Under the pieces are notes generated by a model. It ran no database searches and was not told the origin of the DNA. It saw only the letters and a program-made list of their open reading frames with translations. From positions 12,276-76,275 of the IMG/VR virus record IMGVR_UViG_3300025127_000022: a DNA stretch of 64,000 bases; one strand, 5' to 3'. Shown here one piece after another: positions 1 to 64,000 of this stretch; position 1 is the stretch's first letter, and each line of letters begins with the position of its first letter. The translations under genes were made by a program, and so were the position numbers. The DNA comes from a virus.

Positions 1-312
1 CCTAAACCACCAAAGGAGCCAATTGAAGATATTATTCCTATAGCACTACCTAGCCCTGGTCCTATTACTAGTCCTATTGTTACACCACCAGCAGCACCAA
101 CATCACCCACACCAACACAACCTGAGGATAATGAAGAGATTAACAGACCTTTAAGTTTGAGTTGTTGTAAAAAATGTGATAACGGGATGTACACTAATAG
201 ATGTTTTCCGTTTGATAGTGATGAGGATGAAGATTGTAGGTTCCCTACTCTAGAAATTTGTGAAGATGAAAGTGACCCTAAACTTCCATCTATGTTAGAT
301 ATTTTCGCTTAG
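1..312 (+). CDS. 3' part of a Pro-rich/Cys-rich protein (starts before window)
   Basis: Frame 1 is open from base 1 (PKPPKEPIED...CCKKCDNG...RC...DC...EIC) to TAG at 310-312. Confidence 0.7.
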   Translation, partial: PKPPKEPIEDIIPIALPSPGPITSPIVTPPAAPTSPTPTQPEDNEEINRPLSLSCCKKCDNGMYTNRCFPFDSDEDEDCRFPTLEICEDESDPKLPSMLDIFA

Positions 313-516
313 TAAACTAGAAAGTTTTTCTCTTTCTTCTCTCATCCCATCCAAAGTCCACCCATCATAGTAACGTCCATGAGATATTTCTATAGTTAGT
401 TGATTTATCCTGTTTTTTATTTTGTTCTTTTCAATAGGACTTAACCCTTCTACCCAGGAAAGTAATTCACTTTTACTAGTAGAACGATATTCATCCCAAA
501 ATGTATCTTTATTCAT
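295..516 (-). CDS. hypothetical protein
   Basis: 73-aa ORF overlapping the end of the dCMP deaminase gene on the same strand. Confidence 0.6.
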   Translation of the reverse strand: MNKDTFWDEYRSTSKSELLSWVEGLSPIEKNKIKNRINQLTIEISHGRYYDGWTLDGMREEREKLSSLLSENI

Positions 517-964
517 CTTTTATAAATTTAACTTTTACACCACATTCATCAAACATTTGTTTAGAGATTTTCCACGATTCACCCCACTTGTGGTGTTTCC
601 AGTCGGGTTTAGGTGAATAAACTTCTTTAATTCCAGATTGGATTATAGCTCTTGCACAATCACAACAAGGAAAATATGTGACGTACATTTTACAACCATC
701 TAAAGATACACCATTTCTTCCTGCAGCATAAATAGCATTTCTTTCAGCATGTTCTACCCACATGTATTTTAATGGTTTTTCGTATCTTTTTTTAATGTCT
801 ACATTATCTAAGTCACAATTATTAGGTAAACCATTATATCCCATAGATTTTTCTCTATTATCTTGACCTACTATTACAGCTCCACATTTCCTATTAGGGT
901 CTCTAGACCATTTAGAAATATGATTCGCTAAGTCTAAAAATCTTTTATTCCAGTTAGTTGACAT
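509..964 (-). CDS. dCMP deaminase (ComEB family)
   Basis: S-x-D-P...GAVIV, GYNG, HAERNAI and PCxxC zinc motifs. Confidence 0.93.
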   Translation of the reverse strand: MSTNWNKRFLDLANHISKWSRDPNRKCGAVIVGQDNREKSMGYNGLPNNCDLDNVDIKKRYEKPLKYMWVEHAERNAIYAAGRNGVSLDGCKMYVTYFPCCDCARAIIQSGIKEVYSPKPDWKHHKWGESWKISKQMFDECGVKVKFIKDE

Positions 965-1307
965 TTTGATTATCTAATTTTTCTTCAATACGTTCTATTA
1001 AGTTTTTACAGTCTTCTATATCTGTATGAGTTTCTAATAGAGTATTAAATAAAGAATCGTTTTCCTCTTCATCTGGAAAACCGTTTTTATTTTTATCTAT
1101 TGGGTAAAATTTGTAAGGGATTGTATCCCAAGTACCATCTGACCATAAAATAATTTCTTCTTCTGTAAGAATTTTACACGTATCTTTTTTTACATTTTTA
1201 ACTATTTTTTCATGTGTGTTATCTTTTTTTTGATTTACACTACAAACATAAAAAATACCTATAAAAAATCCCCAGAATAATAAGGAACCTAATCTTTTTT
1301 TGTTCAT
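954..1307 (-). CDS. hypothetical membrane-anchored protein
   Basis: N-terminal hydrophobic segment; overlaps the start of the deaminase gene. Confidence 0.6.
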   Translation of the reverse strand: MNKKRLGSLLFWGFFIGIFYVCSVNQKKDNTHEKIVKNVKKDTCKILTEEEIILWSDGTWDTIPYKFYPIDKNKNGFPDEEENDSLFNTLLETHTDIEDCKNLIERIEEKLDNQNVN

Positions 1308-1398
1308 CTCTAATCTTTTTAATAACGATAATTAAATGAAGTTAAAAATTCAAGCGTTATCCATACGTTTAACCAGCCAACTTTAATACAAAGTTAAG

Positions 1399-1406
1399 TA
1401 TTTATA
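1399..1406 (+). promoter_or_regulatory. TATTTATA late-type promoter motif for the 1422-7126 cassette
   Basis: Same motif precedes terL, protease, scaffold and about 20 other genes. Confidence 0.6.
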
Positions 1407-1418
1407 GTAAAACTTTAA

Positions 1419-1919
1419 TTGATGAAAAAATTCTTAATTTATTTTAATTTATTAGTATTTGTAACTTTATTTTGGGGTTGTGAAAAGGAAGACTTCGAAC
1501 CTATAGTTTACGATGCTACTGAAAGAAATCTAGAAGGTGTATGGGAAATGACTAGTTTTAAATTTAGAGAAATAAATCAATGTGCTGATGTTGAGGACTC
1601 CACACTTAATTTAGGTACAGTCGTTATTACTGATAAATTAGACTTCAACTCCATATACGGTACTAGAGATGAGGGTTATCCAGCTGAAATGAGATGGGGT
1701 AACAATGAAAACTCAGAACTAGAAGCAAACTCACTACTAGGGTGGGAATGGTGTGAAGAAAAACCTCTATGTAATATCACTTCCTTTGACTATGACTTAG
1801 AAGGTGACCAGTTAATAATAGGTAATGAAATTTGGTTAGTGACCACTTCATTTGCAGATATATTGGTATTAACCAATAGCCGTGGTACCCAATACAGAGA
1901 GTTAGTATTAGAGAAGTAA
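1419..1919 (+). CDS. lipoprotein, lipocalin-like (probable start 1422)
   Basis: Signal peptide II ending FWG-C followed by EKEDFE; LEGVW motif typical of Bacteroidota lipocalin-like lipoproteins. Confidence 0.7.
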   Translation: MMKKFLIYFNLLVFVTLFWGCEKEDFEPIVYDATERNLEGVWEMTSFKFREINQCADVEDSTLNLGTVVITDKLDFNSIYGTRDEGYPAEMRWGNNENSELEANSLLGWEWCEEKPLCNITSFDYDLEGDQLIIGNEIWLVTTSFADILVLTNSRGTQYRELVLEK

Positions 1920-2308
1920 TGGAAAAGTATATCTATAGAGCTAAATTAGAGAGAGTAATCGATGGTGACACTATTGATGCTCTTATCGATGTTGGTTTCG
2001 ATATCTGGGTCAAAAAACGAATTAGATACAAAGGCATTGATACTTGGGAATCTAGAACCAGAAACCTAGAAGAAAAGAAAAAAGGTTTAGCTGCGAAAAC
2101 TAGAAATCAACAATTATTGGAAGAGATAAGTTCTAAACCAGGATTCTTTAGACTAAAATCTTACGGTGTTGGAAAATACGGTAGGGTGTTAGGTGAAATT
2201 TTTATTTTAGATAAAGACGATAAACCTATTAGTATAAATGAAACATTAATAAAGGAGGGCCACGCCTATGTTTATGAAGGTGGTAAAAAAAAATTATTTA
2301 AAGGATGA
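1919..2308 (+). CDS. thermonuclease (SNase-like) nuclease
   Basis: RVIDGDTID, RIRxxGIDTxE, GKYGRVLG and EGHA motifs. Confidence 0.88.
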   Translation: MEKYIYRAKLERVIDGDTIDALIDVGFDIWVKKRIRYKGIDTWESRTRNLEEKKKGLAAKTRNQQLLEEISSKPGFFRLKSYGVGKYGRVLGEIFILDKDDKPISINETLIKEGHAYVYEGGKKKLFKG

Positions 2309-5300
2309 AAAAGTTACTATTCTTACTATGTTTAATACCAACTATCGTATTAGGACAAAGCAGTTGGTTTAATTTACAAATACAATATGATTTTTATGCA
2401 CCGTCAGAGTCTTCAGTTCTGATTAATGGTAATGGTGATACCGTACTCACGCATCAACCCACTCAACCATATGAGTTCTTTCAGACAATAGTATATGTAG
2501 ATTCTGGAGCATTTACCGTAAGTTTATATGATTCATTTGGAGATGGTTGGATAGACTTTAACCAAACAGATGTGTGGGTTAAAGTTTCAAATCAATGTCA
2601 AGGTTCTATACTAAATTTAGACGCAGCTTTTAATTTTACACAATTTGATACGGTAATAAACATATTACCTTGTCCCCCACCTATATTGGGGTGTACAGAT
2701 ACCATGGCTACAAATTATGACCCTACCGCTTATTTAGATGATGGAAGTTGTTCATATATTTTTGGTTGTACTGACCCCAATGCTGTTAACTACGACCCTA
2801 ATGCGGCGATAGAGTTAGAAGGTGATGTGGAAATATCTTCCTGTAATTCTATATGGACACAAAATTATTTTGGGATAAATTTAAATTTTTACAATTCAAA
2901 TTCTTCCGCTTTTTCTATAGGTGATAAAATTATTGTAGGTGGAATCGACTATTGGATTGACGCTATAGTACTCCCTACCAACTGTAACTCAAATGTAGCT
3001 TTAATTTATGTTGCTAATAGTCCATATGCTGTTGATGGTTCATGGACTTCTGTAGGTGGAGTGTTACAAAATCCAGTTGGGTTACAAGATAATTGGTCTA
3101 TTGGTGGTTGTTATTACAATCCAGGATGTACCAACCCTATGTATGTAGAATTTGACCCTAACGCTGATTTTGATGATGGTAGTTGTCAGACACTTGCAGT
3201 ATTTGGATGTACGGATAGTACCGCAATTAATTTTAATCCCTGGGCAGATAACGATAACGGTTCTTGTATTTTACCTCCTTCATGTGGTTTCACTGAGTTT
3301 GAATGTCAAGTTTCTCTTACTCTAGATAATTACCCAGGTGAGACTGGATGGTTAGTTACTGCGGATAATGGAACTACAGTAGATACTGTATATTATGTAC
3401 CACCAGGTTCATATAACTTTGGTCAGTCTGGAACTGTAGTTAATACAAATTTTTGTGTACCAGCGAATCTTAGTACATTTATAACTTTTACTTTAACAGA
3501 TTCTTACGGTGACGGTTTAGCTGGAACTACTACTGGTGGTACTGTTGATGGTGATGTTATAGTTGAAAATATTTCATGTGGTGACACTATATTTGAGTTA
3601 CCTAACCCGTCTTTTGGTAGTTCAGTTTCTAGTGATGGGACGTACTCTAGTCCATGGCCTATGTTATGTAACGGGTTGTTAATAGTTCCTGGATGTATGG
3701 ACCCACAATATCAAGAATATAATCCTTTAGCTACCAATGACGACGGAAGTTGTCAAACATTACACATTTACGGATGTATGGATACCACATCATTTAACTA
3801 TGATTCAAACGCTACTTCTCCAGCTTACATTAGTCCTACACAATATCAAGTAATTTTAGAAGATGACGGAGGTGATGGATGGGGGAATTCCTTTATTGGT
3901 TTACGTCAAGGGAATCAATTATGGGATTTTAAATTAGACCCAGGAGTTTTCGTAGATACATTCTATATTGATTTAACTGTAGACGTATATCAAACACCTT
4001 TAGAGATGTTTTATTTCGAAATACCTTTACCACAACAAAACCCGTCTCAGCTCCAAATTCAAACTATTCAAAATTCAGTTGTGGTTAAAAATGATTATGG
4101 GACAATAATAGAAGAAGGGACTTACCCTTGGGCTAATGGAAATAAACTGAAAAATTTTAATGGTCCTCAGGACATATACAACGCTATTCCTTTTGGTGGG
4201 TATGATTGTACACCCAAAATTTATGGTTGTACAGATTCTACCGCACATGTAGATTCTTATAATCCTAACGCTAATACAGATGATGGTTCATGTTTTTATA
4301 ATCCTGAATGTAACAATGCAGGATTTGTTGAATTTTGGGAGGCTGATTCTACAGTGGTAGATTATTGGAGCATAGATTACTGTTACACTACTGCTATTTT
4401 TGGTTGTACTGACAGTACAATGTTTAATTATAATTCTTTAGCAAATGTAGATAATGGTTCTTGTATTCCATATATCTACGGTTGTACGGACCCTACAATG
4501 TTTAATTATAATTCACAAGCAAATGTAGATGATAGTAGTTGTGTACCTTTCACTTATGGTTGTACTGACCCTACGATGTTTAATTATGACCCAGTTGCTA
4601 ATGTAGATGATGGTACTTGTATACCATATGTGTATGGTTGTACTGATAGTACAATGTGGAATTACGACCCCTTAGCAAATACCGATAATGGGAGTTGTCA
4701 ACCATATGTTTACGGGTGTATGGACCCTAATGCGTTTAATTATAATCCTTTAGCTAATACTAATCAGGTATCCGCTAACGACTTCTCCAACCCTTGTGTC
4801 CCAGTAATTTATGGTTGTACAGATTCAACAGCATTTAACTACGACTCTAATGCTAATACAGATGATGGTTCATGTATAATAACTGTTTACGGGTGTACAG
4901 ATGTTACTGCGTATAATTATTTACCTACCGCTAATACAGATGATGGTAGTTGTTTATATGACGCTGGTTGTATAGATGGTCCTGGTGTACCTTATTGGTT
5001 GAATGACACTTGTTACGCTTGGGTTATTTCAGTAGACCCTTATTGTTGTAACAATGTGTGGGACTCCTTTTGTCAAGCAGAATATAATTTCTGTCAAGAT
5101 GGTACTCCATTAAATCTAGATGAAGTAGAAGATAATGGACGTAAAATTATAGTCTACCCTAACCCAACACAAGAACTTATTAATATAAAACATAACTTAA
5201 AAACTAATGTAATAGTAGAAATTAGAGATATGATGGGTAAATTAGTTACCACTTCTACTAATCAAAATAAAATTGATGTATCATTTTTATCTAGAGGTTT

Positions 5301-5361
5301 ATATAACCTAACTATTAAATCTGATGAAATTATAGTAACTAAAAGAATTATTAAACAATGA
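2305..5361 (+). CDS. secreted repeat protein with T9SS type-A C-terminal sorting domain
   Basis: Sec signal peptide; about 14 GC(T/M)DxxxxNYxxxANxDDGSC repeats; C-terminus VYPNP...IRDMMGK...IDVSFLSRGLYNL...KRIIKQ. Confidence 0.85.
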   Translation: MKKLLFLLCLIPTIVLGQSSWFNLQIQYDFYAPSESSVLINGNGDTVLTHQPTQPYEFFQTIVYVDSGAFTVSLYDSFGDGWIDFNQTDVWVKVSNQCQGSILNLDAAFNFTQFDTVINILPCPPPILGCTDTMATNYDPTAYLDDGSCSYIFGCTDPNAVNYDPNAAIELEGDVEISSCNSIWTQNYFGINLNFYNSNSSAFSIGDKIIVGGIDYWIDAIVLPTNCNSNVALIYVANSPYAVDGSWTSVGGVLQNPVGLQDNWSIGGCYYNPGCTNPMYVEFDPNADFDDGSCQTLAVFGCTDSTAINFNPWADNDNGSCILPPSCGFTEFECQVSLTLDNYPGETGWLVTADNGTTVDTVYYVPPGSYNFGQSGTVVNTNFCVPANLSTFITFTLTDSYGDGLAGTTTGGTVDGDVIVENISCGDTIFELPNPSFGSSVSSDGTYSSPWPMLCNGLLIVPGCMDPQYQEYNPLATNDDGSCQTLHIYGCMDTTSFNYDSNATSPAYISPTQYQVILEDDGGDGWGNSFIGLRQGNQLWDFKLDPGVFVDTFYIDLTVDVYQTPLEMFYFEIPLPQQNPSQLQIQTIQNSVVVKNDYGTIIEEGTYPWANGNKLKNFNGPQDIYNAIPFGGYDCTPKIYGCTDSTAHVDSYNPNANTDDGSCFYNPECNNAGFVEFWEADSTVVDYWSIDYCYTTAIFGCTDSTMFNYNSLANVDNGSCIPYIYGCTDPTMFNYNSQANVDDSSCVPFTYGCTDPTMFNYDPVANVDDGTCIPYVYGCTDSTMWNYDPLANTDNGSCQPYVYGCMDPNAFNYNPLANTNQVSANDFSNPCVPVIYGCTDSTAFNYDSNANTDDGSCIITVYGCTDVTAYNYLPTANTDDGSCLYDAGCIDGPGVPYWLNDTCYAWVISVDPYCCNNVWDSFCQAEYNFCQDGTPLNLDEVEDNGRKIIVYPNPTQELINIKHNLKTNVIVEIRDMMGKLVTTSTNQNKIDVSFLSRGLYNLTIKSDEIIVTKRIIKQ
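4400..4955 (+). repeat. coding tandem repeat, about 78-nt (26-aa) period
   Basis: Recurrent ggttgtac(t/a/g)ga...tttaatta...gc(t/a)aat...gat(g/a)atgg units. Confidence 0.85.
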
Positions 5362-6443
5362 AAAAATTATTAGTAATCTTATTATTAACTCCGATTGTTT
5401 TATTGGGGCAAACAGAAAAAAACTCTGTTAAAAAAGAACCTTCTAAATTTTCAAAAGAAGTAAAACGTGTATTTAAGTACTCAACATTTTACGCCGCGAT
5501 GAATGGTAGTAATTCGATTTCAGATGGGGACTTATATACGATTACCCCACAAGGTCAACTATCTTATGATAGAGAACAAACACCTTTTGACTTTTCTATT
5601 GCTTTAGGAATTAGAAAACGTGCAAGATTCGGATATGAAAATAGAGCTAATACATTTTATGATGGGACTGAAAAATCATTAAGTGACGCATCTACCATAG
5701 GTAAGGTTAAAGGATTTGAATACCTAGCTGAAATAGACTATAGAAGATTGTTAGGTGAAAATTACCTAAATCAACATTATTTTTTAAGATATGTAGCTAA
5801 ACACTGGTTAGCCAAAGTGGAATATTTAGAAAATAATTTTACTGATATCAGTTTTTATGAAGCATCACAAAGATATAGATACAACGTAAATAATAAATTA
5901 TCTTTTAATCTTGGTTTAGTACAAAGAATTTCTGCCCCTTATGGTTATGACCCAGTAGAAGAATGGTTAATAGAAAATGATTACGCCGACTACACCTATC
6001 TAGCACAAGAAGAAGGTTATAGTTTTGACCCTAACAATGGTAATTATTACAATGCTGATGGTACTTTAGTTGCCACTAGTAGTGCAGTTTTTGAAAATAC
6101 AGTAATACCTACAGTGATTAGTGACTATAGTAGACGTAAAAGGGGTGAAATACCATCACAGTGGTCTCACTCTTTAATTATAGGTGGTGATTACTACCAC
6201 TTTACAGATGATTTTTGGACCCACGCTTGGATTAACGTATTACCATATCATTTAGATATTGGGAAAGATTACTCTTACCACCGTTTTAATGAAAATAAAA
6301 ATTGGATAGATTATGGTGGAGGTTTAATTTTTGGTTGGAGAATAACTAAAAGTTTAGGAATCTTCCTTGAAGGAAACTACACGAAGTATTGGAATCGTGA
6401 GTGGCATGATTTTAAGGTGGGTGCTAACTATATTATATTTTAA
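5358..6443 (+). CDS. putative outer-membrane beta-barrel protein
   Basis: Signal peptide, aromatic-rich alternating strands, C-terminal FKVGANYIIF ending in Phe (BAM beta-signal-like). Confidence 0.65.
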   Translation: MKKLLVILLLTPIVLLGQTEKNSVKKEPSKFSKEVKRVFKYSTFYAAMNGSNSISDGDLYTITPQGQLSYDREQTPFDFSIALGIRKRARFGYENRANTFYDGTEKSLSDASTIGKVKGFEYLAEIDYRRLLGENYLNQHYFLRYVAKHWLAKVEYLENNFTDISFYEASQRYRYNVNNKLSFNLGLVQRISAPYGYDPVEEWLIENDYADYTYLAQEEGYSFDPNNGNYYNADGTLVATSSAVFENTVIPTVISDYSRRKRGEIPSQWSHSLIIGGDYYHFTDDFWTHAWINVLPYHLDIGKDYSYHRFNENKNWIDYGGGLIFGWRITKSLGIFLEGNYTKYWNREWHDFKVGANYIIF

Positions 6444-6457
6444 TACATAATTTAACA

Positions 6458-6748
6458 ATGACAAAAGAATTAAATGAAGACACATCGTTTAAAGTCAGTA
6501 TTAAGACTTTAATTGCGATTGCAGCAGGAATAGCAACTGTGGTGGGAATGTGGTTTGCACTACAAGCTGATATAGAAGAAGCTAAAAAATTACCTGTACT
6601 AGAAATACCAGAACCCGAAGTTACTAGAATGGAATTTGACATGAAAGACCAATTAATTAGACAAACTATCATGACAACCCAACAAGATGTTGAAGAAATA
6701 AAGGAGGATTTAAAACGAATCGAGGAAAAACTGGATAAACTTAGATAA
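6458..6748 (+). CDS. single-TM coiled-coil membrane protein
   Basis: TM LIAIAAGIATVVGMWFAL followed by a heptad-like C-terminus. Confidence 0.65.
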   Translation: MTKELNEDTSFKVSIKTLIAIAAGIATVVGMWFALQADIEEAKKLPVLEIPEPEVTRMEFDMKDQLIRQTIMTTQQDVEEIKEDLKRIEEKLDKLR

Positions 6749-6760
6749 CCTAACTAATTA

Positions 6761-7126
6761 ATGAAAACTTTTAAAATCTTATCTGCTTTAATATTAACAT
6801 TAATGTGTTTTACCGCACAAGCACAAAGTAAAATGAATAAAATTCCTCAGTATGGGGTAGTGGTGGTAGAATTTAACGCTGGATGGAATTCCTCTAAAAA
6901 TGTTACTTGGATTAACAAGTTAAAAGAGGCAGAAGTGGGGAGACTCTTGATAGACGAAAATCCTAAATTCCAATCAAAATATAAAATAGTGGTTGTGCCG
7001 ACTCTAATAGTCTTTAAAGATGGTGTGGAAGTGCAAAGATTCCAAGCTAATATTATGATGGACATGGAAGCTACTTTAGAAGATGTTCAAGAGGGTGTGG
7101 ATGATGCACACATGGAAGGATTTTAA
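6761..7126 (+). CDS. exported thioredoxin-fold protein lacking CxxC
   Basis: Signal peptide; VVVEFNAGWN replaces FxAxWCxxC; YKIxxVPTLIVFKDG cis-Pro motif. Confidence 0.75.
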   Translation: MKTFKILSALILTLMCFTAQAQSKMNKIPQYGVVVVEFNAGWNSSKNVTWINKLKEAEVGRLLIDENPKFQSKYKIVVVPTLIVFKDGVEVQRFQANIMMDMEATLEDVQEGVDDAHMEGF

Positions 7127-7365
7127 CGTCTAAAACCTTTTATTTCAGTTCTAGTTCCCATTCCAATCATAGTATTAATAAAATTAATCCTTTCTTCTAT
7201 TTTGTTCTTAGCGATTTGTAAAATTTCTAAATCAAATTCTGAGTCTACCCAATTTACAAAATCCTCACTACTAAAAGAAGCTTCATAATTTGTCAAATCG
7301 ACCTCTTCTTCTATTTTATTTAGAAGTTTTTGATACTGGTGTTCTGTTAAAATAACTTTAGACAT
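7123..7365 (-). CDS. small protein with class-A leader
   Basis: MSKVILTEHQYQKLL; minus-strand TATTTATA at 7382-7389. Confidence 0.7.
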   Translation of the reverse strand: MSKVILTEHQYQKLLNKIEEEVDLTNYEASFSSEDFVNWVDSEFDLEILQIAKNKIEERINFINTMIGMGTRTEIKGFRR

Positions 7366-7496
7366 GTACTATTCTTTTTATTATAAATACTTATAAGTTA
7401 GGCAAGTTACTCCACCGAATAAACTTAATTTATTTATAGGACACGTTACACTTTTAAGATAATTTTTCCTATATTTGTATCACAAAAAAAAATGTT

Positions 7497-7706
7497 ATGG
7501 GAAAAATGAAAGAAGTTTTTATGAAAGAAAGAGAATCAGAAAATGATAAATATGTAGATGAATCCTATTTTTATAATAAATGGAAAGAGGAACAACAAGA
7601 ACCAAAAAATTACATCGGTGGTGATGAAGATTTTGTAGACTTTGTTGATGAATTACCTCCTGTAGTTCGAGAATATAAACCTGTGGACGATTCTAACGAA
7701 TACTGA
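7497..7706 (+). CDS. small acidic hypothetical protein
   Basis: Preceded by host-type TATATTTG at 7470-7477. Confidence 0.65.
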   Translation: MGKMKEVFMKERESENDKYVDESYFYNKWKEEQQEPKNYIGGDEDFVDFVDELPPVVREYKPVDDSNEY

Positions 7707-7760
7707 TATCTTTTCTTTAAAAATTTTCTTCTTTTATACCTGGGTGGGTTAACCGCTAAC

Positions 7761-7877
7761 TTAAATTGAATCACCATATTTGTCTTTTAAGTATTTGTGC
7801 CATTCTTCTTGTTTTCTTCCGTTTACAAACATCCAACCTATTCTAAGGTCAAACCATCTTCTTAATTTTTTAATCAT
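7761..7877 (-). CDS. 38-aa hypothetical protein (not in ORF track)
   Basis: MIKKLRRWFDLRIGWMFVNGRKQEEWHKYLKDKYGDSI; overlaps the stop of the upstream same-strand gene. Confidence 0.5.
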   Translation of the reverse strand: MIKKLRRWFDLRIGWMFVNGRKQEEWHKYLKDKYGDSI

Positions 7878-8118
7878 ATTTAGTTTTTTTAATGTTTACA
7901 GTTATACCAGCTTTTCCTACCGATAAATCGTAAGTGTTACTTCTATTGTCATTTATGAATCCATAATCTTTAAAATAAAAAATAATTACTTCTTCATCAT
8001 TTAACCATCCATGGATAGCGTTAGTAGCGTAGTCAATTGAGGGGTGTTTTATATATTCCATCTTCCAAGACTCACGGTATTCCTCAACTAGTTCATCAGG
8101 GGTTATATGTATTATCAT
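7870..8118 (-). CDS. hypothetical protein
   Basis: 82-aa ORF in operon with thyA. Confidence 0.65.
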   Translation of the reverse strand: MIIHITPDELVEEYRESWKMEYIKHPSIDYATNAIHGWLNDEEVIIFYFKDYGFINDNRSNTYDLSVGKAGITVNIKKTKYD

Positions 8119-8120
8119 TT

Positions 8121-9128
8121 TTAATTACTAAGAGGTGCTTTAATCGGTGAGTGTGGGTTATAGTTTTCGAGAGACACTTCAGCGTATCCTAGTAACAAAT
8201 CTAGATTACCTACCTTAACGTTTGGTAACTCCATAGGTTCTCTACTTAATTGTTCCTTAGCTTGTTCAAGATGATTGTTATATAAATGTACATCACCTAA
8301 ATTTCCTATTAATTCACCTGGTACCATATTAACTTCTTTAGCGATTAATTTTAAAAGTAACCCATAAGATGCTATGTTGAATGGTAAACCTAAAAAGGTA
8401 TCTACAGAACGTTGGTTCCACATTAATGATAATATTCTTTTAGGTACTCTTAAAGAATCTAATTTAATGTGTGAATCTACATCATGTTCACAAAATTCCT
8501 GTCTTTCTTTTAGACTTAACTCTCTTGTATAAACTTGAAATCCATAATGACATGGTGGGAGAGTCATTTTATCTAGTTCACTCACATTCCATGCGTTAAC
8601 CATTAATCGTCTACTGTCTGGATTTGTTTGAAGTTCCTTTATAAGATTTTTGATTTGGTCAACAGAAGATTTGACATTAGGAAATGAGCCTTCATCAATT
8701 AATTGGTTATCGTATTTATCCCAATTCCTCCATTGTTTACCATACACTGGACCTAAATCACCCCACTTCTTTGCGAACTCACCATCTGTTTTTATTGCAT
8801 CAATGAATTCTGGTTGTGTCATCGTAGGGTAGGGATATGGAGATTCTTGACAATAAGCCTTATATGCGTCACCATCCCAAATATGACAATTGTTATCAAC
8901 AAGATATTTGATGTTTGTATCACCACGTAAGAACCATAATAATTCTGTCACAATTCCTTTCCAATACATTTTCTTTGTTGTTAGTAATGGAAAACCATTT
9001 TTCATATTATGTCTCACCGTGTAACCAAATATAGATTTGGTTCCTGTGCCTGTTCTGTCTTCTTTATCCACACCATACTCCAGTATAGTTTTAAGTAATT
9101 CTTGATATTGTTTATCTAAGTTGTTCAT
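8121..9128 (-). CDS. thyA: thymidylate synthase
   Basis: DRTGTGT, FPLLTTKK, LGPVYGKQWR, LPPCH, QRSVDxxLGLPFN and HLYxNH motifs. Confidence 0.97.
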   Translation of the reverse strand: MNNLDKQYQELLKTILEYGVDKEDRTGTGTKSIFGYTVRHNMKNGFPLLTTKKMYWKGIVTELLWFLRGDTNIKYLVDNNCHIWDGDAYKAYCQESPYPYPTMTQPEFIDAIKTDGEFAKKWGDLGPVYGKQWRNWDKYDNQLIDEGSFPNVKSSVDQIKNLIKELQTNPDSRRLMVNAWNVSELDKMTLPPCHYGFQVYTRELSLKERQEFCEHDVDSHIKLDSLRVPKRILSLMWNQRSVDTFLGLPFNIASYGLLLKLIAKEVNMVPGELIGNLGDVHLYNNHLEQAKEQLSREPMELPNVKVGNLDLLLGYAEVSLENYNPHSPIKAPLSN

Positions 9129-9502
9129 TTTATTATTTTAACCTCTTTGTTTTTTAATTCATCATAAATAAATTCAATTAATTCGTCAATACCGTATTCA
9201 CTTAAAAAGTCATCCCAGTCCATAGTAGAGTAGGTTTGATAGACAGTTTCTCTAGCGTAGTCCCAGTGGTCCTCAAAAGTTTCCAGGTCTCTTGTGTCCA
9301 TAAAACTATTAAAAGAATCTGTATCTAAGAATTCTTCTACATCCCCATCTTCAGTGTATTTCACAATAATAATTTCATCATAATCACCATAATAATAGAC
9401 ATCATATAAATTACCATCATATTCTACACATTCCTCCTTTTCTAAAGAATAGATATTTTTTTCAACGAAGGTTTTAAGTTGATTAAATTTAGATTTTTCC
9501 AT
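9125..9502 (-). CDS. acidic hypothetical protein
   Basis: 125-aa ORF with 4-nt overlap to the thyA start. Confidence 0.65.
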   Translation of the reverse strand: MEKSKFNQLKTFVEKNIYSLEKEECVEYDGNLYDVYYYGDYDEIIIVKYTEDGDVEEFLDTDSFNSFMDTRDLETFEDHWDYARETVYQTYSTMDWDDFLSEYGIDELIEFIYDELKNKEVKIIK

Positions 9503-9561
9503 AATACTCCAATAATAAGAATTAGGTGGTAAAGTATCAAGTATATGATATTTATAAAATA

Positions 9562-10275
9562 ATGAAAACAGGTTTATTAGACATATTAAAAGAATCTATA
9601 AATGAAGGTGGGGTCAAAAAAGACCTTTACACTAATTTAAAATTATCTAAACGTAATGAATTTTACGAAGAAGATGATTTAACACAGATACCACTAAGCC
9701 CACAAGAAAAATATGATAGAGAGGTAACTGAACTAAGAGTTAAAAATGATAAACTATTCGAAAAAAAATTAAGGCATTATTTTACTTATTTACAACGTTT
9801 AGGTGGGATGGACGAAGTAAAAAATTCATTAGAAACTCATCCTGATGGCACAAGAAATGTCCCCGCTTATAAAGATGCGATAGGTGGATTAAAATTAGTT
9901 GGATTTAATCCTGAATATTATAGACCCTTATCTATGGACTTAATGGATAAAATTTACGTGTTAGTCGTTAATTATATACACAATGGTGGAGACAGTAGAA
10001 ATTTTATGGAAGGACCTTTAGACATTATACCCGCTAAACAGTGGGACGTAGATACCGATTACTCAGAAGACGTGATTGAATATGGAACGTCTTTTGGTTC
10101 CGCGTATGGTGATAATGAAGAGCGTGTTAAAGAACTGGTGTTAGCTCATCCATGGCATTTCGAACAAGATAGAGAGACTCACGACCATGATTATGTGGGG
10201 GACTACAAAAGCAAAAAAATAACAAATCTATCAGTTAAGGACATTAAATTAGTAAGACAAGCATTTGAACGATGA
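9562..10275 (+). CDS. late hypothetical protein, probable paralog of 12747..13556
   Basis: TATTTATA at 9549-9556 then ATG 9562 (ORF track starts at 9526); leader MKTGLLDILKESINE. Confidence 0.7.
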   Translation: MKTGLLDILKESINEGGVKKDLYTNLKLSKRNEFYEEDDLTQIPLSPQEKYDREVTELRVKNDKLFEKKLRHYFTYLQRLGGMDEVKNSLETHPDGTRNVPAYKDAIGGLKLVGFNPEYYRPLSMDLMDKIYVLVVNYIHNGGDSRNFMEGPLDIIPAKQWDVDTDYSEDVIEYGTSFGSAYGDNEERVKELVLAHPWHFEQDRETHDHDYVGDYKSKKITNLSVKDIKLVRQAFER

Positions 10276-10463
10276 AAAATATAGAAAACAAAATTAAAAG
10301 AATGAGGAAATTAATGTTGGAGTCTGAAGGTAGCCCTGAAGAAAACGACTTTATAGATGGTGTCAGAGACATATTAAAAAAACAGAAAGAGAACAAGGAT
10401 GAGAACGCTTATTACGATGATTTCCAAAAACTATTCAAAAAATTAGACATACCTTTTCATTAA
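10272..10463 (+). CDS. small protein with class-B-like leader
   Basis: MKNIENKIKRMRKLMLESE. Confidence 0.6.
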   Translation: MKNIENKIKRMRKLMLESEGSPEENDFIDGVRDILKKQKENKDENAYYDDFQKLFKKLDIPFH

Positions 10464-10501
10464 ATTTGATTTTTAAGTTAAAGTTACTTATATTTTAAGT
10501 A

Positions 10502-10675
10502 ATGAAGTTAAGTAAAAAAAATAAAAAAATCTTGGGGGTCTGTGGTGGTATCGCTAAAAAACTAAATGCCGACCCAGGACTCACAAGATTTGTATTTATA
10601 ATATTATTTTTATATCCAGGAACACCAGCTATATTAATTTATTTAATATTCTGGTTAATAATGGAAAAAAATTAA
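10502..10675 (+). CDS. pspC: PspC-domain membrane protein (57 aa, not in ORF track)
   Basis: MKLSKKNKKILGVCGGIAKKLNADPGLTRFVFIILFLYPGTPAILIYLIFWLIMEKN matches the PspC GVCGGIA...D...R...IY...W pattern. Confidence 0.85.
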   Translation: MKLSKKNKKILGVCGGIAKKLNADPGLTRFVFIILFLYPGTPAILIYLIFWLIMEKN

Positions 10676-11142
10676 AAATCACCAGGAGCAACTTGCATAC
10701 AAGTTAAACCATTTTTTCTCCACATATCCACAACCTTTTGACGGTCATCGAAAACAGCTACAATTCTATCTCTTATATCACCAGGAAATAAGTCGTCTAA
10801 CCAGTGTTGTTTTAATTCATCATCTGGCATGTACATCCACTCCTTACTTGTAGGTCTCATTTTAATAATGTGGTAAGGTACGTTATTTCTATTTAACCAA
10901 GATTTAGTAGTTAATTGTGTTCCTTTACTTCTCCCAGATAAAATTGCAATCATATGACCAGACTCTGCTAAGACTTGTGCCATTTTAATTACTGCAGGGT
11001 TAGGTTTATCTAATTTAATGTTTTCAGGGTCAAAAAATTTATCCCAATCCATTTTACCATTATCTTTTGTAGATAATTTTCTTCTCTCTTCGATGTTAGC
11101 GAGAGTACCGTCCAAATCAAATATTACCCAAGAATCTTTCAT
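10672..11142 (-). CDS. HAD phosphatase, polynucleotide 3'-phosphatase-like (T4 PseT C-terminal type)
   Basis: IFDLDGTLA, LSGR, MRP...D..LK, FDDRxxVVxMWR motifs; host-type promoter at 11177-11184. Confidence 0.85.
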   Translation of the reverse strand: MKDSWVIFDLDGTLANIEERRKLSTKDNGKMDWDKFFDPENIKLDKPNPAVIKMAQVLAESGHMIAILSGRSKGTQLTTKSWLNRNNVPYHIIKMRPTSKEWMYMPDDELKQHWLDDLFPGDIRDRIVAVFDDRQKVVDMWRKNGLTCMQVAPGDF

Positions 11143-11347
11143 TTTTTGTTTTTGTTTTAAAAATTATTAATCAATACAAATATAAAAAAAAATTATCATT
11201 TGACCTAATTTATCTTAAAAAAACTTAATAAGTCTACCCTACCCCCTATTTATATAATATATAAGTAGAAATACGTACACCTTCCTTACGTGTTTATAAG
11301 GGACATTTATCTACTATAAGTGTCTATAAAGTTAAAAAAAATATATT

Positions 11348-12199
11348 ATGAAAAAGTTACTCCTCGTACTACTATTGTTAGTACCATTTCTAGCTAAAAC
11401 TCAATGTAATAACGGAACAAATTATTATCCATCTTCAATATACACCCCAACACCTGATACTTGGGGGTATGCCTCTACATGTAACTGGGCAGGAGAAGTA
11501 ATGAGAATGAATATTGTATCAGGAGACTCATATCAATTTTCTACTTGTGATAATTATGGAGGTGTGCTTGCAAGCTATGATACACAAATCACTTTACGTG
11601 ATGGTAGTGGTACATTATTAGCATATAATGATGACTTTTCTGGTTGTTCTGGGTTTTCATCTTACTTGAATTGGACAGCAACTTATACAGGTGTATTATA
11701 TGTTCATTTGAATGAATACAATTGTGCAACAAATATGGTATGTACAAGAATAATGGTATACCGAACAGAACCTATATCATTACCTATTACATTACATTAC
11801 TTTGATGCATTTCACATAGACAATATCGATAATACAATTCAAATAGAATGGATAACATATTCTGAACAAAACAATGATTATTTCACCGTATTAAAATCTT
11901 ATGATGGATATGAATGGTCTGAATTATGTAAGGTACCTGGTGCTGGAAATTCTAATATGGAATTATCATATTCAGTAAGAGATACAAATCCTCGACCAGG
12001 TGTACAATATTACAAATTACGACAAACCGATTATGATGGGCAGTGGGAAGAATTCGATGTTGTATCAGTAATAATCAAAACAGAACGTAAAGAAATTGTA
12101 AGAGCTTACAATCAAATGGGTCAAGAAGTTGGTATAGATACTAAAGGCCTCTTATTTCTAGTGTGGGATAATGGTGATGTAACAAAAATTATAAACTAA
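11348..12199 (+). CDS. secreted Bacteroidota-type protein with probable short T9SS-like C-terminal domain
   Basis: Signal peptide; PPC-like YQFSTC...DTQITL...AYNDD; LPITLxYF...IEWxTxSExNNDYF...YYKLRQTDYDG domain; YNQMGQEV...G..TKII end. Confidence 0.7.
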   Translation: MKKLLLVLLLLVPFLAKTQCNNGTNYYPSSIYTPTPDTWGYASTCNWAGEVMRMNIVSGDSYQFSTCDNYGGVLASYDTQITLRDGSGTLLAYNDDFSGCSGFSSYLNWTATYTGVLYVHLNEYNCATNMVCTRIMVYRTEPISLPITLHYFDAFHIDNIDNTIQIEWITYSEQNNDYFTVLKSYDGYEWSELCKVPGAGNSNMELSYSVRDTNPRPGVQYYKLRQTDYDGQWEEFDVVSVIIKTERKEIVRAYNQMGQEVGIDTKGLLFLVWDNGDVTKIIN

Positions 12200-12576
12200 T
12201 GAAAAATTTAATTTTAACTATAATTTTATTGGTCTGTGGCGTATCTTATGGACAATACCACGGTGTTGACTGGAATACCCAGGATAATTGCCAACATCAA
12301 ACAATAATATATTACGATAACGGACATATAAAAGAAGTAGGTTGTCATAATAATGATTTAAAAAAAACAGGACAATGGCATATGTACGCACCGAACGGTG
12401 AAAGAATTGCACTTGCAGGATTTGACCATCATGGTAAAAAACACGGTGAGTGGATGATATGGGATGACCAAGGTAAACTTAAAGCTCATATGATTTACGA
12501 ACACGGAAAAAGAACTGGTGTGTGGAAAGCCTATTTAAGTGATGGTACTGTCCAAAAAAGAAAATATAAAGATTAA
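12199..12576 (+). CDS. exported MORN2-repeat (YwqK-like) protein
   Basis: Signal peptide; repeated YYDNG, KKTGQW, KKHGEW and KRTGVW units. Confidence 0.75.
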   Translation: MKNLILTIILLVCGVSYGQYHGVDWNTQDNCQHQTIIYYDNGHIKEVGCHNNDLKKTGQWHMYAPNGERIALAGFDHHGKKHGEWMIWDDQGKLKAHMIYEHGKRTGVWKAYLSDGTVQKRKYKD

Positions 12577-12651
12577 TTTTTTTAGGTCCAACCCAGACTT
12601 TTGCGAAAAAATCCTATATATATTATAGCAGCATGCGTTAAAGCAAAAAGA

Positions 12652-12683
12652 AAAAAAGCAAGTTTTAAATAGCTTGCTTTTTT
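12652..12683. terminator. bidirectional intrinsic terminator-like hairpin
   Basis: aaaaaagcaag-ttttaaatag-cttgctttttt. Confidence 0.6.
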
Positions 12684-12746
12684 AATGCTTGGAAAATCCA
12701 AAATTAATTTTTCATTTTATATGTTTAATAGAACTATTTATAAGAT

Positions 12747-13556
12747 ATGAAAAACGACATCCGTAAAGTTTTAAGAGAATACTGGGACAACCAACCAGAT
12801 AAATGGGGGTTGTTAGAAATGGATGTTCGTGCTCTTACCGATAGAATTATTGAACGTCACAAAGATAACTGGGACGGGGACCAATACGCTGTTATTGATG
12901 CAATACAACAAGTATTTGAAGGTATGTTCGAAAAAGTACCAATTAATGAAGTCGTAGATACTGTTGGTGGTGGAGAAGAAAAGTTAAAAGACTCTGGTAA
13001 TACTCTTATCGGGTCACAACACTATAGAGGTTATGGTGAGAATACGGGTTATTACGCTGAAACTATAAATAAAGATATGTTTTTTAACCTAATAAAAGCA
13101 ATCGTCCAGTATACCCCTTGGGAAAAAATAGAAGAACTTAATGATGATGAAGCGTGGCGTTGGTCGGAAGTTATAAACCCCATAGTTAAAGTATTTGGTA
13201 TTAAAGATATAAACTATTCACCAGACGGATTAGGTACAAGAATTTGGTTTACAATTAAAAACCCTAAAAATTATGATGGTATAAAAGATGGTACCATCAC
13301 TAACGTTAATGGATTAGAAATACCTGAAAGAAAAACTTTTGAAGTTTATATGGAACAAACTGAGAGGGAAAATGTAAGTTATAGATATACTGTAACTGTT
13401 GAAGGTTATGATGAAGACGCTGTTTATAGTGCAGTAGAATACGATGAAGATGGTGAATATAATTGGTATGACTATGAAGACAGTAAAGGTTTTGATAGGG
13501 AAGTGTATGATGGAGAGTCAATGGAAAAAGAAGTTATATCCATAAAAGAAGTATAA
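12747..13556 (+). CDS. late hypothetical protein with leader
   Basis: TATTTATA at 12735-12742; MKNDIRKVLRE; internal PINE site. Confidence 0.75.
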   Translation: MKNDIRKVLREYWDNQPDKWGLLEMDVRALTDRIIERHKDNWDGDQYAVIDAIQQVFEGMFEKVPINEVVDTVGGGEEKLKDSGNTLIGSQHYRGYGENTGYYAETINKDMFFNLIKAIVQYTPWEKIEELNDDEAWRWSEVINPIVKVFGIKDINYSPDGLGTRIWFTIKNPKNYDGIKDGTITNVNGLEIPERKTFEVYMEQTERENVSYRYTVTVEGYDEDAVYSAVEYDEDGEYNWYDYEDSKGFDREVYDGESMEKEVISIKEV

Positions 13557-13580
13557 AGATTTTAAAAGTATTTATATAAT

Positions 13581-14183
13581 ATGAAAAGAAAAGTCACAAA
13601 TAACGACATTAGAAAAGCCATTAGGGGAGTTATAAATGAAGGACATAGTTCGTATATGGCTAAGTCTCAGTTATACAACATCGCTAGAAAAGCACAAAGT
13701 ATGTACGACCAATTAGAAAAGGGTGAACCTTTGGAAGATTGGATGGAATCTAATATTGCAAAAATGGACAATATGATGGACAGTGTTAGTGACGCTTTCT
13801 CATATGACCAACACCAGGAGAGAAGTTGTCCAGATGGAATGTACTGGTGTAATGAAGACCAAATTTGTAAACCTGACTCACAAGATATGAGTATTATGGT
13901 TTCTACACAGGAAATGAATGAAGCTATAGGTTTTACTAAAAGTTATGAGGGTGAGTTAAAGACTCATATGGATGCTTTTATTAACATTGTATGTGGTTAT
14001 ATAAAAGAACAAGTAAGTAAAAAATCTATGTATGGGGATGAAGTGATAGTACAAAGATTATATCAGTTATTAGCTGAGGGAGGAGAACTACATTCTCCAG
14101 TACAAGAACTTATAGATATAATAGATAACTTACCTAATAAAGACCAAGGACCGATGGGTTTTAGAATAGGACAAAATTATTAA
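13581..14183 (+). CDS. late hypothetical protein with leader
   Basis: TATTTATA at 13569-13576; MKRKVTNNDIRKAIRGVINE. Confidence 0.75.
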   Translation: MKRKVTNNDIRKAIRGVINEGHSSYMAKSQLYNIARKAQSMYDQLEKGEPLEDWMESNIAKMDNMMDSVSDAFSYDQHQERSCPDGMYWCNEDQICKPDSQDMSIMVSTQEMNEAIGFTKSYEGELKTHMDAFINIVCGYIKEQVSKKSMYGDEVIVQRLYQLLAEGGELHSPVQELIDIIDNLPNKDQGPMGFRIGQNY

Positions 14184-14185
14184 AA

Positions 14186-15466
14186 ATGACAAAAATTTTA
14201 ATCTCAGAAAAACAATTAGAAAGACTAAGTAAAATAGTTTTAAAAGAACAGAATAGACCTGTTACTGTAAGTCCAGGAGAATTGGTTCAGATGTATATGA
14301 CAAACGACTTAAATAAAATTCTTTTAAGTAAACAAGATGAACTCGCGGGACAATATTTTATAGCTATTGTTGGGAATGATGAACAAATACAATTAAGATA
14401 TGGTGAAAATGGTAGTGAAGGAGCTGAATTTGAAATGGAAGATTTTGGTACGAGAGGAAAAAGATTTAGACTACCCATTGGTAGATGGTCTATAACAGTA
14501 CCTACTAACGATATTGATTTAATAGCTGAATTAGAAAATTCAGAACCTTATGGGAAAGATTATAAAGCGTTTTTTGCTGTTAATGACGATTTAACTAATT
14601 ACGTTAAAAGAGAAATAAATAGAGTTAAAGTTAAATTTTTATTCTATATAGATAGACAAGCATCTAGTGACGGTTTCGGAGGTTTTACATTTTACCAATT
14701 ACCAGGGAGGAAAAAACCTAAAGGGGTACCCATAGTTAATTTAGGGCAATCTTTCCCTATAACTGAAATTACTCCACTAGGAAGTAAAAGAGGTTCGAGA
14801 GCTAATACGATGGGACTCAAACTTGGTAAAAGAATTTACGGTGAGGTTTATGGTTCAGGACTACAAGCAAAACTCGAAAGATTACAATTAACTATCCCAG
14901 CTGAATTATTACCCCAAAAACCAGGAGGCGACCCAATAACAACACCAGATATACCAGAAGAAGATATCATCATACCTATATTTTCAGTTGTGGGTGCTAA
15001 TTTACCATATGCGGATAATATGATTATGCCTTACTTTAACAAATATCCACAAGCTGAAGAACATTTTGGTAAAATAGTTGAAGCTTTTGTAAAATATATA
15101 AATGCGGGTGGTGGTGACAAACTTACTAATGTAACTATTAAAGGTAGTGCAGATTCAGCAGCACCAAATGAAAAGGTTCCTAGTGGCTATAATAAATTAG
15201 ACCATCCAGGAGGTAAACTTTTCGGTGGAATTCCAAAAACTGACTTAAAAGGAAGAAACCAATGGTTGGCAGATAATAGAGCAAAACAATACGCTAATGC
15301 TTTAATTACAGCCATTAAGGATAGAACTGGATTTGATTTGAAGATAGAAGTATTACCTGGAGATAACTACTATGGTCAAGGAAGTAGTAAACGAGGTCAG
15401 GAATATAGAAAAATTACATTAACACCAAACGCTCCAACACACAAGGGTCCATCACAGAAAAAATAA
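14186..15466 (+). CDS. leader-bearing protein with C-terminal OmpA-like peptidoglycan-binding domain
   Basis: MTKILISEKQL...VLKE; VTIKGSAD...NQWLADNRA...YRKITL pattern. Confidence 0.6.
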   Translation: MTKILISEKQLERLSKIVLKEQNRPVTVSPGELVQMYMTNDLNKILLSKQDELAGQYFIAIVGNDEQIQLRYGENGSEGAEFEMEDFGTRGKRFRLPIGRWSITVPTNDIDLIAELENSEPYGKDYKAFFAVNDDLTNYVKREINRVKVKFLFYIDRQASSDGFGGFTFYQLPGRKKPKGVPIVNLGQSFPITEITPLGSKRGSRANTMGLKLGKRIYGEVYGSGLQAKLERLQLTIPAELLPQKPGGDPITTPDIPEEDIIIPIFSVVGANLPYADNMIMPYFNKYPQAEEHFGKIVEAFVKYINAGGGDKLTNVTIKGSADSAAPNEKVPSGYNKLDHPGGKLFGGIPKTDLKGRNQWLADNRAKQYANALITAIKDRTGFDLKIEVLPGDNYYGQGSSKRGQEYRKITLTPNAPTHKGPSQKK

Positions 15467-16000
15467 CTACTTGTTAAAATTTTCGGTTGGGAACATCTGA
15501 ACAGCTATTATTAAATTTAATTTTTGATTATAAGTAATGTAGTGTCCATAATAAGATGTGAATGTTTTTCCTTTATTAAAAACGTCATGAACTTCTGTTA
15601 GAACATTCATTCTGTGATAGGTAGAACTCATAAAATTATTATGGATTCTTTGAGCGATTTCTAAACTTGTTTGAGTACTATCATAATTAAAGGCTGTGAT
15701 ATTCTCTGAAGAGATAATATATTTTAAATCACTACTAATTTTAATTCTGTCATCTGGAAACTCATATAATGGATTTTCATTTGTGTGTGCGATTTTTTTA
15801 CGGGTATCAACATTACTTAAATATACCGCTTGAATTTTTGCCCCGTTATTAATCAACGTATCGGTTGCAAATGCACTTAATCCCCTACTAGACCTTTCTT
15901 TATTTATTACATTTAATAAATGTGTTTCTATCTCAGTAAAATTTTGAGAGTAACTTAAATTACAAACAAATGTTAATATGATTATTAGTATATTTTTCAT
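15467..16000 (-). CDS. secreted CAP/SCP-domain protein
   Basis: Signal peptide; INKERSSRGL, AH, ENI and FMSSxxHRxNVL motifs. Confidence 0.8.
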   Translation of the reverse strand: MKNILIIILTFVCNLSYSQNFTEIETHLLNVINKERSSRGLSAFATDTLINNGAKIQAVYLSNVDTRKKIAHTNENPLYEFPDDRIKISSDLKYIISSENITAFNYDSTQTSLEIAQRIHNNFMSSTYHRMNVLTEVHDVFNKGKTFTSYYGHYITYNQKLNLIIAVQMFPTENFNK

Positions 16001-16074
16001 ACTACAAATATAAAAAAAATTTTGATATAAACCAAGGAATTGGAGGATACTTATAAAAATTTGGTAAGTTAATA

Positions 16075-17412
16075 TTAAGATATTGACTTACAAGGGTTAA
16101 ACGCTTTTCCTAGAGGTCTTTCATTTCCAGAAACATCTCCACTAATTTTTCCGTAAGGTTCTTTCGGACCATAAATTATTTTTTCTAATTTTCCATTTCT
16201 ATCTACAGTGTACGCACATATCATAGGTGCATCACCATGGTATCCTTTTGTTTGACCTTTATCACTTCTTGTTAAACTACCTTGTTTACCCTCTATACTT
16301 AATTGTAATAAACCTGTAGGTGATTTTTCTATCATTTGTTTTAATAATTTGTCGTTAACTGCAAATACATTAACAGCTGACTCTCCCTCACCACCTCTTC
16401 CTGGTTCTGTTGGGGGTGGTTTACTAGGGGAAATTCTTTTGATTAAATTAGGATTATCTGATTTAGAAATACCCAGTCTAGTTCCACTCTTTTTCTTAAA
16501 GTACCCCTGACCGTTATTCATATTAGCAATACCGACTTCCACCCCATTACATTTAATATTAAAGGTAGCAAAATCACAACCATGTTCTCTACTACTTGCT
16601 GGTACAGTAATCCCATCAATAGTCTCACCACCACCACCTTTTTTAAAATAACCTACAATTATTCTTAGTCCACTAGCACATTTAAATAATTTTTCTTTTT
16701 GACCCGCACTAATTGAAAACCCGGCAAAAAAAGTAATGTCAACATATTGTCCAGGGTTGGGATACTTTGAAACATCTCTTTTTTCATCAATACAACCTCC
16801 AGTATCAGTAATTTTTGCGGTTATGTTTTGAGGAGTAATTTCATTCTTTACTGCAAATCCTATATCTTTACCTTTCTTTTTAATTGTACTAATTAATTTT
16901 TTCCATCTGTTTTCTGCATAACCCAGATTTTGGTCCCATCTTGTATTACCCGCTTTAGGTAAAGTTTCAAATGGGGGTTGGGAAAGCTCTACATCTGTAT
17001 ATTCCTTTCCTACATTATTATAAGTGGGTTGTAAAGCATATTCATTGTAGTTACTAGCGGACCCCACAACTCGTTGAACAGTGAGTACATCTATACTATG
17101 AGTATCTAAAAAATTTTTATTTTTAGGGAGTTGTTCTATCAATTTTTGTTTTACCATTAACAATGCTTTTTCATAAACTTTTTCACTAGATATGGTAGCT
17201 CCAAAGTAAGCTGTAAATCTAATTTTACACCTTTCTGGCTTACCATCATCACCTTTACTAACGGCTACGGTACGGAGCTTAGGGTCTGGAATATTATTAC
17301 TTCCACTACAATTACCATATTTTTCTTCTTGCTCAGTAATGGTTTCACCTATATTATAATCTATAAGTGATTTCATTTTTCTGATTTCGTTCTCTACTAA
17401 ATGTCTTTTCAT
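16075..17412 (-). CDS. class-B leader protein with a possible divergent OmpA-like segment
   Basis: MKRHLVENEIRKMKSLIDYNIGETITEQ; VVGSASN...NLGYAENR...GQYVDI. Confidence 0.55.
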   Translation of the reverse strand: MKRHLVENEIRKMKSLIDYNIGETITEQEEKYGNCSGSNNIPDPKLRTVAVSKGDDGKPERCKIRFTAYFGATISSEKVYEKALLMVKQKLIEQLPKNKNFLDTHSIDVLTVQRVVGSASNYNEYALQPTYNNVGKEYTDVELSQPPFETLPKAGNTRWDQNLGYAENRWKKLISTIKKKGKDIGFAVKNEITPQNITAKITDTGGCIDEKRDVSKYPNPGQYVDITFFAGFSISAGQKEKLFKCASGLRIIVGYFKKGGGGETIDGITVPASSREHGCDFATFNIKCNGVEVGIANMNNGQGYFKKKSGTRLGISKSDNPNLIKRISPSKPPPTEPGRGGEGESAVNVFAVNDKLLKQMIEKSPTGLLQLSIEGKQGSLTRSDKGQTKGYHGDAPMICAYTVDRNGKLEKIIYGPKEPYGKISGDVSGNERPLGKAFNPCKSIS

Positions 17413-17414
17413 AA

Positions 17415-18020
17415 TTAATCAAATAATCCCATAGCCTTATAAACTTCGTATGCTGAAACTGGACTATTACCACCTACTGACCAGTAATCTATATCTTGTG
17501 GGTGAACACCATATTGTTTGTAGTCATATATAGAAGCTCTAACACCATTGTCAAATTCAATGTCCCATTCCACCTGTGTTTTACCATCTGGGGAAGACTG
17601 GTCCCAGGTTGGTGGTCCGAATACTCTGACAATATCATCCATGTAAATACCTTCCAGTTCACCTTGTCTACTACCACCCACAAAAGGTAACCCTCTTTGG
17701 GGAGTACCAACTATAAAACCTCTAGGTTGTAATTCAAATTCCAAGTCTTCTAAATCCCAATCTGAAGACATAGGGTCGTAAGATTCAATAAATAACGAAA
17801 ATAACATATCTATTACCTTACGGTCATTACTAAAACCAAATAACTTAGCCTCATCCTCTATTAACTTATGTAGTGAAGAACTAAATCTATAAGTGTGTGC
17901 TTGACCTGGATGGGTTAACCTACCATCTTCATGTATGGAATCTAGGTCTTCCGCCATTTCTATATTCATTTTAGGTCTAATGTGCCTAAATAATTGTTGT
18001 ATAGTTTTAATATTGTTCAT
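17415..18020 (-). CDS. late hypothetical protein
   Basis: Minus-strand TATTTATA at 18026-18033; C-terminal domain FGPP...DGKTQVEW...IYDYK...WSVGG. Confidence 0.7.
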   Translation of the reverse strand: MNNIKTIQQLFRHIRPKMNIEMAEDLDSIHEDGRLTHPGQAHTYRFSSSLHKLIEDEAKLFGFSNDRKVIDMLFSLFIESYDPMSSDWDLEDLEFELQPRGFIVGTPQRGLPFVGGSRQGELEGIYMDDIVRVFGPPTWDQSSPDGKTQVEWDIEFDNGVRASIYDYKQYGVHPQDIDYWSVGGNSPVSAYEVYKAMGLFD

Positions 18021-18105
18021 TTAAATATAAATACCCTAACTCTTTATTAAAATTTTTCCTTTGTGAGGTATATTTATAGTAAAATAAAATCATTAACCAA
18101 ATATA

Positions 18106-19746
18106 ATGAAAAAAATGAAAAAGAATTTAATTAACGAAGACATCAGAAAAATGATGGGTCTTATCGATTATGATAGGGGTAAAACTTTAACAGAAAATAA
18201 AGAATCTAATAAATCACAATTATTAAATGAAATTTTTCCCGCATTAGTAGCCTACGGTGCTGTAGCTGCAGGTCTATATAAAGCATGGGAATGGGGAGTA
18301 GACGCTTGGGGTTCTAAAAGTATAGATGCAAGAATAACTGACGCTTTAGACCAGACAACTTGGCCAAAAATCGAGAAGGCTATTAGAGAGACTGAGAAAG
18401 CAACGGGAGAAGATATTGAAGGAAAGTTTGATGTGGCAAGTGCATCAGAAGCTAAAAGAATGGCTAACGATTTAAATGCAGCATTTGATTATACATTCGG
18501 AACAGATGAGGACAAAATAGGTGATACATTTGCTGATATGGGTTCATTTATGGATTTAGCACGTGTTTCTTATGAATATGGTGACCGTCCTGACGGTGAT
18601 TTAGCTTATGAATTAGACGACGAATTGAGTCAATCTGATTTTAAAACTTACGTAAGTAATAATATGAAAAGTAAACCTTTAGCTGTTTTTAATGGTAAAT
18701 CTTACGATAGTCTAGAGAAATTATTAGCTGCTATAGCAGAAATGGCTAAACCAGCTGAGGAAGAAAAAACACCTAAATCAATCATTAAAGAAAAATTTGA
18801 AAATTTCCCATGTGTTCAGGTAGAAATTGAAAACGCAAAAGAAATTAAATACCCTTATAAAGGAAAAGAGGACCGAGTATATATTATCGCAGAAAATGGC
18901 GACCTAATGTTAGTAACAGTAGATGGAAGGTATAAAGCTAAAGTGGGTGGAGAAGTATCTTCAGGTAATATTGAATGTCCAGATGATTTTAGTATTGAAG
19001 ATGAAGGAGAATTAACATTATCAGAAGGTAGATATATTTTTGAACAAAACTTTGGTGGTATTAAATTAAATCCTAAAGGTAAACCTGCTGATGATGCCTC
19101 TGGTGAAGAAGAAGGTGGTGGAAGTTCATCTGGTGGAGGAAGTTCATCTGGTGGGGGAAGTAGATATACTAGAACCGATTTAGATTATATGGATGTTGTA
19201 TCTTGTAATGGTGAAGTAAAAAAAGGTGATAGAGGACAAGTAGTGAAAGACATTCAATCAAAATTAAATGAATCTCCTAAAGTAAATCCTAAATTAAAAG
19301 TAGATGGTATATTCGGTTCAAAAACTGAAGCAGCCATTAAACAAGCGGGGGGGACAAATGTATTTAACTGTGAACTTGCTAAAGCATTAGACGCTGAATC
19401 TAATAAACCTGAAGATAATGTAGCGGGTAAAGAAGAAAAAGATGGTGGTGAAAAAATAAGCCAAGCAGAAGCTAACGAACTAGATAAAGTTACAATAGAA
19501 AAAGAAGGTACTGATAAAGTGACCATTAAAGACCAGATAGCTGATTTAAATCAAGCGATTAGTCAACAACCTACTAAAGATGATTGTAAAGATTTAATTG
19601 CAAGTGCAGCCGCAGGAATAAAGATGGGTGTTCGAGTGAATGACCTTGGTTCATTAAAACAATGTTTTAATTCATATAATTTTTTCCCTTCTATTTCAGC
19701 GGGGAAAGTTAAAAAAACTTACGGAATAAAAGGAAAAGGTAATTAA
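18106..19746 (+). CDS. putative internal virion protein: class-B leader, annexin-like repeat, PG_binding_1 domain
   Basis: GTDEDKI...Y...LxxELDDELS; KKGDRGQVVKDIQSKL...VDGIFGSKTEAAIK. Confidence 0.7.
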   Translation: MKKMKKNLINEDIRKMMGLIDYDRGKTLTENKESNKSQLLNEIFPALVAYGAVAAGLYKAWEWGVDAWGSKSIDARITDALDQTTWPKIEKAIRETEKATGEDIEGKFDVASASEAKRMANDLNAAFDYTFGTDEDKIGDTFADMGSFMDLARVSYEYGDRPDGDLAYELDDELSQSDFKTYVSNNMKSKPLAVFNGKSYDSLEKLLAAIAEMAKPAEEEKTPKSIIKEKFENFPCVQVEIENAKEIKYPYKGKEDRVYIIAENGDLMLVTVDGRYKAKVGGEVSSGNIECPDDFSIEDEGELTLSEGRYIFEQNFGGIKLNPKGKPADDASGEEEGGGSSSGGGSSSGGGSRYTRTDLDYMDVVSCNGEVKKGDRGQVVKDIQSKLNESPKVNPKLKVDGIFGSKTEAAIKQAGGTNVFNCELAKALDAESNKPEDNVAGKEEKDGGEKISQAEANELDKVTIEKEGTDKVTIKDQIADLNQAISQQPTKDDCKDLIASAAAGIKMGVRVNDLGSLKQCFNSYNFFPSISAGKVKKTYGIKGKGN

Positions 19747-19747
19747 T

Positions 19748-19942
19748 ATGAATAAGTTAAAAGAAATATTCTCAAAGGTAACAAGTTGGGTGGACTCGAA
19801 AGGGTTCTCCGCTTTAGCATCTCTAGGAATTGGTATTGGTTTATGGATATTTGGATACAAAATTTATGCTGGAATTGCATTTGGTGTATTCTTAACCAGG
19901 AACTGGGACATTCTCCGAGGATGGTTAAAAAAAATAAATTAA
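19748..19942 (+). CDS. small two-TM membrane protein
   Basis: Hydrophobic Gly-rich hairpin; followed by a terminator. Confidence 0.65.
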   Translation: MNKLKEIFSKVTSWVDSKGFSALASLGIGIGLWIFGYKIYAGIAFGVFLTRNWDILRGWLKKIN

Positions 19943-19944
19943 AG

Positions 19945-19969
19945 AAAAAGGACTTCGGTCCTTTTTTTT
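19945..19969 (+). terminator. intrinsic terminator
   Basis: aaaaggac-ttcg-gtcc-tttttttt. Confidence 0.85.
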
Positions 19970-19996
19970 ATGCTCTAACGTAATATATTTATAGAT

Positions 19997-21001
19997 ATGT
20001 TAGAACTTCTTGAGTCAAAAAATAAAACACATATATTATCTAAAAAACTACCTCTAGAGTTAGATAATCGACTTTATAGTATGATTCACCTAATAGGTGG
20101 AATGGACTTTAGAGACGTGATAAGATTTGCAAATAATGCAAGTTTTGACCAGGTAACAGAACTACAACAGAAGGTAGAACAATTCCCATCAACCATAGAA
20201 GAAATAATGCCTTATGTAGGTGGTTTTCAGTACCTAAAGGACTCAAAAGAATACAATGAAATTTTAGATTTAATCTTTAGTCCTAACCCAGAAAACTTAT
20301 ATGAAGATGTGGAAGTAGGACCTGACGGCCTATACAATACAGACACTAACCCCTATTTTACCAGATACATCACACCAGAATTAAAAAAGATATTATTTAA
20401 AATGTGGGACAAAAAAGGGAGACCTAGTTACACAGATTTAAAATTATTGGGTGTTGATTCTGAAGAGTTATTCAAAGACGAACCGTTTGCGAATGTTCCC
20501 GATATTATAATGCCTGTCTTAATGATAGAATGGGTAGGGGGTATTCAAAATACAGAATTTGCTAAAGATAAGAGTTTTATTACATGGGAAGGTAATACAC
20601 AAGGAAGAGGAGATGGATTAATAAGATTTAGATTAGAACCTACAGGTTTTGATTATTCATTTGATGAACAAGAAAATTTTGGTGACGCGGGTTATTCATG
20701 TTGGTTTCTGAAAATATACATAGATAAAAATTCTATAGTTCCACGTAGTTACATCACCAGTAATGACAAGTTAGAATGGGAAGGGAGCAAGTGGAAAAGT
20801 GGTAAAGGTTATGGGGTGACGGAAGACGGATTTATAAAAATAACTAACTTATTCCCACCAGAGTATCTTAATAAAGAAATGTCATATAGAGACTACACCA
20901 ACCCACAAATGGACCTCATCGAAGGAATGTGGGAAAGTTACACAGAGTTAGCTTGTGAGTACTTCTGTAGTTTTTGTAGAGTGGAAGTAGTCTTAGTTTA
21001 A
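19997..21001 (+). CDS. hypothetical protein
   Basis: 334-aa ORF starting MLELLE. Confidence 0.7.
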   Translation: MLELLESKNKTHILSKKLPLELDNRLYSMIHLIGGMDFRDVIRFANNASFDQVTELQQKVEQFPSTIEEIMPYVGGFQYLKDSKEYNEILDLIFSPNPENLYEDVEVGPDGLYNTDTNPYFTRYITPELKKILFKMWDKKGRPSYTDLKLLGVDSEELFKDEPFANVPDIIMPVLMIEWVGGIQNTEFAKDKSFITWEGNTQGRGDGLIRFRLEPTGFDYSFDEQENFGDAGYSCWFLKIYIDKNSIVPRSYITSNDKLEWEGSKWKSGKGYGVTEDGFIKITNLFPPEYLNKEMSYRDYTNPQMDLIEGMWESYTELACEYFCSFCRVEVVLV

Positions 21002-21189
21002 AGACTTACTTTATCCTCACTGTATTTTTTACCCTCCTTTATAGATTCTAAATAAGCTCTAACTTTAGTACCAAGAGTAAAATTATTAGGGTTTTCTTTT
21101 CTTAAATTTTGTAGTTTTTCCAAGATTTCTATGTAATCATGGATTGTCATTATTTTTTCTTCCATTTTAAATTGTTTGAGTGAACCCAC
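20998..21189 (-). CDS. small hypothetical protein
   Basis: Convergent TTAA overlap with the previous gene; true start is probably downstream. Confidence 0.5.
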   Translation of the reverse strand: MGSLKQFKMEEKIMTIHDYIEILEKLQNLRKENPNNFTLGTKVRAYLESIKEGKKYSEDKVSL

Positions 21190-21382
21190 TTAAATCCAAT
21201 GATAGTTGGTTAGGGTTATTGTTTTTAATTTTTCTTATATACGTATTTCGTTCTTTTCTTTTTTTAATAGTTCTGGTATGAGCCTTTACAAAAGTACCGT
21301 CTTTTCTTCTATATTCTTTTATATGAACTTCAATATACGTTTCCATAACCATAATTTTAAACAATTTTTTATACTTTGTCAC
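21167..21382 (-). CDS. small basic protein with VxxYxRKDGTxVxxHxR motif
   Basis: VHIKEYRRKDGTFVKAHTR; C-terminal QLSLDL. Confidence 0.6.
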   Translation of the reverse strand: MTKYKKLFKIMVMETYIEVHIKEYRRKDGTFVKAHTRTIKKRKERNTYIRKIKNNNPNQLSLDLSGFTQTI

Positions 21383-21404
21383 TATTTATTATAAAAAAAG
21401 TATT

Positions 21405-21752
21405 ATGAATTTAAATCATCCACGTTGGGAAGGACATCAGTTTAATTATAGAAGGTCAAATCCTGTTCACTATAATAACTCAGCTGGTGAAACTTCTAGA
21501 ATTAGAAACTTGCACTCCACTAACACTGAATCAAGTAAGAATCAATTAAATGAATGGGCTAGTTTAAGTTCAGATAAGGGACAACTTAACATGGAACCAG
21601 AAAACCACGCCTTATCTGATGATAGACATGGTTTGGTGGTTAACCATTTAAATGAAGTTAGTCGATATGTTGACCAAGAGTCACTACATGAATTTGTAGA
21701 AGAGGTTAATAAAGTCGAGGAAAGATTAGGGTACGTTAAGAAAAATCGTTAA
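21405..21752 (+). CDS. hypothetical protein
   Basis: 115-aa ORF. Confidence 0.55.
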   Translation: MNLNHPRWEGHQFNYRRSNPVHYNNSAGETSRIRNLHSTNTESSKNQLNEWASLSSDKGQLNMEPENHALSDDRHGLVVNHLNEVSRYVDQESLHEFVEEVNKVEERLGYVKKNR

Positions 21753-22216
21753 GCGTTACCCCAAGTAATTTTTTTAATATCAATCCTTCTTCCTCCCCAT
21801 GCTCTTATATCTTCACAAATACCAAATAATTTAAGATAATTAGCAATTTTTTTCTGGGAAATACTACGAATATGCTCTCTAATTCGTTTGTGGTGTTCGT
21901 GACCCCAAGCTCTATCATAACGGTAATAGTCATTTCTTCCCACTTTAGCTACTTCTTCGATAGGTTTTAAGTTATTACCATCATCATTCCAAGAACCTCT
22001 AGTGGTTGCAGTTCCAGATACAACTATATTAACATATAACTTACTCCAAGAAGTAGGATTAAGTGGCGTTTCGTCTTCATACCAGCGTTCTTCTGTAGTT
22101 CCGATGGTCTGAATTCGAACAGTAATGTCCACACCAGTATCACGGTCTTCTAAACTGTTAAACTTAAATCTTTCTTTCTTAATAATCTGTTGTATTTTTT
22201 TCGGTAATCTTTTCAT
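21749..22216 (-). CDS. early hypothetical protein
   Basis: Preceded by TTTG-N19-TATCTTTG. Confidence 0.7.
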   Translation of the reverse strand: MKRLPKKIQQIIKKERFKFNSLEDRDTGVDITVRIQTIGTTEERWYEDETPLNPTSWSKLYVNIVVSGTATTRGSWNDDGNNLKPIEEVAKVGRNDYYRYDRAWGHEHHKRIREHIRSISQKKIANYLKLFGICEDIRAWGGRRIDIKKITWGNA

Positions 22217-22220
22217 ACTA

Positions 22221-22251
22221 CAAAGATAATAAAAAAATCCTAACCACCAAA
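22221..22251 (-). promoter_or_regulatory. Bacteroidota primary-sigma promoter (-33 TTTG, -7 TAnnTTTG)
   Basis: TTTG (22248-22251), 19-nt spacer, TATCTTTG (22221-22228). Confidence 0.75.
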
Positions 22252-22281
22252 CTAAATGTGAAATAAAATATATTTATTGGT

Positions 22282-23691
22282 ATGAAAATTAAATTATCTG
22301 AAGAACAGTATAAAAAATTGATGAACGAAATAGGTGGGTATGATGACCCAGCTACAGGTATGAGAGATGAACAAGCTATGATGGATAGAGTAATCGAAGC
22401 TTATAAAAATCTCACAAACGGAATGAATATACTTAGTGATTTAATTCCAGGTGTCATAGTACAAGACCGTCTGAGAAACCAACTGATGGAAATTAGAGAA
22501 TCTTTAGTTAATCCGTTAAATGGATTTAGTGCACTATTGAGGGATATCCATGGTCAACAAGATGAAGGACATATGGAAGATACAGATATCGAATTAGATG
22601 AAGGAAGAAAAAAGAAAAGAAAATCTAAAAAGAAAAAATCTAAAAAGAAAAAATCTAAAAAAGGTGATAGGTGTACTAGAATAGCTAAAAGAAAATATGA
22701 TGTATGGCCTTCAGCTTATGCGTCAGGTGCGGTAGTTAGATGTAGGAGAGGAGAGATTTGGAAAGGACTTAACGAAGAAGATATTTCAAATGTTAATGAA
22801 GGTTGGTCTGACGAATATAAAAAATCCATAGATTGTAATAACCCAAAAGGATTCTCACAAAAAGCTCACTGTGACGGTAAAAAAAAAGCGTCACTAGAAG
22901 AAGCTAAAAGAAAAAAAAGAAAATCAAAAAAAAGAAAGTTAACTTCTAAACCTAGTTCTGAAGGCAGTTTACGTGATTGGTTTAAAAGAAAAGGTGCTAA
23001 AGGTAGTACTGGAGGTTGGGTAGATTGTAACGCACCCGATGGTGATGGTGGTTATAAATCCTGTGGTAGACAAAAAGGCGAAAAAAGAAGTAAGTATCCC
23101 GCTTGTAGACCAACACCGTCCGCGTGTAAAAGTAAGGGCAAAGGTAAAAAATGGGGAAAAAAAGCTTCACGTAACGAATCTTTAATGTACCACCTAAAAA
23201 ATAATATTCCTTTAAATGAAAGTGTTTTTAGATATGGGAGTGACTCTCACTTTAACTTAATTAATGACGCTAGAAATTTATTTAAAGAAAATGAGTTACA
23301 ATTAAATCCTGTAGAAAAAGATTTGGTGGAAAGTGATATGGGTAGATTTGGTTATTACCAAAATGAGTTAGTCCCGTTAGACTTACCAATGGAACTTAAT
23401 GAAGCTGAATATAGAGGTAAAAAAGTTACATTAAACAAACCTAAAAGAGGTGGGTCTAAAGCGTATTACGTTTACGTTAAAAATCCAAAAACAGGGAATG
23501 TTAAAAAAGTGGCTTTTGGTTCTTCAGGTCTTAGAGCAAAAATTAATAATCGAGGTGCTGTTAAGAGTTTTGTAGCACGTCATAGATGTAAAGAAAAAAA
23601 CGATAAAACTAAACCAGGTTATTGGTCCTGTAGATTACCTAGATATGCTAAATCTTTAGGATTATCTGGTGGAGGTGGACAATGGTGGTAA
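22282..23691 (+). CDS. multi-module basic protein (putative head-packaged polyprotein)
   Basis: Class-A leader; Lys-rich Cys-containing modules each starting after an LDE/VNE/LEE/LNE site. Confidence 0.7.
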   Translation: MKIKLSEEQYKKLMNEIGGYDDPATGMRDEQAMMDRVIEAYKNLTNGMNILSDLIPGVIVQDRLRNQLMEIRESLVNPLNGFSALLRDIHGQQDEGHMEDTDIELDEGRKKKRKSKKKKSKKKKSKKGDRCTRIAKRKYDVWPSAYASGAVVRCRRGEIWKGLNEEDISNVNEGWSDEYKKSIDCNNPKGFSQKAHCDGKKKASLEEAKRKKRKSKKRKLTSKPSSEGSLRDWFKRKGAKGSTGGWVDCNAPDGDGGYKSCGRQKGEKRSKYPACRPTPSACKSKGKGKKWGKKASRNESLMYHLKNNIPLNESVFRYGSDSHFNLINDARNLFKENELQLNPVEKDLVESDMGRFGYYQNELVPLDLPMELNEAEYRGKKVTLNKPKRGGSKAYYVYVKNPKTGNVKKVAFGSSGLRAKINNRGAVKSFVARHRCKEKNDKTKPGYWSCRLPRYAKSLGLSGGGGQWW

Positions 23692-23695
23692 TAAC

Positions 23696-23956
23696 ATGAA
23701 TTTTCCATTTAAAGAACATACCCAAGATGGGTACCACATTAGAACTTTTTCACAAAAAGTAGATAGTGAAGAATTAATGTGGCATAGAGACAAAGAAGAT
23801 AGAATAGTGGAATCTGTTGGTGACACTAACTGGATGATTCAACTAGATGACAAATTACCACAACCACTAACAGAAAAAGTATTTATACCCAAAGAGGTGT
23901 ATCACAGAGTAATAAAAGGAAATGGTGATTTAACAGTAAAAGTTAAAAAATTATGA
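23696..23956 (+). CDS. cupin-like protein
   Basis: WHRDxEDR and FIPKxxYHRVIKG metal-binding cupin pattern; ATG 23696 follows the upstream stop. Confidence 0.65.
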   Translation: MNFPFKEHTQDGYHIRTFSQKVDSEELMWHRDKEDRIVESVGDTNWMIQLDDKLPQPLTEKVFIPKEVYHRVIKGNGDLTVKVKKL

Positions 23957-24600
23957 AAATTAGAATAACAGAGTCACAATATAATTTAATTCTAGAAGGT
24001 AAAGAAGATAACTTTAAAAGAGTTAAACTTCCTTATGACTATTCTGATTTAGAAAAATTTGTCGGTAGAGAAACCATGTGGGAGCACTATAATCGTCATT
24101 ATAAAGGTTACACCACCAAACTTAATGAAGCGTTTTCCCATAGAAAAAATCCACCTAAAGATATTGTAGGTATTATTAAAAACATTGGTAGGTACGATAA
24201 ATTTACCAGAGATAATGCGGGTGGTTATTATAATCATAGTTTATTCTGGAATTACTTAAGTCCTAAACCTACTAAACCCTCACCAGAATTAAGTAAAAAA
24301 ATAAATGAGGATTTTGGGAGTATGTCTAAATTTAAAAAGAAATTTGACGAAGAGTCTGCTAAAGTTTTTGGTTCAGGTTGGTGCTGGTTAGTATTTAAAA
24401 GTGGTAAACTCAAAGTTATTACTACACCAAACCAAGATAACCCTCTTATGGATAATTTAGGTAAACCTCTTTTAGGGTTAGATGTGTGGGAACACGCTTA
24501 CTATTTAAATTACATGGCAGACCGTAAAAAATACATTAAAAATTTCTGGAAAGTAGTTAACTGGGATACAGTTTCTAAAGAATTTAATTTGGTAGTTTAA
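23953..24600 (+). CDS. sodA: Mn/Fe superoxide dismutase with N-terminal class-A leader
   Basis: LPYxYxxLE, H...H..Y, NAGGxxNHSLFW, FGSGWxWL, NQDNP and DVWEHAYY motifs. Confidence 0.93.
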   Translation: MKIRITESQYNLILEGKEDNFKRVKLPYDYSDLEKFVGRETMWEHYNRHYKGYTTKLNEAFSHRKNPPKDIVGIIKNIGRYDKFTRDNAGGYYNHSLFWNYLSPKPTKPSPELSKKINEDFGSMSKFKKKFDEESAKVFGSGWCWLVFKSGKLKVITTPNQDNPLMDNLGKPLLGLDVWEHAYYLNYMADRKKYIKNFWKVVNWDTVSKEFNLVV

Positions 24601-24619
24601 AAAATTTTACTTATATTTG
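24588..24619 (+). promoter_or_regulatory. Bacteroidota primary-sigma promoter
   Basis: TTTG (24588-24591), 20-nt spacer, TATATTTG (24612-24619). Confidence 0.7.
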
Positions 24620-24644
24620 TATTATAATATTTAAACCGATACAA

Positions 24645-24926
24645 ATGACAGTAAAAGAATTAAAAGAAAAATGTAGAGAACAAGGTCTGAAAGTTTCAGG
24701 TACTAAACAACAACTACTTGACCGATTAAATAATCCTGACAGTGAAGATGTCATGACTCTACCTAACTCTAATAAAGTAATCGTAGGATTTGCACTAAAA
24801 GACCCCAACAAAATTAAACTTAATCCCTTACTTCTTAAAGGATTCGCTCATTTCAAGTATTATTCTTGCGATAAATGGTATTATGAAGTTAATAAAGAAA
24901 AATGGGCTGAAGCGTTAAAATCTTAA
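24645..24926 (+). CDS. SAP-domain protein
   Basis: MTVKELKEKCREQGLKVSGTKQQLLDRL matches the SAP consensus. Confidence 0.8.
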   Translation: MTVKELKEKCREQGLKVSGTKQQLLDRLNNPDSEDVMTLPNSNKVIVGFALKDPNKIKLNPLLLKGFAHFKYYSCDKWYYEVNKEKWAEALKS

Positions 24927-25021
24927 AAAAAAAAGATAAAAAAAGTGACTTATCGTAATTTTTGATATATTTATCTTTGTATTACCTTAACAGGTAAAAC
25001 TTTTACTTTCCTCATCATAAA

Positions 25022-25047
25022 AAAAAGGGACCCTCGGGTCCCTTTTT
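25022..25047. terminator. bidirectional intrinsic terminator
   Basis: aaaaagggaccc-tc-gggtcccttttt. Confidence 0.85.
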
Positions 25048-25141
25048 GTTTTAGATACTTTCTCTCCTTTTTAAAATTTTTAGTAATGTTTATTTAACTA
25101 GTTACATCTATAAATATCATGTAAAAAGCGTAAAATAACCG

Positions 25142-25486
25142 TTACCTCCAAAAAATCTGTATCATTACTAACACTAAAGCAAGTGATAAAGAAACAAATG
25201 TTTTGGTGGTGATACCCTCACCCATAAAAAACCAAGTACACGCAGCAAATATAAAAATTCCTAAACCAAAGCCTAAAAGTCTTTGAGCCCATAGAACATT
25301 ATTAAATCCCTGATAACCAAGTTTAGTGGCTACTATAAAAAAATAACTAACTGGTGCACCCATTAAAGAAAGTACCAGTGGGTTTTTATCAAACCATTTC
25401 CAAATAAATTGGCCATTTAACTGAAACCAAACACATATTTGCCCTACCATGAGGAGTAACATACAAAGTAATATATCTTTATTCAT
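25142..25486 (-). CDS. four-TM small membrane protein (SMR/DMT-like topology)
   Basis: Four hydrophobic helices in 114 aa. Confidence 0.6.
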   Translation of the reverse strand: MNKDILLCMLLLMVGQICVWFQLNGQFIWKWFDKNPLVLSLMGAPVSYFFIVATKLGYQGFNNVLWAQRLLGFGLGIFIFAACTWFFMGEGITTKTFVSLSLALVLVMIQIFWR

Positions 25487-25537
25487 AATTAAAATATAGT
25501 ATTTTTATTTAAACAAGTCCACGATATTTATTATTAT

Positions 25538-28207
25538 ATGGAAAAATACAATCCTAAAATACAAAAAGAGTTAGTACAAATTTACCTAGAAAAATTCTGG
25601 CCTAAGTGGCGTAGAGAAATTTTTGGTGAATTATATCGTACTTTCCATCCTAGTACTTATGAAGAGAGTTTTTCGAAGCCTACAGACAACTTTATCGACA
25701 TGTTAGATATTCTAGAAGATAAGGCGGTACGAGAAGGTGTAAAATTAGGTTTAATTAATCCAGATACTTTTAATAGTTTTCCTAGATTAGATGGTGAATT
25801 AATTATAGATGAAGGGGCTAATTTAGATTGGGTACATGGTATGTTACTTTATTCAGTAGTATATGATTTGGTGATGGACTTCAGATGTTACGAAGGTGCA
25901 AATGGTATTGACCCTAATTGTGAAGGAAAATATATGAATGATTTTTACTGTCTTAAACAAGTCTACGAAAAGTTATACGATTATATGTTAATGTTAGAAG
26001 ATTTTAATATACCTGTCGGGGAATTAATTGGTCAAGAAAAATTAAAAAAAATTCCACTGGTGGATTTACCAGTAGAAGAAGAATGTAGTGGTCACAAACA
26101 TTCGTGGAAAAGAATAGATAGAGAAACTGAAGAATGTAGAGGAAGAGGTGGTTGTGGTCTTTTAAGAACTAACGCACTGGAACCAGGAGTTATGTGGAGA
26201 GGAACTGATGGTATTAATGATGAAGAAACTGAAGTTGTGGATACATTATATGGTGTAGATAATAACCAAGGTTTTGATGAAGATGATGTAATTCAGGATT
26301 ACCAAGACCCTAACGAATTATTACAAGAAGCTTTAAAGGATGATACTGAGGTACAATACCTTTTAGATAATATAGACCTCGTTAAAGTAATGAAGGGACC
26401 AGACTCAATTCTTATCTCTGATTATGTGGAAGGACTACGCGAGTGGGGAAGATATAATACGATTATGACAGATTTATCTCCATTTCTAACTGACCCAGAG
26501 ACTGTACTTAAAGGAGAATTATCTTCAGAGATAATGCAGTGGGCAACCGAAAACGAATCTTGGCCCCCAAACTATGAAGAATTCTTCAACCAACAGGAAG
26601 ACCCTTTACCTTACTTATGGGCTATGAGACAAAAGATTAGAGACGCTATGACCAGATTAACCATGAGGTCTATGGAACAAACTGGCGAACCTATGGATAT
26701 GGATAATGTAAATAAAATATTCAAAGAGTTAGCTAGAAGAATTTATGTTTTCGTATTACGTGGACCTCATCTTAAAAGAGCACAGGATAGAAAAAGAAGA
26801 TTAGATGAAGCTGATGAACTTAATCCACCAGTACAAATAGGTGACGTAATAGAGTTACTACACTTAGAAGACCCATACAGTCCTATTCCACTTTTAACTA
26901 AAGGGATTGTTGTTGGATTCGATAAAGACCCGTGGGAAAATAGATTATTAGTTAGATGGATTATAGACCCTGATGGTCCAGAGTTTAAGAATATGCCTTT
27001 ATATCCATCCATAGACGCTTATAGACTCGTTAGAAGTGAAGAACTACTAGAAGAATCAATAATATTAAATGAACAATCCACACAAACAATTGATTACACC
27101 AGTATAAGTGAACCTAAATTCTATGGTGGTAAAGGGTTTGTATTTTTAAAAACTAATGATAAAATACGTCCTGGAGTTGAACAACTTGTCCTAGTGGGTC
27201 CCACATCCAACCACCCAACCATATCTATAGATTCTTTTGAAGCACGTCCAGGAAAATATGGAGGACTACAAGTAAATTACAATGTGGATACAAGAGGAGA
27301 TTTTGATTTACTATTTAAAAAATTAGAAAGAACACAACCTAAAGAAAAAACTTGTAACTTTAATTGGGTCACTAACCCCAAATATTGGACAAGAAGTTCT
27401 TGGAGAAAAAAGTTAGCTAAAGTAATTCAAGATAGTCTTAATGAAATGTATGCTCAATATAAGGCTCCAGATGGATTACCAACACCTAATCATATTAAAA
27501 ATGGTTTTATTAATGTCCCTGGTACTGAAGCTCATGGAACTAATCATGGATGGTCTATTTTAAACTTTTTTCAAACTAACCCGTTAGTTAGACAAATTTT
27601 AATTAAAGAGTATGAAAAATTTGTTAATAACCAAGACGGAAATGATATAAAATATGCGGTAGGTTGTAAATTTAATATAGATGAGTTTATAAACTGGATT
27701 GGTACTAACAAACAATCTCTTTTCGGTATGAATAGTTCCACGTTCAAAGAAATGGTGAGAAGAAATCAGTCTTCTTGGAAGAAGGGGAACGAAAACGAAC
27801 AGAAAGCCGCTCAAGAACTAATGAAATTATATGATGGGTGGGATGTTATATATGGTGGTGAACCAGGTATTTTTAGAGATGCTTTAGAAGGTTCTGATAT
27901 TAGAATTACTAATAAAGAAACGGGTGAAAGTATGGAAATACAAGTTAAACCCTTACAAAAATCCAGTGATGTTTATCAACAAGATGGTAAATGGTGGGTT
28001 AAGTCTGGATGGTTAAAACAATACCCACTTAGTGTAACACACTATTTATTCGGACCTTCAAAAGATTCTGATGAAAAGGTAGTTATTTTTAAAAATGAAG
28101 GACAGGGACCCACACACACTAAAGAAGGTGAATTTATGATATTTAACTCACCACCATTAAATAAAGGTGTTGTTAATGAATCAGTTTATAGTTCTTTTTG
28201 GAGTTAA
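25538..28207 (+). CDS. large modular late protein
   Basis: TATTTATT at 25525-25532; modules separated by LQE/LDE/LNE; C-terminal PD-(D/E)xK-like segment (SDIRI...EIQVK). Confidence 0.7.
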   Translation: MEKYNPKIQKELVQIYLEKFWPKWRREIFGELYRTFHPSTYEESFSKPTDNFIDMLDILEDKAVREGVKLGLINPDTFNSFPRLDGELIIDEGANLDWVHGMLLYSVVYDLVMDFRCYEGANGIDPNCEGKYMNDFYCLKQVYEKLYDYMLMLEDFNIPVGELIGQEKLKKIPLVDLPVEEECSGHKHSWKRIDRETEECRGRGGCGLLRTNALEPGVMWRGTDGINDEETEVVDTLYGVDNNQGFDEDDVIQDYQDPNELLQEALKDDTEVQYLLDNIDLVKVMKGPDSILISDYVEGLREWGRYNTIMTDLSPFLTDPETVLKGELSSEIMQWATENESWPPNYEEFFNQQEDPLPYLWAMRQKIRDAMTRLTMRSMEQTGEPMDMDNVNKIFKELARRIYVFVLRGPHLKRAQDRKRRLDEADELNPPVQIGDVIELLHLEDPYSPIPLLTKGIVVGFDKDPWENRLLVRWIIDPDGPEFKNMPLYPSIDAYRLVRSEELLEESIILNEQSTQTIDYTSISEPKFYGGKGFVFLKTNDKIRPGVEQLVLVGPTSNHPTISIDSFEARPGKYGGLQVNYNVDTRGDFDLLFKKLERTQPKEKTCNFNWVTNPKYWTRSSWRKKLAKVIQDSLNEMYAQYKAPDGLPTPNHIKNGFINVPGTEAHGTNHGWSILNFFQTNPLVRQILIKEYEKFVNNQDGNDIKYAVGCKFNIDEFINWIGTNKQSLFGMNSSTFKEMVRRNQSSWKKGNENEQKAAQELMKLYDGWDVIYGGEPGIFRDALEGSDIRITNKETGESMEIQVKPLQKSSDVYQQDGKWWVKSGWLKQYPLSVTHYLFGPSKDSDEKVVIFKNEGQGPTHTKEGEFMIFNSPPLNKGVVNESVYSSFWS

Positions 28208-29151
28208 TCATCTAGGTCTTCTAAACTTTTTTTCATGGCTTGTGCCATATAAGTATACTCTAAACTTTTAGTCACTAGACTATCTACATCCAGTGTTGTT
28301 GTAGTGTTATCTTCATATAATGTCCATTGAGGTTCTACAGTTGTTTGTGTTGTTGGTGTTGGATTTCCATCATATACGTCTGCTCTTACCCCAAAATCTA
28401 TAGGTATTACATTACAATTATCAGCACTTTTTTTTAGTTGTTGTGCTCTTTCTTTGTCCCTACCTTTAAAGTAATCTGAATTAGGTTGTTTAATGGTTAA
28501 ATAATGGTCTAAAACAATTTGTGTAATTTTAGAAGGTACATCAAGTGTAAGAGAGTCTACTTTCCTATCTTCAACATCCCACCAACTCATCTCTATACTT
28601 TTATTTTTTTCAAAATACCAATGAACACCAAATTTTTCATCTGTACCTAATTTTATGACGTATAGTAATACCCCGTCATTTGAATAATTGTAAAAGGCTT
28701 TGTCATCTTCTCTACTACTCGTACACCACTTAGTTCCCGCACCATAAATTTTAGAAGACTCATAACTTAATGGTTTTATTATTAACCATTCTTTGTCTTT
28801 ATATAAAATAGAGATTTCTTTTTTTAAATCTTTTTTCTTTAGTTTTAATTCAGCATAAACTAATTGTTCATGTAAATCTCTAAAATCTTTAATTAGTGAT
28901 ATATCCTTAATATTAGTTCTATTATTATTTAAGTGTTCATTAAAATCTCTTAATGCACGTAAATTTTCTATACCAATCAAATGAGTTATTTCAGATGTGA
29001 CATATTTTTTAAACTCAGAAGATTCTTCTTTAAATCGTTTAAGTAATAATGTTAGAAACTTATTAGTTTTTGAAGGGTCTAGTTCTGCTAGGATATCAAT
29101 AATATTAATAACCAAGCCCTTATGTTGGTTTTTTAAATCTTTTTTTCCCAT
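28204..29151 (-). CDS. phage protein with YGxGTKWC motif
   Basis: WLIIKPLSYESSKIYGAGTKWCT; minus-strand TATTTATA at 29203-29210. Confidence 0.7.
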   Translation of the reverse strand: MGKKDLKNQHKGLVINIIDILAELDPSKTNKFLTLLLKRFKEESSEFKKYVTSEITHLIGIENLRALRDFNEHLNNNRTNIKDISLIKDFRDLHEQLVYAELKLKKKDLKKEISILYKDKEWLIIKPLSYESSKIYGAGTKWCTSSREDDKAFYNYSNDGVLLYVIKLGTDEKFGVHWYFEKNKSIEMSWWDVEDRKVDSLTLDVPSKITQIVLDHYLTIKQPNSDYFKGRDKERAQQLKKSADNCNVIPIDFGVRADVYDGNPTPTTQTTVEPQWTLYEDNTTTTLDVDSLVTKSLEYTYMAQAMKKSLEDLDD

Positions 29152-29234
29152 AACATAATTGTATTAATTTTTTTTAGTAAAGGAAATGTCTTTTGCTTAC
29201 ATTATAAATACTTATTCTCAAAAATAATATCATT

Positions 29235-29381
29235 ATGGAATTGTACGACATTATAGAATTACTAAATGAAGCCATTCAAGACGAGGATTGGGATTTAGTA
29301 GAAACATGTAAGAACAAGTTAGAGGAGGCTTATGATTTAAACGACGGTAGTCTAGACAATTATTTTGAAATAGAGGACTAG
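29235..29381 (+). CDS. 48-aa highly acidic protein (not in ORF track)
   Basis: MELYDIIELLNEAIQDEDWDLVETCKNKLEEAYDLNDGSLDNYFEIED; CTAG overlap with the convergent gene. Confidence 0.55.
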   Translation: MELYDIIELLNEAIQDEDWDLVETCKNKLEEAYDLNDGSLDNYFEIED

Positions 29382-30289
29382 TTAATTCTTTCCATCCACA
29401 CACTTATAGAACCCGAGGTTCCAAAAATACCATTCATTGTAAGGTTATTTAATTCTCCTTCATCGATGAAAGACAACCCTACTTGCCCTGAATAGTTACC
29501 ACCAAAAGTCACACATTCGTATAATGTAAGATTATAAAGATTATTACCAGTATTGTTAGAGAAAGAGTAAGTATTAGGATTGGAACCGTTTATATCATAG
29601 GAAACACCACTTACAAAGTTAATAGTATCATTAGGATAAACTGGTGTCATACCATCATCATATCTAGTGATAACCCAAGAAGTACCATTTAATTGTAAAT
29701 GTCCAGGAACTGTACCAGTCACTAAATCTACGGTTCCACCGTATTCATAGTCAAATTGACTGTCGTAAGTACAAGAGGGACAACTATAGCCACTTCTTAC
29801 AAAAGTTAAAACACTGTAGTAGTGGTAATTATCACCATGATTAGATTCATTAGATTCGTATACTTTAACATTTAAAACATCATCAGTGAAATTTAAAATT
29901 CCTAAACTTCTCGCAGACCCATAGGGAGGTATACCTAAAAGTCTATACTGTGTCCTACTTCCACTACCATGAGTACTATACTCATAAGTGTTACCATTAT
30001 CTAAAGTAAAAATTCCATCCTCAAAATACCAAGTAGTAACATTTTGTTCTATGTTGTCTACATCCACTAAAGAACCTCCGAATATATCTAAATTAGATAC
30101 TGTCTGATTACCATCAAAATGGTCATAATAAATCAAATCTCCTGTAGTTAAATTTTCAGTATAAACTTTTGCATTAACTAAAACCCACTCAGTACCTTCA
30201 ATGGTCGGTATGTCTACCTCAAATTCATATTTTTCACAACTCGTGAAAACTAAACTCAATAAAGTAAGATATAAAAAAATTCTGTTCAT
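29378..30289 (-). CDS. lipoprotein with two lipocalin-like repeats
   Basis: LVFTS-C lipobox; IEGTEW and LNGTSW motifs; promoter TTTG-N20-TATCTTTG at 30331-30362. Confidence 0.7.
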   Translation of the reverse strand: MNRIFLYLTLLSLVFTSCEKYEFEVDIPTIEGTEWVLVNAKVYTENLTTGDLIYYDHFDGNQTVSNLDIFGGSLVDVDNIEQNVTTWYFEDGIFTLDNGNTYEYSTHGSGSRTQYRLLGIPPYGSARSLGILNFTDDVLNVKVYESNESNHGDNYHYYSVLTFVRSGYSCPSCTYDSQFDYEYGGTVDLVTGTVPGHLQLNGTSWVITRYDDGMTPVYPNDTINFVSGVSYDINGSNPNTYSFSNNTGNNLYNLTLYECVTFGGNYSGQVGLSFIDEGELNNLTMNGIFGTSGSISVWMERIN

Positions 30290-30385
30290 AGATAAATGTT
30301 TTAAATGTGTGTATTTTGTCTTTAATAGTACAAAGATAAATAATTATTCTTTAATAACCAAATATTTATAGGAAAAAAGTATAAA

Positions 30386-30709
30386 ATGGGAAACGCATTT
30401 AAATTAAGTCTTCATCTTGAACATATTGTAAAAGATATAGTTAACAAGAAAAAAGTGCACTACACTGAAGAAGGTTTAAGAGAAAACATATTTACCTTTC
30501 TTGATACTATTTATGATAATAGGAAGAAGTTTAAATTGACCGAAGCAACAAAATTAATTAAGGGAGGTTTTAGGGACCAATTAATTGAAGAAGCTGTATG
30601 TGAAATGTCAGATGATGAAGATTATCTTACTTCTACTATTAATAAAAAAATTAATAACCTTTCAAAACACTACATAAGAGAGTGGATAAATAAAAAAATA
30701 AGCAAATGA
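30386..30709 (+). CDS. late hypothetical protein
   Basis: TATTTATA at 30363-30370. Confidence 0.65.
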   Translation: MGNAFKLSLHLEHIVKDIVNKKKVHYTEEGLRENIFTFLDTIYDNRKKFKLTEATKLIKGGFRDQLIEEAVCEMSDDEDYLTSTINKKINNLSKHYIREWINKKISK

Positions 30710-31026
30710 AAAAAGTAATAAGACTTACTGAATCTGAATTAGTTAGAATTATAGAGAATTTAACCTTAGGTCATGAATTAGAAGAAAAAAAAGAAACCTC
30801 TAAAACAAAAAGTGAACCATTACCTAAAAGTGCTAATCCCGTAGCTAAAGATATTTTTAAAAAAATTGAAGGACATTTAAATGCAACTAAAGGAGCTTTC
30901 AGCTTAAAAGATAAAAATGTAACTGAAAATTTTGAAGACGATAAGTTGTATAAGAAATGGAATTGGAAAACCAATAATGGTAAAGTTAATGTAACTGTTA
31001 CTGTTGATGTTAAAATGAATGATTAA
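30706..31026 (+). CDS. class-A leader protein
   Basis: MKKVIRLTESELVRIIE. Confidence 0.7.
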   Translation: MKKVIRLTESELVRIIENLTLGHELEEKKETSKTKSEPLPKSANPVAKDIFKKIEGHLNATKGAFSLKDKNVTENFEDDKLYKKWNWKTNNGKVNVTVTVDVKMND

Positions 31027-31028
31027 TA

Positions 31029-32120
31029 ATGAATAAGGTAACAGTAAATGAAACTGAATTAATTACAATCATTAAAACAATGATTAGTGAACAAGAAGGT
31101 ACTGCTGGAGGTGGTGTTGAAGCTGGAACTTCAGATGCTGGTGGTACTGGTGCAAAAACGTGGGAAACTGGTTTAACCAGAGGTTCAGCTAATCCTGCTG
31201 GTGGTGGTGTAAGTCACTGGGCAGACTCTTATTCTATTAGTAGAGGTAAAGCAAATCCTTTATGGGAAGATAGTGATGAAGAAGGTATGTTTGATATGGA
31301 GGTAGAAGATGATGGGTTTACTACAGCAGATAGAGATATTAGGTCTTATTATAACAAACCTTCATTTGATGAGATGAAAAGAAAACATTCATTAGATTAT
31401 GATACAGAGTTTGATGTGGACTTACTAAATGAAAGTAAGTGGTACAATACTTTTTTAGATTTTGTGGGGATTGTAGACCCAACAGGTATCGCTGATGGTA
31501 TTAACGCCATGTCTTACTTTAGACAAGGTGATATTCTATATGGAATGTTAAGTTTGATATCTCTAGTACCATATGTTGGAGACGCTATAGCTAAACCATT
31601 TATTGGTTTAATGAAAGCAGGAAAAATAAATGCTAAAGCTATTAACGCTGGACTTAAAAGTGGTAATGCTGCTAAAGTAGCTTCGGAGATGGGTAAAACA
31701 AAGGCTGGTAAAGCTGTTCTTGAAAGTATGAAAAATCCATCAACACAAGGATTCTTAGGTAAGATAATATCTAAAATAGGGAAATTACCAGGATTTAGGG
31801 CTTTCTCTAAAGACGCAAAGACATATGTTAGAGTATTCACTCAAGCAGCAAAACAAACAGGAAAAGTTAAAATATTCCGTAAGAGTGGTGGATTACTAAC
31901 TAGAATGCAAAGAAAAGGATTATTAAACAGAACAAAATTATATTCTAAATTTATAAACTACCTTACAGGAACTGGTGTAGGAGCAGCAGCAATAGAAGGT
32001 ATGGATGAAGGAACATTAAATGGCAAATTTGAGGAATTTTTAAAGTCAGACGAGGGAACCAGTTTCTTTAACGACTTAAATAAACAAGACCAAGGAGATT
32101 TTGTGGATGCCTTAAAGTAA
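31029..32120 (+). CDS. class-A leader protein with pre-toxin TG-like segment
   Basis: LDFVGIVDPTGIADGINA...GD...GMLSLISLVPYVGD. Confidence 0.65.
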   Translation: MNKVTVNETELITIIKTMISEQEGTAGGGVEAGTSDAGGTGAKTWETGLTRGSANPAGGGVSHWADSYSISRGKANPLWEDSDEEGMFDMEVEDDGFTTADRDIRSYYNKPSFDEMKRKHSLDYDTEFDVDLLNESKWYNTFLDFVGIVDPTGIADGINAMSYFRQGDILYGMLSLISLVPYVGDAIAKPFIGLMKAGKINAKAINAGLKSGNAAKVASEMGKTKAGKAVLESMKNPSTQGFLGKIISKIGKLPGFRAFSKDAKTYVRVFTQAAKQTGKVKIFRKSGGLLTRMQRKGLLNRTKLYSKFINYLTGTGVGAAAIEGMDEGTLNGKFEEFLKSDEGTSFFNDLNKQDQGDFVDALK

Positions 32121-32170
32121 TAAACAATAAATTTTAATAGATAACTAAATATTTATAAAAAAAAACAAAA

Positions 32171-34528
32171 ATGGAAAAACCTAAAATGTCATTGACCGAA
32201 GAACTAAGAAAAATAGACCATTTAAATGGCTATGATAAAGAATTTACCTTAGAAGAGTCAAAAAAATACAGTGAAGAAACTAAAAATCGTACTTACGATT
32301 TAAACATATTAACAGAAGAAGAAGCTAAAATCAAATATAAAGATTTTTTAAATGAGGGAAAAAAACCTGAACTACTTCTAGAATTTTTACCTGCTATTGC
32401 TAGTGGTATCGTTAGACTTTTACCTTTTGCTGGAAGAGCTCTTGCAAGTGTAGGTAGGTTCGGAGCTAGAGGGGGTAAACTATTTAAAAAGTTTCCTAAA
32501 ATGGGAAAAGCTTTAGGTTTTGGTAAAATTTCAACAAAAGGATTAAACCTTGGTAAGGCAACTCCATTAGCTGCTAGAGGTTTTACAGGTGCGGGTGGTA
32601 AAATGGGTGGTAAAGTAGTACCAGGTTTACTTAATGCACAAGCTACTAGAGGATTAGGTTCTTTACTTACATGGGGAACTGGAGCGTGGTTGGTTAACTC
32701 TTTTGCAAGTGGTAGTAGTACCCCTTTACCAGGAGACGCGGTAGCGGGTCAAGAAGATTGGGCAAATGGTGAACAACCATCAAAAGAAGATTGGATGTCT
32801 ATGTGTTTTGCACCCGAGTACTATGAAAGTTTAGTACAAATGGATAATGATGATAGTAATGTAACCGTAACTTTTCAGTCAGAAGCAGATATTGTACAAA
32901 TCGCAACAGCTATTAATGACGCTACTGAAGGTGGTGAAAAATATTTTGGTAAAGGTATTGTTGATTTTTTAACTTTTGATGTAGCCGCGGGAGCAGGTAC
33001 TGACGAAGACACTATTTTTAGAGCCTTCCAACAAATTAATACTGTTGGGGACTGTTCACATCTAGCTAAAATGTATCAACTTAAATTTGATGTTCCTTTA
33101 ATAGAGGAATTATATGATGAATTAGATGAAGCTGACTTAAATCAAATTTACAATATTCTAAAAGGAAAACCATTAGCAATTATTAATGGTAAAAGAATAT
33201 TCACTAATGATGATTTAGATGAGTTATTAGAAAAAGAAGCTAAAGAGGTAATTGAAAGACCTGAAGGTTTACCAGCTTATAGATTAAAATTTAATAGTTT
33301 ATTTGGAGGAGCACTGGTAGATGTATTTGTAGGTGTGGATGACGCGGGAACTTCAGCATTAGCAGCTGTATTTAAATCTGGTAGTAAAGATTATTTGGGA
33401 CAATTCCAATATGTAGAAAACTCTGAAGAAAAATACTTTTTCCAAACACCAACAGGTGAAGTAGGTGCAGTTACTGATGAAGACGACAAAGCAAAACTTG
33501 CAAAAATATTCGGTAAAGCAGATGATGAATCAGACGCGGAAAAAGATATATTAATTTTAACTAAAGATATTGAAGTTGATGGTACAATATATGATGTAGA
33601 CGAAAATTTGGCAGACATCGAAGGACCAGAAGGTACTGCTGATGAATATATAGATGAGTTAGTTAGAGATAACCCTACTACAGCTAAAAGAAAACCTACC
33701 GCACTCCAAGGAGCTGCTATCGCATTAGCGATGGGTGTTAAAGATTTTGAGGTTTTAACAGAATCAATCACAGGATTAGCTGAAGTTTTAGGTGAAAGTA
33801 AATTAGTCGTAGAACAAAAATACACCGTTAACTTTGATAAAGATGATGACAAATACTCAATTCGAAGAGTAAGAAGAACAAGTGGAAATACTGAAGAAAA
33901 ACCAGAAACTACAAAAGATGATAGTAGTAGTAGTTCATCTTATGGTGTAGCACCAACGTTAACTGCAGTTGCAGCTGGTAATGGGATAATCAAGAAAGGT
34001 ATGAGAGGAGATTCAGTAGCAGCAATACAAAGAATGTTAAATATGAGTCCTATAACTGGTATATTTAATTCAGCTACAGAAAAAGAAGTGAGAGATTACC
34101 AATCTTCAAATAGACTTAAAGTAGATGGTATAGTTGGTCCAGAAACTGCTGGTTTAATGGTTAAAGGAATGGATTTTAAAGGAAATGAAAAACCTACACC
34201 AGAAAGAGAAGTCGCTTCTTCGGAAACCAAATCTACTGAAGAAGAAATAAAAAATACTTCTGGAAGATTTAGTAGTAAAGATGCCGCTGAACAAAGTTTA
34301 AAGAATCTAGAAAAGATAAACGATACCAAAGCTACAAAAAGTGAATGTGTAATGGTTATAGCTGCAGCATCTAAAGCACTACCAACAATAGGAGGACCTA
34401 ACACTTATAAAGTATTACAATACTGTTACGCAGCGTACAACTTTGGTTTAGGAAAAGAAACTAGACGTGTTAAAAGAGCGTATGGAATTAAAGGTGACGG
34501 TGATTTAAGAAATAAAAGAAGAAGATAA
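32171..34528 (+). CDS. putative internal virion protein: class-B leader, amphipathic peptide, annexin-like repeat, PG_binding_1 domain
   Basis: GAGTDEDTI...Y...F...LIEELYDEL; KKGMRGDSVAAIQRML...LKVDGIVGPET; paralog of 18106..19746. Confidence 0.7.
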   Translation: MEKPKMSLTEELRKIDHLNGYDKEFTLEESKKYSEETKNRTYDLNILTEEEAKIKYKDFLNEGKKPELLLEFLPAIASGIVRLLPFAGRALASVGRFGARGGKLFKKFPKMGKALGFGKISTKGLNLGKATPLAARGFTGAGGKMGGKVVPGLLNAQATRGLGSLLTWGTGAWLVNSFASGSSTPLPGDAVAGQEDWANGEQPSKEDWMSMCFAPEYYESLVQMDNDDSNVTVTFQSEADIVQIATAINDATEGGEKYFGKGIVDFLTFDVAAGAGTDEDTIFRAFQQINTVGDCSHLAKMYQLKFDVPLIEELYDELDEADLNQIYNILKGKPLAIINGKRIFTNDDLDELLEKEAKEVIERPEGLPAYRLKFNSLFGGALVDVFVGVDDAGTSALAAVFKSGSKDYLGQFQYVENSEEKYFFQTPTGEVGAVTDEDDKAKLAKIFGKADDESDAEKDILILTKDIEVDGTIYDVDENLADIEGPEGTADEYIDELVRDNPTTAKRKPTALQGAAIALAMGVKDFEVLTESITGLAEVLGESKLVVEQKYTVNFDKDDDKYSIRRVRRTSGNTEEKPETTKDDSSSSSSYGVAPTLTAVAAGNGIIKKGMRGDSVAAIQRMLNMSPITGIFNSATEKEVRDYQSSNRLKVDGIVGPETAGLMVKGMDFKGNEKPTPEREVASSETKSTEEEIKNTSGRFSSKDAAEQSLKNLEKINDTKATKSECVMVIAAASKALPTIGGPNTYKVLQYCYAAYNFGLGKETRRVKRAYGIKGDGDLRNKRRR

Positions 34529-34541
34529 AATATAATAGATA

Positions 34542-35390
34542 ATGTCTAAAATACAATTTAAAGAATCAGAATTAGTATCATTTATTGAAGATTTAGTAAA
34601 TGAAGAAAAAGTAAAACAACAAAAACCAGTTCTTTCAGAATCAAAAGAAAGAAAAATAGGTATATGGATGGATAGATTTTCCAGAAGAAATCAAGGTAAA
34701 TCACCAGACACTATATTTGAAAACTATGTACAAGAAATCCATAGATTAAATAGAAATGGGATTACTACTGACGACTTATCTAACTATCTTGTAAAACATG
34801 AAAATATACTTAGTGAACAAGCTGCATTTACAATGTCTCAAAACCAAGGAGTTATGGGTACATTGTGGGAAACAATTCGTGAAAAATTATATAGATGGAT
34901 TTTAGGTTTTATGGGCATTAAAGACGGTGAATTAAAAGAAATACTTGCAACATCTCTAGGTAACGTACCATTTACCCAGTTACCTAAATTAATGAATTGT
35001 GAATACTTAACTCCTATATTAACTAAAGGTGTTTTAGAATATGGTGTAAGAAGAGTTAACAGACAATTAACTGGTATGGGTGGAACAGTAGAACAAATAT
35101 TTGGTAACTCACTGACTAACTTAGGTGATAACATGGAATTCTATAAAGAATTAGAAAAACAAGTAAGAGACTATCTATGTGGAGCTTTAGGTAAAAAGAA
35201 AGACCAAGTACAGGATGCTTTAAAGGATGTAGAAGAAAAGAAAAACCAACAATTTAAAGGGCAAGACCTTGGTGGTGGTGGAGAAGTACCACCTGAAACA
35301 TCAGGTCAAGGTACCGCATCTTCTGGTGGCGGACTTAGTGATATAGCTCAAAAGTATTTCCAACAGTTTATGCAAAATCTCGGAAGATAA
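34542..35390 (+). CDS. class-A leader protein
   Basis: MSKIQFKESELVSFIEDLVNE; further VLSE and ILSE sites. Confidence 0.7.
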   Translation: MSKIQFKESELVSFIEDLVNEEKVKQQKPVLSESKERKIGIWMDRFSRRNQGKSPDTIFENYVQEIHRLNRNGITTDDLSNYLVKHENILSEQAAFTMSQNQGVMGTLWETIREKLYRWILGFMGIKDGELKEILATSLGNVPFTQLPKLMNCEYLTPILTKGVLEYGVRRVNRQLTGMGGTVEQIFGNSLTNLGDNMEFYKELEKQVRDYLCGALGKKKDQVQDALKDVEEKKNQQFKGQDLGGGGEVPPETSGQGTASSGGGLSDIAQKYFQQFMQNLGR

Positions 35391-35414
35391 TTATTAAATA
35401 ATACATAAAAACAG

Positions 35415-35440
35415 AAAAGGTCCCAATCGGGACCTTTTTT
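35415..35440. terminator. bidirectional terminator between late operon and tmRNA
   Basis: aaaaggtccc-aatc-gggacctttttt. Confidence 0.85.
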
Positions 35441-35443
35441 AAT

Positions 35444-35852
35444 TGGTGGAGATGGGGGGATTCGAACCCCCGTCTTGTCCACTGTCTATTGTACCTATCC
35501 TACACGCTTAGTTTATTCTTTTATTCTCGGACTTACCCTTCTAGAATAAACAACCATCCAGAAGCCCCAACCATAATGTTGTTTAACCACCTTAATGGTA
35601 TTGGTGCGGTCGATTTGTAGGATGACACCTCATATACTATAGAAACAAATCTTAAATTCTATAGAAGAGATGGAGCTTTAGTCGTAATTTAATTACGCTA
35701 CAGCTACAGTTGACTCCTCACGGATAAGACCGAGAGTTGCCATGGTATCTAATACGTCGCCGATTAGAAGTATAAACCAGTTTTACAAGGTTAGTTTAGC
35801 CTCGACGTGCTGATATCAATCAAACTAATGTCAATCAATTCCAGTCATCCCC
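35444..35852 (-). ncRNA. ssrA: tmRNA
   Basis: 5' GGGGAUG pairs with 3' CAUCUCC-ACCA including G3:U70; T-arm GGGGG-UUCGAAU-CCCCC; internal tag ORF 35761-35693. Confidence 0.92.
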
Positions 35853-35908
35853 ATAATTCAAAGAACTTATATAAATACACCCGATAAATTAAAAAATTTA
35901 TCTTAGGG

Positions 35909-35985
35909 TAGACGGAATGGGACTTGAACCCACATGTAACCAGTTACCCTTTCTACAAGGTATAAGCTTGAGGGGATACCCGTCT
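35909..35985 (-). tRNA. non-canonical tRNA-like RNA, putative tRNA-Ile(UAU)
   Basis: 7-bp acceptor stem, canonical T-arm, CUUAUAC anticodon-type loop, no D-arm in the normal position. Confidence 0.6.
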
Positions 35986-35993
35986 ATATCTAG

Positions 35994-36067
35994 TACACCC
36001 GATAGGATTCGAACCTATGACCTACTGCTTAGAAGGCAGTTGCTCTATCCAGCTGAGCTACGGGTGC
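35994..36067 (-). tRNA. tRNA-Arg(UCU)
   Basis: Full cloverleaf GCACCCG...ACTGC-CTTCTAA-GCAGT...TTCGAAT; CCA not encoded. Confidence 0.95.
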
Positions 36068-36075
36068 ATGTTGGG

Positions 36076-36161
36076 TACTCGGGGCGGGAATCGAACCCGC
36101 ACGGACCTCACGGTCCAACAGATTTTAAGTCTGTCGTGTCTACCTATTCCACCACCCGAGC
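36076..36161 (-). tRNA. tRNA-Leu(UAA)
   Basis: Cloverleaf with long variable arm, ACAGA-CTTAAAA-TCTGT; CCA not encoded. Confidence 0.95.
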
Positions 36162-36184
36162 ATGTTTGTGTGATGATTACAGGA

Positions 36185-36216
36185 CAAATATAGAATATAA
36201 TTTCAATTAAACCAAA
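36185..36216 (-). promoter_or_regulatory. Bacteroidota primary-sigma promoter for the tRNA cluster
   Basis: TTTG (36213-36216), 20-nt spacer, TATATTTG (36185-36192). Confidence 0.7.
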
Positions 36217-36272
36217 TTAAAAAAGTTTAAATTTTATTTTTTTGTTTAAAATATTATTTGTATATTTGTAGT

Positions 36273-37094
36273 ATGAATAGAGAAACACTAAATAAATTAA
36301 AAAACTTACTTTCCGTCCCTACCCATACTTGGGAAGAGGATAGACTCATAGAACATGTTATTAATTATATTAGTTCTCTAGACTCGGTTAATTATTATCA
36401 AGATAAGTTGGGGAGTCTCTATATTACTAAAGGAGATTCTTCGACCTATCCTTGTTTAGTAGCTCATCTAGATAGTGTGCATAGTATTACTGAAATGGAG
36501 GTTATGGAGGAACAACTACCTAACGCACAGGGTGAACTTAAATTAGCCCTAAAAGCTTACGACAAAGAAGAAGGTTTGCCCACTGGTATCGGTGGGGACG
36601 ATAAAGCAGGTGTATTTATCTGTTTACAATTACTAGAAAAATTAGACTCATGTAAAGTATTTCTACCCGTAGCGGAAGAAACAGGATGTAATGGTTCAAA
36701 AGAAGCTGACCCTAAATTCTTTAAAGATGTGGGTTATGCAATCCAATTCGACTCTACAGAAAATGATACGATGAGTAAAACTTTAATGGGTGTTAAATTA
36801 TATGAAGAAGAAAGTAAATTTTTTGGTTCTGTAAAAGATATAATTTTAGAACACGGTTTCACTAAATGGTTAAATCACCCATATACTGATACAATGATGT
36901 TAAAGAAAAAATTTAACTTCCCATGTTTAAATTTTGCTGCGGGTTATTATCGTTATCATACCTCTAATGAATATGTGGTGGTTGAGGATGTTCAAAACGC
37001 TATTAATTTAGGTTTTAAAGTAGTTAATCAACTAGGGAACAAAAAATACGAGTTTATCCACGTACCTCAAACCTATCCCTATAATCTTTTATAA
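36273..37094 (+). CDS. M20/M28-family metallopeptidase
   Basis: LVAHLD, GGDDKAG, EETGCxGS, QFD and YH motifs; ATG 36273 follows TATATTTG. Confidence 0.82.
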   Translation: MNRETLNKLKNLLSVPTHTWEEDRLIEHVINYISSLDSVNYYQDKLGSLYITKGDSSTYPCLVAHLDSVHSITEMEVMEEQLPNAQGELKLALKAYDKEEGLPTGIGGDDKAGVFICLQLLEKLDSCKVFLPVAEETGCNGSKEADPKFFKDVGYAIQFDSTENDTMSKTLMGVKLYEEESKFFGSVKDIILEHGFTKWLNHPYTDTMMLKKKFNFPCLNFAAGYYRYHTSNEYVVVEDVQNAINLGFKVVNQLGNKKYEFIHVPQTYPYNLL

Positions 37095-37136
37095 TCTTAT
37101 TTTATTATCGGTAATATTTATTATAAAACAATAGAT

Positions 37137-38849
37137 ATGCCATTACCAATACCTTTTTATTTAAGAACAAGTCAAAACACAGCACTAACACATGCTCAGT
37201 TAGATGGAAACCTTAGTATTTTAAGTACTAAAATAGATAATACAACCTGTGGGAATATAGGTACAGGGATTGGTATTTTCCAAACTAAAGAAATAGGTAA
37301 TAATGACGGTTTAATGAATTTACGTTCATTATCTGGTACTGGAGGTATTCTTATAGGAATAACGGGAGATAGTATCGTAATTGATGGTTCTGGTACAGGT
37401 GGTGGTTCTAATTTTTGGGCAGAATTCGGGACATTTAATAAAGCTTTAAAAGACGTTAAAGGAACTTATAATACAAGTGGTACTTCCACTAATACATTAA
37501 TCGCTGGTGGAAGTGGACACACATCTCACAATACCCTTACAAGTTTTTTCGGTGGTGGTCAAGTTAATAGAATAATTTCTGGTAATACTTCAGCAATAGT
37601 TGGGGGTAAATACAATACTATAAAAGAGGGAGACGGTAATGTTATTATAGGTGGGTCAGGAAATACAATGGGTGACATTAGTTCATGGAATGTAGTTACG
37701 GGTCTAGGAAATGAATGTTCTGGGTCCACCTCTGTAGTTTTTGGAGGACTCCAAAAAAACGGTATTTCAGGAAATACAGTCATCGGTCATGGAAACTTTG
37801 TTGAGGGGTCAGGAAATAATATACAAGCAAATTTTAATTTCGTTTCAGGTACATTTATAGACTCTAAAGCTAACAACATATCTTCATTTGGTTCTAATCA
37901 TAGAATAAATAATACGGGTGTTCAGTACACCGATTTTGTGCAAAGTTTTGTTACTGGATTAAATCATATTGTGGGTAGTGATGTACAAACTACTACTCTT
38001 TTCGGACAAGCACACCAAATAGGTACTATAGTGGGTGAAGAAGGCAAAGAATCTCCAGTAAAAACTTTAATAGCTGGACTATCCAATATGGTTACTGGAG
38101 CCACATCAGCATCTTCTATTTTATCAGGTCAAGATAATAGAATAGGATATGGTTCTGGAACGGTAGTAAATAACTCAGCAATCTTAGCAGCAAAAAACAG
38201 TTGTTTAGGTGCTGGAGGAAGAGTAAGACAGAGTAGTATATTAGCTGGACAAAGTATGTCAGCTTATACTGATGATACCGCTTATGTACAAAAATTACAA
38301 CCAACAGAAAAAGTTAGAGTTTCAAGTTATGATTATATATTATCTAATAGTATTACTACAACAGATAGCCCCACTATACATAATGTAGTTCACGACACTA
38401 ATCACATAGATGCAATTCCTATAAATGATGGTGGTGGAGAAATTGTTAGATATGGTTTATGTGCTTCCGAAGAAGTAGTGTACACTGCAGGTCAATTTGT
38501 AAATTTAGAAGGTAATGGGTGTTGGAAAAGAACTGATGTCTCTACAAGTGGTAGAACAGACGGAAGAATGGTAGGTTTCGCCTTATCTAATAGTCCTACT
38601 GTTGCGGGAGCAGGTAAAGGTATATTAATTAGAGGTCATTTAAAATTACCTAGTTTACCAGAAGGAGCACTACCTGGAGAACCACTCTATTTAGATGCTA
38701 GTGTTACAGGAGCTGTTACAAAAACACCACCTGCAAGTTCAGGAAATATAGTAAGAGCGGTAGGTCATTTAGTGGGTGGGCCATCTTTAGACCCAGAACA
38801 AGGTTATATGTTCCTTAATCCAGATATAACTTATTTACAAGTTACTTAA
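37137..38849 (+). CDS. tail/head fibre protein
   Basis: N-terminal LTHAQLDGN anchor motif, Gly/Asn/Ser-rich beta-roll repeats (IxGGxxN), C-terminal beta domain; TATTTATT at 37115. Confidence 0.7.
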   Translation: MPLPIPFYLRTSQNTALTHAQLDGNLSILSTKIDNTTCGNIGTGIGIFQTKEIGNNDGLMNLRSLSGTGGILIGITGDSIVIDGSGTGGGSNFWAEFGTFNKALKDVKGTYNTSGTSTNTLIAGGSGHTSHNTLTSFFGGGQVNRIISGNTSAIVGGKYNTIKEGDGNVIIGGSGNTMGDISSWNVVTGLGNECSGSTSVVFGGLQKNGISGNTVIGHGNFVEGSGNNIQANFNFVSGTFIDSKANNISSFGSNHRINNTGVQYTDFVQSFVTGLNHIVGSDVQTTTLFGQAHQIGTIVGEEGKESPVKTLIAGLSNMVTGATSASSILSGQDNRIGYGSGTVVNNSAILAAKNSCLGAGGRVRQSSILAGQSMSAYTDDTAYVQKLQPTEKVRVSSYDYILSNSITTTDSPTIHNVVHDTNHIDAIPINDGGGEIVRYGLCASEEVVYTAGQFVNLEGNGCWKRTDVSTSGRTDGRMVGFALSNSPTVAGAGKGILIRGHLKLPSLPEGALPGEPLYLDASVTGAVTKTPPASSGNIVRAVGHLVGGPSLDPEQGYMFLNPDITYLQVT

Positions 38850-38850
38850 A

Positions 38851-39294
38851 ATGGCAATCAGAGCAATATATGGTATAGAATGGTGTACCAAAGTAGAAAA
38901 GGTTTTTAGTCGACGAGCAAAAAATGGAGCTCATCATGTAAGAAGTTTTATGGGTAATCAATTAGAGACTTGTAGTGAAGGTGGTAGTTGTAACGCCATC
39001 TTATTAAAATCCAGTAAAGCTAATTGTGTTGCAAAGGATGGTCCTTGTAATATTGGCCTTCCCTGTAAAACTTTTTATAGTAATAAATCCAACCCATGTC
39101 TACTAACCACAGGTGACTACATATACGAAACCAGTGAATGTGTGTGTACAGAAACTACATCAGCTTTTCCATTATACTTTTCCAATGGAACTGGTGAAGG
39201 TTGTACGACCTGTGAGGAAGGACAAATAAAGTGTTTTACTAGAGACGCAGAAACTTGTCAAATTAAAGCCACAGACTGTGGTTCTAAAAAGTAG
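38851..39294 (+). CDS. Cys-rich protein downstream of the fibre
   Basis: About 14 Cys in 147 aa. Confidence 0.65.
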   Translation: MAIRAIYGIEWCTKVEKVFSRRAKNGAHHVRSFMGNQLETCSEGGSCNAILLKSSKANCVAKDGPCNIGLPCKTFYSNKSNPCLLTTGDYIYETSECVCTETTSAFPLYFSNGTGEGCTTCEEGQIKCFTRDAETCQIKATDCGSKK

Positions 39295-41320
39295 ATACCA
39301 CAACTTTATTATCTTTATCTACACTTAAAGAATAATGTACATCTTCTAGAATGTCACCTTTTAATATATTTTCAGAAATAAAATCTTCTATCTTATTTTG
39401 AATTGCTCTTTTGATTGGTCTAGCACCGAACTTTTCATCATACCCCTCTTCAACAATATACTTTGTAATTGAATTATCAAAAGATACGTTATAATTCTTT
39501 TCAACTAACCTATCCTGTAGTGATTTTAATTCTAATTTAACAATTTTAGATATTACTCTTTTTTGTAATGGTTTAAATACGACAGTTTGGTCTATTCTAT
39601 TTAAGAACTCTGGTCTAAATGTGTTTTTTAAAGCTTTTTTAATAATAGCTTCCTTTTTTTCTTCCATTCTAGACTCGGTATCTTTGGTAGAAAAACCTAA
39701 GGGTTTATTAAATTCTGAAACTTGTTTAGCTCCCACGTTCGAGGTCATAATAAGTAGAGTATTTTTAAAATTAATTTTTCTACCTAAACCATCAGTTATG
39801 TGTCCATCATCAAATATTTGGAGTAACAAGTCATATATGTCCGAGTGAGCTTTTTCTATTTCATCTAAAAGAATTACAGAATAAGGTTTTTTTCTAACTG
39901 CTTCCGTTAGCTGCCCACCTTCATTATAACCAACATAACCTGGAGGAGAACCTATTAGTCTGGTAGAATTAAATTTTTCTTTATATTCTGACATATCTAA
40001 TCTAATTAAAGCATCTTCACTACCGAATATCTCTTTTGCGATTGCTTTAGCTAGATGAGTTTTACCTACACCAGTAGAACCTAAAAACATAAAAGAACCG
40101 ATAGGTTTTTTAACTTCACGTATACCCACCCTATTTCTACGAATTGCTTTTGCTATTTTTTTAATAGCTTCATCCTGGCCTATTACTAGTTTTTGTAAAG
40201 ACTTTTCTAAATTTAGTAAACTTTTTGTTTCATTACTATCTAGTTTAGTTAAAGGAATTTTAGTTATTTGAGATACTACTTTATATATGTCCTCTTCAGT
40301 GATGTCTATCCTACTTTCTTCCATTTGGATTTCCCATTCTAATTTTTTATCCTCAAGTAAACCTATAACTTTTCTTTCTTCATCTCTAAGTTCAGCAGCT
40401 TTTTCATATTTTTGTGACTTAACGACATCCACTTTTTCCAACTTTAAATTAGATAATTTATTTCTAAGGTCTTCTATTTCTTGTGGAAAAGCTACGTCTA
40501 CTTGTACTTTAGCTCCCACTTCATCCATAATATCTATAGCTTTATCGGGGAACTCTCTATTGGTAATATATCGTTCTGCTAACATGACACAGGTTGATAA
40601 AGAATCTTCTGTAAACCTAACTTTGTGATGGTCCTCATATCTTTCCTTAAGATTTTTAAGAATTTGTAATGTTTCTTCCATAGTGGTTGGCTCAACCATT
40701 ACTTTTTGAAATCTTCTTTCTAACGCTCCATCCTTTTCGATGTTTTCTCTATATTCATCTATAGTTGTAGCACCAATACACTGAACTTCTCCTCTAGCTA
40801 AAGCTGGTTTAAAAATATTAGCAGCATCTAGAGAACCTGAAGCATTACCAGTCCCTACTACAGTGTGAATTTCGTCTATAAAAATTATAATGTCTTCATT
40901 TTCTTTTAACTCATCAATTATAGCTTTCATTCTTTCCTCGAACTGACCTCGATACTTTGTTCCCGCAACAATAGAAGTTAAATCTAGACCTATAATTTTT
41001 TTATCTAAAAGATTACGAGGGCATCTACCTTCACTAATTTTAATAGCTAGTCCTTCTACTAGAGCAGTTTTACCACATCCTGGTTCCCCAATTAAAACTG
41101 GATTATTCTTTTTTCTTCTAGAAAGTATTTGAGCTATCCTATTTATTTCCGCTTCTCTACCAACAACTGGGTCTAATTTACCTTCTTCGGCGTATTGTAT
41201 TAAATCTCTAGAAAAGTTATCGAGAACTGGAGTCCTACTTTTAATACTACTTTTTTCTTTTCTTGGTTTACTTTTAGAATCGTCCGACTCAAAATCTGCG
41301 TAATTTCCTTCTAATCTCAT
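39284..41320 (-). CDS. clpC: ClpC-type AAA+ unfoldase lacking the N-terminal Clp-repeat domain
   Basis: [24 protein letters not shown]-type M-domain [29 protein letters not shown] loop. Confidence 0.92.
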
Positions 41321-41403
41321 TGATATATTTTTTAATTTTTAATTCACTATAATATTACTCATAATTGTACCAATAATCAACCATTGTATTTATGTCATAC
41401 ATA

Positions 41404-41445
41404 ACTGACAAAATGTCAGTATTTTTCTTATGGTATGTTATTTGA
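41404..41445 (+). promoter_or_regulatory. palindromic operator plus sigma54-like promoter upstream of dnaK
   Basis: ACTGACA-AAA-TGTCAGT (41404-41420); TGGTATG-TTAT-TTGA (41431-41445) with -24/-12 spacing. Confidence 0.5.
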
Positions 41446-41518
41446 CTACTTGATTTAATGAAAAGTATTAATATATTTTTCATAAATAAACAAATAACCA
41501 TAAATAAAAAAAACAAAA

Positions 41519-43384
41519 ATGGGAAAAGTAATTGGTATAGATTTAGGAACGACAAATTCCTGTGTTGCCGTAATTGAGGGTAACGAACCTAAAGTTATTG
41601 TTAATGGTGAAGGTCAACGAACCACACCATCTGTAGTAGCTTTTAAAAATAAAGGAGAAAGAGTAGTGGGTGACCCTGCTAAACGACAAGCGGTCACTAA
41701 TCCTGAAAAAACTATCTACTCAGTAAAAAGATTTATGGGTAGTACATACTCAGAAATTAAAAAAGAGGCAAGTAAGATGCCATATAAAGTATCACAAATA
41801 TATAATAATGGTGTGGGTATAGAAATAGATGATACGGATTATATTCCACAAGAAATTTCAGCTGTGGTATTACAAAACCTTAAAAAAACAGCAGAAGAAT
41901 ACCTTGGTGAAACCGTAACAGATGCGGTTATTACAGTACCAGCTTATTTTAATGATTCACAAAGAAACGCAACTAAAGAAGCTGGAGAAATTGCTGGTCT
42001 AAATGTTTTAAGAATTATAAACGAACCAACCGCAGCTTCATTAGCTTATGGTCTGGACGATAACAAAGATAAAAAAGTTGTGGTATACGATTTAGGTGGT
42101 GGTACTTTTGATGTCTCTATTTTGGAAATGGGTGACGGTGTTTTCGAAGTACTATCTACAAATGGTGATACACATTTGGGAGGTGATAATTTTGACGAAG
42201 TAATTATGGATTGGATAATTACTGAATTTAAAAAAGAAAACGGAGTTGACATTAGTAAGGACCCTATGGCTTTACAAAGAATTAAAGAAGCCGCGGAAAA
42301 AGCAAAAGTAGAATTATCTTCATCTAGTAATACTGAAATTAACCTACCTTATTTAACAGCTGATTCTACAGGACCTAAACATTTAGTGGTTTCATTATCA
42401 CGTTCTAAGTTTGAAACAATGGTGGGTGAACTAGTAAATAGAAGTATTAAACCTTGTGAAAAAGCTCTTAAGGATGCTAAAGTTAAAGTAGATGATATCG
42501 ATGAAGTATTATTAGTTGGGGGCTCAACTAGAATTCCTGTTATTCAAGAATCGGTAGAAAAGTTCTTTAAACGTAAACCGTCTAAAGGTGTTAACCCTGA
42601 TGAGGTAGTAGCTATGGGAGCAGCTATCCAAGGAGGAGTATTATCTGGAGAAGTTAACGATGTTTTATTATTAGATGTCACACCACTTTCACTGGGTATT
42701 GAAACTATGGGTGGGGTAATGACTACATTAATTGAATCTAATAGTACTATCCCTACCTCTAAATCCCAAGTTTTCTCTACAGCAGTAGATAATCAACCAA
42801 CTGTAGATATACATGTATTACAAGGTGAAAGACCTATGGCTGCGGACAATAGAAGTTTAGGTAGATTCCAATTAACCGATATTCCACCAGCTCCAAGAGG
42901 GATTCCTCAAGTTGAGGTTACTTTTGATATTGACGCTAACGGTATCATTAATGTAAACGCTAAAGACAAAGGTACTGGTAAGTCCCAGAATATAAAAATT
43001 GAATCTGGTACTACTTTGTCTGATGAAGAAATCGAAAGAATGAAAATGGAAGCTGAACAAAATCAAGCTAAAGACCAAGAAAAAAAGGAAAAAGTGGAAA
43101 AACTAAATGAAGCTGACACTATGATTTTTCAAACTGAAAAACAAATGAAGGAATATGGTGATAAATTAAGTGAAGAAGATAAAAATAGATTAACACAGAC
43201 TTTAGATAAACTTAAAGAATCTCATAAGAGTGAAGATTTAGAGTCTATAGAAGAATCTCTTAAAAATCTTAATGAAGAGTGGCAATCCATATCTACAAAG
43301 ATGTACCAACAAACAGAACAACCATCAGAAGGTACTGATAAAGAAGAGGAAACAACTGACGTTGAATACGAAGAAGTAAAATAA
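41519..43384 (+). CDS. dnaK: Hsp70 chaperone DnaK
   Basis: [41 protein letters not shown] and DVTPLSLG motifs. Confidence 0.98.
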
Positions 43385-43385
43385 T

Positions 43386-43631
43386 ATGGGAGTTTTATCT
43401 GAAATTTACAGCGGAGATAGAATTATTAATCAATATAAATCTTCTAACATTAAAGGGTCAATCTACAATAGGTCCACTAAAAAACTTATAGTTGAATTCA
43501 ACGCGGGACGTAAATACGAATATGAAGATGTGCCTGATAATGTAGCAGCTGGGCTAAGAATAGCTAAAAGCCAAGGTAGTTACTTTAATAAACAAATAGC
43601 TAAAAAGTACAAATATAAATTACTTGACTAA
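43386..43631 (+). CDS. KTSC-domain protein
   Basis: SSNI...Y......LxVEFxxGxxYxYxDVP......L..AxSxGSYFNxxI. Confidence 0.88.
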   Translation: MGVLSEIYSGDRIINQYKSSNIKGSIYNRSTKKLIVEFNAGRKYEYEDVPDNVAAGLRIAKSQGSYFNKQIAKKYKYKLLD

Positions 43632-43659
43632 CTTACGTTAATATGAAGTATTTATAGGT

Positions 43660-44424
43660 ATGAACTTAGCAGATAGAATTTTACAAAGTTTCGACCAAAA
43701 GAAAAGTTTGAATCCCGAAATCTGGACCTTAGATAAAAACAAACGTTATCGTCTAAGAAAAGAGGTTCGGGATAAACTTTTGCTTAGTGCTAATGATTTT
43801 TTAGATTTTGTCGATATAGAAAATTTAGATTGTGATACTAACACCCAAGATTGTGATATTGCAGATATAACTATTACTGGAAGTATCTGTAACTATAATT
43901 GGTCCCAGTATTCAGATATAGATTTACATATTCTTTTTGATTTTGAATTAATAGATGAAAATGTAGATTTAGTTAAAAATATATTGAACACTAAAAAAAA
44001 TCTGTGGAACGCTTCACACGATGTCCAAGTTAAAGGATATGAAGTAGAAGTGTACGCGCAAGATGTAGATGAAGTTCACCATTCTAGTGGAGTTTATTCA
44101 GTTCTTTTTGATAAATGGTTAATACCACCTAAAAGAACTAACGTAGATATCGACATGGGTAAAATATTAGAAAAAGCTCAAGGATGGATGGAAATAATAG
44201 ATACCATCCAACACGAAGCGTATCAAAAATCACCAGAAGAAATACTAGATTTAATAGAAAAAATTAAAACTAGATTAAAAAAATTCAGAGCTACTGGGTT
44301 AGAAAAAGGTGGTGAATATTCTTACGAAAATTTAACCTTTAAATTTTTAAGAAGAAGTGGATACATAAAAAAATTATTTGATTTAAAAAATAAAGTGGTA
44401 GATTTAACTCTAAGTTTAGATTAG
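43660..44424 (+). CDS. Pol-beta-superfamily nucleotidyltransferase
   Basis: TGSxxNYNWSxYSDIDLH and EVEVY catalytic pattern; TATTTATA at 43649-43656. Confidence 0.78.
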   Translation: MNLADRILQSFDQKKSLNPEIWTLDKNKRYRLRKEVRDKLLLSANDFLDFVDIENLDCDTNTQDCDIADITITGSICNYNWSQYSDIDLHILFDFELIDENVDLVKNILNTKKNLWNASHDVQVKGYEVEVYAQDVDEVHHSSGVYSVLFDKWLIPPKRTNVDIDMGKILEKAQGWMEIIDTIQHEAYQKSPEEILDLIEKIKTRLKKFRATGLEKGGEYSYENLTFKFLRRSGYIKKLFDLKNKVVDLTLSLD

Positions 44425-44476
44425 AAAGGTTTTTTTTCTACTAGAGTTAATATTTATATAAAAAAATAAACTTATT

Positions 44477-44830
44477 ATGGCAAATTACGCTGGACTATCA
44501 TATGGAGAAGAATTGTACTGTGGAACTGGGATACAACCATTTCTAACAGCTGCTGGTGATTTAACAGGTAAAACTTGTACTTCTATCCGTGCTACTGGTG
44601 CTGTATCTGGTTTAGTTATAAACGGTGCTACAGTTAATATTAGTGACGGTAATTCTTTAGATATTGTTATAAAGAATGTGAGTGGTACACTAACCAACGC
44701 TTGTTTCTTATGTGATTGTAGAACCTGTTTAGACCCAGATGGTAACGCTCAAAGAGCCACATTCAGTGGGCAAACAATAAACCCAGCAAGTCCTTACACT
44801 TTAATAGGTATGGGATTTTTACAAAGTTAA
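44477..44830 (+). CDS. small Cys-containing putative virion protein
   Basis: First gene after the TATTTATA at 44451; CFLCDCRTC. Confidence 0.65.
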   Translation: MANYAGLSYGEELYCGTGIQPFLTAAGDLTGKTCTSIRATGAVSGLVINGATVNISDGNSLDIVIKNVSGTLTNACFLCDCRTCLDPDGNAQRATFSGQTINPASPYTLIGMGFLQS

Positions 44831-44857
44831 ATAAAAAAAGAAATTAAATAACAAAAA

Positions 44858-46369
44858 ATGGCAGATTTAAAACCAGTAGGGAGTGAAAAACTTCCATTAG
44901 ATAAAAAACTCCAAAGAATAATGGAGATAGCTAACTATGGAATGACACCTAAAGTTAAAACCCATAAGACAGCTTCTTTAGAATATACAATTAAAGCAGC
45001 TGATGGTAACAAATATGGTATTGTTAGAGAAAATGCACAATACATGATATTGAAAGAGGGTACTGATGGATACACTTACATGTCAGGAATGAGAAATAAT
45101 TCTAGATATACTTTTAATTCATATTCCGAAGCTCTAAAAAAGCTTAATCTACTTATGAAACCTTTAAATGAAAATTATAATGGTGGAAAACAATTAAATC
45201 TAATTGGTGAACAAGAGGAAGAAGAAACAAAATTTGTACTTAAACAACCAGAATCAGAAGATGCTGGTGAAGAAACTGAAGATTTTGGATTTGACGATGC
45301 TATGGATATGGGTGGTGAAGAAGAAACTACAGACATGGACTTAGATATGGAAGATGATTTAGGTGGTGAAGAGATTGAAGCTGATGTTGATGTTGAAGTT
45401 ACAGATGATGAAGATGCTACAAAAGCCATTCAAAAACTAACTGGTAAATTGGGTCAAAAACTTAGAGACTTACCTGAACCAGAAATGACTGCAGATATCA
45501 TTAAGTATGTTCTTAATTCTGTTATTTCAGCTGTTGATTTAGAAAAGTTAAGTTCTGACGACAAAGACGAAATTGTAGAAAAGTTCGAAGATGAAGATAT
45601 TGAATATACTGAAGAAGGAGAATTTGATGTTGAATTATCTGGTGATGAAGAAATGGATTTAGGTGATAATGATTTAGGTGGTGATGACCTAGATATGGAT
45701 TTAGAAACTGAATTAGCTGAAGGTATGGTTATGGGTGACGACGAAGAAATGGATGAAAATCTAGGAGCGTTAGCAAGAATGGCAGTAGGAGCTGCAGCAG
45801 CAGGGTTTGGTGAAAGAGCCGCAGACAAGGTTTTCAGTGAAGAAGAAGATATGGAAGAAAGTTTTGTTTTAGCAGCAGATGAAGCAAGAGATAAAGGTAA
45901 AAAAGAATTTGAATATCCTAAAGGTAGTGGAAAAATGCATCCAGTAACAATTAAAACTGACATTGATGTTAATGAAGAAGACACAATAAATTTTGCGGGT
46001 GATGAAGAAGACGTAGATGCTGTATCAGCAATCGCTGATGTATTCAACGAGAGTACAGTAAACAGAACTTTATCTAAATACTTTCAGTTAACACCACAAG
46101 AAAAGAAACAACAAAAAATTAAACAACAAAGAAGAATAGAAGAACAAAAAAGAAGAAAAGAAAACTTTTTAAATGAAAGTATAAAACAAGTAAAAAGAAA
46201 AAGACTAGTAGAATCTTCTTTTAGTTCTTACGAACAAGAAAGAACAACTAAACAATTTTTAAGAGAAAACAGAAACTTTAACTTTATTGGAAAAAATAAA
46301 AGAGGTGGTTTAGTTTTTAAAGAAAATAAAAATTTAGTAGAAATAACGACAACAGGAAAAGTTCTTTAA
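44858..46369 (+). CDS. acidic head-associated (core-like) protein
   Basis: D/E/M-rich; many LxE sites; lies in the head module. Confidence 0.65.
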   Translation: MADLKPVGSEKLPLDKKLQRIMEIANYGMTPKVKTHKTASLEYTIKAADGNKYGIVRENAQYMILKEGTDGYTYMSGMRNNSRYTFNSYSEALKKLNLLMKPLNENYNGGKQLNLIGEQEEEETKFVLKQPESEDAGEETEDFGFDDAMDMGGEEETTDMDLDMEDDLGGEEIEADVDVEVTDDEDATKAIQKLTGKLGQKLRDLPEPEMTADIIKYVLNSVISAVDLEKLSSDDKDEIVEKFEDEDIEYTEEGEFDVELSGDEEMDLGDNDLGGDDLDMDLETELAEGMVMGDDEEMDENLGALARMAVGAAAAGFGERAADKVFSEEEDMEESFVLAADEARDKGKKEFEYPKGSGKMHPVTIKTDIDVNEEDTINFAGDEEDVDAVSAIADVFNESTVNRTLSKYFQLTPQEKKQQKIKQQRRIEEQKRRKENFLNESIKQVKRKRLVESSFSSYEQERTTKQFLRENRNFNFIGKNKRGGLVFKENKNLVEITTTGKVL

Positions 46370-46370
46370 A

Positions 46371-46778
46371 ATGAAGTTAGTATACATCAATGGATTAGGT
46401 TCTAATTTCAGAGGTAATTATGTATACGAATTCATCTTTTCTTCTGAACTTGTAGACATATGGGGACCAGACTGGGATTCAACTCCAGCACTCGGAAAAC
46501 CATTACCTCCCGACATTGAGTATATTGAAAAAGTGGGGACACTTTCAAAAGAAGGTCTGGAATTTGAATTAGTTCAAAATTCAGACTATTTTTCATTTAC
46601 TGACTCAATTGATGATGTTATAGCGTTAGGGTGGGAAAAGTACGATGAAGAAGAAGACATAAAAGATACTAGGTTGGTATTTAGGTTTGGAGAAACTATG
46701 GAATCTGTAACAGATAAACTATACTCAAGAGATTTAATTTTAACCTCAAATGAAACAGAAAAACATGAAAAAATTTAG
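46371..46778 (+). CDS. hypothetical protein of the head module
   Basis: 135-aa ORF in operon. Confidence 0.7.
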   Translation: MKLVYINGLGSNFRGNYVYEFIFSSELVDIWGPDWDSTPALGKPLPPDIEYIEKVGTLSKEGLEFELVQNSDYFSFTDSIDDVIALGWEKYDEEEDIKDTRLVFRFGETMESVTDKLYSRDLILTSNETEKHEKI

Positions 46779-48192
46779 TAAAATAGATACATTATCCAAA
46801 CTAGTAAAAGAAGGTTTTAACATTGATACACTTTTAAAGTTTGACAATAATCAACTTCAAGCTCTTAGAGAAAGAGTTTTAAATGAACAAACTACAACAC
46901 AATCGACTACCACAACTTACGATTTAAAAAATCCTGGACAAAAAGAATCATTTATAGATAAAGTTACTTCTGATGTTGATGATTCTGAAAATGTAGATAT
47001 AGACACTACGGGAGACACAGCTAAAGTAACTGAAATGAATGAGGACCAAGAACTTACACCTACAAACACACCAATTCAAAAATATCAAAAAGGTGGTAAA
47101 GAAGTGGAAGTGTTAGAAAAAGAAGATTTAGATGAAGTCATAATGGATATGGGAGCTGGTGATTTTGATGAGACTTCTTTTGAAAATCCAGACGATGGAG
47201 GATTTCATACTTCCCAAGGACCTATGGATTCTTATTACTCAACAGACAATAAAGGAACTTTAATAGGTGCAGGTACAAAACAAAATAAAGGACAATATAG
47301 TGGAAACGCAAAATATTTAGACACACCATCATTCCATAATCCAGACGCTGAAGGTTTTGATTCAGACGGACCAATGGATTCTTATGGTGGAAACGGATGG
47401 GACGAAGAAGGTTTCGCTGGTGAATTAAATGAATTTGCACCAGAACCAAAATACTCATTTATGAATCCTGTCGCAAAGGGACATCAATCCGATGGACCAA
47501 GAGGACACAGTAGTGGTTTACACGAAGATGCTGAACAGGAGTTAGTACGTACCCAAAAAGATAAAGCGGGGTATGATACAGACCAAGACGCACCACAGAA
47601 AGGACCAGATAATGATGATAACTCTGATGATGGTATGGGTATGTTTGAAAGACATATAACAAAAAAAGATTTAATGGAAGTAGCTAAATCTAAATCACAA
47701 TATAATTTTCATAAATTAGTTTTAGCTTGTAAAAAAAGTAAGTATAAAGATTGTGGTGATGGAAGAAACGATAATGCAGTTCTTAAAGCAGCTAAAGAGA
47801 TGTCTTTAGAATCTATAAAGGATTATACTGACACACCTAATCCAGAAAATTTACCCGAAAAAGTTGATGAACAAAAATTAACTGAAAATTGGTTACTAGG
47901 ATTAGTAGAAAAATATGAAAGACCTTCTATGACAAAATCACAATTTTTACAAACTTTAAATGAGATTGCTGTGGAAACACAAGATGTGGAAGTTGTTGAT
48001 AATGACGTTGATGATGCTAAATATGAATTACCAGCTTGGATGGATTTCGATACTTTATTTATGAACGCACCGTCTCCGACAACTAAACCAGCACCAACCA
48101 AGACTCCTTCTCCTACTAAAAGACCAGGTAGAAAGTCACCTTACCAACCTAAACACAAACCAAGACCAAAAGCGAGAAGAGATGAAAAGTAA
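46750..48192 (+). CDS. acidic head-associated protein with internal repeats
   Basis: Three FxNPxxxGxxSxGP repeats; LNE/MNE/LHE sites; Pro-rich tail; likely start 46765. Confidence 0.65.
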   Translation: MKQKNMKKFSKIDTLSKLVKEGFNIDTLLKFDNNQLQALRERVLNEQTTTQSTTTTYDLKNPGQKESFIDKVTSDVDDSENVDIDTTGDTAKVTEMNEDQELTPTNTPIQKYQKGGKEVEVLEKEDLDEVIMDMGAGDFDETSFENPDDGGFHTSQGPMDSYYSTDNKGTLIGAGTKQNKGQYSGNAKYLDTPSFHNPDAEGFDSDGPMDSYGGNGWDEEGFAGELNEFAPEPKYSFMNPVAKGHQSDGPRGHSSGLHEDAEQELVRTQKDKAGYDTDQDAPQKGPDNDDNSDDGMGMFERHITKKDLMEVAKSKSQYNFHKLVLACKKSKYKDCGDGRNDNAVLKAAKEMSLESIKDYTDTPNPENLPEKVDEQKLTENWLLGLVEKYERPSMTKSQFLQTLNEIAVETQDVEVVDNDVDDAKYELPAWMDFDTLFMNAPSPTTKPAPTKTPSPTKRPGRKSPYQPKHKPRPKARRDEK

Positions 48193-49585
48193 AAGAACAT
48201 TAAAAGAATTTAAACGACAGTTATTTGAAGCACCTATTGATTATGGTGATAGACCAGAAAGAATGGACCCTTCCTTACAAAGAAAAATAGAAACTGGAGA
48301 TTTTCCAGGTGCAGATTCTGACGCTTATCCTTCAGTAGACCCTTCAGGTATCCCAAGTAATTTTGAAGAGTTGGTAGCTTCAGAAAGATTTAAATCAGTA
48401 GTAGATAAGGTTAAAAATTACACGGGCTTAAGAAACGTTACCCCACAATCGTTTATGCAATTACAACAAATGTTAATGGGTGCAACACAAAGAATATTAC
48501 AACTAGAATCTCAACACAAACAAGAATTAGAAGAACTCGCTGTAAAAATAGTAAGAGAAGAAATGGCTATTCCACCAGACGCTCTACAGTTTGATGCAAA
48601 AATTGTCGGTATGGGTGAAATTAGTATGGAAGGAATGCAAGGCCAATCTCAAGAACAACAAACTCCACAACAACAAACTCCACAACAACAGATGGACTCT
48701 GAAGAAGAAGCAATGGAAGAGTTTGAGGACTTCGATATAGAAAAACAAAAAAGAAGATTTTTAAATCAATTAATCCAAGGAGCTTCTAAAAAAGGACATT
48801 ATATGTTTCATTTAGTCGAAGAAGAATTAAATAACATTAGTCCTGATTTAATTAATTTATATGGGGTAATGATGTCTATTAATGATTTGGTGTACTGGAT
48901 TATGCCTGACCAAACAACTATGATGATGGCTCAAAGTGGTCAAGGTATGGCTGGTAAAGAAGAAGTAGACCCCGATACAGACCCACCTACTGTTAAAGCT
49001 CAAGGAATAACTTTTCCTGTATTAGTTCACGAATTAGTTAAAGGTGTTATGGAAGTACTTGCCACTCAAGGTTTACCCGACGACCCAAATAAAGCACAAC
49101 GAGTAATGGATTCAGAAGATACATTAGTTGCGGAAGTTTGGGATTTAAGATTAGGTCCAGTGATTTGGGAAAAATTTAGAGAATCTTATCCAGAAGACTT
49201 ACTTCAGGATGATAAAAGAGAAATTCAAAATTACTTATTTAGTGAGTTTGCTAGTATGGAAGCGACTGACATGTTTGCATTAGCTAAGAAAATTTTAAGT
49301 GGTGGTGATGAAGGTAGAAAAGAATTAGAAAGAATCGTTAAAGGAATTATAGCTCAATTAAATGAAGAAGCTTACGAAGACTCTACTGGTGACTATGAAG
49401 ATGATGGTGATACTGCAGTTGCGGGTTCTGATACAGCAGATATACTAGGAACTCTCGATGTACCTAAACCTGACACAGGTCAAGAATATGACGTTGACGA
49501 TATTTTAGATAAAATAGGTAGAAGTGGTATGGCCTCTTTAACTAAAGGTGAATTAGAATTTCTGAGAAATCAATCCAAGTCTTAA
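48182..49585 (+). CDS. structural/packaging-associated protein upstream of terL
   Basis: 467-aa ORF beginning MKSKRTLKE...LFE|A; directly precedes terminase. Confidence 0.65.
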   Translation: MKSKRTLKEFKRQLFEAPIDYGDRPERMDPSLQRKIETGDFPGADSDAYPSVDPSGIPSNFEELVASERFKSVVDKVKNYTGLRNVTPQSFMQLQQMLMGATQRILQLESQHKQELEELAVKIVREEMAIPPDALQFDAKIVGMGEISMEGMQGQSQEQQTPQQQTPQQQMDSEEEAMEEFEDFDIEKQKRRFLNQLIQGASKKGHYMFHLVEEELNNISPDLINLYGVMMSINDLVYWIMPDQTTMMMAQSGQGMAGKEEVDPDTDPPTVKAQGITFPVLVHELVKGVMEVLATQGLPDDPNKAQRVMDSEDTLVAEVWDLRLGPVIWEKFRESYPEDLLQDDKREIQNYLFSEFASMEATDMFALAKKILSGGDEGRKELERIVKGIIAQLNEEAYEDSTGDYEDDGDTAVAGSDTADILGTLDVPKPDTGQEYDVDDILDKIGRSGMASLTKGELEFLRNQSKS

Positions 49586-49613
49586 TAAAGACTAAAATCA
49601 AGTATTTATTGGT

Positions 49614-51338
49614 ATGGGAATGACTAAACAAGAACTCATACAAGAATATGTTAAGTGCCATGGTAACACACCATATGCACTTAAAACTTATTTGCAAACT
49701 TACGATAATACACAACAAAAACATGTACCATTTGAATTGTTTCCAGAACAAAAGGAGATGATAAATGATTTTGAAAATCATGCTGACAATATAGTACTAA
49801 AATATAGACAAGCTGGAGTTTCAACAGCAACAGCTGGATGGATTTCTAAAAAACTACAATTTGCTTCAAAAGAGTCACCAGAAAAAATTCTTATACTTGC
49901 TAATAAATTAGATACTGCCACAGAAATGGCAAACAAGATAAAAGGTTTTTTAAGACAATGGCCTGATTGGATAAATGTAGGATTTGATAAAGACAAAAAT
50001 TCACAAAAACATTACAAACTTAATAATGGGTCTGAGGTAAAAGCAGTTGCGACTTCAGTAGATGCACTTAGAGGTTATACCCCAACCATATTAGTATTTG
50101 ATGAGGCGGCTTATATAGAATCTGGTGCGGATTTATGGGCGGCATGTATGGCGTCTTTAGCTACTGGAGGTAAAGTAGTTGTAATTTCTACACCTAATGG
50201 ATTTGACCAAATATACTATGAAGTTTTTGACCAGTCAGTTAGGGGATTAAATAATTTTAAAATAAGTTATTTAAGTTGGTATCACGACCCTAGATTTACA
50301 CAAGACCTAAGATGGGTCAAAACTAAAGATATTGTACATTTCCTTTTAAATAGAGATGAATATAAGGAAGAAGATATATTAGTAGATATAGATAAAGATA
50401 ACTATCAAACTTATTTAGATAAGGGTTACAAACCATTTTCAGATTGGTTTGAAGCTATGTGTAAAAAATTAAAATTTGATAGACGAAAAATATCACAAGA
50501 GTTAGAGTGTGCTTTTTTAGGTTCTGGAGATAATGTAATTAACAGTACAACCATGGACCAACTACAGGAACATATTTGTGAACCTACAGAAAAATGGGTA
50601 GGTAATGGTTTATGGGTTTGGAAAGAACCAATACCGGGTCACAAATATATTATGGGTATTGATGTTTCTAGAGGTGATAGTGAAGATTCTAGTGGTTTTG
50701 TTATAATAGATTTTGATGACCGAGAAGAAGTTGTAGAATATTTAGGTAAAATCCCTCCTGATATTGTAGCAGATTTAGCTAATAAATGGGCTACAAAATA
50801 CAGTTGTTTTGTTGTTATAGACATTACAGGTGGAATGGGTGTAGCTACCTCTAGAAAAATGTTAGAACTGGGGTATAAAGATTTTTACTACGATGGGGTA
50901 AAACCAGATGAGATGTGGAAATTTAATCCTGACACTAAAACTCCAGGTATAAACTTTAATAGTAAAAGAGCTCAGTTGGTACAAGCTTTAGAAGAACAAT
51001 TAAGAACAGGCTTTAAAATAAGGTCACAAAGATTGATGAATGAATTAAAAACATTTGTTTATATTAATGGTAGACCTGACCACATGAAAGGTCATCATGA
51101 TGATTTAATTATGTCTTTAGCTATGGCACTTTATGTAGCACAAAACTCATTCACACAATTAAAAAAGAATGTAGCTCAAGCAAAAGCAATGATAGATGCG
51201 TGGGTTACAGATGAACGTAAATTTAATACAACCAAGGGAGAACCAGTTTTTAAACCTGGAAAAGTGAGTGGTAGAGCTTTACCACCATCTTCTAATGACC
51301 CTAAAGACTATTTATGGATGTATACAGGATTAAAATAA
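49614..51338 (+). CDS. terL: terminase large subunit (T4 gp17-like)
   Basis: KYRQAGVST (deviant Walker A), VFDEAA, ISTPNG, QELECxF, GIDVSRG and HDDLIMS motifs. Confidence 0.93.
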   Translation: MGMTKQELIQEYVKCHGNTPYALKTYLQTYDNTQQKHVPFELFPEQKEMINDFENHADNIVLKYRQAGVSTATAGWISKKLQFASKESPEKILILANKLDTATEMANKIKGFLRQWPDWINVGFDKDKNSQKHYKLNNGSEVKAVATSVDALRGYTPTILVFDEAAYIESGADLWAACMASLATGGKVVVISTPNGFDQIYYEVFDQSVRGLNNFKISYLSWYHDPRFTQDLRWVKTKDIVHFLLNRDEYKEEDILVDIDKDNYQTYLDKGYKPFSDWFEAMCKKLKFDRRKISQELECAFLGSGDNVINSTTMDQLQEHICEPTEKWVGNGLWVWKEPIPGHKYIMGIDVSRGDSEDSSGFVIIDFDDREEVVEYLGKIPPDIVADLANKWATKYSCFVVIDITGGMGVATSRKMLELGYKDFYYDGVKPDEMWKFNPDTKTPGINFNSKRAQLVQALEEQLRTGFKIRSQRLMNELKTFVYINGRPDHMKGHHDDLIMSLAMALYVAQNSFTQLKKNVAQAKAMIDAWVTDERKFNTTKGEPVFKPGKVSGRALPPSSNDPKDYLWMYTGLK

Positions 51339-51347
51339 AAAACTAAA

Positions 51348-51635
51348 ATGGCAATAATTAAAAAACCTGGATTTGGTTCGGGAGGTAGATACAGAAGTGG
51401 TAAGTTACTAAGACAAGTTTTAGGGACTACAGTATACTCATGGAAACCTACACCACCAGATTATGTGGTTAAAAATAGTGGTACAATAGAATCTTCTCCA
51501 GAGAAGGAATGTTGTGAGATTTGTAATGGACTAACAATAGATAATTGTGTCACATATGTTAATGGTGGAAGTTGTAATGACGGACTAGGTTCCCCACCAA
51601 CAGCCGCTTATGTAAAGTGTGATTATGTTGTTTAA
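51348..51635 (+). CDS. small Cys-rich protein between terL and portal
   Basis: 95-aa ORF, CCEIC plus three more Cys. Confidence 0.6.
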   Translation: MAIIKKPGFGSGGRYRSGKLLRQVLGTTVYSWKPTPPDYVVKNSGTIESSPEKECCEICNGLTIDNCVTYVNGGSCNDGLGSPPTAAYVKCDYVV

Positions 51636-51675
51636 GTGTTGACTAGACCAAAAAATTGTGTAAAATTATAAAGTT

Positions 51676-53499
51676 ATGGCAGAACAAAATAGAATGACAA
51701 TTTTCCAAAGGTTAAATAACCTTTTCGGTGCGGAGGGACCTTCAGCACCTAAACGTACCTATAACTTCGATAAGAAAGATATATTAAGAACTACTTCTAA
51801 AGTAGATTATGAAAGAACAAAGTTAGAATTACAACAAGGGCAATATCTTGCCAACCAATGGCAAAAAATAGAATCACAACTATATTCTCAGGCAGTATAC
51901 TATGAACCTACGAGACTAGCTTCATATTATGATTATGAATCTATGGAATTTACTCCTGAAATATCAGCAGCTTTAGATATAGTATCAGAAGAAGCTTGTA
52001 CTATATCAGAACGAGGATATATGTTAAACATTTATTCGGAATCAAAAAGAATTAAAGCGGTTTTAGGAGATTTGTTTAATAATATTTTGGACATAGAATC
52101 TAATTTACCTATGTGGGTTAGAAACACTTGTAAATACGGTGATAACTTTGTTTATCTCAAAATTGACCCAGAAAAAGGTATAGTAGGAGCAAGTCAATTA
52201 CCTAACATTGAAATAGAAAGAATCGAAAAGGGTATGAACACCTATGAAAGTAGGACTGGTGATAAGGAAGAACGAGAGGTTAAATTTATATGGAAAAATA
52301 AAAATATGGAATTTAACACTTGGGAAGTAGCACATTTCAGATTATTAGCTGATGATAGAAGATTACCTTATGGTACATCTATGTTAGAAAAATCTAGACG
52401 TATATGGAAACAACTTTTATTAGCAGAAGACGCGATGTTAATTTATAGAACTTCTAGAGCACCAGAACGTAGAGTTTTTAAAGTTTATGTTGGTAATATG
52501 GAAGACCAGGATGTGGAAGCTTACGTACAGAGAGTCGCTAATAAATTTAAAAGAGACCCAATCGTAGATAAGGAAACTGGAAATGTTGATTTACGTTATA
52601 ATCAAATGGCTGTGGACCAAGACTTTTTTATTCCAGTTAGAGACTTATCCGCTCCCAATCCAATTGAAACTCTACCTGGAGCAACTAACTTAGCAGAAAT
52701 TGCTGATATAGAATATATACAAAAGAAGTTATTAGCTGCACTAAGAATCCCTAAAGCATTTTTAGGATTTGAAGATGTTGTGGGGGAAGGTAAAAATTTA
52801 GCCATCCAAGACATTAGATTTGCTAGAATGATTAATAGAGTTCAAAAATCTATCATTCAAGAATTAAATAAAATAGCTATCATACATCTTTATATGTTGG
52901 GATTTGAAGAAGAACTGGGTAACTTTACTTTAGGTTTAACCAACCCTTCTACTCAATCTGAACTACTTAAAATCGAACAATGGAAAGAAAAAATTACTTT
53001 ATACAAAGATGCAGTTACCGACCCAGGTTCTGGTATTCAAGCGGTATCCGCTACATGGGGTAAAAAACATATTCTTGGTTTCTCAGATGAAGAAATTAAA
53101 CTTGATTTACAACAACAACGTATAGAAAAAGCAGTCGGTGAAGAATTAAATCAAACCGCTACTATTATTAAAAACACTGGAATATTCTCTAATATTGATA
53201 AACTATATGGGGAAATGAAACCTGATGAAGGTGGAGCTGAAGAAGCTGCTGCAGGAGGTGAAGTAGAATCACCAGCAGATACAGGATTAGAAGGGGGAGT
53301 TGAAGAAACACCACCTGCAGATACTGGGGGAGATGAAGGTGACGCTGGTGGTGGACTAGAGTTAGCATCTATAGATAAGTCCAAACTACCTTTAATATTA
53401 GAAGGTTTAGATAATAACAATTTTGAGGTTAATCTTAGTAGAGGTAAAGATAAATTAGAAGAGGTTTCTAAAAAGGTAGATAGTTTATTAAGTGAATAG
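51676..53499 (+). CDS. portal protein (T4 gp20-like)
   Basis: YESME..PEI..ALD, EDAMLIYRxxRAPERRVF, DFFIPVR, IETLPG and ALRIPK motifs. Confidence 0.93.
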   Translation: MAEQNRMTIFQRLNNLFGAEGPSAPKRTYNFDKKDILRTTSKVDYERTKLELQQGQYLANQWQKIESQLYSQAVYYEPTRLASYYDYESMEFTPEISAALDIVSEEACTISERGYMLNIYSESKRIKAVLGDLFNNILDIESNLPMWVRNTCKYGDNFVYLKIDPEKGIVGASQLPNIEIERIEKGMNTYESRTGDKEEREVKFIWKNKNMEFNTWEVAHFRLLADDRRLPYGTSMLEKSRRIWKQLLLAEDAMLIYRTSRAPERRVFKVYVGNMEDQDVEAYVQRVANKFKRDPIVDKETGNVDLRYNQMAVDQDFFIPVRDLSAPNPIETLPGATNLAEIADIEYIQKKLLAALRIPKAFLGFEDVVGEGKNLAIQDIRFARMINRVQKSIIQELNKIAIIHLYMLGFEEELGNFTLGLTNPSTQSELLKIEQWKEKITLYKDAVTDPGSGIQAVSATWGKKHILGFSDEEIKLDLQQQRIEKAVGEELNQTATIIKNTGIFSNIDKLYGEMKPDEGGAEEAAAGGEVESPADTGLEGGVEETPPADTGGDEGDAGGGLELASIDKSKLPLILEGLDNNNFEVNLSRGKDKLEEVSKKVDSLLSE

Positions 53500-53523
53500 A
53501 TATTTATTGTTAAAGACAATAGT

Positions 53524-54252
53524 ATGTTCGGAAAAACAAAAAATAAAATAGACAGTATTTTAGTTAATACTTTTTCAGAAAAACCTAAATTTAAAAAGGC
53601 TTTTCATACCCTTATGGAAAGTTTAAAGGACAATCCAACTAATAGAGAATTCTTTGTACTTTACTCTCAAATAGAAAATAAATCTTTTAACTCACGTAAT
53701 GATGCCGAAGAGTATTTAAATGAGTCAATAAAAACTTTAAAATCTAAAAAAAATAAAGTTAATCTAAAAAGAATTAATAATTCAATACATAAGTACAAAA
53801 CTTATACTGACAAAAAATCAAATCAACTTTATGAAAGTCTAGATACTCTAGTTTTTAACGAAAACGTTTTAGACATTGAAAAAAGAATCGAAGCTAAAAA
53901 ATTAATACTTAAAAAATTACAGTCTAAAAAATCCATTTCTATGTCAGAAAACAAAGTACCTAACTCATTATTAATTAATCTTTCAACTAAACAATTCAAT
54001 AAAAAATATAAAAATTTAAGTGAAAGTGACAGGAAACAATTTAAAACACTAATGAATAAAGATATGAATTCTTTAGAAAAAGAAATTGATTCACTGGTTG
54101 AGGAGGTTACGGATAAATTAGATACATTGATTAGTGAAACCTCGGATTCTAATTTATTGAAAAAACTGAGTGAAACGAAAGAAAAAATTAATGAAACTAA
54201 AATAAATAAAATCTCTTTTTATAAAATAAAAGAACTAAATAAAACACTTTAA
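53524..54252 (+). CDS. head-module hypothetical protein
   Basis: TATTTATT at 53501; Lys-rich helical ORF. Confidence 0.7.
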   Translation: MFGKTKNKIDSILVNTFSEKPKFKKAFHTLMESLKDNPTNREFFVLYSQIENKSFNSRNDAEEYLNESIKTLKSKKNKVNLKRINNSIHKYKTYTDKKSNQLYESLDTLVFNENVLDIEKRIEAKKLILKKLQSKKSISMSENKVPNSLLINLSTKQFNKKYKNLSESDRKQFKTLMNKDMNSLEKEIDSLVEEVTDKLDTLISETSDSNLLKKLSETKEKINETKINKISFYKIKELNKTL

Positions 54253-54253
54253 A

Positions 54254-54544
54254 ATGAATTTTATACAAAATATGTTAAGTAGTGAGGGTAAAATCTCTAG
54301 TAAGAGATTTGTTACTTTTACTTGTCTATTGTTTATGTTAATAGGATATACCGCAAATCTGTTCTGGGACTTCGATGTTAAGGACTCATTATTCGAGGCT
54401 TTACAATGGATTGTGATGGCTGGTTTAGGTTTTACTGCTTCAGAAAACTTTGCAGGTAAGAAAGAAGAACCTAAGGAAGAGGTTTCACCTTCACACACAA
54501 CTATCACTCATGAATATGATTATGGTGACGAAGAGGAAGTCTAA
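54254..54544 (+). CDS. two-TM membrane protein (holin-like)
   Basis: SSKRFVTF followed by two TM segments and an acidic tail. Confidence 0.5.
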   Translation: MNFIQNMLSSEGKISSKRFVTFTCLLFMLIGYTANLFWDFDVKDSLFEALQWIVMAGLGFTASENFAGKKEEPKEEVSPSHTTITHEYDYGDEEEV

Positions 54545-54605
54545 AGTTAATTTTGACACTAAAAGAAAATGCTGTTATATTTAGGTATATAACAGTATTT
54601 TTTTT

Positions 54606-55037
54606 ATGAAAACAGGAAAACAATTTAAATTAAATTTAAACAAAGACTTTAACACTTACTACGGTAGTGTGGATTACAAAAATCCTAAATCGATATACAT
54701 TAACATTTCTTCATGGTTCTCACCCCTCAAAGAGTGTGATAACTGGGAGAGGGCAGTTAGTGGTCTCAAAAGAAATATACAATCTCATATAAATTCTACC
54801 CACATGAATGATTTATTTCTACGTCAAAAACAAATAGTAGATTTAGATATTAGAACTAGTGGGATAAGACCAAACAAAAGAAGTTATATGAATTGTGAAA
54901 TAACTTTATTTTTAAATAAAGAAGAACCGATTAAATCAGATAACATTAAAGTAGCAGTACAAAGTCTTTTAAACAATGTAATAACCGATAGTTTAAAAGT
55001 GTCACCTTATTTTAATTTTTACAAGACAAAAAAGTAA
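54606..55037 (+). CDS. hypothetical protein
   Basis: 143-aa ORF between portal and protease. Confidence 0.7.
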   Translation: MKTGKQFKLNLNKDFNTYYGSVDYKNPKSIYINISSWFSPLKECDNWERAVSGLKRNIQSHINSTHMNDLFLRQKQIVDLDIRTSGIRPNKRSYMNCEITLFLNKEEPIKSDNIKVAVQSLLNNVITDSLKVSPYFNFYKTKK

Positions 55038-55082
55038 AAATGAGTTTTATTATTACTTAACTATTTATAGTTAAAAGTAATA

Positions 55083-55799
55083 ATGGAAATATTAAGACCA
55101 GGAAAATTAGGTACGGGGATTTTAATAGAATATGACGCGGGTCACATTTCCCCTAAAAACAACAACAACAAAAAGGTTATTAAAGAAATGACTGATAGGT
55201 CTATCCAAGAAGGGCCTATCATTTTTCATGCCATACTTCAAAAGAGTGGTGTTGAAAATAGAAATGGAAGAGTATACCCAGACAATATTTTAAAAAGAGA
55301 AGTAGACAACTATCAAAAGTTAATCGAAAAAGGAAGTGCCTTATCCGAACTTAATCACCCAGAATCATCTTTAGTAGATTTAGAAAGAAGTTCTCACAGA
55401 GTACTAGAAACTTGGTGGGATGGAAATATATTAATGGGTAAACTAGAAATTCTTACATCTCCAGCATACCACCAGACAGGTGTAATTTCTTGTGTGGGAG
55501 ATATAGCAGCTAATTTATTAAGACATGATGTGACACTAGGAATTTCTTCAAGAGGTGTAGGTTCGTTAGAAAGAGAAAGCGGACAAAATATGGTACAAGA
55601 CGATTTTGAATTAATTTGTTTTGACCTTGTATCATCACCATCAACACCAGGAGCTTACTTATTTAAAAACCTTGAAGACAAAGAACTTTATGATGAATCT
55701 TTAAGTCATGATAAATCACAAGAACAGATAACAAGTCAGGCTTTAAGTGGGTCATTAAAATTAATGGATAAACTAGATAATTTTTTATCTGGTTATTAA
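55083..55799 (+). CDS. prohead core protease (T4 gp21-like)
   Basis: NRNGRVYP, ELNHP, SH, GISSRGVGS and FDLVSSPSTPGA motifs. Confidence 0.93.
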   Translation: MEILRPGKLGTGILIEYDAGHISPKNNNNKKVIKEMTDRSIQEGPIIFHAILQKSGVENRNGRVYPDNILKREVDNYQKLIEKGSALSELNHPESSLVDLERSSHRVLETWWDGNILMGKLEILTSPAYHQTGVISCVGDIAANLLRHDVTLGISSRGVGSLERESGQNMVQDDFELICFDLVSSPSTPGAYLFKNLEDKELYDESLSHDKSQEQITSQALSGSLKLMDKLDNFLSGY

Positions 55800-55903
55800 A
55801 AATAATATTTTATAGGTTATTTATCTTAGACGGAAGGGTTTTTCCACTATTGATAATATTTATAAAACAAATAAAACTTTAAAAAGCGCTTAATAAAAAG
55901 GAT

Positions 55904-57613
55904 ATGGCAGATAATAAATCAGTCTTAGAACAAGCCCTACTAGAGGCACAACAGCTAGAAGAAGCTGTTAAATCTAATGCAAAGGAAATACTTGCATCAA
56001 CTATGAAGCAAGAGATTGAAGAGTTAGTTAAAGAATCATTAAATGAACAAGAAGAAGATGACTTTGTCGATATGGAAGACGAGGAGGAAGTTTCTATGGA
56101 TTTTGATGATGATGACGAAGAATATGAAGACCAAGAAGAAGAGGAGTTTATGATGGCTCCTGAAGAAGAAGAAGCAATGGTGTCCATGGAAATGGGTACG
56201 GATGAACCAGCACTCGACCTAACACAAGCATCTGACGACGAAGTATTAAAAGTTTTCAAATCAATGGGAGCTGAAGATGGAATCGTTGTTACACAGGATG
56301 GTGATACAATTGATATTGAGGACCAGGAAGCTGGTACTGAGTACAAAATTGAGTTAGCAGAGAGCAAACTTAGAAATAATCTTCTAATTAGAGAAGGTTA
56401 TGATAAAAAAGATTCAATGGATGAAACATTCGTTGATGATGTAGAAGAAATGAACGAAATGGATAAAGAAACCAAAGAAGGTCACTACGGTAAAAAACAC
56501 ATGGGTGAAATGGACCATATGGATAAAGAGTCTAACGAAGGTTATGGTAAAAAACATATGGGTGAAATGGACCACATGGATAAAGAAGCCAAAGAAGGTT
56601 ATGGTAAAAAGCACATGAACGAAATGGGTATGATGAAAGACGAACCAGTTTATGAAATTTCATTGGAAGATGAAATGGCATTAGATGAGATGGAAGACAT
56701 GGAAATGGACGTTGAAGAGTTAAATGAACTTGGAATGGACAAAGAAATGGAAGAAGGTCACATGAAAAACTGGGGTGGAAATAAACATGATTACCATAGA
56801 GAAATGGGAGCTGACGGACATAGACACCGCATGGGTGATGTTGGTGGTGGAAAATACGGAAAAGGTGGACACTACAAAGATTACGAAATGGGTGAAATGG
56901 ACCATATGGATAAAGAAACTAACGAAGGAGCTCACTGGGGTGGAAACAAAGATGACTACCACAGAGAAATGGGTGCTGATGGGCACAGACATAGAACAGG
57001 TGATATCGGTGGTGGAAAATATGGTAAAGGAGGCCACTATAAAGACTATGAAATGGGTGAAATGAAGTCTGACGAAGAAATGGAAGAAGCTTCAAGAACT
57101 TATGGTTTTGGTTCTAAATCTGGAAGAGGTTTGAGAAAAGCTATTTCAAACAATAGGAATTATGAATATCCTATGAATGAATCTTCTAGAAGTTCAATTC
57201 AGAAAATCATCGCAACAGCGAAACAGTTACAAACAGAGAATCGTCAATTCAGAGAAAAAAATAAGGAATATAGACAAGCTCTTAAAGTATTCAGAAACAA
57301 ATTAAATGAAGTAGCAGTATTTAACGCTAACTTGGCGTACTCTACTAAGTTATTTACTGAACACTCAACAACTAAAAAAGAGAAGGTTAACATCCTTAGA
57401 CGTTTTGATAACGTTAAGACTTTGAATGAAAGTAAAAACTTGTTTAAGGATTTAAATTCAGAATTAAATTCTAAAGTTAATAAATTAAATGAGTCGGTTC
57501 AAAAAACCATTACTAAAACCCCTTCTGGTGGTTCTTCAGTCAATTTGATTGAAAGTAAAACTTATGAAAGTCCTCAAATCACTAGGATGAGAGAGATTAT
57601 GGGTAAGTTATAA
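55904..57613 (+). CDS. prohead scaffold/core protein with His/Met-rich repeats
   Basis: Between protease and MCP; acidic coiled-coil; C-terminal LNEVAVFNANLAY...RFD; internal repeats. Confidence 0.75.
   Translation: MADNKSVLEQALLEAQQLEEAVKSNAKEILASTMKQEIEELVKESLNEQEEDDFVDMEDEEEVSMDFDDDDEEYEDQEEEEFMMAPEEEEAMVSMEMGTDEPALDLTQASDDEVLKVFKSMGAEDGIVVTQDGDTIDIEDQEAGTEYKIELAESKLRNNLLIREGYDKKDSMDETFVDDVEEMNEMDKETKEGHYGKKHMGEMDHMDKESNEGYGKKHMGEMDHMDKEAKEGYGKKHMNEMGMMKDEPVYEISLEDEMALDEMEDMEMDVEELNELGMDKEMEEGHMKNWGGNKHDYHREMGADGHRHRMGDVGGGKYGKGGHYKDYEMGEMDHMDKETNEGAHWGGNKDDYHREMGADGHRHRTGDIGGGKYGKGGHYKDYEMGEMKSDEEMEEASRTYGFGSKSGRGLRKAISNNRNYEYPMNESSRSSIQKIIATAKQLQTENRQFREKNKEYRQALKVFRNKLNEVAVFNANLAYSTKLFTEHSTTKKEKVNILRRFDNVKTLNESKNLFKDLNSELNSKVNKLNESVQKTITKTPSGGSSVNLIESKTYESPQITRMREIMGKL
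56456..57065 (+). repeat. coding repeats in scaffold: three about 57-nt units, then two units at 165-nt spacing
   Basis: EMDHMDKExxEGYGKKHM x3; WGGNKxDYHREMGADGHRHRxGDxGGGKYGKGGHYKDYEMGEM at 56771 and 56936. Confidence 0.9.
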
Positions 57614-57650
57614 TAATTAAATAAACGCTAACTAAAAACATAAATTAAAA

Positions 57651-59474
57651 ATGGGAGCATTATTAGAATCTGGTATGGTCGGAAATATAGGTTTAAAACA
57701 CCTTAAAGTTATCCGCGAAGATACTATAGGAAAATGGAACAAGCTTGGGTTCCTTAACGGATTAAATGGGCACACAAAAGAAAACATCGCTCAATTATAC
57801 GAAAATCAAGCTACACACTTAATTAACGAGGCTACGTCATCTGACGCTTCAGGTTCGTTTGAAACAGTTGTTTTCCCAATTATTAGGAGAGTATTCTCTA
57901 AATTATTGGCAAACGATATCGTTTCTGTACAAGCTATGAACTTACCAATTGGTAAATTGTTCTACTTTGTACCTAAAATTTCACAAAGAAGAACTGGTAC
58001 TGTTGGAGACCCTGCATTTACAGGTGAAGGTCACTACAACCCAATCGGAGGTAGTTTCTCAAACTCTGATACACAGTTTGACACAGTAAACCTTTATGAC
58101 GCATTCTACGAAGGTGACGGAAGAGAAGGTTTATTTGACCGTTCAAAAGGAGCTTATTCAGCTGTTTCTCGTTCTACTACAGTTCAGTCTTGGAACTCAG
58201 CTGGTTCTTCATTAGGAGACGCTACAGCTAACACTCTTGGAGCTATTGCAGTTTCAGGTGATACTGTAGACTGTGCTAATAACGGTCTAAGGTCAGCAAT
58301 TGTTGCTTTAAGAGGTTTCAGTTCTGCAGGAGCTGGTAAATTAATCGGTCCTTCAGGTAATGAAATGGATACTGAAGAGTTCTTAGCATCTCTTGAGTTA
58401 CAACCATCTGGTTCTTTAGCTTGTTGTGCTGACACTGGTAAAACTGTTTTCACTACGTCTACTAACTTACCATTTAGAGTTGTTACACAAAAGTACGGAC
58501 AACAAATCGTAAATTACGGTACGTCAACTAGTACTTTATTCCCTGGTGGGTCTTACAATGACATCTGTGACGCTACAGGAACAATCTACTTAGAAGTAGA
58601 CCTTACATGTCCAGCTTGTATCGATTGTAACTCAGTTGATGGATATGTTGGAGCTTACATTAGACCAGCAGACGCAACTACAATAAACGCTACTTATAGA
58701 ATCTACCAAGACTTGGAATTCGAAACTGAACTTGCTGAAGTTTCTTTTGACCTAGAATCTGTTACAGTTTCGGTTACTGAAAGAAAATTAAGAGCTCAGT
58801 GGTCTCCAGAATTGGCACAAGACGTTAGTGCATTCCACAACATCGATGCTGAAGCTGAATTAACAGCTTTATTATCTGAGGAAGTTGCAGCTGAAATTGA
58901 TAGAGAAATCTTGAAAGACCTTAGAAAAGGTGCAGCATGGCAATTAAGATGGGATTACAACGGATGGAAGAGATTCTCAGCTGGTCAAGCACCATACACT
59001 CAAAAAGATTGGAATCAAACATTGATTACTGCGATTAACCAAATCTCAGCTCAGATTCACAAGTCTACATTGAGAGGTGGAGCTAACTGGATTGTATGTT
59101 CTTCTGAAGTTTCTGCAATCTTTGATGATTTAGAATACTTCCACGTTTCTAACGCGTCTCCAGAGCAAGACCAATATAACATGGGTATCGAGAAAGTAGG
59201 TACACTTTCTGGACGTTACACAGTATACAGAGACCCTTACTTCCCAGCAAACAAATGTTTGTTAGGTCACAAAGGAACATCTCTACTTGATACTGGTTAT
59301 GTATACGCACCATACGTACCATTACAACTTACACCAACAATGTATAACCCATTCAACTTCGCACCAATCAAAGGTATTATGACCAGATACGCGAAGAAGA
59401 TGGTTAACAACAGATTCTATGGTCTTATCACTATAGACGGAGTAAGAACTTTCGATATCAGAGAGTTAAGATAA
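57651..59474 (+). CDS. major capsid protein (T4 gp23-like)
   Basis: VSVQAMxxPxG, RKLRAQWSPELAQD...H.IDAEAEL, EIDREI, YAPYVPL and GIMTRY motifs. Confidence 0.96.
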   Translation: MGALLESGMVGNIGLKHLKVIREDTIGKWNKLGFLNGLNGHTKENIAQLYENQATHLINEATSSDASGSFETVVFPIIRRVFSKLLANDIVSVQAMNLPIGKLFYFVPKISQRRTGTVGDPAFTGEGHYNPIGGSFSNSDTQFDTVNLYDAFYEGDGREGLFDRSKGAYSAVSRSTTVQSWNSAGSSLGDATANTLGAIAVSGDTVDCANNGLRSAIVALRGFSSAGAGKLIGPSGNEMDTEEFLASLELQPSGSLACCADTGKTVFTTSTNLPFRVVTQKYGQQIVNYGTSTSTLFPGGSYNDICDATGTIYLEVDLTCPACIDCNSVDGYVGAYIRPADATTINATYRIYQDLEFETELAEVSFDLESVTVSVTERKLRAQWSPELAQDVSAFHNIDAEAELTALLSEEVAAEIDREILKDLRKGAAWQLRWDYNGWKRFSAGQAPYTQKDWNQTLITAINQISAQIHKSTLRGGANWIVCSSEVSAIFDDLEYFHVSNASPEQDQYNMGIEKVGTLSGRYTVYRDPYFPANKCLLGHKGTSLLDTGYVYAPYVPLQLTPTMYNPFNFAPIKGIMTRYAKKMVNNRFYGLITIDGVRTFDIRELR

Positions 59475-59498
59475 TAAGTATTTTATACTTTATCATAA

Positions 59499-59530
59499 TA
59501 AAAAACCCCTCATTAGAGGGGTTTTTTTTT
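59499..59530. terminator. bidirectional intrinsic terminator after MCP
   Basis: aaaaaacccctc-atta-gaggggttttttttt. Confidence 0.9.
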
Positions 59531-60047
59531 AATCTATAACATAGGAGTCCTTATGTTCTTTAAAGACCGTCAAAGTACAAAAAATCCAGTCGTATTCGTC
59601 TTTTGACCATTTGTAGTTTCTACCTACCTTACAACTAATAGCAGCAAACTCTCCATCAGTTGGATTTAACAATAATTTATTGTGTGTGGGTGATTCTTTC
59701 CACATTTCTAAAATAGTACTAGCTATGTATTCTAGTGTTCGTCCGCTTTTTAAAATTACAGCACAATTTTCTCCAGAGTATTCCCAGTTAATATCATAAT
59801 ATGTTAATCTAGAACTAGGGGTGGGTGTTACAGTAATTTCATCATGGCCCATTTTACCTATCTTTACCTGATAATTTGAATGATGTTGTGCTGGTTTAAA
59901 AGCTCTATCAGACCATTCCCATTCATTCAATCCATTTTGTATCCTATATTCATTACATTTGTTAAATAAAAGATAATCTATATAAGTCTGGGAGAATAGA
60001 CTTAAAGTTAGAAATAAAGAAAATAGAAGTAATGTGATTTTTTTCAT
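59529..60047 (-). CDS. secreted CAP/SCP-domain protein
   Basis: Signal peptide; NEYRxxNGL, AQHHS, GH, GEN and WKESPTHNKLLL motifs; promoter TTTG-N19-TATATTTG at 60073-60103. Confidence 0.85.
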   Translation of the reverse strand: MKKITLLLFSLFLTLSLFSQTYIDYLLFNKCNEYRIQNGLNEWEWSDRAFKPAQHHSNYQVKIGKMGHDEITVTPTPSSRLTYYDINWEYSGENCAVILKSGRTLEYIASTILEMWKESPTHNKLLLNPTDGEFAAISCKVGRNYKWSKDEYDWIFCTLTVFKEHKDSYVID

Positions 60048-60104
60048 ATGTAGTATTTTTATTTTTATACTACAAATATAATAAAAAAATATTAAACTAC
60101 AAAA

Positions 60105-61667
60105 TTATTGTCTATAATCTGCGGGTGGATTACCAAAATAATTGGCCTGATTTACTACTTGAAATTTTAAAGTTTGATAGTAAGTATTAACTTCTAGGTC
60201 TGAAATAGCTTGTATGTCTAAATAATACTCATTAGGTATCATGTCTCCAGTATCTATTAAAAAGTAGTTTTGATTGTTAGCTCTACTTACATTTGTCCAT
60301 GGATGGGTTTCTACCTCTGTCGTACCCTGTTTTACATAGAGTCTATACTTAATGTTAGATATTGGTTGTGGGACTTCCGTAGTATATTCTTTTCTAGCAG
60401 ACACAATGACCTTTCTAATATCACCATTAGTTATTTTTTCATCTCTTTTTATTCCAGAAACAGAATACCCATAATGTTTAGGTAAACCAACATGGGTACC
60501 AATTTCAAAGTATTGTGAGTTTGCTTTAAGTGTAAATTTATTAGTGACATTAGATTGACAATTACCATCTATAACTAATCCAGACCATCTATCAGTAAAA
60601 ATACATGGTGTGGAATATGTATCACAAGGAATAGAAAAACAAACACAATAAACCCCTTTAGTTACTTGAGAAGCTTGTAGTGTGTATAGTAGTTGACCTG
60701 AACTATTATATATAGTAACAGTAGGTAGTGAATCTAAGTTGGTCGGTACTCCACCAGCATTAACATAAAGATAAAGACAGTTAGTTTTACCTTCATAGAA
60801 AAAGTTTCTAGCGTCATCTATATAGTCATCATAATTAGTTTCTAAATATGGTTCATAGAAGGTTTGTGTATATTTAGTGAAGAATCCTGTAGAATAACTT
60901 TCAGTTAAACCAGTTAACTGTTCTAATTCTCTAACAAAACCTATAGCGTAACCTATACTTCTGGTATTAGCGGTAAGAATATCATTGATAACCGCAGTCA
61001 TATCCATTTCTATATTTTCATTACCATTATCAAAAGTTTGTCTAGCTATGATAGTAGGGGTACACGATGTTAGTGCCCAGTTGTAAGCACCGGGACAAGA
61101 CCACTTATTAATACTACTCTCATCATACCAATTACTAGGTCTTTCAGAAAATGATTTATCACCCACATCTTCAAAATCAACATTAACATCCGCATAATCG
61201 TATCCTATACCTTCCGACCAAGTACTACCTGTTGTAGCACCAGTCAATTGTACTAAGACCAATTCAAATGAAGTAGCTCTCCTATTACCTTTAGCTGTTT
61301 TTGTGTTGAGTAAATCTGTATCAAAAGTAGATGTGTTTACCATCCTCAATGTATGAGTAGCAGCTGAGTTTAAACAACCACCCACTAAATTTATGGTACC
61401 ATCCTCATATTTTTCTGTAAGGTCTGTTAAATCTAAATCAAATAAAAATCTACTGTATGAATTATTTACCCTCATCTGTGTATAACCAGTAAGGGTGATA
61501 CCATCATCACCAGTACAAGTATCTCCAGAAAAATTGGTTGGTACACAAGTAAGTCTAGAGGTTTTACCCCCATAGTAAATCTCAGTTACTGGATTTTTTG
61601 CAGTATTAGTATTGCTATTAGCCAGTAGCGTATTATTTTTACTGAAATATGATTTATGTAACGTCAT
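60105..61667 (-). CDS. putative virion structural protein
   Basis: Thr/Asn-rich beta protein next to the spike gene; minus-strand TATTTATC at 61681-61688. Confidence 0.6.
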   Translation of the reverse strand: MTLHKSYFSKNNTLLANSNTNTAKNPVTEIYYGGKTSRLTCVPTNFSGDTCTGDDGITLTGYTQMRVNNSYSRFLFDLDLTDLTEKYEDGTINLVGGCLNSAATHTLRMVNTSTFDTDLLNTKTAKGNRRATSFELVLVQLTGATTGSTWSEGIGYDYADVNVDFEDVGDKSFSERPSNWYDESSINKWSCPGAYNWALTSCTPTIIARQTFDNGNENIEMDMTAVINDILTANTRSIGYAIGFVRELEQLTGLTESYSTGFFTKYTQTFYEPYLETNYDDYIDDARNFFYEGKTNCLYLYVNAGGVPTNLDSLPTVTIYNSSGQLLYTLQASQVTKGVYCVCFSIPCDTYSTPCIFTDRWSGLVIDGNCQSNVTNKFTLKANSQYFEIGTHVGLPKHYGYSVSGIKRDEKITNGDIRKVIVSARKEYTTEVPQPISNIKYRLYVKQGTTEVETHPWTNVSRANNQNYFLIDTGDMIPNEYYLDIQAISDLEVNTYYQTLKFQVVNQANYFGNPPADYRQ

Positions 61668-61689
61668 AATAGTCTTTAATGATAAATAT

Positions 61690-63360
61690 CTAATTTATTC
61701 TTATATTCTTATTTAGATAATCTCCTTTTCTTAATAAATCATCTATCTCCGCAAGTAATTGTACTCCATCAGCGATTGGTGGTGTATTAGCCTCACCATG
61801 AACGTGAGTTTTGAGAAATTCTACAATTTTAGTTAACAATAAAGTTAGTTGGTCTCCTCGTACAGTGGGTTCTGTTTCATTATCATTAACTTTTATTAGT
61901 ATTTCTTGTGATAACCCTAAATTATCTCCTACCTCGTTGTTATTTTCATTTTCCACTATAGGGTTAGTGGTCGGTTTATTAGGTACTGAACTATCATAAG
62001 AATAAAGAACTATTTTATCCGATAATGCTGTAAGTAAACCTTGTCTAGTAGAAGTATCAAAATCTCTATTTATTTCTATTGTGGATTGTTTTTCTAAAGT
62101 AGGTTCTGGTTGTTCCTTACTTAAAACAAAACCATAATATTTTTTATTATTTACCCCTGTTATACCAACGTCTTTAATAATTTTATTAGCGGTTTCTATA
62201 TCAGTACTTAATGTAGAATCTTCACTATTAATTATTTGAGTAAATCCTATCGCTGGTCTAAAATAAAAAGGGAATAAATTTAAATTTTGGTCGTTTGGTG
62301 AGGGAGCCGCGGAGGAAAAAGAATCTATGTATTCTCCCCTTTTTTCGAAAGCCCCACTAGTTAAACCACTTAAAGTACCTTCATTAAATGGTGGGTCAGT
62401 CAATGTCTTTTCATTAAACGTCCCAACTTCTTCTAAAAATTCATTTATTAAAAATGTCGTACCCGTAATAGATTGATTTGTGAAATTAACTTCAGCTCTT
62501 ACTTTTAAATCTGCCTGAGATTGGAAGTCTGTGGTTAAACCTGGACTATCTAAATTTGTAGGTAAATCAAAAGGAGGTTTAATTAATAACTCGTAAAGTT
62601 TTATGTTACCATTTAAACTATCGGGTGTATCTAAACTAAAAACATCATACTCTACCAGATAACGTATTTTAGCTTCTACAGGTTTTTCAAAAACTTTAGT
62701 ATCTTCTTGTAAAGACAGTTTAGTTGGAAAATTATTTAATTGTAATGTTGTAGGTTTAGGGTTAAAAATAGGAAAAGCTGGTTCTGATACATTAGGTATA
62801 AATTTTCCTGCTCTTAAAGTTATTTCACCATCTTCACCTTCAGTTCCACTAAACACTATATCTGCGTTACTTCTACCGTCTATAGAAACTTTAGTTGGTT
62901 CAGCAAAAGTGTTATCCGAAATATCCGAATCAGTTATATTTTTACTTGATTCTACTCTGGTACCTCTAGAACTGTGTAATCTACCTGTAGTATATTTGTC
63001 GTAAGGTAATTTTTCAGGACTAGAAACTGAAGGACCAATATACTCCCCATTTTGAGTATTATTGTCTGGGTCATAAAAAATTATTTTAACACTTTCATCC
63101 TCTTTAGGTACTATATTTATAAAGTAGGGTAAAAAGGGTGAATAAAGGTGTGGGTCATCTTTAGACCATTTTAATTCTTCTACAGTAGTATACATACTGT
63201 ATTTTTCTTGAGTTAATAAATCTTTTAAAGTTAAAGCATCATAGTCTGTGGGAGTTTGGGTACCCTTGTAATCCTCATCTAATACAGCTCTAATTCTACC
63301 CGCTTTAGCTGGGTCAATAGAATCTACACATACACCAAAAAAAATAATTTTATTAGCCAT
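61690..63360 (-). CDS. baseplate hub/spike protein (gp5/VgrG-like)
   Basis: N-terminal OB-fold GxCVDxxDPxxxGRIR...PxxxExV; C-terminal THVH metal-binding spike-tip motif. Confidence 0.65.
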   Translation of the reverse strand: MANKIIFFGVCVDSIDPAKAGRIRAVLDEDYKGTQTPTDYDALTLKDLLTQEKYSMYTTVEELKWSKDDPHLYSPFLPYFINIVPKEDESVKIIFYDPDNNTQNGEYIGPSVSSPEKLPYDKYTTGRLHSSRGTRVESSKNITDSDISDNTFAEPTKVSIDGRSNADIVFSGTEGEDGEITLRAGKFIPNVSEPAFPIFNPKPTTLQLNNFPTKLSLQEDTKVFEKPVEAKIRYLVEYDVFSLDTPDSLNGNIKLYELLIKPPFDLPTNLDSPGLTTDFQSQADLKVRAEVNFTNQSITGTTFLINEFLEEVGTFNEKTLTDPPFNEGTLSGLTSGAFEKRGEYIDSFSSAAPSPNDQNLNLFPFYFRPAIGFTQIINSEDSTLSTDIETANKIIKDVGITGVNNKKYYGFVLSKEQPEPTLEKQSTIEINRDFDTSTRQGLLTALSDKIVLYSYDSSVPNKPTTNPIVENENNNEVGDNLGLSQEILIKVNDNETEPTVRGDQLTLLLTKIVEFLKTHVHGEANTPPIADGVQLLAEIDDLLRKGDYLNKNIRIN

Positions 63361-63550
63361 TACCTTTTAATCTATTTTCATATTCGTTATATAGTTTCTT
63401 ATAATCCTTTTCAATAGCGTCCATTTGATGGGTTATTTCTATAACCCTAGATTTATCGTTCTCAAAACGTTCCTTAAGAAAATTTAAAGCGTCAAACAAA
63501 TCATTGTTAGATGCTTTTTTTGGTCCTTCTATAACTTTTTTTAAATCCAT
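63353..63550 (-). CDS. small coiled-coil protein
   Basis: 65-aa ORF overlapping the spike gene start. Confidence 0.65.
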   Translation of the reverse strand: MDLKKVIEGPKKASNNDLFDALNFLKERFENDKSRVIEITHQMDAIEKDYKKLYNEYENRLKGNG

Positions 63551-63552
63551 AA

Positions 63553-64000
63553 TTATAACATTATCCCTACACCTTCTCCTTGTTCGGTCACTCCAGGTCC
63601 ACTGGATGTATTTACACTAGAAGGGAAGGTAGTAATCTGTACTTTTCCATTTTTATTTCTTTCTTCTTCTACACCTTTAATTAAACTATATGCCATTTTT
63701 ACATTAACATTAGGTGAACCGTCAGGCATAGGTTCTGTATTAATACCCGATTCTGAAAAATTCTTAATAACATTTTGTAAAGCTCTTACATCACTAAATC
63801 CAGGACGTAATTCTGCTGCAGCTACTAAATTTTTAGGTATATTAATAGGTGGTACTGGGGGTAATTTAATATATCTTAGTAACGTATCTAATAAACTTCT
63901 ACAATCAGAAATGTTATCTATACTTTCAGTAGCAGCTAAAAGTGTTTGTATAAGTGAATTTATAATAGCTTATTGTTTTACATCATTTTCTTTTAGAATT
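63553..64000 (-). CDS. 3' part of a probable structural gene with an in-frame TAA at 63970-63972
   Basis: Frame reads ILKENDVKQ*AIINSLIQ...DCRSLLD...LRPGFS..RA...GINTEPMPDGSPN...GVEEE...GIML*. Confidence 0.55.

What the first reader, a model, noticed from the sequence alone, without database searches (positions are those of the whole stretch)
35909..35985. tRNA with rearranged topology: anticodon arm first, D-loop-like element moved 3'
Seen on the minus strand: AGACGGG-UA-UCCCCU-CAAG[CUUAUAC]CUUG-UAGAA-AGGG-UAACUGGUUACAU-GUGGG[UUCAAGU]CCCAU-UCCGUCU-A. The acceptor stem and T-arm are canonical, and the 7-nt loop has the C32-U33-NNN-A37 anticodon signature (UAU). There is no D-arm after position 9. 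Instead CCCU/AGGG extends the anticodon helix, and a D-loop-like AACUGGUUA (with GG) sits where the variable loop should be. A73 and C4:G69 fit Ile identity. It lies in tandem with tRNA-Leu(UAA) and tRNA-Arg(UCU), so the three would serve the A-ending codons UUA, AGA and AUA that are frequent in this genome. Inference: a functional, topologically permuted tRNA-Ile(UAU) that bypasses TilS/lysidine, or a decoy for anticodon nucleases or synthetases. Standard tRNA finders may miss it.
Basis: partly seen in the sequence, partly recalled or inferred. Interest (0 to 1): 0.82.

Follow-up and report, generated by a model that had tools for sequence, protein, structure and literature searches.

The report
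Phage isoleucine tRNA with rewired core
This 77-base phage gene is very probably a working isoleucine tRNA for the AUA codon that has every standard tRNA part, but half of its D-arm sits after the anticodon arm instead of before it, a layout shared by hundreds of phage Ile and Arg tRNA genes, mostly missed by gene finders, and not found in any paper I could search.

Summary
Window 35909-35985 (minus strand) holds a 77-nt tRNA-like gene. It has a 7-bp acceptor stem, a normal T arm, a 7-nt UAU anticodon loop and no D hairpin. It is not a decayed tRNA. Pattern scans found well over 200 distinct relatives in phage contigs, cultured Streptomyces and Rhodococcus phages and crAss-like phages.

All stems covary, at 98-99% paired. 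A 3-bp helix (positions 11-13 with 37-39) encloses the anticodon arm, and all three of its pairs covary. Every universal core base is present, but in a different order: the segment equivalent to canonical 10-21 (D-stem 5' strand plus D-loop) lies between positions 45 and 46.

The R15:Y48 tertiary pair covaries. The base after GG tracks identity: U20 with NAU anticodons (104 of 106) and A20 with Arg anticodons (59 of 59). CCA is encoded after the discriminator in 57 of 93 Arg members.

Best reading: a chargeable AUA-decoding tRNA-Ile with a non-circularly permuted core (confidence 0.85). Why phages keep this layout is unknown. ARAGORN missed 154 of 157 copies. This scan reached the same reading earlier on other genomes. 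I found no published report.

The parts
35979..35985 (-). Acceptor stem, 5' strand (positions 1-7)
   Evidence: Pairs with 35910-35916. In 106 relatives all 7 pairs covary and 97.8% of cells are paired.
35977..35978 (-). U8 A9
   Evidence: Invariant in A1 and A2. In the 32 sequences these positions were not fixed by the search pattern.
35973..35976 (-). U10 plus C11-C13. This strand takes the place of the canonical D-stem 3' strand (22-25) and runs straight into the anticodon stem.
   Evidence: 11:39, 12:38 and 13:37 are 100% paired. All three pairs covary in the Arg set, and RNAalifold predicts the same helix unaided.
35955..35972 (-). C14 (equivalent to position 26), then the anticodon arm: U15·U31 mismatch, 4-bp stem 16-19/27-30, loop CUUAUAC, anticodon UAU at 35964-35962
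   Evidence: All four stem pairs covary. C32, U33, A35, U36 and A37 are present. Family anticodons are UAU 72, GAU 32 and CAU 2.
35950..35954 (-). A32 G33 (equivalent to 44 and 45) and the A34-A36 linker that leads back to the D-stem 5' strand
   Evidence: GAAA is conserved in A1 and A2, partly imposed by the patterns. The Arg subfamily with a 5-bp anticodon stem uses the shorter linker AGAA.
35946..35949 (-). G37 G38 G39 U40, equivalent to the canonical D-stem 5' strand (G10-13)
   Evidence: Pairs with 11-13. Position 39 covaries with position 11 (CG 71, AU 31, UA 4).
35937..35945 (-). AACUGGUUA, the D-loop equivalent (A14 R15 Y16 Y17 G18 G19 U20 N A21)
   Evidence: A41, G45 and G46 are invariant where the pattern did not fix them. 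Position 42 covaries with 52 as R15:Y48 (AU 71, GC 25). The base after GG is U in 104 of 106 Ile members and A in 59 of 59 Arg members.
35934..35936 (-). CAU, equivalent to 46-48. U52 is Y48.
   Evidence: The Levitt-type covariation with position 42.
35917..35933 (-). T arm: GUGGG, UUCAAGU, CCCAU
   Evidence: Canonical T54-Psi55-C56-R57-A58 loop. Four of the five stem pairs covary.
35909..35916 (-). Acceptor stem 3' strand (35910-35916) and discriminator A73 (35909). It is followed by CCC, so no CCA is encoded.
   Evidence: A73 in 106 of 106 Ile members. CCA is encoded in 9 of 106 Ile and 57 of 93 Arg family members.
35994..36067 (-). Canonical tRNA-Arg(UCU), 8 nt upstream
   Evidence: Rfam 73.4 bits, also called by ARAGORN.
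36076..36161 (-). Canonical class II tRNA-Leu(UAA)
   Evidence: Rfam 60.5 bits, also called by ARAGORN.
35876..35886 (-). Second copy of the 11-nt direct repeat TATCGGGTGTA. The first copy is the 3' end of tRNA-Arg at 35994-36004.
   Evidence: It is the longest flanking repeat among 126 loci (11 nt against about 6-7 in shuffles). The relative L009 lacks the whole bracketed piece.

Best explanation
The gene encodes a working elongator tRNA-Ile with anticodon UAU, which reads AUA. Its core is rewired. After U8 A9 the chain does not make a D hairpin. It enters a 3-bp helix as the strand that normally is D-stem 22-25, and continues directly into the anticodon arm. It returns through A44-G45 and an AAA linker. 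It then supplies the partner strand (the equivalent of G10-13), followed by a normal D-loop (A14, R15, G18 G19, U20, A21) and a 3-nt stretch ending in Y48, and finally the T arm.

In canonical numbering, segment 10-21 has been moved to between positions 45 and 46. This is a non-circular permutation. Each of the three new chain junctions (9 to 22, 45 to 10, 21 to 46) joins residues that are neighbours in the known tRNA core. The same L-shape and the same tertiary pairs (U8-A14, R15-Y48, G18/G19 with the T loop) can therefore form.

Shown here: the helices, the tertiary covariation, the identity base that tracks the anticodon, the encoded CCA, and the tRNA-array context.

Inferred: the L-shaped fold, RNase P and CCA processing, charging by host IleRS, and decoding of AUA. 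AUA is 43% of Ile codons in this window.

The family (Ile NAU plus all Arg anticodons) probably has one origin. UCU and UAU differ by one base. It has probably spread among unrelated phages, often next to genes for small HNH- or HTH-domain proteins, which may be homing endonucleases. The selective advantage of the layout is not known. My guess is escape from a host or phage factor that acts on the ordinary D-arm or core.
For: - Homologs: blastn finds copies 77-81% identical over about 90% of the element in 78 Streptomyces phage records. Other family members used as queries hit phage Coruscant, Rhodococcus phage Peregrin, crAss-like cr130_1 and a 462-kb uncultured phage. IMG/VR pattern scans gave 44 stretches, more than 116 stretches and, for Arg, more than 120 stretches.
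- Ile alignment A1 (106 distinct sequences): 98.0% of cells paired against 65.9% in shuffles. Covariation score 0.825 against 0.20, and at most 0.142 in any slid register.
- Arg alignment A2: 99.2% paired. All three pairs of the new helix covary: 11:39 is CG 28, AU 24, GC 6, UA 2; 12:38 is CG 49, UA 9, GC 2; 13:37 is CG 56, UA 2, AU 1, GC 1.
- RNAalifold predicts exactly this structure unaided.
- Tertiary R15:Y48 pair: AU 71, GC 25, with mutual information 0.62.
- Identity: U20 with A73 in Ile members, A20 with G/A73 in Arg members. This matches the bacterial identity sets in PMC9976931.
- CCA is encoded after the discriminator in 57 of 93 Arg genes.
- Context: 145 of 152 loci hold other tRNAs. 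The median gap to the nearest tRNA is 102 nt and a quarter are within 8 nt.
- A rewired UAU copy rarely sits with a canonical UAU tRNA (2 of 113 loci), but more often with a canonical GAU tRNA (20 of 113).
- Window codon use: AUA 43% of Ile, UUA 62% of Leu, AGA 77% of Arg.
- The 77 nt are identical in the three nearest relatives, while their tRNA-Leu and the flanks differ.
Against: - There is no expression, processing, charging or structural data for any member.
- The single sequence does not fold better than shuffles, and its minimum-free-energy fold is a different one.
- The anticodon stem has only 4 Watson-Crick pairs plus a conserved U·U, and the new helix has only 3 bp.
- No CCA is encoded in this copy.
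- Relatives whose neighbouring protein is 83-90% identical lack the gene, so it is dispensable.
- Streptomyces phage EGole carries a rewired GAU copy and also canonical tRNAs annotated for AUC and AUA. Plain codon supply may therefore not be the whole story.
- Many columns that appear invariant were fixed by my search patterns.
- The 3D argument rests on textbook tRNA geometry, not on a model.
Confidence: 0.85

Rival explanations
1. It is a tRNA mimic that is not used in translation. It could be a decoy that soaks up a host anticodon nuclease, a tRNA-modifying toxin or a synthetase, or a regulatory tRNA-like RNA.
For: Some phages carry it beside a canonical tRNA for the same codon family (EGole; 6 of 42 GAU loci). 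EGole also carries RNA repair genes (RNA ligase, polynucleotide kinase, RlaP-like), which hints at conflict over tRNAs. The unusual core could block an enzyme that needs a normal D-arm.
Against: Everything needed for charging and decoding is conserved: A73, the position-20 identity base that switches with the anticodon, C32, U33, A37 and the encoded CCA. A rewired UAU copy almost never sits with a canonical UAU tRNA (2 of 113 loci), as expected if it is the AUA decoder. No specific partner protein co-occurs across the family. Only small HNH- or HTH-domain ORFs recur near it.
Confidence: 0.09
2. It is a flexible D-armless tRNA with a class II-like hairpin in the variable region, as the Rfam model aligns it, comparable to mitochondrial tRNA-Ser(AGY).
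For: The Rfam alignment deletes the D-arm and inserts 18 nt in the variable region. GUAA-CUGG-UUAC can be drawn as a hairpin in this copy.
Against: The hairpin is not kept in relatives: 39:51 is GC 71, UC 30, AC 4, and 41:49 is paired in only 53 of 106. Position 39 instead covaries with position 11. The loop carries the full D-loop signature, and R15 covaries with Y48.
Confidence: 0.03
3. It is a decayed pseudo-tRNA, left over from the frequent rearrangements in this tRNA region.
For: The score is below Rfam's gathering score. tRNA stubs occur in relatives, and an 11-nt repeat flanks the element.
Against: More than 200 distinct homologs in unrelated phages keep every helix through compensatory changes. 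Truly decayed copies exist and look different, with broken stems and a lost GG: L167:912-987 and L029:5159-5231 score 39-43 bits on model R1, against 93 bits for this copy.
Confidence: 0.02
4. ARAGORN's model is right: a 94-nt tRNA-Ile(UAU) at 35907-36000 with a normal D-arm, a long variable arm and an acceptor strand shared with tRNA-Arg.
For: ARAGORN calls it. Its D-loop would contain GGG.
Against: Its acceptor stem has 3 G-U pairs and a mismatch. Its D-stem GAUA/UAUC is broken by the G-to-A change in the nearest relatives, where ARAGORN makes no call. Family covariation fixes the 5' end at 35985.
Confidence: 0.01

Closest known systems
Canonical bacterial and phage elongator tRNA-Ile and tRNA-Arg (class I cloverleaf, Rfam RF00005), including the rare UAU-anticodon tRNA-Ile of some bacteria (from my own knowledge: Mycoplasma mobile)
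   Same: 7-bp acceptor stem, discriminator, T arm, 7-nt anticodon loop, all universal core bases (U8, G10, A14, R15, G18 G19, A21, Y48), Ile and Arg identity bases, encoded CCA in many members, and location in tRNA arrays.
   Different: The order of segments along the chain. The D-stem 5' strand and the D-loop lie after the anticodon arm, so there is no D hairpin. The Rfam score is 25.8 bits here, and 31-35 bits for the 5 of 17 relatives that pass the gathering score, against 39-74 bits for tRNAs in the same loci (nearly all above 43).
D-arm-lacking mitochondrial tRNAs (mammalian mt-tRNA-Ser(AGY), nematode mt-tRNAs; PMC7609411, PMC4013460)
   Same: No D hairpin between position 9 and the anticodon stem, and an extended anticodon-side helix.
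   Different: Those tRNAs have lost the D-loop and its contacts, and they are flexible. Here the D-loop, G18 G19, A14 and R15:Y48 are all kept, at a new place in the chain.
Circularly permuted tRNA genes of Cyanidioschyzon merolae (Soma; cited in PMC10085705)
   Same: The order of tRNA segments in the gene differs from the cloverleaf order.
   Different: Those genes are circular permutations that processing turns back into ordinary tRNAs. Here the two ends are in the normal place. The permutation is internal and non-circular, so circularising and cutting cannot undo it.
Non-circularly permuted hammerhead ribozymes (Eckert et al. 2023, PMC10085705) and plant-virus tRNA-like structures (TYMV TLS; PMC11472068)
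   Same: A natural RNA that keeps its 3D core while the order of its segments changes non-circularly.
   Different: These are a different RNA class. The TLS is a 3' UTR mimic built with a pseudoknotted acceptor, not a free-standing tRNA gene. PMC10085705 states that no other natural non-circular permutation was known at that time.

Membership tests
tRNA, canonical cloverleaf (Rfam RF00005) | 7-bp acceptor stem plus discriminator, and a 5-bp T stem with a T-Psi-C-R-A loop | tested here: met
   These stems covary in relatives.
tRNA, canonical cloverleaf (Rfam RF00005) | 7-nt anticodon loop with U33 and a purine at 37, on a 5-bp stem | tested here: inconclusive
   The loop is canonical. The stem has 4 Watson-Crick pairs plus a conserved U·U at 27:43.
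tRNA, canonical cloverleaf (Rfam RF00005) | D hairpin (stem 10-13/22-25 enclosing the D-loop) between position 9 and position 26 | tested here: not met
   The Rfam alignment deletes 15 model positions at this point. The stem strands enclose the anticodon arm instead.
tRNA, canonical cloverleaf (Rfam RF00005) | Score at or above the curated gathering score of 29 bits | tested here: not met
   25.8 bits. 5 of 17 relatives pass, at 30.8-35.3 bits.
tRNA, canonical cloverleaf (Rfam RF00005) | Aminoacylation and use on the ribosome | not testable with these tools
   Only indirect support: identity bases track the anticodon and CCA is encoded in relatives.
Phage rewired-core tRNA family (Ile and Arg), model R1 built here | 3-bp helix 11-13/37-39 around the anticodon arm, followed by U-A-R-N-N-G-G and Y48 directly before the T stem | tested here: met
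   The window copy fits all columns of A1 and A2. It scores 93.3 bits on R1, against at most 23.6 bits for the canonical tRNAs next to it. The copy itself was in the training set.
Phage rewired-core tRNA family (Ile and Arg), model R1 built here | Ile branch: NAU anticodon, U at position 20, A73 | tested here: met
   UAU, U47 (equivalent to canonical U20) and A77 (equivalent to A73).
D-armless mitochondrial-type tRNA | Loss of the D-loop and of the D-loop to T-loop contacts | tested here: not met
   The D-loop signature and the R15:Y48 covariation are retained.
Class II tRNA (long variable arm) | A base-paired variable arm that is kept by covariation | tested here: not met
   The candidate hairpin breaks in about a third of relatives.
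Circularly permuted tRNA gene | The 3' half lies upstream of the 5' half, and the acceptor strands are adjacent in the middle of the gene | tested here: not met
   The acceptor strands are at the two ends of the gene, in normal order.

The most novel reading that the evidence does not exclude
Phages have evolved and spread a second natural tRNA architecture. It is a non-circular permutation that keeps the L-shape but changes the backbone path through the core. They keep it because the altered D-arm and core make these Ile and Arg tRNAs invisible or resistant to a host tRNA-targeting defence, or to the phage's own attack on host tRNAs, while synthetases, EF-Tu and the ribosome still accept them.
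Probability: 0.25. Interest if true: 0.93.

Novelty: new variant of a known kind. Interest (0 to 1): 0.86.

Why it matters
The cloverleaf order of tRNA segments is treated as universal outside a few reduced mitochondrial tRNAs. Here a large natural family keeps every core nucleotide and tertiary pair but threads the chain differently.

If the members are confirmed as active, this would be the first genuine tRNA with a non-circular permutation. It would show which features synthetases, RNase P, EF-Tu and the ribosome read: the shape, not the connectivity.

It also matters in practice. ARAGORN and Rfam-type models miss or mislabel these genes; one cultured phage annotates its copy as tRNA-Leu. 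Phage tRNA counts and codon-supply analyses are therefore biased for AUA and for Arg codons.

The layout could also serve as a scaffold for orthogonal tRNA design.

The Streptomyces phages that carry it are cultured, so the question can be tested directly at the bench.

Tried and rejected
- The single-sequence fold gave a different, non-significant structure, so it was set aside in favour of comparative data.
- ARAGORN's 94-nt model was rejected.
A words look-up failed on its word limit.
- One IMG/VR scan was wasted on a mis-spaced pattern and returned 0 hits.
- A scan for rewired tRNAs with NAV anticodons (Leu, Phe, Val) found only 7 hits, all non-tRNA, with 3-4 of 7 acceptor pairs. The scan for anticodons with a middle base other than A found only Arg.
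- Flanking direct repeats as a general insertion signature: only this clade has one.
- The search for a protein that always accompanies the gene found only genes for small HNH- or HTH-domain proteins, which may be homing endonucleases, in 59 of 153 loci. That cluster is heterogeneous.
- Eight literature searches found no description of such a tRNA, nor did four further papers that I searched for relevant terms. The library lacks most subscription journals, so this is not proof of absence.

Full report
**The sequence.** The window is part of a 76-kb IMG/VR virus record that CheckV rates 23% complete, so the phage is large. G+C content is about 32%. On the minus strand lie, in order:
- tRNA-Leu(UAA) and tRNA-Arg(UCU), both canonical at 60.5 and 73.4 Rfam bits;
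- the 77-nt element at 35985-35909;
- an AT-rich hairpin;
- a tmRNA at 35852-35444, with 120 Rfam bits.

Rfam's tRNA model aligns all 77 nt at 25.8 bits, below the gathering score of 29. It deletes the D-arm and inserts 18 nt in the variable region. ARAGORN instead calls a 94-nt tRNA-Ile that borrows the 3' strand of tRNA-Arg as its acceptor strand. Alone, the RNA does not fold better than shuffled sequence (z = -1.08).

**Close relatives.** Three IMG/VR contigs carry an identical 77-mer, while their tRNA-Leu shows compensatory changes and the flanks differ. In them a G-to-A change breaks ARAGORN's D-stem, and ARAGORN no longer calls the gene. That model is therefore an accident of this copy. 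Relatives whose neighbouring protein is 83-90% identical lack the element. In L009 the tRNA-Arg runs straight into the tmRNA promoter region. In the window an 11-nt repeat, TATCGGGTGTA, brackets the element. One copy is the 3' end of tRNA-Arg and the other lies 22 nt downstream. This is consistent with gain by recombination at the tRNA-Arg end.

**A large family.** blastn against GenBank phages found copies 77-81% identical over about 90% of the element in 78 Streptomyces phage records. Nearly all are unannotated, and EGole labels its copy tRNA-Leu. Other family members used as queries also hit phage Coruscant, Rhodococcus phage Peregrin, crAss-like cr130_1, bajarodcaudo virus 1 and a 462-kb uncultured phage. 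Together they yield 106 distinct sequences of 76-78 nt. A scan of one genome for each of 185,579 prokaryote species found 26 copies. All are on contigs of metagenome-assembled genomes (MAGs), and none is in an isolate genome.

**Structure.** On the 106 sequences the proposed structure is 98.0% paired, against 65.9% in shuffles. Its covariation score is 0.825, against 0.20 in shuffles and at most 0.142 in any slid register. The results for individual elements are:
- The acceptor, anticodon and T stems all covary.
- Position 11 pairs with position 39 in every sequence (CG 71, AU 31, UA 4). The helix is therefore 11-13 with 37-39.
- The candidate hairpin in the variable region is not maintained.
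- In a second alignment of 59 Arg-anticodon members plus the window copy, all three pairs of this helix covary with no mismatch.
- RNAalifold predicts the identical structure without guidance.

**Mapping to the cloverleaf.** Strand 10-13 continues into the 5' strand of the anticodon stem, so it takes the place of canonical 22-25. Its partner strand 37-40 takes the place of canonical 10-13. The full mapping from family positions to canonical positions is:

| Family position | Canonical equivalent |
|---|---|
| C14 | 26 |
| U15·U31 | 27:43 |
| A32 | 44 |
| G33 | 45 |
| A34-36 | linker |
| G37 | G10 |
| A41 | A14 |
| R42 | R15 |
| G45 G46 | G18 G19 |
| position 47 | 20 |
| A49 | A21 |
| Y52 | Y48 |

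All universal core bases are present. Canonical segment 10-21 has simply been moved to between 45 and 46.

The three new junctions join residues that are neighbours in the solved tRNA core. There, residue 9 contacts the 12:23 pair, 45 contacts 10:25, and 21 and 46 lie in adjacent layers. This is textbook knowledge that I did not model here.

**Evidence that the moved loop works as a D-loop.**
- Position 42 covaries with position 52 as the Levitt pair does: A:U 71 and G:C 25.
- The base after GG is U in 104 of 106 NAU members and A in 59 of 59 Arg members. The search patterns did not fix it.
- A20 is the main ArgRS determinant, and U20/D20 with A73 belong to the bacterial Ile identity set (PMC9976931).
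- The discriminator is A in all Ile members and G or A in 54 of 59 Arg members.

**Range of identities.** The Ile branch has anticodons UAU 72, GAU 32 and CAU 2. A scan open to any anticodon whose middle base is not A gave 93 well-paired distinct genes. All are Arg: ACG 43, UCU 34, UCG 8, CCU 7 and CCG 1. A scan for NAV anticodons gave only false hits. A 76-nt Arg subtype has a 5-bp anticodon stem and a shorter linker. Because UCU and UAU differ by one base, a single origin followed by an identity switch is the simplest history. This is inference.

**Marks of real tRNA genes.**
- CCA follows the predicted discriminator in 57 of 93 Arg genes and 9 of 106 Ile genes. Chance would give about 1 in 64.
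- 145 of 152 loci hold other tRNAs, 6.4 on average, and a quarter of the elements lie within 8 nt of a neighbouring tRNA.
- Rewired UAU genes share a locus with a canonical UAU tRNA in 2 of 113 cases, and with a canonical GAU tRNA in 20 of 113.
- In the window AUA is 43% of Ile codons, UUA 62% of Leu and AGA 77% of Arg. These match the three adjacent tRNAs.
- Decayed copies exist and look decayed.

**Detection.** ARAGORN missed 154 of 157 copies. Rfam's tRNA model passes 5 of 17 at 30.8-35.3 bits, against 39-74 bits for tRNAs in the same loci, nearly all above 43. My model R1 gives 93 bits to the window copy and at most 24 bits to canonical tRNAs.

**What remains open.** No expression or charging data exist for any member. 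EGole carries a rewired GAU gene and also canonical tRNAs annotated for AUC and AUA, together with RNA repair genes. The layout may therefore confer something beyond codon supply. Resistance to a tRNA-targeting factor is my guess, at about 25%. Small HNH- or HTH-domain genes lie next to many copies. They abut the gene in one clade and may explain the spread across unrelated phages.

**Prior knowledge.** Eight full-text searches, and term searches in reviews of non-canonical tRNAs, found no description. PMC10085705 states that, before its hammerhead variants, no natural non-circular RNA permutation was known. This scan had already reached the same reading on four other genomes. I reached mine before seeing those notes, and I re-tested the claims here.

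Noticed in passing
window 35444-35852 (-): Phage-encoded tmRNA. Rfam scores it at 120 bits over the full model, but ARAGORN misses it. In relatives L010 and L011 ARAGORN reads the tag AKLQAVGLLRTEEVAVA.
   Followed up: partly
L012:1249-1834 (-): In a more distant relative, a group I intron hit (RF00028, 71 bits) abuts and slightly overlaps the 3' end of the tmRNA hit. It may be an intron-bearing tmRNA gene.
   Followed up: no
L008:1700-3000 and L007:1-300: The tRNA region is remodelled in relatives whose neighbouring protein is 90% identical. There is a 5' stub of tRNA-Leu, then a different complete tRNA-Leu(UAA), a 3' tRNA stub, an inserted ORF and a tRNA-Tyr(GUA). The rewired tRNA is absent.
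   Followed up: partly
window 35994-36004 and 35876-35886 (-): An 11-nt direct repeat, TATCGGGTGTA, brackets the rewired tRNA and an AT-rich hairpin (about 35883-35902). It looks like a footprint of insertion at the 3' end of tRNA-Arg. It is not a general feature of the family.
   Followed up: yes
L036:634-709, L070:7912-7987, L198, L035:2637-2716 and loci L203-L313: The same rewired layout occurs in tRNA-Arg genes with all five Arg anticodons. Some of these phage contigs also carry a rewired tRNA-Ile.
   Followed up: yes
L163:7210-7286: A divergent rewired GAU gene with different linker sequences and a 5-bp anticodon stem (38 bits on R1). The family is therefore wider than my patterns reach.
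   Followed up: partly
L015:960-1481 (Streptomyces phage EGole gene 107) and L189: The gene just upstream of EGole's rewired tRNA matches PF10127 RlaP, an RNA-repair nucleotidyltransferase (26 bits). The same phage encodes a Ro-like protein, an RNA ligase, a polynucleotide kinase, a tmRNA and about 45 tRNAs.
   Followed up: partly
L046:10850-11203, L063:8566-8967, L106:4160-4705: Small ORFs lie next to many rewired tRNA genes, some abutting the gene. L063 passes Pfam's HNH cut-off, L106 falls just below it, and L046 has no Pfam hit. They may be homing endonucleases.
   Followed up: partly
window 39284-41320 (-): A ClpB/ClpC-type double AAA+ ATPase (AAA_2 at 216 bits, ClpB_D2-small) encoded by the phage, near the tmRNA.
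   Followed up: no
window 32171-34528 (+): A 785-aa protein with a peptidoglycan-binding domain (PF01471, 44.5 bits).
   Followed up: no
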